Below the pieces are notes generated by a model. That model ran no database searches, was not told the DNA's origin, and saw nothing but the letters and a program-made list of their open reading frames with translations. From Macrostomum lignano (taxonomy: Eukaryota), in contig NIVC01000023.1 of the NCBI GenBank assembly GCA_002269645.1, positions 310,001-374,000 of the forward strand: DNA of 64,000 bases, given 5' to 3'. A program made the position numbers and the translations under genes. Shown here piece by piece: positions 1-64,000 of this stretch (position 1 is its first letter; every line of letters starts with the position of its first letter).

Positions 1-1199
1 AAACTGGACTGCTGGAGGCCCAGGCCATCAAGGGAGGCAGCCACGCAGACCCAAGCAGCTCGTGTGGAGTCCAGCAGATCAGCAAGGCCAAGAACAGTGG
101 AGCCGCGGCAAGACAGCACGAGGCACTGAAGCCGACAGCCGACGGCCGGAGCTGCGGCTACTGTGGCTCAGCGGCGCATTTCGGTGGACAGACCTGCCCA
201 GCAAAGGGGCAGAAGTGCAAGTCCTGCGGTAAGCGTGGGCACTTTGCCAGAGTCTGCAGGAGCGGAAACCGAGTGCGACAGCTTCAGGATGAGTACTCAA
301 TCTGCGCTGTGGCGACAGCTGCGGCAGCAAGCAAGCACTGCGAAGTGCTGCTGAACGGGAGGCCTGTCAAGCTGCTCGTTGACTCCGGTTCGCGAGTCTC
401 CATCATCACCTAGAGGACGTACAACAGACTTCTGTCCAACTTGCCCCTGCAGGCGTCATCACGGAAGCTGGTCGCTTTCAACGGCAGCAAGATCTGCGTG
501 CTTGGTGACATCCTGACCTCGGTGCAACTCAAGGACAAGGTAGTGCCTTACGTCAACCTTAGCGTGGTCAATACCGGATCTGACATCCTGGGGTGCGACC
601 TCATGGATCAGCTGGGACTGCGGATCGTCACTGCAGACGGTGAGCGAGTGCAGACAGTCGGCACCAGAGCCCTGCCTGACTGGATCCCAGGCCGGTTCGA
701 CCAGTTGACTCAGGGACTCGGACACATCAAGGGATTTCAGCACAGGCCGCGAGTCAACCCCGCGGTGCAACCGACTGCTCAACCGTTGCGCAGAGTGCCG
801 CTCAGCTTAAGAGAGTCGGTTCAAAAGAAGTTCAAGTGGCTCAAAAGAACCCGACCGCCCCAATTCCGGGTCGGCGACCTGGTGCAAGTGCGATCTCCGC
901 GGATGCGAGGCAAGCTGCAGAGCCACGAGTCACCACCTCTATGGGTCAGCGACATCATCAGCCCGACGATCGTCAGGTTAGAGGACGGCTCAAGGTGGCA
1001 CACCAGCCTCTGTATGCCTCATGCGGAGCCCGAGGGTGCCAGCACGACTTCGGCAACGGCAATGCCGCCACAGCCGCCAGTGGCTGCAAAGCCGGCAGAG
1101 CCAGAAGGCCCGACGGACCCGCCGCCGGCGACCGCTGAGGCCGACGTGGAGCTGCGGCGCAGTACGCGACTGCGGGCACCACCGTTGTGGTACGGCTAG
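1..1199 (+). mobile_element. Ty3/gypsy LTR retrotransposon remnant: gag zinc knuckles, aspartic protease, internally deleted pol (RT start fused to integrase C-terminus)
   Basis: Frame 3 reads CGYCGSAAHFGGQTC and CKSCGKRGHFARVC (CCHC knuckles), then LVDSGSRVSII (retroviral-type protease motif), with an in-frame TAG at 411-413. It continues ILGCD and the RT N-terminus (GLGHIKGFQH...QPLRRVPLSLRESV), then jumps near 820 to an integrase-tail-like segment (FRVGDLVQVR...VRLEDGSRWH). The element is truncated at the window start. Confidence 0.9.
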
Positions 1200-1268
1200 G
1201 TCGTGACGCATTGATTGCCAGCTGTGAAGGGAATTTGTTACTGTTAAGGACAATGTCGTGAGGGTGAA

Positions 1269-1468
1269 TGTTGTAGAGTGAGTTTACTCACTGGTTTGTT
1301 TTGCTAGTCGGTGTTTGGGGGTCAAGGGATCCGATGTACATGCGCGCTCTGTTTGTATATGTACATGCGTTCTCGAGTAAATATAAGAATAGCTCCACCC
1401 TTTGGGTGAGGGTTTGAATTTTGTTTGTTGGACTAAACCTGACTGGCTTGTCTCTCGCTCACTACACA
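1269..1468 (+). mobile_element. Putative 3' LTR (about 200 bp) of the gypsy remnant
   Basis: Starts TGTTGTAG directly after a purine-rich tract (GAGGGTGAA) and ends CTACACA, giving TG...CA imperfect inverted termini. It lies just downstream of the pol stop. The 5' LTR is outside the window, so it cannot be compared. Confidence 0.65.
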
Positions 1469-2119
1469 GGCCACCCTTTCGGAATTAAGATGACTTATTT
1501 TCAAGTAGCCAGGAAGAGGTAATTTAAACTATTTCGATCTGAGAGCTTCTCGAGAGTCTGAAAAGTTTTCTACACCTCGTTGAATGAATCGCTAAATGCA
1601 TGTAGCTGAATACCAGCACTGTATGAGCGTACGAGTACAACATGTACTTTCAGTCCGTATCCTTAAAGTAATCAAATTTAATCATTCTGTAACCCTCATC
1701 GTGATCTCCCAGCGCAGCCTACGTGCACCTGAAGCTGTCGTTTAGGCAACCGCAACTGGCAAAGCAGTTAAGAGTTATCAAAGCCAATCAATCAATTGTT
1801 ATTTCTTAATTAAATTAATGCAATAAAGAGATCACCGTATGTACTGTTATCTTTGAGGCAGAAAAATTAGAAATAGCATGGGCAAGACAGGCTAGGCTGC
1901 AGAAGTATGAGAGCTATGTAAAATTAAGAAAGCGTTGACGACAGAGATAAAGAATTGAAGATAGCACGAAAAGGGACCGAAATATGAGGCCAATTGAAAA
2001 TAAGAAAAAAACGACAAGGTACATTTTAGAGTGGGCCAAAACTAATTCTGGGGAGGGCCAAGGCTAAAGAAGACAGCAAGGCAACGGTCGAACTGCATTA
2101 CGTCATACGACCCGTAATT

Positions 2120-2490
2120 TTAGCAGGTGTATTTCTCTCGCCCTCTCTCGCCCGGTAGCCGAGTACTTATGTAGCGGACGAGCTGGCAGAGATTCTCGGG
2201 CCTGAAAACGTCAGAAAGGTTCAGTTTTTGGGCCGAGGTAGGTGAGCCTGTCCTGAGTAAAAGCAAGGCATTCACAGATGAAGTGCTCCGCATTCTCAAC
2301 ACCGGAGAGGCAGAATGTGCATTCCTCACTACAAATTTTTCCCTGGAGGCAGCGCTGCCTGACAAAACAGCCACGATATGAGGCCAAGGTCACCGCCCTG
2401 ATGTCCCAGCTGTTGAGTCCAAGCAGGGCCCTGCGGAGAGCGGGGATGCCGTACCTCGGAGCATCTATTCCTGAGTACAATTCCTCTAAC
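2120..2490 (-). pseudogene. Degenerate 3' fragment of a non-LTR retrotransposon ORF2 (C-terminal zinc finger)
   Basis: Minus-strand translation ECTFCLSGVENAEHFICECLAFTQDRLTYLG matches the Cx2C...ExxxHxxxxC C-terminal zinc knuckle of LINE ORF2 proteins. The frames are broken. Confidence 0.55.
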
Positions 2491-3036
2491 TGATGCAATT
2501 GATCAGAACTCTGCCGTTAAACAGGAAATTTGACAACATTTTTCCCTATGAGCATTATTTGGTCGAACCTAGAAACTAAGATTAATCATTGCTCTGCTGT
2601 CATTTATAAAAGTTCTTTTTTGATAGCATGCATGATAGCATTTACTGTACTTAGCGATGCGAGCAGTTAAAAAATAAGGTTTCGAGTTTCAAGTTCATCT
2701 TATTCTTCCCTGCTTTTTGCACTTTGTTTTTCATTATATTTCATCCTATCATCTACGAGTCGTAACTACTTTTCTAAATTGAATTTTTAATTTTTCCTTA
2801 GACCTTCCTAACACTTTTTCCTAAATTCTTTCCGTTGTGTCTTAAACATCATATACGCTCGTACACCCAACTTTTATAGCCCATTGTGTCTTCTGAAATT
2901 TTTGCTGCCAAAGAACTTTACAATCGCCATGTAACGCTTCTCGATTATTTTGGCGATGCAATTTTCTTATTTTACTATTATCTTTCATGCCTGATTTTTT
3001 GTGTTGTATCTGCAGTGGTGCGCTATTGTACCGAGC

Positions 3037-4149
3037 CGTGTCTATAGTCTTCGTTGACTTCCGGAAGGCCTTCGACTCTGTCAGCAGGACGGCCTTAGCC
3101 TGGCTCCTGGCTCAGTACGGCGTCCCCGACACCCTGGTGACGGCAGTTATGGACCTGTACCACAACTCCAAGGCGTTTGTCGACTCCAGCGATGGCCCTA
3201 CGGACGAGTTTGATACCACTTCCGGGGTGCTGCAAGGGGACACGCTATCTCCCCTGCTTTTCATTCTGGCTGTTGACTACATCCTGCGCCGCTGCCTTCG
3301 AGACGACGACAGCTTTGTCCTCGCGCCTCAGCGTAGCTCCCGCCACACTGCCGTGACGCTCCCAGCCCTCGCCTACGCTGATGACATTGCGCTGCTGTGC
3401 CGAGACCCTGTAGCAGCCCAGCACGCTCTTACTCGACTCTCCGAGGAAGGCGCCCGGATCGGCTTGCAGATTAACGCAGGCAAGACGGAGGTGCTGCACG
3501 TGGGTGCTGACAATGCCCCACCGCTGACCCTGCCCAACGGCAAGGCCATTTCACTACCTAGGCACCCTCGTAATGAGCCCAGGGGCGATCATCGCGGACA
3601 GGAGGACTCAGGCCTGGCGCGCCATGCACCACCTCAGGCCGATCTTCACCTCCGGAGCGCGGGACGACCTGAAGATCCACCTGTTCCGCGCCGCTGTAGA
3701 ACCGATCCTTCTCTACGGCATGGAGGCTGTCCCGATGACAACCACGCGAGAACGGGCCCTGGATGCGATGCACCGCAACCTGCTGCGCAAGGCGCTGGGC
3801 GTGCGCTACCCGACCGTCCTCCCGACGGCCCAGCTGATGGCGAGATCGAAATCGCCGTCCCTCAGCGCCACCCTCCGCCGGCGCCGCCAGGCCCTGCTGG
3901 GACACTGCCTGCGGCGATTCGCCCGCGGCGACGACAACCCGCTTGGACTGGCCATTCTGCATCCGCTGACCGAACGGTTCCGCCGCGGCCAAGGGCGGAC
4001 CCAGACGCTCCGGGAGACACTTGTTGCCGACCTGGAGGCAATTGGACTGACCCCCCAGACTGCTGCGACCTGCCCTGCCCCTCTTTTTCGCAATCGTGTG
4101 CGTGCTAGTGCCCCCCGACCCTAGCGTCGTTGTAATGTAATGTAATGTA
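3037..4149 (+). mobile_element. 5'-truncated RTE-like LINE (reverse transcriptase), frameshifted
   Basis: RT motifs FVDFRKAFDSV, GVLQGDTLSPLLF, LAYADDIAL and GLQINAGKTE are present. A short deletion near 3548 shifts the frame into FHYLG...LLYGMEA. The element has a (TGTAA)n 3' tail and a 12-bp target-site duplication ATTGTACCGAGC at 3025-3036 and 4150-4161. Confidence 0.93.
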
Positions 4150-5809
4150 ATTGTACCGAGCAGTCCAGAGTACAGTGTAGATATTTGGTTTGTATGCGAA
4201 GATTTGGCTTCAATTGATTACCTTTAAACTACAGTGGTAGCAATAGAATACTAACTACACAAGGAAATTTGCCTTAAGTTGGTGATTTCCAGTGTTTTGT
4301 GACACTATTTTCTATAATCAAGAGATATCTATAGCTTGCATTTAGAAAAACCGACCTTTCGACTTGGATTCGGATGCCAAATGCACACTTTTACGCTCGT
4401 ATCCCTGCTATAGTTATCGAGATATGGCAAAATGAACAAGACTGATGCGCAGGATTGCTATAACAGCCGAGATTCAATTTTGTGGAATTAATAAAGCTGG
4501 GATAATACGAGTAATTAGCTCTGTCGGTCCTTCGTCAGGTACTTTACTTGACACAACATTCATTTGGCTAACAGTATGCTTTATGACTATAATAATTACG
4601 CAAAAATCTGATTATGTTGTGATCCTGATTTCACTATTTTTTACAGTTTCTATGTACAGTAGATCTATTTATGTATTCGAATTGGTTTTTGGTAAAGACG
4701 TTTGGTATTTGAACCTGATTGCGTTCTGTTCCAAGGCGACAGAGGAATCTCATGTACACATTAACAACAACGAGAAAGTAGTATTTGTAAGAAGGCTCGT
4801 AGCGAACTACCAAAATAAGAGGGGTACTATCACAGACGATGCAAGCAAAGCTGGAACGGATGTTCAGGTCATGCAACTTAATCACCGTTCTACAACGGCA
4901 TCATGGTTTTTTACGTCTTTAAGTCTTTTAAGACACGAAACCGGACAATATATTGCAGAAGCCGTTTCGAGAAAAATGGTGGTAAGAGCAAGCACACCGA
5001 TCATTGTGCAAGGCAATAGCATTATGGTCCTTGGAATTATATTGTAGTTCCTTGTTTTTGACTGCACATTGACTCACCAAGGCGTACTTAATATCTTGAC
5101 CAGAAATCGAGCTCACCGATAGAAGGAACTTGTTGGCACCCGGGTGTACATTTCCACATCGAAAGACTGAAGTTCCCTTTCCGCTGACTCAATATTATAA
5201 AATATATTGCAGCATTAGACTTAAGTAAGAGGTATAAGTACGCTTTAGTTCGCCACCTAATACCTTATATTCAAGTTTTATTATCAATTTATTCTTGTAA
5301 AATACATGTACCTGTTCAGCGCTCTGTAGGTATAGCTTCACTTCCATGGTAAGTCTGTATTTTACTTTTAAGCTGTACAGAATGCCGGGCACTATGGAAT
5401 AGCAGCTGAGGCGGCTAATAGCATTTCTCAGTGTTCAGGAACTGGAGGGGAAGCAGGCTTACAACCTGCCCGAATACTTACCAATACTTTGCAAAATTTC
5501 CACTTAAAAGTACTATACCAATCAGTCGCGTGATTTTGAATTTTGGATTGCAGAAGCGAGTCTTGAATTTAAATCCAAGTTTAAGGGTCAGTTTTAAAAT
5601 GCAAGCTAAATATCTCTGGATACTACGAGCTAGAAAACAGTGTTACAAATCACTGAGTGATGGTGGGATGATGCAGCTGTATTGCACAGAATCACTTTCC
5701 GTTCCTTCTATAACTAATCTCGCCAAATACACACAAGATATACCATGGTATATTCTGTTGGAAACAGACAGACTTTTGCATATACATTTCAGAATTCATA
5801 AACACCAGG

Positions 5810-8800
5810 ATGAACTGGGGACGATTTCTCAAATTTCTGTTCGGCGCAGCCTGTCTTCTGGCGGCGGCTGCATTGACAATTTTTGTGCCCGTTATATTAC
5901 CTGTCAGCGTCCTCGTCTCTGGACTGATCGGTGCGGGCGTAGCTGCTCTCTACGGCGCTTGGAGGAATCTGGATTGGAAACAGTTCTGGAAGGAGGTTGG
6001 CGTAGGTGCCGCGATCGGTTTAGTCAGTGGTCTTTTTTCTATTGCTGCCTCTGCTGCCACTGCCAGTTTGACTCCTGCGTTGGAAGCATGGGGTATCAGC
6101 GCTTTTTTTACGAATGTATTGATACGGGGTGCAGCAGGTGCTATCACAGGTGCCATTGCTAACGCTGTTATAAATCTCGCGCGAGGCATGGCATGGCACG
6201 AAAACCTTCTTCGCGCTGTCTTCTCGTCTGCCCTCGCGGCTACCGTTCCTGTCGCGCTCGAACATCCAGAAATCGGACCGCGAATCCAGCAATTTATCAC
6301 TGATCGTCTTTCAAGCATTTTGCCAAATCCAATTGGCGGCACAGCTGCTGCAATCCACTGGTTAAGCTCAAGCGTCCCGGAACTCTTTTCTCACGCTGCG
6401 TCAAATATCGTTGGACAGCTGGCATTCATCAGGGGAATTGATCCAGCTCTTTTTGCTTGCTCAATGGCAGGCGGTTTGGCCATCACCGGAGTCCGGTACT
6501 TGCAAGACAGTATACAGCAGTCCTATGATTTGGTCCCAGAAAATGGCCAGGAACCAAATGTTCACACTGATCAACTTCTCTATTCGAAATTTGCTGGCAC
6601 AATCTCCTCAGCGCATCCGTCACCGCAACCCACTACGCCGGATAATCCGTCAAAGCTACCTCCTACGCCGGATAATCCGCCACCGCTACCTCCTACGCCA
6701 GGAAATCCATCAAAGCAACCTCCTACGCCAGATAATCCGCCAAAGCAACCTCCTACGCCGGATAATCCGCCACAGCAACCTCCTACGCCGGATAATCCGC
6801 CACCGCAACCCACTACGCCGGATAATCCGCCACCGCAACCCACTACGCCGGATAATCCGCCACCGCAACCCACTACGCCGGATAATCCGCCACCGCAACC
6901 CACTACGCCGGATAATCCGCCACCGCAGCCTCCTACGCCGGATAATCCGCCACCGCAACCTCCAACGCCGGATAATCCGTCACCGCAACCCACTACGCCG
7001 GATAATCCACCACCGCTACCTCCTACGCCGGATAATCCGCCACAGCAACCTCCTACGCCGGATAATCCGCCACAGCAACCTCCTACGCCGGATAATCCGC
7101 ATCCGCAACCCACTACGCCGGATAATCCGCCACCGCAACCCACTACGCCGGATAATCCGCATCCGCAACCCACTACGCCGGATAATCCGCCACCGCTACC
7201 TCCTACGCCGGATAATCCGCCACCGCTACCTCCTACGCCGGATAATCCGCCACCGCTACCTCCTACGCCGGAAAATCTACCCGAAGGAGTGATTTGTGGC
7301 ACGTTCTCACCGCCGCCTCCTCCACCGCCACCAGCCGCTGTGCATGTAAGAAGCCAGCAAGCTCAGCTAACTATCAAGAAAGAGACGGCGCCTCGCATAT
7401 TCAGTTCCACCATGGAGCTCTTACAGTACAAAGCGCAACGCAAACGAGAAGCGGACGAAGCCAAGCAGCTGGCGCACATGCCGTCGCCTAAAACATTCGA
7501 GACTGCCACTTCGAGGACAGCAAGTGATGCTGCCAACCGGAGCTCTGGAGCCATCGGGGGAGAATCACGAAATGCTGACTTGCAACCCTCTGGAATGAAC
7601 ACTGCTGACTCTGATAACAACGAGACAGGAAAGGACGAAAAGGACACACCTAAGCAGTTTCCAAATAATCAAGACAAAAAAGTTCATCAGCAAGTGAAGG
7701 CGTCAGTTGAAAATTTCTCAGTTGAGCAACCTACCGACTCCGCCACTTCGTTGAATTTGTGCAGAGTGGTCCCTCTGATTCTGTGGGACGAAAAGGATCA
7801 AAAGTACAAAATGGGAGATCCAGCTGAGTGGCAGCTGCCCCAAGGGCTCAAGGTGATTGCGGTCAGTGGGTCCATGCGGAGTGGAGCCACCACATTTATT
7901 CACGACCAGATTATGGACTTCGGCTATCAGTTCACGGAGAACCAGATCGCTGCCACCTTGTTCAAGGTCGGAGTGGTCATGTACGTATTGGAGAAGGAGA
8001 AAGTCGTGTTTCTGGACATTTGTGACAATATCGACAACATCAGCGGTGCTCTGGACAGCAGCGACTGCACAGAAGAGGAAAAACTCGAGCAAGGCTTCTG
8101 TCCAGCTGGAAACTTCTTGTTGGACCTCTTTGGCTTTGCTGCATCCACCCACTTTATCCTGCACTGCTCGATTGATCCAGAGCTTTTGGAAGTGGACTCT
8201 CAGAGTATCACAAAGCAGTTCATTTACGCCAAGATGAAATTTCTCGCGTGCAATGTTGACAAGTTTCTCCAACGCAGAGGTCCAGAACAGCTCAGCGTGG
8301 TGCTCCGCGCGAAGAAGAGTAAACTCATAGCGCTCTACGCAGACGTTTGGGATGAAACCATTCTGCTCAAATCCACTACGGTGGAATCGGACTCTAGCCA
8401 GGATGATGTCGGAGAAGACAAGAAGCTGATGCAGCTCTTTCCCGTCAGAAGGTTCTACCCGCTGAAGTATTATCCTGATCAAGGTGGGATCTCAATCCAA
8501 ATAAATGAGAAACTCTTAAGGCAGCGAGAGACAATCAAGGAGGCTATTCAGCAATCTAAAGCCCACTTGGCGTCATTTCCCAACGAATATCTGCCAGAAC
8601 TCACCGTCCACTGGCCGCAGGTCTGGCGCGAGCTGAGTGAGAACGAAGAGCTGCAAGCTACGCTACTCAAGTACGTCAACGAATGCGCAGTTAAACAAAA
8701 ACGAAAAAGTCCCGTAGAAGCCCGTTTATCGCAATTCCGCGAACTTGTAACGGAGCTCCAGAAGTATTCTGCAGAAAAATTTCCGCAACACGACCTACAC

Positions 8801-11056
8801 AGCAGGTTAAAAGAAGCGCAGGATTGGTGCCACGCGAAGACAGAAGAGTTTCAGCAGTCTGCCGAGGACATGCGAGATCCAACCACTCCGTTCCAATGCA
8901 TCCTCAAATTCGCGGAAGTCATCCTCAGGACGGGACTCAGCATCTCTAATCCCAGAGAGGTGGAACTGAAAAATCTCTGCTTAGAAACCAGTCTAAGAGG
9001 CTACACCGTTCTCATCTGGTGCGAGGATCCGATGCTGGAGTTCCTCTTTGCCAGATTAGCGATCAATGAATTCTCTGCTCTGAGCCTCCTCACTGACGAA
9101 GCCGTCTGCACAATGTTCGATGGTGCTTGGATGTTTTTAGCTCGAGCCGCCGACTTTGGCTACAAGCTGTCTCTGGCGCGACACGATGTGGTGGGCATCG
9201 CGATTAGCTGTCTGGCATCCAATCGATTTTTCCCAGAGTCCAGCAGGATGCGCTTCTACATACTGCTCACACTGAGGAATATGGTTGAGAATGATGTTAG
9301 ATTTCCCATGAGCACATACGCCAACGACTTTACTGGAAAATATCAACTTCCTCAGAGCGAGGTTAATTTTGAGAAACTCTTGTGCGAGGTGTCCTTCGAC
9401 GCCAAGGAGCTTGCTGAGAAGCTGGCGCTCAATGCCTTTGAACGCGCTGGTGAAACTGTATCTGAAGATGAATTCATCAAAAAATATAAAGAAGTGATTC
9501 AGAAAAAACTTCGATGCGACCCGGACCACCTAACGACGCAAGCAGTCAGAATGAAGAACACGGATGCTGACACTCAAAAGAGGTGGCAGCGAATCACGGA
9601 AGCCTTTTTCAATCGCCTCTTCTTCGAGATTGGAACGCGAACGGCGCGACAGATACTGGAGCTTCGAAATGACGAATCACCAAATGCCTATCAGATCTTC
9701 AGGGAGAAATTGTGTCGCAATGACCCGGACCCTGACTGTCTTCGGCAACAGGCTTGCATAATTCACTGCATGCTGCAACTCGAGGAGACAAAACTGTCAA
9801 AAATTATTATTAATATTCAGAAGCTCCGAGACTTCGTTGTCTACCAGTTGCGCAACTTTGTTGACCTACCCTCATACCGAGCTGTCCTTGGACTGGCGGC
9901 TCGGGCGATGCATGAGGAACACCGGATGAGAAATGAAGGTGAAAAACAACAGCAGCAACCAGAAGAGAAAGTTCAAGACATGAACACAATGCGCCGACAA
10001 GAGCAGCGACTGCTTGAGAAGCAACAGTTCGGAGAGCTTCAGCTTCTCCTTCTGCGCAACGACTGTCTTCAGCCGATTCTGGACACTTTGCTGAAACGCG
10101 CCATCAAGGACAGCGACACTCCAACAACCATATTCTCCCATGTTCTTACGGAGCTGCTGCTGAGCAGTGAAGAGGAAGAATATAAAAAGTTGTCTCTCGC
10201 GATATTTGCTCAGCAAATTGGAGGAGTTCGCGCTCACGCTATTGATCAGCTGTCCCGCTGCTTGCCGAGCGAAACAGAGACCAAGGAACCCTTTGCCGGA
10301 TGCTACCGCAGCGCGTCTGCCGCTCTCATGCTGTACAACAAGCTCAGCGCTGTCTACTTCCGGTGCTGCGACAGCGACGGCGATTTGTCACTCGAGTTTC
10401 TGCGGCTGTTCTACAAGAAGCTGAGCACCGAGGACAAGACCGAGTACGCAAAAGCAGCCATCAGCTCGGAAGCTGTCGAGACGGCAGTGAAACTGGTTCT
10501 CGACCCTAATAGGTTCACGGACCAAGACGGTGCTGAGCTGAAGTTCCAAACTCTGATTTTCCTATGGAATCTGCAGGTAAGGTTGGATAAACCAATTATT
10601 AACTTGTTAAAGTGAAGTAGCGATTAGTTCTGCTGAATATTTTTATTCTGATTTAGTGAATGACGCTTCAACTGACGTAAACTACGATTCCAGGAAACAT
10701 CCGGCCTCTCCCTGATCGACGCCAAGCGGAAGCATCTCGGCCAAAACATTGGCAGCCTATCCGACGTCAGGAATGTGAAACTCTACTGGCACAAGAGACA
10801 GGTGGCCGATGAGCGAGTCGGATTCTCCGAGGAGCAGGTTGCACGGCTACTCCTCTTCCTGGAGAGCAGCAGCGACACCGACAAGGTCGCCTCACTTCTT
10901 GAATTGAATCTCGCATTCAGATGGGGAGCGAAACACGCGAAGGATTTCCGTGAGCTGCAGGACGAGAGGCAGAAGCTGTGGAAAGAAGCCAAGGTTCGGT
11001 TCCAAGCAACGCAAGCCAGAAATGCTCGACTGCGACGTTTTGAAAGGAAAAATTGA
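5810..11056 (+). CDS. Large 2-exon protein (about 1709 aa): hydrophobic glycine-zipper N-terminus, Pro-rich repeat, degenerate GBP/atlastin-like (GB1/RHD3) GTPase domain, long helical C-terminal region
   Basis: Exon 1 is 5810-10576 (4767 nt open, donor CAG|GTAAGG). The phase-0 intron has a CTGAC branch-like site and a TTCCAG acceptor. Exon 2 is 10694-11056, in frame with the 10775 ORF, and ends in TGA. The GTPase-fold call comes from manual motif alignment only. Confidence 0.8.
6616..7276 (+). repeat. Coding 27-bp tandem repeat encoding P(T/P)TPDNPPPQ-type 9-mers, about 24 copies
   Basis: Unit ACGCCGGATAATCCGCCACCGCAACCC(T), in frame within the 5810 ORF. Confidence 0.95.
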
Positions 11057-11073
11057 TGGGGGAAGAAGCACTT

Positions 11074-11438
11074 TTTTATTTTTTTATTAGAGGCAGGGGG
11101 GTTGTGTGCACCCTGGCGCAATTTAAGCGTCATTGGCACACAACCGGCGAGAGGCATTACAGCCCATTCCGCCGACTCCCCTGAGCAGGCAAACAAGCGC
11201 GCGGATACGTTACGCAGGCACACACTCACACAGGAGTGTACAGCGGCCCTAACTTTATCAATTGTTAGGCATGTACACTTCACTGCGCCTTGGGGGGTTG
11301 GCTCTCAAGGCCGTTAATTGCACAAGCGAGCCAAGCCAAGATTCCAATCCAGCCCCAAATTAATGTGGCTGCACTTGGAATCGAGCCTGGGTCGCGGCAC
11401 ACCAGAGCAGCTGCGCTACCGCTGGGCTACGGCCCCCC
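11074..11438 (-). mobile_element. tRNA-derived SINE, family A, full length with TSD
   Basis: The minus strand begins GGGGGCCGTAGCCCAGCGG (A box) ... GGCTCGATTCC (B box) and ends in an A-rich tail. A 13-bp TSD GGAAGAAGCACTT lies at 11061-11073 and 11439-11451. A homologous copy is at 15945-16230. Confidence 0.85.
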
Positions 11439-12656
11439 GGAAGAAGCACTTACTTTATTTTACTTTTTTTGTTTGTTTTTTTACATGGTTTCATTAGGTA
11501 GGTTGGTTTAATCCATGGAATTGCTATGTTATTCAAGTTTCCTATAATCTTTCCTATGTCTGGTAATACGATAATTTTACTTAATGGGTGAAATTGAGGT
11601 GACTTAAACTATTCTGCTTTAACATTTTATAAAACCGATACATGGGGTGTTAACTCATTTCAGGATTGCAAACCGGTACAATCCCCACCTTTTAAAAAAC
11701 CTTATCGTCATCGGCAGGGTAGCGCACTTAGAGAGAACACTGTCAGAACCTGCTAATATTATAACCTGAAAGCTACATTGGTATAGATTGAACTTTTTTT
11801 CTTAGCCGATAGAATGCACATGAGAATGAGCTAATGCATTTGTTTGCATTAGGCCATAAAGTTCTTAACTCATCACACAGATACTCATTACTCATTACAC
11901 TAGACTGACTAAATATGTCACCGCAAATATAGTTGTCATGGGGAGTTGCTGAGATGCCATGACTCAATGGGGAGTTAGTATATATTCCTTATTTATATCA
12001 GTGCTAAGGCAAAAAAACTTGTCACTCGGTCAAAATGCGTGGCACGAAAGCATTTTTGCCATAGACACTTGGATAAATGGGGAATGTTTGATGTATCCAA
12101 CAGTTGCCATTTATTTGCACTCAGTCCAGTGCAGGGAGTTGGTCTATGGCCAGGCCCAATTTAAAGAACATTTTTCGCTGCTTGGTTCACCTATCTATGG
12201 GTGACTTCGGCCACGGCCACAATAAATAAAACAAGGGTATAAGTTATACTTAGTCGAGCGTATTTCTTTTTTCTATCCGATTATTTATTCAGTTTGAAAT
12301 ATTTATTCCTAACTGTAATTACTCTTAATAACGGTAAAAGTATTTTCCCATTGCTATAGTGGGTGCTTTTGCTGATATTAACGATTCCATATTTAGAAGG
12401 AAGGGATTAAACGTCGTAACTTTTGGTGTGTTTGTTTTTCGTAGCAACTGTATTTATTGACTGGTTTAGTATTCATTTAATTGCATTGCATATACGGCTT
12501 GAAACTTCGCTAATATAAAGAGAAATTTGCACAAGTTTGCAGATTCTATGATCCTACATGTATATCAGTATCTTTTACTCGAAGAGTAGAGTCATTTCAT
12601 CTTAGATCCGAGAATTCATTTTAATAAATATACCAAAAAGCATTGTAGCTCATTGG

Positions 12657-12860
12657 AGGTTGTAGCGTATAGTGGTTAGATCGTCGGACTCACGACTGAA
12701 AGGTCGGGGGTTCGATTCTCGAGCCACTTGAAACAATTTGTGTAGTTAACTCTGCATTGCTTCAGTTCACCTAGCTGGAAAATGGGTAGCAGCAGAGCCC
12801 GGGCCGCTGGCACATCAGAGCGCAGAATAACTAGATGGGCCACTCAGCTCATTTGCGTGT
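12657..12860 (+). mobile_element. tRNA(Val)-like CORE-type SINE, family B
   Basis: GTAGCGTATAGTGG (A box), CTCACGA anticodon-like loop, GAAAGGTC, GGTTCGATTC (B box), then TTGCTTCAGTTCACCTAGCTGGAAAATGGGT, which resembles the CORE domain. The head is homologous to 44795-45090 and 61223-61533, but the 3' part differs. Confidence 0.75.
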
Positions 12861-14047
12861 AAACTACTCTCAGTTCAGTAGTAAGTTAAACAGAAGCATT
12901 TATTGTATTTTTTAAAGCCAAGTCTCTTTTTATTGGCTCTTAATCCCTCAGCTTAAACCGTTCAACCGCGCCCCAATTTTTATTTGCCTTTCTCGGAATT
13001 CCAGCCTAAAGCGGCCATGTACATTCAGTGTACTGGCCAATGTACATTACTGCGGAACCAATTAGCAAGCTGTTTACGCCTGCAAGCTTGGGCTTCTAAA
13101 CTTATCAAAGTTATTTTAGCTGCCTTTATTCTTATAAAATGTATTCCCATTTGCTACTGAACTGAAAGTAGAAAGCTGTTTTACTAAGTATACATGCCTG
13201 AGTGGCCCATCCAGTTATTCTAGTATCTGTGCATCAGAGCATCACGCTGAACCACAAGGCAACGGCCCACGCCGCATTGCCCAAAGCTTATGACAAACTA
13301 TAACCCGTGTAATATGTGAAAACAACATTTTAATCCATTAAATCCATTCAAATTCTCCAATCCCAAGCTAAAATCTCACAAGAGTTTCTACCAGCGTACC
13401 TTAGACAATGCTTAATATTTCCGAGGTCGGATGGCTGTACGGAAATCATCGGACGCAAGAATTAAAACGTTTAAAACATCTGCCAAAGTTTGCGGTTTTT
13501 GTTCCTGATACGTTTTGACAATTAAAAAAACTATTGTTGTATTTATAATATGCCAAAATAGCAACCAGAAGTCATCTTAAGATTTTACATACATGTCGAA
13601 TTTCCTGTAACTAAATGAATTAGCGGAATGTATGTAGAAACAGTGGTTTCTGGGTACGTTAAAGACGTTAAGTACGTTAAAGATCCCAAGTGCCTAAAAG
13701 AAGAAATTCTTCTAAAATCATGCAAATACAGCTGCAGTCACTGTCAGTAAATAAGGGTAACTTTATAATTAATAATTACACAAATCAACACCCACGCAAC
13801 TCAGTCGCTGTGTCAAATCAATCGGTTGAAATAATTTGTGAACCAATGATAGCGGAAATATAAAATAGCTAAAAACCGATGCACTGCACCGATTGAAATA
13901 GATATTAAATTTACTTAACACGAATACGCAAAGTTCAGTGCACTGTACATAGCAGCTCTTATTAAATTTTATTGTCTTTCTGCACCCTAAAGTATAGACG
14001 TAAGTCTGGGTTTTGCTTTGGTCTTTGCAGACCCGCAGAAGCCTTCC

Positions 14048-15200
14048 ATGGGAGCTGTCCTTGAGGGGCGCTGTCCTTGAGGGGAGCTGTCCTTGAGGGG
14101 AGCTGTTCTTGAGGGGAGCTGGCCTTGAAGGGAGCTGTCCTTGAGGGGAGCTGTCCTTGAGGGGAGCTGTCCTTGAGGGGAGCTGTCCTTGAGGGGAGCT
14201 GTCCTTGAGGGGAGCTGGCCTTGAAGGGAGCTGTCCTTGAGGGGAGCTGTCCTTGAAGGGAGCTGTCCTTGAGGGGAGCTGTCCTTGAGGGGCGCTGTCC
14301 TTGAGGGGAGCTGTCCTTGAGGGGCGCTGTCCTTGAGGGGAGCTGTCCTTGAGGGGAGCTGTCCTTGAGGGGAGCTGTCCTTGAGGGGAGCTGTCCTTGA
14401 GGGGAGCTGTCCTTGAGGGGAGCTGTCCTTGAGGGGAGCTGGCCTTGAGGGGAGCTGTCCTTGAAGGGAGCTGTCCTTGAGGGAAGCTGTCCTTGAAGGG
14501 AGCTGTCCTTGAGGGGAGCTGTCCTTGAGGGGCGCTGTCCTTGAGGGGAGCTGTCCTTGAGGGAAGCTGTCTTTGATGGAGCTGTCCTTGAGGGGAGCTG
14601 TCCTTGAAGGGAGCTGTCCTTGAGGGGAGCTGTCCTTGAGGGGAGCTGTCCTTGAGGGGAGCTGTCCTTGAGGGGAGCTGGCCTTGAAGGGAGCTGTCCT
14701 TGAGGGGAGCTGTCCTTGAGGGGAGCTGTCCTTGAGGGGAGCTGTCCTTGGGGGAGCTGTCCTTGAAGGGAGCTGTCCTTGAGGGTAGCTGTCTTTGAGG
14801 GGAGCTGTCCTTGAGGGGAGCTGTCCTTGAGGGGAGCTGTCCTTGAGGGAAGCTGTCTTTGATGGAGCTGTCCTTGAGGGGAGCTGTCCTTGAAGGGAGC
14901 TGTCCTTGAGGGGAGCTGTCCTTGAGGGGAGCTGTCCTTGAGGGGAGCTGTCCTTGAGAGGAGCTGTCCTTGAGAGGAGCTGTCCTTGAGGGGAGCTGTC
15001 CTTGAGGGGAGCTGTCCTTGAGGGGAGCTGTCCTTGAGGGGAGCTGTCCTTGAGGGGAGCTGTCCTTGAGGGGAGCTGTCCTTGAGGGGAGCTGTCCTTG
15101 AGGGGAGCTGTCCTTGAGGGGAGCTGTCTTTGATGGAGTTTTCTTTGATGGAGCTGTCCTTGGGGGAGCTGTCTTTGAGGGCTGCTGTCTGTGAGGGGTG
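14048..15200. repeat. 16-bp minisatellite (GAGGGGAGCTGTCCTT)n, about 70 copies
   Basis: Directly visible tandem unit. It explains the spurious 426-aa and 438-aa ORFs. Confidence 0.95.
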
Positions 15201-15398
15201 CTGTCTGTGAGAGTTTAGTATTTCTGAACGATTCCCGATCAAGCAATAATTTACTTATTAGAAACTTCCATAGCATATCTTGAGCCATTTCTGGACACTT
15301 CATCTATGGACTATGTTGTACAGGTAGGTTTATAACAAGTGACCTAGTAAAATTTGATTCACATCAACGCTACAGCTCGAAATTCGCCAAGTGGATTA

Positions 15399-15679
15399 TC
15401 ACTCCTCCCTAGATTGAATGTGCCGCATGTACTCGGCCGTAAGGGTGTCGCCAGCTCCGCCACGTCTCTGCTGATCATCGTCATCCTCGGCTGCTGCGAT
15501 GGCGCTGCCGTTGCTCAATCGTCGTCTCGGAGCCGGCCGGGGAGGCGAGTCGGTGCCACCACCACCGCCGCCGCTTCCGCCGCCAGAAATGATCTGCTGC
15601 TGCTGCAAGCTCATCATCAACGAGGGCGACGCCGCCTTCTGCACCATCACCAGCTGGGTTCGTGCTGTGCGGAACCGGT
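15399..15679 (-). CDS. MKS1: Candidate alternative terminal exon of MKS1
   Basis: Acceptor ATCCACAG at 15681-15680, phase 1, compatible with the donor at 17444. It reads N-RFRTARTQLVMVQKAAS...REE*, a GC-rich coding-like sequence resembling the start of the proximal last exon (N-AFQRARQRLQEARR). Confidence 0.55.
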
Positions 15680-15944
15680 CTGTGGATTTTTAAAAAAGTG
15701 GAAGTCGACCTGGATTGAGATTCTCGGTTTTTTCTGGGTTCTTCAGTGCTGCTACCTGAGATTGCAGCAAGGATTCCAGCACGTATAGTTAAAAGGTGTC
15801 TCCAACGGAAACTTTCTATCTTTGAGTTCTCGGAAAATTTTCAGAAATAGAGATAGAAAATGAGAGAAGAGTACTTATAGAAGTATTACCTGTAGTGTTC
15901 TATCAAATAAAGTATTGGTAGTGTTATAAAGTTTACAAAAGCTA

Positions 15945-16230
15945 GTGATCTGGCGCGGCGCAGCGCTCTGATATGCCAGCGGCCCAGGCTCGATTCCAAG
16001 TGCAGTGACATTGATTTTGGGGCTATATTGGAATCTCGGCTTGGCTCTGCTCGTGCAATTAACGCCATTGAGGGCCAACCCCCAAGGCACAGTGAAGTGT
16101 ACATGCCTAACGATAAATAAAGTTAGGGCCGCTGTACACTCCTGTGTGAGTATGTGCCTGTGCGTATGACTGCGTACGTATCCGCGCGCTTGTGTGCCTG
16201 CTCAGGGGAGTCGGCGGAATGGGCAGTGAG
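15945..16230 (+). mobile_element. SINE family A, diverged or truncated copy
   Basis: Collinear with the reverse complement of 11074-11438 (CCCAGGCTCGATTCCAAGTGCAG...AAAGTTAGGGCCGCTGTACACTCCTGTGTGAG...CAGGGGAGTCGGCGGAATGGGC). Confidence 0.8.
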
Positions 16231-16581
16231 GCTTATTTACGAATGTCATTAATGAAAAGTTCAATCATAGCCCCTTGATTTTGGCAGAGTGTTTAAGACA
16301 AGTCTAATAGAAGTTGCACAACGTCAAAATAGAAAATGTACTGTGTGACAGACTAATTTATGATTCCTCCTCTGAAGAAATATTTTGACGAAAAGTGAAA
16401 AAAGACTAAGAAAGAAATAATAGTTTAATTCAGAAGTCGCTACTGGCAGTCAAGGAATTGAAGGAAATAAAAAAAATAGAAAAAAAGAATAAAAGTACAT
16501 ATGCACATTAGTCACAAAAGTACACGTGCACTTTAGTTTAAAGTACACGTGCACTTTAGTTTAAAGTACACGTGCACGCAA

Positions 16582-23105
<6,524 letters not shown>

Positions 23106-23925
23106 ATTTATGGATACTTTTTATTCCTGCGGTAACCAGGATAAAGGCAGTATATAGCTATTTTATCGGAAGAATGAAAAAAAGACTAACATATTTTATT
23201 TAGAATTTTGAGCCGACGCTTTTTATTGTATACAGTAATGATTAAATTTTTGATACGAAAACTGTATAATATTCTTAACTAATAATCTTAGCACACGAGC
23301 CGCTACATGCAGCATAAAAAGTTTTAAATAAAGAGTTTTGTTATACTGGGTTATCTCCTAAGAAATCACATTTAAATAAAATCTATTTTAGGTTTCACGT
23401 GTACTTTTTTTAAAATGATAGTTGGATAGCTCATTTTGTCCATTGTCTAGGCAATTCGTCTTTATGTAATAGTTTTATGAATAGTGGCCCTGACGCCAAG
23501 TTTTTTACTGACAAGTCGTAGAAATCATTGTATTTTTTATAAAGATCTATTAGCGCTTGTTTTGCATCGATTACCTATTTACCTACCCTACCCTTTTATT
23601 TTGCATTGCAGGCTGCAGCCGTAGTAGTCTATCTACACTAGCTCAGCAATCCTGTACTTTGTTCCGTTACAATTCAGTGACTGTAGTACTACTAACTAAC
23701 TATTATATTTTATTTATTTAACAGTAAGTTAGGCCCTAGTTCTCTCATTTCTGGAGCCACCGTCTACTTGCAATTAATGGTTAAACTGAATAAGCAGCAT
23801 TAGGGCCTATATATATAACGTGTTAGTAATAGAAGAGAACAGTTGAAACCGTTAACATTTTGTTGCAAATTAATAAACTGTCTCAAAGTTAGTATTGCAT
23901 CCAGGCTATTTAAAGTTAAAGAGCA
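23106..23925. promoter_or_regulatory. Putative bidirectional promoter region between MKS1 and the TLCD gene, with weak X-box-like motifs
   Basis: The divergent start codons are 820 bp apart. Imperfect RFX X-box-like sequences occur at 23123-23136 (ATTCCTGCGGTAAC) and 23353-23366 (ATCTCCTAAGAAAT). Transcription start sites are unknown. Confidence 0.4.
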
Positions 23926-26900
23926 ATGTATCAAGTTCAAAGTTGCATTGAAGCAGTGCCTTCAGCATTAGTAATTTTTTTTAGTGTTGCTTTCTTTGCA
24001 ACAGTAGATTATTTGCTAAAGAGAGTGTCTCAAAATCCAAATTCTTTGGTTTACCACCTGCTATTTTCTCAATTGGCTGTAGAGCCATCAAAAACTTGTG
24101 TTGAAATAAATGGGAATCATCCTTTAACTACTGATTTAGACTTACAAACAGCAAGTTCAAATGGCCACATGGCTAGGCCTAACAAAAGTGATAGCTCCAA
24201 AAATAATAAAAATAATAAGATTTGGAAAATGCAAAATATATTTTTATCAGAAATTCATTCCATTGTTAGTGGCCCACTTGCTTTTGTTTGGTAAGTGTAT
24301 AATATTTTTATTAATAACTGAATATATTATTTTATTTAAGCATTTTGTCTTGGGCCTTTCTATATACTAGTTTATATACCAATGCTTAATTTGGTGTATT
24401 ATCAATATTTTAGATTTGCCTTCCCATTGCTCTATAATATATACATTGATATTGATCCAAAAAGTTACATTTGAAAATATAGATTACTAAGATATGTATA
24501 ATATTATTAGAGATTACTAGTAGATTTTTATAATCTATATAAAAAATTTCAATTTCAATAGAAGGCACCTTGTATACCTAGGTATCAGACTATTAGTCTG
24601 CCAGTTATTTGTTTACAGGCAGGCAAATAGTCCAAATTGAAAAGTTTTAAAAAATTTCAAGAGGTGCTGCGTTAATAATCAAGAAGATTCTAAATGTTTT
24701 TCATCTATTTTTTTCAAACAATTATATTCCAAAAATGAAGAAAAAGTTGGCTATATACATGTAAAGTGTATCTGCTAAGTGAAGTATCATGCATGTATAT
24801 GTCAATATTAAAATATATATATAGTGAGAAGTGTCATATATATACTTATACTATTTTGAAGTTGGGATTTCTCTAGTGACGCATTAAATGACTATAAAAA
24901 AGTTAGGAACTCTATTATGCTATAAGTTATTGCAACATTTGTTACTAATATGACTTGTTGCTAAAACAGCTGTCACAGAAGCATCTTGTTACTGAAGTGT
25001 CCAAAAACCTATATCAGTTACCACATCCACTATTTAGTACCAGCAGACAAATAGTCTACTGGCCAATTGCCCAGGGCAAACAAATAATCTGGCAGACAAA
25101 TAGTCCACTGGCCATTTGCCCAGGGCAGACAAATAATCTGGCAGACAAATAGTCCACTGGCCATTTGCCCAGGGCAGACAAATAGTCCAGGATCTGTATA
25201 CCTTTTCCCTAAATTTACCATTTTATATATATATAACTCCCCTTAATTTATACTAACTATACATTTTTCTTTTTTTACCAGAAAATGACTTATTTATATA
25301 AAAGAAACCTAAGCAAAAATTTATACATTTTAGATAAATGACAAATGTAACATGACTATTCTTTTGCCTCTCTAGAAAGTCATTGAGAATATTTAAAAAA
25401 AACTAGTCAGAACTGTTAAAAAACATGGTAATAATAAATAGTACTAGTTGGTACTGTAAAGTCCCCTTATATTGATTATATATTTGTAAAATTGTCAATG
25501 ATTTGCTAAAACTCTCTTTTCAAGCAATCTTTTATCAAGGCCTCTTGCCCATTGCAAGCAACATAGCTTCTCAAACTTCACTGTGGTTGTTAAATATAGT
25601 CAATAACCCCCTTGTCTAAGCTAGTACCTTTTGTTTTACTTTATGTTAGTGTTGTCAAAAATTAGCTAAAAGCCTGCCAACCTATTCTTGTTAGAGAGAG
25701 CTTGCAGAATCCAGATAGCAAAAACTTTTCAAATTGGAAATCCAAGTGCAAATCAAAATTTTGTGCAGTTGTTTTTTCTAATTTCTACTAAGTCAGTAAG
25801 GTCCTGGATATGAACTTTTGAATCTTCTTCAACAAAAGCTTGGTAGGTTAGGTCTCAATCAGTTCTATTGTCTTTGTTGATCATGACTGGCAGGTCCAAG
25901 GAGCTAAGGCCAGGGGAAATACTTCAAAGTCATAGAACTGAAATACTATTTGTAAACGATTGATTGACCTGGTGCTGCAACTCTATAAACTTTGAATAGC
26001 TCATCATGGATATTCCAAGACTGTATTTAGCATAGGTATAAGACATAAGTCTAGAAGTCTTCTATTTCAAATAAATCATAGTCAAAATTTGCTATCTTGA
26101 TCATTGTGTTGTATTGGTTATATTGAGCTTGCCCCTGCCCCCAATTTTGCTACTATAATGACAATAATGTTTACTATAGACATTTAAGTCTAGTATAAAA
26201 ATTATTTATATGATTCTTAACGTATTTTACTGGCTATTCTATGAGTGGTTTATATACAATTCTAGAGGTTGTTTATAGGCAGTTCTAGGGGTAGTTTATT
26301 GGCATTTCTAGGAATAGTTTATTGGCAGCTCTAGGGGTAGTTTATTGGCAGTTCTAGGGGTAGTTTATAGGCAGTTCTAGGGGTAGTTTATGGGCAATTC
26401 TAGGGGTAGTTTATTGGCATTTCTAGGGGTAGTTTATTGGCATTTCTAGGGGTAGTTTATTGGCATTTCTAGGGGTAGTTTATAGGCAGTTCTAGGGGTA
26501 GTTTATTGGCAGTTCTAGGGGTAGTTTATAGGCAGTTCTAGGGGTAGTTTATGGGCAATTCTAGGGGTAGTTTATTGGCATTTCTAGGGGTAGTTTATAG
26601 GCAGTTCTAGCGGTAGTTTATAGGCATTTATAGGGGTAGTTTATTGGAAATTTTAGGGGGTAGTTTATTGGCAGTTCTAGGGGTAGTTTATTGGCAATTC
26701 TATGGTTAGTTTATAGGCAGTTCTAGGGGTAGTTTATTGGCAATTCTATGGTTAGTTTATAGGCAGTTCTAGGGGTAGTTTATTGGCAGTTCTAGGGATA
26801 GTTTATGGGCAATTCTAGAGGTAGTTTATTGGCAATTCTAGAGGTTGTTCATAAGAAATTCTAGGGTTAGTTTATGGGAAATTCTAGGGTTAGTTTATAA

Positions 26901-29900
26901 GAAATTCTAGGAGTAGTTTATGGGAAATTCTAGGGTTAGTTTATGGGAAATTATAGGGGTGGTTTATGGGAAATTCTAGGGGTGGTTTATGGGAAAGTTT
27001 TGGTCTCAGTGCATATCATGACATATCAAGTATACTTTTTGAATCTTGATCCTCAACTCTGAATGCCAAATGGTTCACTCAAAGCTAGACACTATTTAAT
27101 TTAAGTTCAGTATTTTCATTGGATGTCCCGACTTCTTTTAATTGTCAAATTTAAGTAATCTGTAAGCATGGAGTCTGCAGACTTCTGCAACTTCTGCAAA
27201 TTCAAAGGGTAGGGTAATTCTCACATTAAAAGGCTAGGGCTTTATTTGGCTTTTTTATAATTCTCATTTCAAACTTTTATATTTGATTATTTATGTCTGA
27301 ACATTAATCCTCCTTTCTCCAATCAATTTTTAGTGTTTACCTGCGACCAGCAATGTTGGAAGATGTTGTTAGCACCTGTACACCATTGGCCCTTGGGCTA
27401 ATTTGCTTCTCGTTAGGTAATTTTTATTACATAAATATACTGTGGAGTTAAAGTTGCAGCAATTTCCATGACTTTAAATGACCCTCAACCCCCCGGCGCG
27501 CTCAATGTTTGTGTCTGTTCTCAGCTCTCCTCTCTATTCTTTCTTCTCTCCTCTACTCTCTCATCTCTCATCCTCTCTCCATCTCCCCTCTCCTCTTATC
27601 TCATTTCTTCTCTTAAGCTCCTTCTCTCCTCTCCTCTCTTCTCTTATCTTCTCCCTCATCCCATCTCTCATCTAGCCTCTCACTTCTACTCTCTTCTGTT
27701 ATCTCTTTTCTTCATCTTTTTTCTTTTCTCTCCCCCATTTCCTCTCCTTCCCACTCTCATCTGGCCCTCAGCAATGATCTACTCTTAGATCCTGTATCTA
27801 ACTGGCTAACCTTCTACTAACATTTACCGTATTGCATTCCAGGCTACTTTGTACACGACTCAATTCACATGCTACGAAGAAAGGTTTCAACGGAAACTAT
27901 TGAACTACTATTTCACCATTTTATTGTAAGTTGGCAGACTTATTGCCGTGTCTTGAGTTGTGAATTCTAATTAGTCTGCACTTTTGCCCTTTGATCGGTA
28001 GCTCAATTATCACTATTTCAACTAGTGTGCTGCGTTCTTTTTAGTGGCGTGACTTTTTATAGCTCAATTTTGCAGTATTTCTCCGTTCTATGTAAGGGTG
28101 CAAAGGGTAGCTCTAAACTGGTTAATCTCGCTATTATATTGATAGGCGTAGTCGGCTGACTTTAGAATTTTTTTGGCTCTTTCTGCAACCCTGCCTTATC
28201 TTAGCTTGCAGTTTTCTTTGTGGACTTTTGACTTTATGAAAAATCATATATTGTATGACAAAAACTATGATAGAACTTTATAAACTGGGTTTGCATTGGT
28301 CGTATGCTAATGGGCTTAGGTACGCAGCAACACATTGAAGTATCAAACCCATGCTATGGATTTGGCAAATCCCAAACCCATCCTAAAATTGCTATGGAAC
28401 TTAATGAGTCTCGATGATGCATTATAAACTCACACTGAAGCATCATAAACCCACACTGAAGCATCATCAACCCACACTGAAGCATCATCAACCCACACTG
28501 AAGCATCATCAACCCACACTGAAGCATCATCAACCCATACTTAAGCATCATCAACCCACACTGAAGCATCATCAACCCTAACTGCAGCATCATCAACCCA
28601 CACTGAAGCATCATAAACCCTCACTGAAGCATCATCAACCGACACTGCAGCATCATCAACCGACACTGAAGCATCATTAACCGACACTGAAGCATCATAA
28701 ACCCACACTGAAGCATCATCAACCGACACTGCAGCATCATCAACCCACACTGAAGCATCATAAACCCACTCTGAAGCATCATCAACCGACACTGTAGCAT
28801 CATCAACCGACACTGAAGCATCATTAACCGACACTGAAGCATCATAAACCCACACTGAAGCATCATCAACCGACACTGCAGCATCATCAACCCATACTTA
28901 AGCATCATAAACCCTCACTGAAGCATCATCAACCCACACTGAAGCATCTTTAACCCACACTGAAGCATCCCAAACCCACACTGAAGCATCATTAACCCAC
29001 ACTAAAACATCATTAACCCACACTGAAGCATCATAAACCCACTCTGAAGCATCATAAACCCACACTGAAGCATCATAAACCCACTCTGAAGCATCCCAAA
29101 CCCTCACTGAAGCATCATAAACCCACACTGAAGCATCCCAAACCCACACTGAAGCATCATTAACCCACACTAAAGCATCATTAACCCACACTGAAGCATC
29201 ATCAACCCATACTTAAGCATCATAAACCCACACTGAAGCATCATCAACCCACACTGAAGCATCATCAACCCATACTTGAGCATCATAAACCCACACTGAA
29301 GCATCATCAACCGACACTGCAGCATCATCAACCCATACTTAAGCATCATAAACCCTCACTGAAGCATCATCAACCCACACTGAAGCATCATCAACCCATA
29401 CTTAAGCATCATAAACCCTCACTGAAGCATCATCAACCGACACTGCAGCATCATCAACCCATACTTAAGCATCATAAACCCTCACTGAAGCATCATCAAC
29501 CGACACTGAAGCATCATAAACCCACACTGAAGCATCATAAACCCACTCTGAAGCATCATAAACCCTCACTGAAGCATCATCAACCCACTCTGAAGCATCC
29601 CAAACCCACTCTGAAGCATCATAAACCCACACTGAAGCATCCCAAACCCACACTGAAGCATCCCAAACCCACACTGAAGCATCATTAACCCACACTAAAG
29701 CATCATTAACCCACACTGAAGCATCATAAACCCACTCTGAAGCACCATAAACCCACACTGAAGCATCATAAACCCACTCTGAAGCATCCCAAACCCACTC
29801 TGAAGCATCATAAACCCACACTGAAGCATCCCAAACCCACACTGAAGCATCCCAAACCCACACTGAACCATCATTAACCCACACTGAAGCATCATTAACC

Positions 29901-32554
29901 CACACTAAAGCATCATTAACCCACACTGAAGCATCATCAACCCATACTTAAGCATCATAAACCCACACTGAAGCATCATCAACCCACACTGAAGCATCAT
30001 CAACCCATACTTGAGCATCATAAACCCACACTGAAGCATCATCAACCGACACTGCAGCATCATCAACCCATACTTAAGCATCATAAACCCTCACTGAAGC
30101 ATCATCAACCCACACTGAAGCATCATCAACCCATACTTAAGCATCATAAACCCTCACTGAAGCATCATCAACCGACACTGCAGCATCATCAACCCATACT
30201 TAAGCATCATAAACCCTCACTGAAGCATCATCAACCGACACTGAAGCATCATAAACCCACACTGAAGCATCATAAACCCACTCTGAAGCATCATAAACCC
30301 TCACTGAAGCATCATCAACCCACTCTGAAGCATCCCAAACCCACTCTGAAGCATCATAAACCCACACTGAAGCATCCCAAACCCACACTGAAGCATCCCA
30401 AACCCACACTGAAGCATCATTAACCCACACTAAAGCATCATTAACCCACACTGAAGCATCATAAACCCACTCTGAAGCACCATAAACCCACACTGAAGCA
30501 TCATAAACCCACTCTGAAGCATCCCAAACCCACTCTGAAGCATCATAAACCCACACTGAAGCATCCCAAACCCACACTGAAGCATCCCAAACCCACACTG
30601 AACCATCATTAACCCACACTAAACCATCATTAACCCACACTGAAGCATCATAAACGTGTCAAAATAATCGTAAACCAATTGTACTTTATCTACGCTAAAT
30701 GTACTTTAAAAATTAGACAAGTATAGGCCACTGAAGCTTTTTATTTTAACAAATATTTATAATATTTTATAACCTCAATAATCTATAAAACAATAGATTG
30801 GAACGGTACAAAAAGGTGAGTAAAAATCATAATTAAAACAGTTCACTTATTCGTTGCACTATAGAAACGACAATTGGTTTCATTTTTTGTTTATCTATTT
30901 TCTGTGCGCCCTCGGAAATATTTTATTATTCAAGATGAACAAACTTATCGCCAGTAAAACTTTGAATTTATTAAAATATGGCAACTTTCTTCATCTTTTT
31001 ATGAGCTACTAAAAGTAGCACCAATTATTGCAACTATTTTTAAAATTGATAGAACTTGATGATAAATTCTCAGAGAATAGACAGCCAAATCTTTTCTGTT
31101 CTGAAATTGCAATAAGTTTTACGAGACAGTAGCACCACCTAAGAGACAGAGGCGCCACCACCTAAGAGACAGAATTGGGCTTTAGAAAGTTGCAGTTTTG
31201 ACAAGTTATCAGTAAAATTGTCAATAAAATAATTTCTTGGTTGCTCTTTTTACAGTTTGAAAAGTACTCGTATTAAAATGTTTTGTCAATGAAAAATCAA
31301 ATCATAATTTTAGATTTTTATCACCTACGGTCTGGCTGTTGTTCAGAGGACCTACGTCGCCTTCGCCGTGGTGTCCCTATTCATGGAGGTCAATTCGATA
31401 TTTCTGCATGCCAGACAGCTGGCTAATTTGCGAAGAGCAAATCGAAGTTCGATTGTTTATCGGTTTCTATGCGCGGCTAATGTTGGTGAGTTTTTTGAAA
31501 CTGAACACGTCCTTAGTGGTCGCTTGGCCTTTGGCGCCTGTCTTTAGCGCCGACTTGACCCCATTTGGCGCTTGTCTTTAGCGCCAACTTGACTCCATTT
31601 GGCGCCTGTCTTTAGCGCCGACTTGACCCCATTTAGCGCTTGTCTTTAGCGTCACTTCAACCCCATTTGGCGCCTGTCTTTAGCGCCACCTTGACCCCAT
31701 TTGGCGCCTGTCTTTAGCGCCACCTTAACCCAATTTGACGCCCGTCTTTAGCGCCAACTTGACTCCATTTGGCGCCTGTCTTTAGCGCCAACTTGACCCT
31801 TATTTAGCGCTTGTCTTTAGCGCCACCTTAACTCCATTTGGTGTCTGTCTTTAGTTCCACCTCAACCCCATTTGGCGCCTGTCTTTAGCGCCACCTTAAC
31901 CCTATTTAGCGCCTGTCTTTAGCGCCACCTTAACTCCATTTGGCGCCTGTCTTTAGCGCCACCTTAACCCCAATTGGCGCCTGTCTTTAGCGTCACCTCA
32001 ACCCCATTTGGCGCCCGTCTTTATCACCAACTTGACTCCATTTGGCGCCTGTTTTTTAGCGTCAACTCAACCCATTTGGCGCTTGTCTTTAGCGCCAACT
32101 TGACCCCATTTAACGCCTTTTTTAGCGCCACCTTAACCCCATGCTTCAATTCCAACTTTGGCGCCTCAATTCCAACTTTGGCGCCTCAATTCCAACTTTG
32201 GCGCCTCAATTCCAACTTTGGTGCCTTAATTTCAAAGTTGGTGTCTAAATTCTATTTTTGGCGCCTATTCCTGCCCTAATTTGGCGCTATCAGGCTCAGA
32301 TGTCGCGTCAGTTGCTAACTCAGTTAATTCTGGCACACTGCGCAGGCACTCTAGTGACATTTCGCGGCATCACCACAGCCTGGATGGTTCGTTGGATTTG
32401 GTCAAATTGGCGCCTACTGCCGCTTCCAGTGGCTCTGCTAGGCGCCTCCGGTCTGGTTGTCATCAGCGTTATGAACATCGTCCTGCTGGTCCGCCTTGTC
32501 AAAGCAGACTATTTCACTAATATTAGTAATAGCCAGAAAGCCAAAGCGTCCTAG
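23926..32554 (+). CDS. TLC (TRAM/LAG1/CLN8) domain membrane protein, TLCD1/TLCD2-like, 5 exons, 303 aa
   Basis: Exons 23926-24290, 27334-27416, 27843-27925, 31314-31485 and 32346-32554 are all GT-AG and phase-consistent (912 nt). Motifs: WKMQNIFLSEIHSIVSG, GYFVHD, ELLFHHF, LFMEVNSIFLHAR, TLVTFR, MNIVLLVRLVKAD. Confidence 0.9.
25040..25195. repeat. Short compound tandem repeat built on GGCAGACAAATA and CTGGCCATTTGCCCAG subunits (about 49-bp period)
   Basis: About three visible units in TLCD intron 1. Confidence 0.7.
26270..27000. repeat. 23-bp minisatellite (GGCAGTTCTAGGGGTAGTTTATT)n, about 30 copies
   Basis: Visible tandem unit that diverges towards the 3' end. Confidence 0.92.
27520..27760. 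repeat. CT-rich low-complexity tract
   Basis: Degenerate (CT/CTT)n between TLCD exons 2 and 3. Confidence 0.8.
28405..30655. repeat. 21-bp satellite (CTGAAGCATCAT(C/A)AACCCACA)n, over 100 copies, with a 735-bp higher-order duplication
   Basis: Visible unit. Variant patterns and the spurious ORFs recur at an offset of exactly 735 bp (29191/29926, 29465/30200). Confidence 0.95.
31510..32225. repeat. 34-bp minisatellite (TGGCGCCTGTCTTTAGCGCCACCTTGACCCCATT)n followed by 20-bp units (TCAATTCCAACTTTGGCGCC)n
   Basis: Visible units in TLCD intron 4. Each 34-mer contains a TGGCGC...GCGCCA inverted pair. Confidence 0.9.
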
Positions 32555-33014
32555 ACTTATTTGTCTTCTAATTCACTAAATCCATTGTTAAAGCCTTTAA
32601 AAGGAAGACAATAAATGTCATTAATTGATTCACTTTATCAAACTATTAGTACGAAATGTTCTTTTTTGTCAATCTACTACTATTTTTAAGTAGTGCGAGT
32701 TTAAATGTTTTGCTAGCTAGCTAATAACCAAAAGCATTCCAATTGTGTTTCAATATTGTATTGTTTCTATATTCGTGTTAAATCCATCCTTCAAACTCCG
32801 TCTATTATAATTATAATTATCGATTCGGATATTATTTATATTGATTATTGCACTATGGTTTGTAAAATGTGTTTGGTCAGCACTCAATAGCAGAACTAGG
32901 TTAAATTAAATTTTTATATTGGCCATTCCCTAAACCTGATTGCATTCATTTTGGGCTTGTGTGCACAACAGTTAACACTCGTGAGGGTAGACCCCAAGGC
33001 ACAGAGTGTACTTT

Positions 33015-33185
33015 GCTCCGAGCTTTAGTCTATGGCCGAAACCCGCAGCAGCCCTCCTACAATAGTGCCACATGTATTTTCATAGGCTCCGAGTTTTAGT
33101 CTATGGCCGAAACCCCGCAGCAGCCCTCCTACAATAGTGCCACATTTATTTTCATTGGTTTTGAACTTTAGTCTATGGCCGAAAC
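33015..33185. repeat. About 70-bp direct repeat, 2.5 copies
   Basis: CTTTAGTCTATGGCCGAAAC(CCGCAGCAGCCCTCCTACAATAGTGCCACAT) recurs three times. Confidence 0.75.
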
Positions 33186-33944
33186 TGGATAAAGTTTATA
33201 AGCTGTATTCATTTATTACAGCGATATGTAATAATTTCCATTTAATCGTATTATAGGCATTAAAATATTCGCATGCGACCTTCCCACGTCAATCCCAATT
33301 GATGTTTATTTTTAATAGTTACTACTACATCATTTTTTAACCCCAAGGTGCTTCTACCCTCATTAGCAACAATAATTTGCTTTTACTGCCTTACTGACTA
33401 TAGATTACAGCATCTATAGATGTGAAATCTATAGGTAAATTTTGTAAGTGTAAAACGCTTTAAGCCATCGTCACGTACATGTATTAGCTGTTTCTGGCCG
33501 AAAAAAGTTCCTATTGGTTTGCTTTGAGTTTATTTATTTATAGTGTTATTTGATTACCTAGCCTATTTGCTCAGTGCATTGTGAACTTTTCGCCGTCTAA
33601 TTATTTTTTATGTATAGATTTACTCTAAACTTTGTGGCCTTTTAAGCGCGAACTAACCAGTAATAAAATCCAGTTTCCATGACGACCACTTACATGGCAC
33701 TTAAGCCCCTCTTTTTTGCATATTTGTCATACTAAATTAAAGTTGCGTCTGTTTGCTGTAGTCGAGCCTCAGGTAGGATGCACATGCAGATTAATTTTCT
33801 GTTGCTTTTTGTTTTTTCCAACTTGTTTTCGCTTCGGATTAACATTAGCTTTTTCTAAATTTAATCGGTAAATTTGCTGGGTATATATCATCCGTTACTG
33901 CGATTGTTAGTGCTGAGTTATCTGTGATTCTCTGAATTCTGATT

Positions 33945-34200
33945 GGCCAGAAGGTTTGCTGCGATTCTCTGATTGGCTGAAGGGATATTACTGCGATTCT
34001 CTGATTGGCTGGAGGAAATCGCTGCGATTGTCTGATTGGCTGGGGGATATTGCTGCGATTCTCTAATTGGCTGGAAGAAGTCGATGCGATTCTCTGATTG
34101 GCTGGAGGAAATCGCTGCGATTGTCTGATTGGCTGGGGGGATATTGCTGCGATTCTCTAATTGGCTGGAAGAAATCGCTGCGATTATCTGATTGGCTGTA
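33945..34200. repeat. 31-32-bp minisatellite (GCTGCGATTCTCTGATTGGCTGGAGGAAATC)n, about 8 copies
   Basis: Visible units, each containing CT(G/A)ATTGGCT. Confidence 0.88.
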
Positions 34201-34584
34201 TGGAATTTTTGCCAGATTATGACATCAGCATGTATTAACAAGCCAAATTGCCTCCGAATTAAAAGTGCATCTTGCGTCATATTATGAATAAATGATACAA
34301 AATTTAGATGTACCACGTGATCCATTGCGTCACTCAAACCATTCAGTGATTATTATTTACTTTAAAAACTAATGCGCTTAATAAATTTTGTATATTAGAC
34401 AATTATTGTTAAGTTTTTGATTTTCGAAATAAAGCCAGTTTTTATTTATCATTTTTGTGCTACAATTAATATAATGCAAGATTGGCTTATTAGAAATTAA
34501 ATTGTGTTATTGACTTCGATTTTCGACTTTCGTAAAAGCACGGATGGTATTGCGATTGCGGCTGGCGGGAACGACTGCGAAGTA

Positions 34585-34667
34585 GAGAAGTAGAGCAGCT
34601 TAGTGTCAGAGCCTGTCTTCTGACTCTTGAGAGCAGGGGACCTCTGGTTCGACTCCGTGGGCGGCCA
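34585..34667 (+). pseudogene. Degenerate tRNA-Lys(CTT)-like sequence (pseudo-tRNA or SINE head)
   Basis: AGCTTAGTGTCAGAGC (D-arm-like), GACTCTTGA (CTT anticodon-loop-like) and GGTTCGACTCC (B box) are present. There is an insertion and poor stem pairing. Confidence 0.3.
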
Positions 34668-34694
34668 ATTGAGACGGTTGACCACTAAGCGAGA

Positions 34695-35345
34695 GGGGCG
34701 CCCACCGAGAAACGGGCGCCTACCAAAAAACAGGGGCGCCCACCAGGAGACCCCGAGTGCCAAAAGAGACAGGGGCGCCCACCAAGAGACAGGGGCGCCA
34801 ACCAATAAACAGGGGCGCCTACCAATAAACGGGCGCCTTCTAATAAACAGGGGCGCCAACCAATAAACAGGGGCGCCAACCAATAAACAGGGGCGCCTAC
34901 CAAGAGACAGGGGCGCCAACCAATTAACAGGGGCGCCAACAAAGAGACCGGGGCGCCAACCAATAAACAGGGGCGCCTACCAAGAGACGGGCGCCAACCA
35001 ATAAACAGGGGCGCCAACCAATAAACAGGGGCGCCAACTAATAAAAAGGGGCGCCAACCAATAAACAGGGGCGCCTACCAAGAGACAGGGGCGCCAACCA
35101 ATAAACAGGGGCGCCAACCATTAAACAGGGGCGCCAACCAATAAACAGGGGCGACAACCAAGAGGCAGGGGCCCCAACCAATAAACAGGGGCGCCAACCA
35201 ATAAACAGGGGCGCCAACCAATAAACAGGGGCGACAACCAAGAGGCAGGGGCCCCAACCAATAAACAGGGGCGCCAACCAATAAACAGGGGCGCCAACCA
35301 ATAAACAGGGGCGACAACAAAGAGGCAGCTAGGGGCGCCCACAGA
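34695..35345. repeat. 21-bp minisatellite (AACAGGGGCGCCAACCAATAA)n, about 30 copies
   Basis: Visible tandem unit. Confidence 0.92.
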
Positions 35346-36643
35346 GAGACAGGGATACCTACCTAGTCACCAAATATTGACGCCCCTTTAGAGTTTCGAC
35401 GCCGTTCAATTGAAATTCCTGCACAGGTAAATTCTAAAAAATTATTTAATAACTCAAATGACGTTACAGTACATGTAAGAATGCTTTTAGCAGCACAGGC
35501 ACTGATACCAGTTGCTTGAAGCATTTATCGTATATATATATTTTATTGATAGATAAAATTGATAATCTTGATTAAGTGAATAAGGAGATTAACAGAATTA
35601 ACTGCGCGAAGCGGAGCCGGAAACTACAGTTGTAATTCACTATTATAATTAAAGCATTAGATAGTAATTATTTTCATAACATATTGGCTAAAGTGGGAAT
35701 TCTGATAAATATGCAGTGCATATAGTTTGGGATAAAAATTGTTATTTTAAACACTACAAGAAGCGCTATGCAGGCTCTGAAAAGTTTGAAACCTTGGCAC
35801 GCGCAAAAATACGCAGCTAATGCCTTTTAAGATATATATGATTAATTCATTAGCATCAAAGTAAGAAATAATGCAGCTACGCTCGTGCATGTACATGTAC
35901 ATCAAATAGCAAGGTCAAATACAATTATTAAGGTTTAAGAATCACGTATATACTGGGATCTAGAATATCCTCACATTAGTGACAATAGTACAAACCTGCA
36001 ATATCTTGCATGCGAGTAATTACTTGTACCTGCTAATTAACGGCGGGTGAGATAAGAAAATAGAGTTTTAGAAAACCTAATTAATTTTTTTTACGTTTGC
36101 ACGTTACTCTTATAGACCTATCAGCGCACCTGCTACATGTGCACATGCATTATTAGCTACAGGTAAGAAAGCAATATTGAAGCCAATATAGATAAACAGT
36201 AAGGACCAGCAATCATTTCTCCGCAGGTGTGTATAAATAAACACGGAAGCGCGCGGTTTCATCAAAGTTGACAGGTGAAAATTAACCGTTAGCGCCTGAT
36301 TCGCGCCACTATCAGCTGAATGACAGTTGGAGAACGAACCTAATAAGCTACAAAATCGACTAGAATATCACTCGTACAAAAATGCCATTATATCTACTAC
36401 TCAGTAGCAAAATTAGCGTTTTTTGCTTTTTTATACGACCGTTGGAAAATGGTCCGTTTCACGACCTCTAGGTCTGCAATTCGTCATTCGAAAAGAGTTA
36501 TTAAAATTGACGTGCAAGGTTATTTTAGGTTATGCATATAGATTAAACTAGCAATTGTGCTACTACAAGTAGTTCAAGTCCTTGTACAGTTAGATCTGTT
36601 TTTTTGACAGTCGCTCAAATCAACGCCTCGTCAGGTGTCTCAC

Positions 36644-64000
<27,357 letters not shown>

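What the first reader, a model, noticed from the sequence alone, without database searches (positions are those of the whole stretch)
7760..8320. Catalytically dead GBP/atlastin-like GTPase fold inside a 1709-aa protein
Seen in sequence: VVPLIL...KVIAVSGSMRSGATTFI...FKVGVVMY...VVFLDICD...LFGFAASTHFILH...LSVVLR. Established: this order and spacing mirrors guanylate-binding proteins (PMCLI...VVAIVGLYRTGKS...HTKGIWMW...LVLLDTEG...LAVLLSSTFVYN...FVWTLRD). Here the P-loop Lys is Ala (GSMRSGAT, 7868-7891), G3 DxxG is DICD, and G4 RD is RA. Inference: a pseudo-GTPase of the GB1/RHD3 family followed by about 850 aa of helical sequence, possibly an immunity-related or membrane-remodelling scaffold.
Basis: partly seen in the sequence, partly recalled or inferred. 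Interest (0 to 1): 0.7.

Follow-up and report, generated by a model that had tools for sequence, protein, structure and literature searches.

The report
Conserved pseudo-GTPase domain in flatworm protein
A 1709-residue protein of the flatworm Macrostomum lignano contains a conserved, selectively maintained domain that looks like the GTP-binding domain of GBP/atlastin-type proteins but lacks every residue needed to hydrolyse GTP. The same holds in its few relatives in nematodes and in metagenome fragments, so it defines an unannotated family of probable membrane-anchored pseudo-GTPases.

Summary
All quoted motifs are at the stated coordinates, and the two-exon gene (5810-10576 plus 10694-11056) encodes exactly 1709 aa. 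The organism is Macrostomum lignano or a very close relative.

The domain (aa ~646-905) has no Pfam or PDB sequence match. A full HMMER scan found distant relatives in three nematode genera, a Glomeromycota fungus and metagenomes. This domain is the most conserved part of the family.

The motif degeneracy is family-wide, not a private loss:
- Walker A is GxxxSG-R-T in every non-flatworm member, and Ala or Thr in M. lignano.
- G3 is Dx[CA][DE].
- G4 keeps the Arg but has no conserved Asp.

dN/dS against a paralogue is 0.12 in the domain and 0.97 in the linker.

Low-confidence AlphaFold models give a GTPase strand order. Their best PDB matches are GBP1/GBP5 (window protein) and SMG9/GBP5 (nematode relative).

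Verdict: a G-domain-like pseudoenzyme is well supported. Its GBP/atlastin/SMG8-9 affiliation is plausible but not proven, and its function is inferred only.

The parts
5810..10576 (+). Exon 1 of the gene (aa 1-1589)
   Evidence: ORF list and translation. The GT donor follows CAG at 10574-10576.
10577..10693 (+). Intron (GTAAGG...TTCCAG). Reading through it gives the false ORF end VRLDKPIINLLK*.
   Evidence: Paralogue proteins continue FLWNLQ|ETSGLSLID. The same intron (117 nt) is present in paralogue locus L001.
10694..11056 (+). Exon 2 (aa 1590-1709, basic helical tail ...ARLRRFERKN) plus the stop TGA at 11054-11056
   Evidence: The tail aligns with the end of P0013.
5810..6514 (+). N-terminal Gly/Ala-rich hydrophobic domain (aa 1-235). 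Kyte-Doolittle peaks at aa 4-50, 62-87 and 103-121. Probable multi-pass, glycine-zipper-like membrane anchor.
   Evidence: Hydropathy profile and alignment with the N-termini of P0006, P0007 and P0011. Pfam gives only a weak Gly-zipper_YMGG hit, E 0.85.
6615..7277 (+). 22 copies of a 30-bp tandem repeat encoding PTPDNPPPQP, followed by a polyproline run. Variable spacer.
   Evidence: TRF. The paralogue L001 has a different 2.7-kb linker at this place.
7745..8524 (+). G-domain-like pseudo-GTPase domain (aa 646-905)
   Evidence: Best-conserved stretch in all distant relatives. AF2 DSSP order: b0 hairpin, b1, P-loop, a1, b2/b3 hairpin, a2, b4, a3, b5, a4. Foldseek. dN/dS 0.12 for aa 646-837.
7868..7891 (+). 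Degenerate Walker A / G1: GSMRSGAT. Ala693 takes the place of the Lys.
   Evidence: Paralogues have GSMRSGTT. Relatives have GxxxSGRT. The family profile aligns this segment to the GSGKT P-loops of PDB proteins.
7961..8026 (+). b2-turn-b3 hairpin ending in a degenerate Walker B / G3: FKVGVVMYVLEKEKVVFLDICD (DICD in place of DxxG)
   Evidence: Two strands joined by a 4-residue turn, directly before the Asp.
8126..8164 (+). a2/b4 segment LFGFAASTHFILH. The His is invariant in the family (the family motif is LLELFxYxxxDH).
8291..8308 (+). b5 strand LSVVLR. The Arg sits where GBP/atlastin have the RD of G4, and the Asp is absent (RA).
   Evidence: The family motif is [VL]LR followed by a variable residue.
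8426..8476 (+). LMQLFPVRRFYPLKYYP. It resembles by eye the GBP1 segment LCIRKFFPKKKCFVFDRP and atlastin-1 CFTNISCFLLPHPG (the b6 region).
   Evidence: Seen in the sequence and in family alignment columns FPLxY. hhalign did not align this part.
8525..10576 (+). C-terminal region of about 685 aa, predicted mostly helical. It is shared with the nematode relatives, with Gigaspora P0012 and with the unnamed metagenome protein P0013.
   Evidence: phmmer stretches. DSSP helices for aa 838-1000 at low confidence. The remainder was not modelled.

Best explanation
The stretch 7745-8524 encodes a conserved pseudo-GTPase. It is a large G domain of the TRAFAC class, most similar to the dynamin-like GBP/atlastin/SMG8-9 group. 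It has lost the Walker-A Lys, the switch-I Thr, the G3 Gly and the G4 Asp.

The degenerate state is ancestral to a small, unannotated family found in Macrostomum, three nematode genera, Glomeromycota and metagenomes. The domain is kept under purifying selection.

Inferred mechanism:
- The protein is held in a membrane by its N-terminal glycine-zipper-like hydrophobic domain.
- A long, variable proline-rich spacer projects the G-like domain and its helical stalk away from the membrane.
- The G-like domain works as a nucleotide-independent interaction or dimerisation module, as the nucleotide-free G-like domain of SMG8 does, and not as an enzyme.
- In Plectus the same chassis ends in a UBX domain, which suggests that it recruits p97/CDC-48.

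Shown here: the gene model, the motifs, the family, its conservation and the selection on it.
Inferred: the fold subtype, the absence of nucleotide turnover, the membrane anchoring and the scaffold role.
For: - Gene model and motif coordinates.
- Distant relatives with the same domain order. The G-like domain is their best-conserved stretch.
- Family-wide motifs are GxxxSG-R-T[TM], hhhhDx[CA][DE] and [VL]LR. No member has GK[ST].
- A family profile searched against PDB hits only Walker-A segments, with the Arg aligned on the Lys.
- AF2 secondary-structure order equals that of a GTPase, with an N-terminal b-hairpin extension and a b2/b3 hairpin before the Walker-B Asp.
- Foldseek against PDB, window model: GBP1 (2b8w, 2d4h; E 8e-4, prob 0.99) and GBP5 are ranks 1-4 of 350,542 chains. 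SMG8-SMG9 and Sey1p follow.
- Foldseek against PDB, M. belari model: SMG9 (E 6e-4) and GBP5.
- The M. belari model's viral-library hits are mostly giant-virus G proteins.
- The SMG8/9 G domains are described as atlastin/GBP1-like, with SMG8 nucleotide-free (PMC5473137).
Controls Ras, EF-Tu and Adk score 18-20.5 on the P-loop only.
- dN/dS against paralogue L001: 0.12 in the domain, 0.97 in the linker, 0.30 in the helical part.
- N-terminal hydrophobic domain conserved in relatives.
- UBX in P0011.
Against: - No Pfam, NCBIfam or PDB sequence hit.
- hhalign probability is at most 13%. Nothing remains once b0, the P-loop and a1 are removed (score 14.4; 39 of 150 shuffles reach it). The GBP-specific sequence signal is therefore thin.
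- The AF2 models come from a 4-row alignment and are of low confidence (mean pLDDT 46 and 55). TM-scores are 0.33-0.39.
- The first non-G-domain Foldseek hit has an E-value only about 5 times worse.
- The two models do not agree on the single best family (GBP1 versus SMG9).
- An Arg at the Walker-A Lys position might still allow nucleotide binding in the nematode members.
- Membrane insertion, dimerisation and any cellular role are untested.
Confidence: 0.55

Rival explanations
1. It is a G-domain-like pseudo-NTPase of the TRAFAC class, but it is an independent lineage or is closer to another branch (SMG9-like, septin/AIG1-like). It is not a derivative of GBP/atlastin, and the GBP resemblance is generic to large G domains.
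For: - The M. belari model matches SMG9 best, followed by G-alpha, Arl2 and Hbs1.
- The M. belari model's BFVD hits are Ran, AIG1 and Ras proteins.
- No GBP-specific sequence signal remains outside the P-loop segment.
- The GBP-type P-loop Arg is not conserved in the family.
Against: - GBP1 and GBP5 are ranks 1-4 for the window model.
- hhalign extends over 109 columns with GBP1+ATL1, but over only 14-23 columns with Ras, EF-Tu and Adk.
- The N-terminal b-hairpin, the domain size (G4 position at +146 here, +138 in GBP1) and the conserved Arg at the RD position all fit GBP/atlastin.
Confidence: 0.27
2. The domain still binds, and perhaps slowly turns over, a nucleotide in a non-canonical way. 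Arg would substitute for Lys in most members. It would then be a slow switch and not a dead scaffold. The M. lignano copies (Ala/Thr) would be a further-degenerate offshoot.
For: - The rest of the P-loop (GxxxSG-x-T[TM]) and the Walker-B Asp are strictly conserved.
- Selection on the domain is strong.
- From general knowledge, Walker-A K-to-R mutants of some P-loop proteins keep nucleotide binding while losing hydrolysis.
Against: - M. lignano has Ala or Thr at this position and still shows dN/dS 0.12. The conserved function there cannot depend on that side chain.
- The switch-I Thr, the G3 Gly and the G4 Asp are missing in every member.
Confidence: 0.1
3. It is an NLR-like STAND protein. An N-terminal membrane-damaging effector domain is followed by a central ASCE-type NTPase switch and a C-terminal helical sensor.
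For: - The tripartite layout, the patchy distribution (flatworm, nematodes, Glomeromycota), the multiple paralogues and the hypervariable linker.
- A weak nSTAND_NTPase5 hit on the P-loop of P0011 (E 0.02, 31 residues).
Against: - The Walker-B Asp lies only 49 residues after the P-loop Gly, directly behind a tight b-hairpin. That is the GTPase pattern, not the ASCE pattern.
- No STAND, AAA or repeat family hit reaches threshold.
- Foldseek returns G domains, not NACHT or NB-ARC.
- The N-terminal domain is strongly hydrophobic over more than 100 residues, like a constitutive anchor.
Confidence: 0.05
4. There is no P-loop fold at all. The motif series is a chance resemblance in an alpha/beta domain of another kind.
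For: - There is no significant database match.
- The models are of low confidence.
- Alpha/beta hydrolases and Rossmann-type enzymes appear among the weaker Foldseek hits.
Against: - The strand-GxxxSGxT-helix and hhhhD motifs are conserved across relatives that are 23-36% identical.
- The profile hits in PDB all fall on Walker-A segments.
- hhalign scores far above the shuffles.
- G-domain proteins dominate the high-probability Foldseek hits in three searches.
Confidence: 0.03

Closest known systems
Guanylate-binding proteins (hGBP1, GBP5), large GTPase (LG) domain plus helical domain
   Same: - The order and spacing of b0, P-loop, b2, b3-Asp, a2/b4, b5-Arg and the FP motif are the same.
- There is an N-terminal b-hairpin before the P-loop strand.
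- The G domain is of 'large' size.
- An Arg sits at the RD position.
- M. lignano has an Arg at the GBP1 R48 position.
- A helical region follows.
- GBP1 and GBP5 are the best Foldseek PDB hits for the window model.
   Different: - There is no significant sequence-profile match.
- Lys51 is replaced by Ala, there is no equivalent of Thr75, DxxG reads DICD, and RD reads RA.
- The helical part is about 870 aa, against about 300 in GBP1.
- The protein has an N-terminal membrane domain and a proline-rich spacer instead of a C-terminal CaaX box.
- GBPs are cooperative GTPases. This domain cannot use that chemistry.
Atlastin / Sey1p-RHD3 (membrane-anchored dynamin-like fusion GTPases)
   Same: - A membrane-anchored protein with a GBP-type large G domain and a helical stalk.
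- Sey1p (5ca8) is among the Foldseek hits.
- Adding atlastin-1 to the GBP1 profile raises the hhalign score to 30.2.
   Different: - The anchor is N-terminal and far from the G domain, not C-terminal to the stalk.
- All G motifs are degenerate, so GTP-driven tethering or fusion is excluded.
- Atlastin-1 alone aligns only on the P-loop.
SMG8 / SMG9 G domains of the SMG1 kinase complex
   Same: - They are dynamin-like (atlastin/GBP1-like) G domains.
- SMG8 lacks the G motifs, binds no nucleotide and serves as a constitutive dimerisation partner (PMC5473137). That is the working model proposed here.
- SMG9 is the best Foldseek hit of the M. belari relative, and 5nkm is a hit of the window model.
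   Different: - There is no sequence similarity.
- SMG8 and SMG9 are soluble NMD factors that bind SMG1.
- SMG9 keeps its Lys/Ser P-loop.
- The domain architecture is entirely different.

Membership tests
GBP/atlastin (GB1/RHD3-type G domain, Pfam GBP PF02263) | Significant match to the family profile | tested here: not met
   No Pfam hit at E<=10 for the protein, for the domain or for any of 7 family members. hhalign against GBP1 gives probability 5-7%, and against GBP1+ATL1 12.8%.
GBP/atlastin (GB1/RHD3-type G domain, Pfam GBP PF02263) | G1 P-loop GxxxxGK[ST] | tested here: not met
   GSMRSGAT here, GSMRSGTT in paralogues and GxxxSGRT in the other relatives.
GBP/atlastin (GB1/RHD3-type G domain, Pfam GBP PF02263) | Internal arginine finger in the P-loop (GBP1 Arg48; PMC5084822) | tested here: inconclusive
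   R690 sits at that position in M. lignano. The relatives have G, K or A there, so it is not a family feature.
GBP/atlastin (GB1/RHD3-type G domain, Pfam GBP PF02263) | G2 switch-I Thr and G3 DxxG | tested here: not met
   No conserved Thr precedes b2. G3 reads DICD here, and Dx[CA][DE] in the family.
GBP/atlastin (GB1/RHD3-type G domain, Pfam GBP PF02263) | G4 'RD' in place of N/TKxD (PMC5084822) | tested here: not met
   The Arg is conserved at the end of b5 ([VL]LR). The next residue is A, G, Y or P, and there is no conserved Asp.
GBP/atlastin (GB1/RHD3-type G domain, Pfam GBP PF02263) | LG-domain fold with an N-terminal b-hairpin extension, followed by a helical domain | tested here: inconclusive
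   GBP1 and GBP5 are the top Foldseek hits (E 8e-4, prob 0.99). However, TM is 0.33-0.39 and the model pLDDT is 46. The relative's model prefers SMG9.
TRAFAC-class P-loop GTPase fold | b1, P-loop, a1, then an antiparallel b2/b3 hairpin with the Walker-B Asp at the end of b3 | tested here: met
   The DSSP order is the same in two models. A 4-residue turn lies between the strands, and the Asp is at +49 from the P-loop Gly. The profile aligns to Walker-A segments in PDB. Caveat: the models are of low confidence.
PseudoGTPase (G-domain fold without the residues for binding or hydrolysis) | Loss of catalytic G motifs, conserved under selection | tested here: met
   Motifs. dN/dS is 0.12 in the domain.
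PseudoGTPase (G-domain fold without the residues for binding or hydrolysis) | No nucleotide hydrolysis or binding in vitro | not testable with these tools
   This needs recombinant protein.
STAND / NLR NTPases | ASCE-type NTPase (Walker A Lys, hhhhD[DE], helix between the Walker strands) with a winged-helix module | tested here: not met
   The only hit is a 31-residue P-loop match to nSTAND_NTPase5, E 0.02, in P0011. The hairpin topology and the Foldseek hits argue against this family.
SMG8/SMG9 family | Sequence match to SMG8/SMG9 and an NMD-complex context | tested here: not met
   No Pfam or PDB sequence hit. The only resemblance is at fold level.

The most novel reading that the evidence does not exclude
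This is the founding description of a previously unrecognised family. Its members are membrane-anchored, nucleotide-dead, dynamin-like (GBP/atlastin-type) proteins.
- The Walker-A Arg is ancestral to the family.
- The distribution is patchy: a flatworm, several nematodes, arbuscular-mycorrhizal fungi and metagenomes.
- Accessory modules are lineage-specific: a UBX domain in Plectus, a CAE...PCxxC deaminase-like insert in Mesorhabditis, and hypervariable proline repeats in Macrostomum.

The family would act as a nucleotide-independent membrane tether or adaptor, or as an innate-immunity or conflict effector.
Probability: 0.3. Interest if true: 0.7.

Novelty: new variant of a known kind. Interest (0 to 1): 0.55.

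Why it matters
GBPs and atlastins are the textbook cases of GTP-driven membrane attack and membrane fusion. A conserved relative that keeps the G-domain shell, a stalk and a membrane anchor, but has none of the catalytic residues, would show what this scaffold can do without nucleotide turnover. The only comparable case found here is SMG8.

It would also put a function-bearing label on a set of 'hypothetical proteins' in Macrostomum lignano, a regeneration and stem-cell model with RNAi and transgenesis, and in nematodes. The domain is clearly maintained by selection, so there is a real function to find.

Tried and rejected
- Pfam, NCBIfam and PDB sequence searches of the protein, its parts and its relatives gave nothing significant.
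- The word-indexed homologue search found only M. lignano paralogues. With the family alignment it returned nothing. A long concatenated query timed out. A shorter one returned only P0006.
- As a result, the AF2 alignments could hold only M. lignano sequences plus P0006. The other nematode sequences came from a tool whose output is not accepted by structure prediction, and I did not submit them.
- hhalign after deleting b0, the P-loop and a1 left no residual similarity to GBP1/ATL1.
- Atlastin-1 alone, Ras, EF-Tu and adenylate kinase align only on the P-loop.
- The viral contig scan found no relatives.
- No second copy lies in the window, and there are no tRNAs.
- The deaminase-like insert of P0006 has no Pfam match.
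- The downstream gene in the M. belari locus showed no detectable continuation of the family.
- A literature search for Macrostomum plus guanylate-binding found nothing relevant.
- The idea that the P-loop Arg (GxxRxG) marks GBP ancestry was rejected, because it is absent in all the other relatives.
Full report
**1. What is in the sequence**

The window is eukaryotic. It is very rich in tandem repeats and carries a reverse-transcriptase fragment and laminin-G/EGF exons.

The finding lies in a long ORF (5810-10615, 1601 aa). Its closest database relatives are five Macrostomum lignano proteins at 58-92% identity. These proteins continue past ...FLWNLQ with ETSGLSLID....

That continuation is encoded 117 nt downstream, behind a GTAAGG...TTCCAG intron.

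All quoted motifs are present once each, in frame, at the stated positions. GSMRSGAT is exactly at 7868-7891.

**2. Architecture**

- aa 1-235: a Gly/Ala-rich, strongly hydrophobic domain with Kyte-Doolittle peaks at aa 4-50, 62-87 and 103-121.
- aa ~270-490: 22 tandem copies of PTPDNPPPQP, from a 30-bp DNA repeat at 6615-7277, followed by a polyproline run.
- aa ~500-645: a charged linker.
- aa ~646-905: the candidate G domain.
- aa ~905-1589: a region predicted to be mostly helical.
- aa 1590-1709: a 120-aa basic tail from exon 2.

Pfam, NCBIfam and PDB sequence searches find nothing significant in any part.

**3. The family**

A full HMMER scan of 1.84 billion representative proteins found nine more relatives. 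Their sources are given:

- Mesorhabditis belari (P0006)
- Plectus sambesii (P0007, P0011)
- Pristionchus entomophagus (P0008)
- Gigaspora margarita (P0012, helical part only)
- Four metagenome fragments

The long members share the layout: an N-terminal hydrophobic domain (aligned), a disordered linker, the conserved domain and a large helical region. P0011 ends in a UBX domain (21.7 bits, cutoff 21).

The stretch aa 641-795 of the window protein is the best-matching part in four of the relatives (P0007-P0010).

**4. The motifs across the family**

- A hydrophobic strand hhPhIh[YW].
- A W-P motif.
- The strand K[VIL][VI]x[VF]xG running into GxxxSG-R-T[TM].
- IHS..GYxL..Q.
- hG[VIL]xMYV[LF], then a 4-5 residue turn, then hhhhDx[CA][DE].
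- LLELFxYxxxDH.
- h[ST]hhLR.
- FPLxY.

Every member outside M. lignano has Arg where a Walker-A Lys should be. M. lignano has Ala in the window and in P0003, and Thr in P0001 and P0002. No member has DxxG or a conserved Asp after the Arg of 'LR'.

The GBP-like Arg inside the P-loop (R690, GxxRxG) is confined to M. lignano, so it is not evidence of GBP ancestry.

**5. Selection**

The paralogue locus L001 (NIVC01000023.1) is 95% identical in DNA from 7280 to the stop codon. It also has the N-terminal domain, but a different 2.7-kb linker. Nei-Gojobori dN/dS against it:

| Region | dN/dS |
|---|---|
| Whole aligned region (aa 492-1709) | 0.40 |
| Linker (aa 492-645) | 0.97 |
| G-like core (aa 646-837) | 0.12 (5.5 non-synonymous, 11.5 synonymous changes) |
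| Helical part | 0.30 |

The counts are small. Even so, the domain without its Lys is the most constrained part of the protein.

**6. Fold**

A profile of the family searched against PDB sequences hits only Walker-A segments (gluconate kinase, DEAH helicases, ABC proteins; E >= 0.18). In each hit the family Arg is aligned to the Lys.

The AlphaFold2 alignments could hold only M. lignano sequences plus P0006 (see section 10). The models are therefore weak:

- Window aa 641-1000: mean pLDDT 46, core 50-70.
- P0006 domain: mean pLDDT 55, pTM 0.57.

Both models give the same order of elements: a three-stranded N-terminal b-meander, b1, P-loop, a1, a short helix, a b2/b3 hairpin, a2, b4, a3, b5, a4. 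Two strands joined by a four-residue turn directly before the Walker-B Asp (+49 from the P-loop Gly) are the GTPase (TRAFAC) pattern. They do not fit the kinase or ASCE pattern.

Foldseek results:

- Window model against 350,542 PDB chains: ranks 1-4 are the hGBP1 LG domain (2b8w, 2d4h; E 7.7e-4, prob 0.99, TM 0.33-0.39) and GBP5. Full-length GBP1, SMG8-SMG9 and Sey1p follow.
- P0006 model against PDB: SMG9 (6syt_C, E 6.4e-4), then GBP5, SMG8-SMG9, G-alpha, Arl2 and Hbs1.
- P0006 model against BFVD: giant-virus Ran, AIG1 and Ras proteins.

SMG8 and SMG9 are themselves described as atlastin/GBP1-like G domains. SMG8 lacks the G motifs and binds no nucleotide (PMC5473137).

The searches therefore converge on G domains, and on the dynamin-like large G group in particular. 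The caveat is that the first unrelated hit has an E-value only about five times worse.

**7. Profile comparison with GBP and atlastin**

Both proved 100% identical to PDB chains.

| Family profile compared with | Columns aligned | Score | Probability | P |
|---|---|---|---|---|
| GBP1 | 52-83 | 26-27 | 5-7% | 0.005-0.008 |
| GBP1 + ATL1 | 109 | 30.2 | 12.8% | 0.0023 |
| Ras, EF-Tu, adenylate kinase | 14-23 (P-loop only) | 18-20.5 | - | - |

A column-shuffle null gives 14.2 +/- 2.4, with a maximum of 24.6 and 0 of 300 shuffles reaching the real score.

After deleting b0, the P-loop and a1 from both sides, nothing remains: score 14.4, reached by 39 of 150 shuffles. The sequence signal beyond a generic P-loop is therefore real but small, and it is confined to the N-terminal third of the domain.

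**8. Interpretation**

Well supported: a conserved, selected, G-domain-like P-loop domain that lacks the canonical residues for GTP binding and hydrolysis. In short, a pseudo-GTPase.

Moderately supported: it belongs structurally with the GBP/atlastin/SMG8-9 large G domains. The grounds are:

- the top Foldseek hits;
- the N-terminal b-extension;
- the domain size;
- an Arg at the position where GBPs and atlastins have RD (PMC5084822);
- an FP...Y motif that resembles the b6 region of GBP1 and atlastin by eye.

Formal membership of the GB1/RHD3 family is not shown. The profile match and four of the sequence-defined features fail.

Function is inferred. I propose an N-terminal membrane anchor, a long proline-rich spacer, and a nucleotide-independent G-like interaction module on a helical stalk, by analogy with SMG8. 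The UBX end in Plectus points to p97 recruitment.

An immunity or conflict role is possible but untested. The hints are the patchy distribution, the paralogues, the hypervariable linker and a CAE...PCxxC insert in P0006.

**9. Rivals**

- An independent or other-branch G-domain lineage (0.27).
- A non-canonical nucleotide binder that uses Arg (0.10).
- An NLR-like STAND protein (0.05).
- No P-loop fold at all (0.03).

**10. Limits**

The homologue search with an alignment returned nothing, and a long query timed out. Only P0006 could be added to the AF2 alignments. The other relatives came from a tool whose output structure prediction does not accept, so I did not submit them. A deep-alignment model and HHpred remain the decisive computations.

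Noticed in passing
window 6615-7277: A 30-bp tandem repeat, 22 copies at 91% match, lies inside the coding sequence and encodes PTPDNPPPQP decapeptides followed by a polyproline run. The paralogue locus L001 has a different 2.7-kb sequence between the N-terminal domain and the polyproline run, so the spacer is hypervariable.
   Followed up: partly
window 10577-10693: A 117-nt GT..AG intron. Reading through it gives the false C-terminus VRLDKPIINLLK*. One database protein (P0002) carries the same read-through end.
   Followed up: yes
window 2987-4108 (+): An ORF with a reverse-transcriptase domain (RVT_1, E 2e-18). It is a retroelement fragment (non-LTR type by eye) just upstream of the gene.
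   Followed up: partly
window 48432-57412 (-): ORFs with laminin-G and EGF domains (Laminin_G_2 E 4e-21). They are probably exons of an extracellular-matrix or adhesion gene on the minus strand.
   Followed up: no
window 13962-15303, 28415-30655, 36982-38463, 39973-41189, 42064-43321 and others: There are 27 strong tandem arrays in 64 kb, for example 21 bp x 107, 16 bp x 72 and CTAT x 266. Several create long spurious ORFs and the strong GC-skew swings in the composition profile.
   Followed up: partly
P0006 (Mesorhabditis belari), aa ~330-470; locus L002: Between the N-terminal hydrophobic domain and the G-like domain, this relative carries GCAEP...(43 aa)...PPCDSC. This is the zinc-binding signature of nucleic-acid/cytidine deaminases. 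Pfam finds no match.
   Followed up: partly
P0011 (Plectus sambesii), aa 2113-2180: A C-terminal UBX domain (21.7 bits, cutoff 21). P0007 ends in a similar sequence. The M. lignano protein has no UBX and ends in a basic tail ...ARLRRFERKN, which is shared with the metagenome protein P0013 (...ARLKRFSNNQ).
   Followed up: partly
window ~7358-7444 (aa ~517-545): The charged helix-like segment IFSSTMELLQYKAQRKREADEAKQL has look-alikes about 100 residues upstream of the G-like domain in the nematode relatives (for example VIDEIRFINEEKQRADRERERQ and ISDEIRYERKLRQKLKEMEEKE). This was seen by eye only.
   Followed up: no
window 11280-11450: A GC-rich segment just after the stop codon has tRNA-like or SINE-like strings (for example GGAATCGAGCCTGGGTCGCGG). 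ARAGORN finds no tRNA gene there.
   Followed up: partly
tool behaviour: the search for homologous proteins returned no hit for an alignment that contained M. lignano sequences it had found earlier. It returned only P0006 for a concatenated query containing segments of five family members. The other four (P0007, P0008, P0009, P0011) seem not to be reachable through its word index.
   Followed up: no
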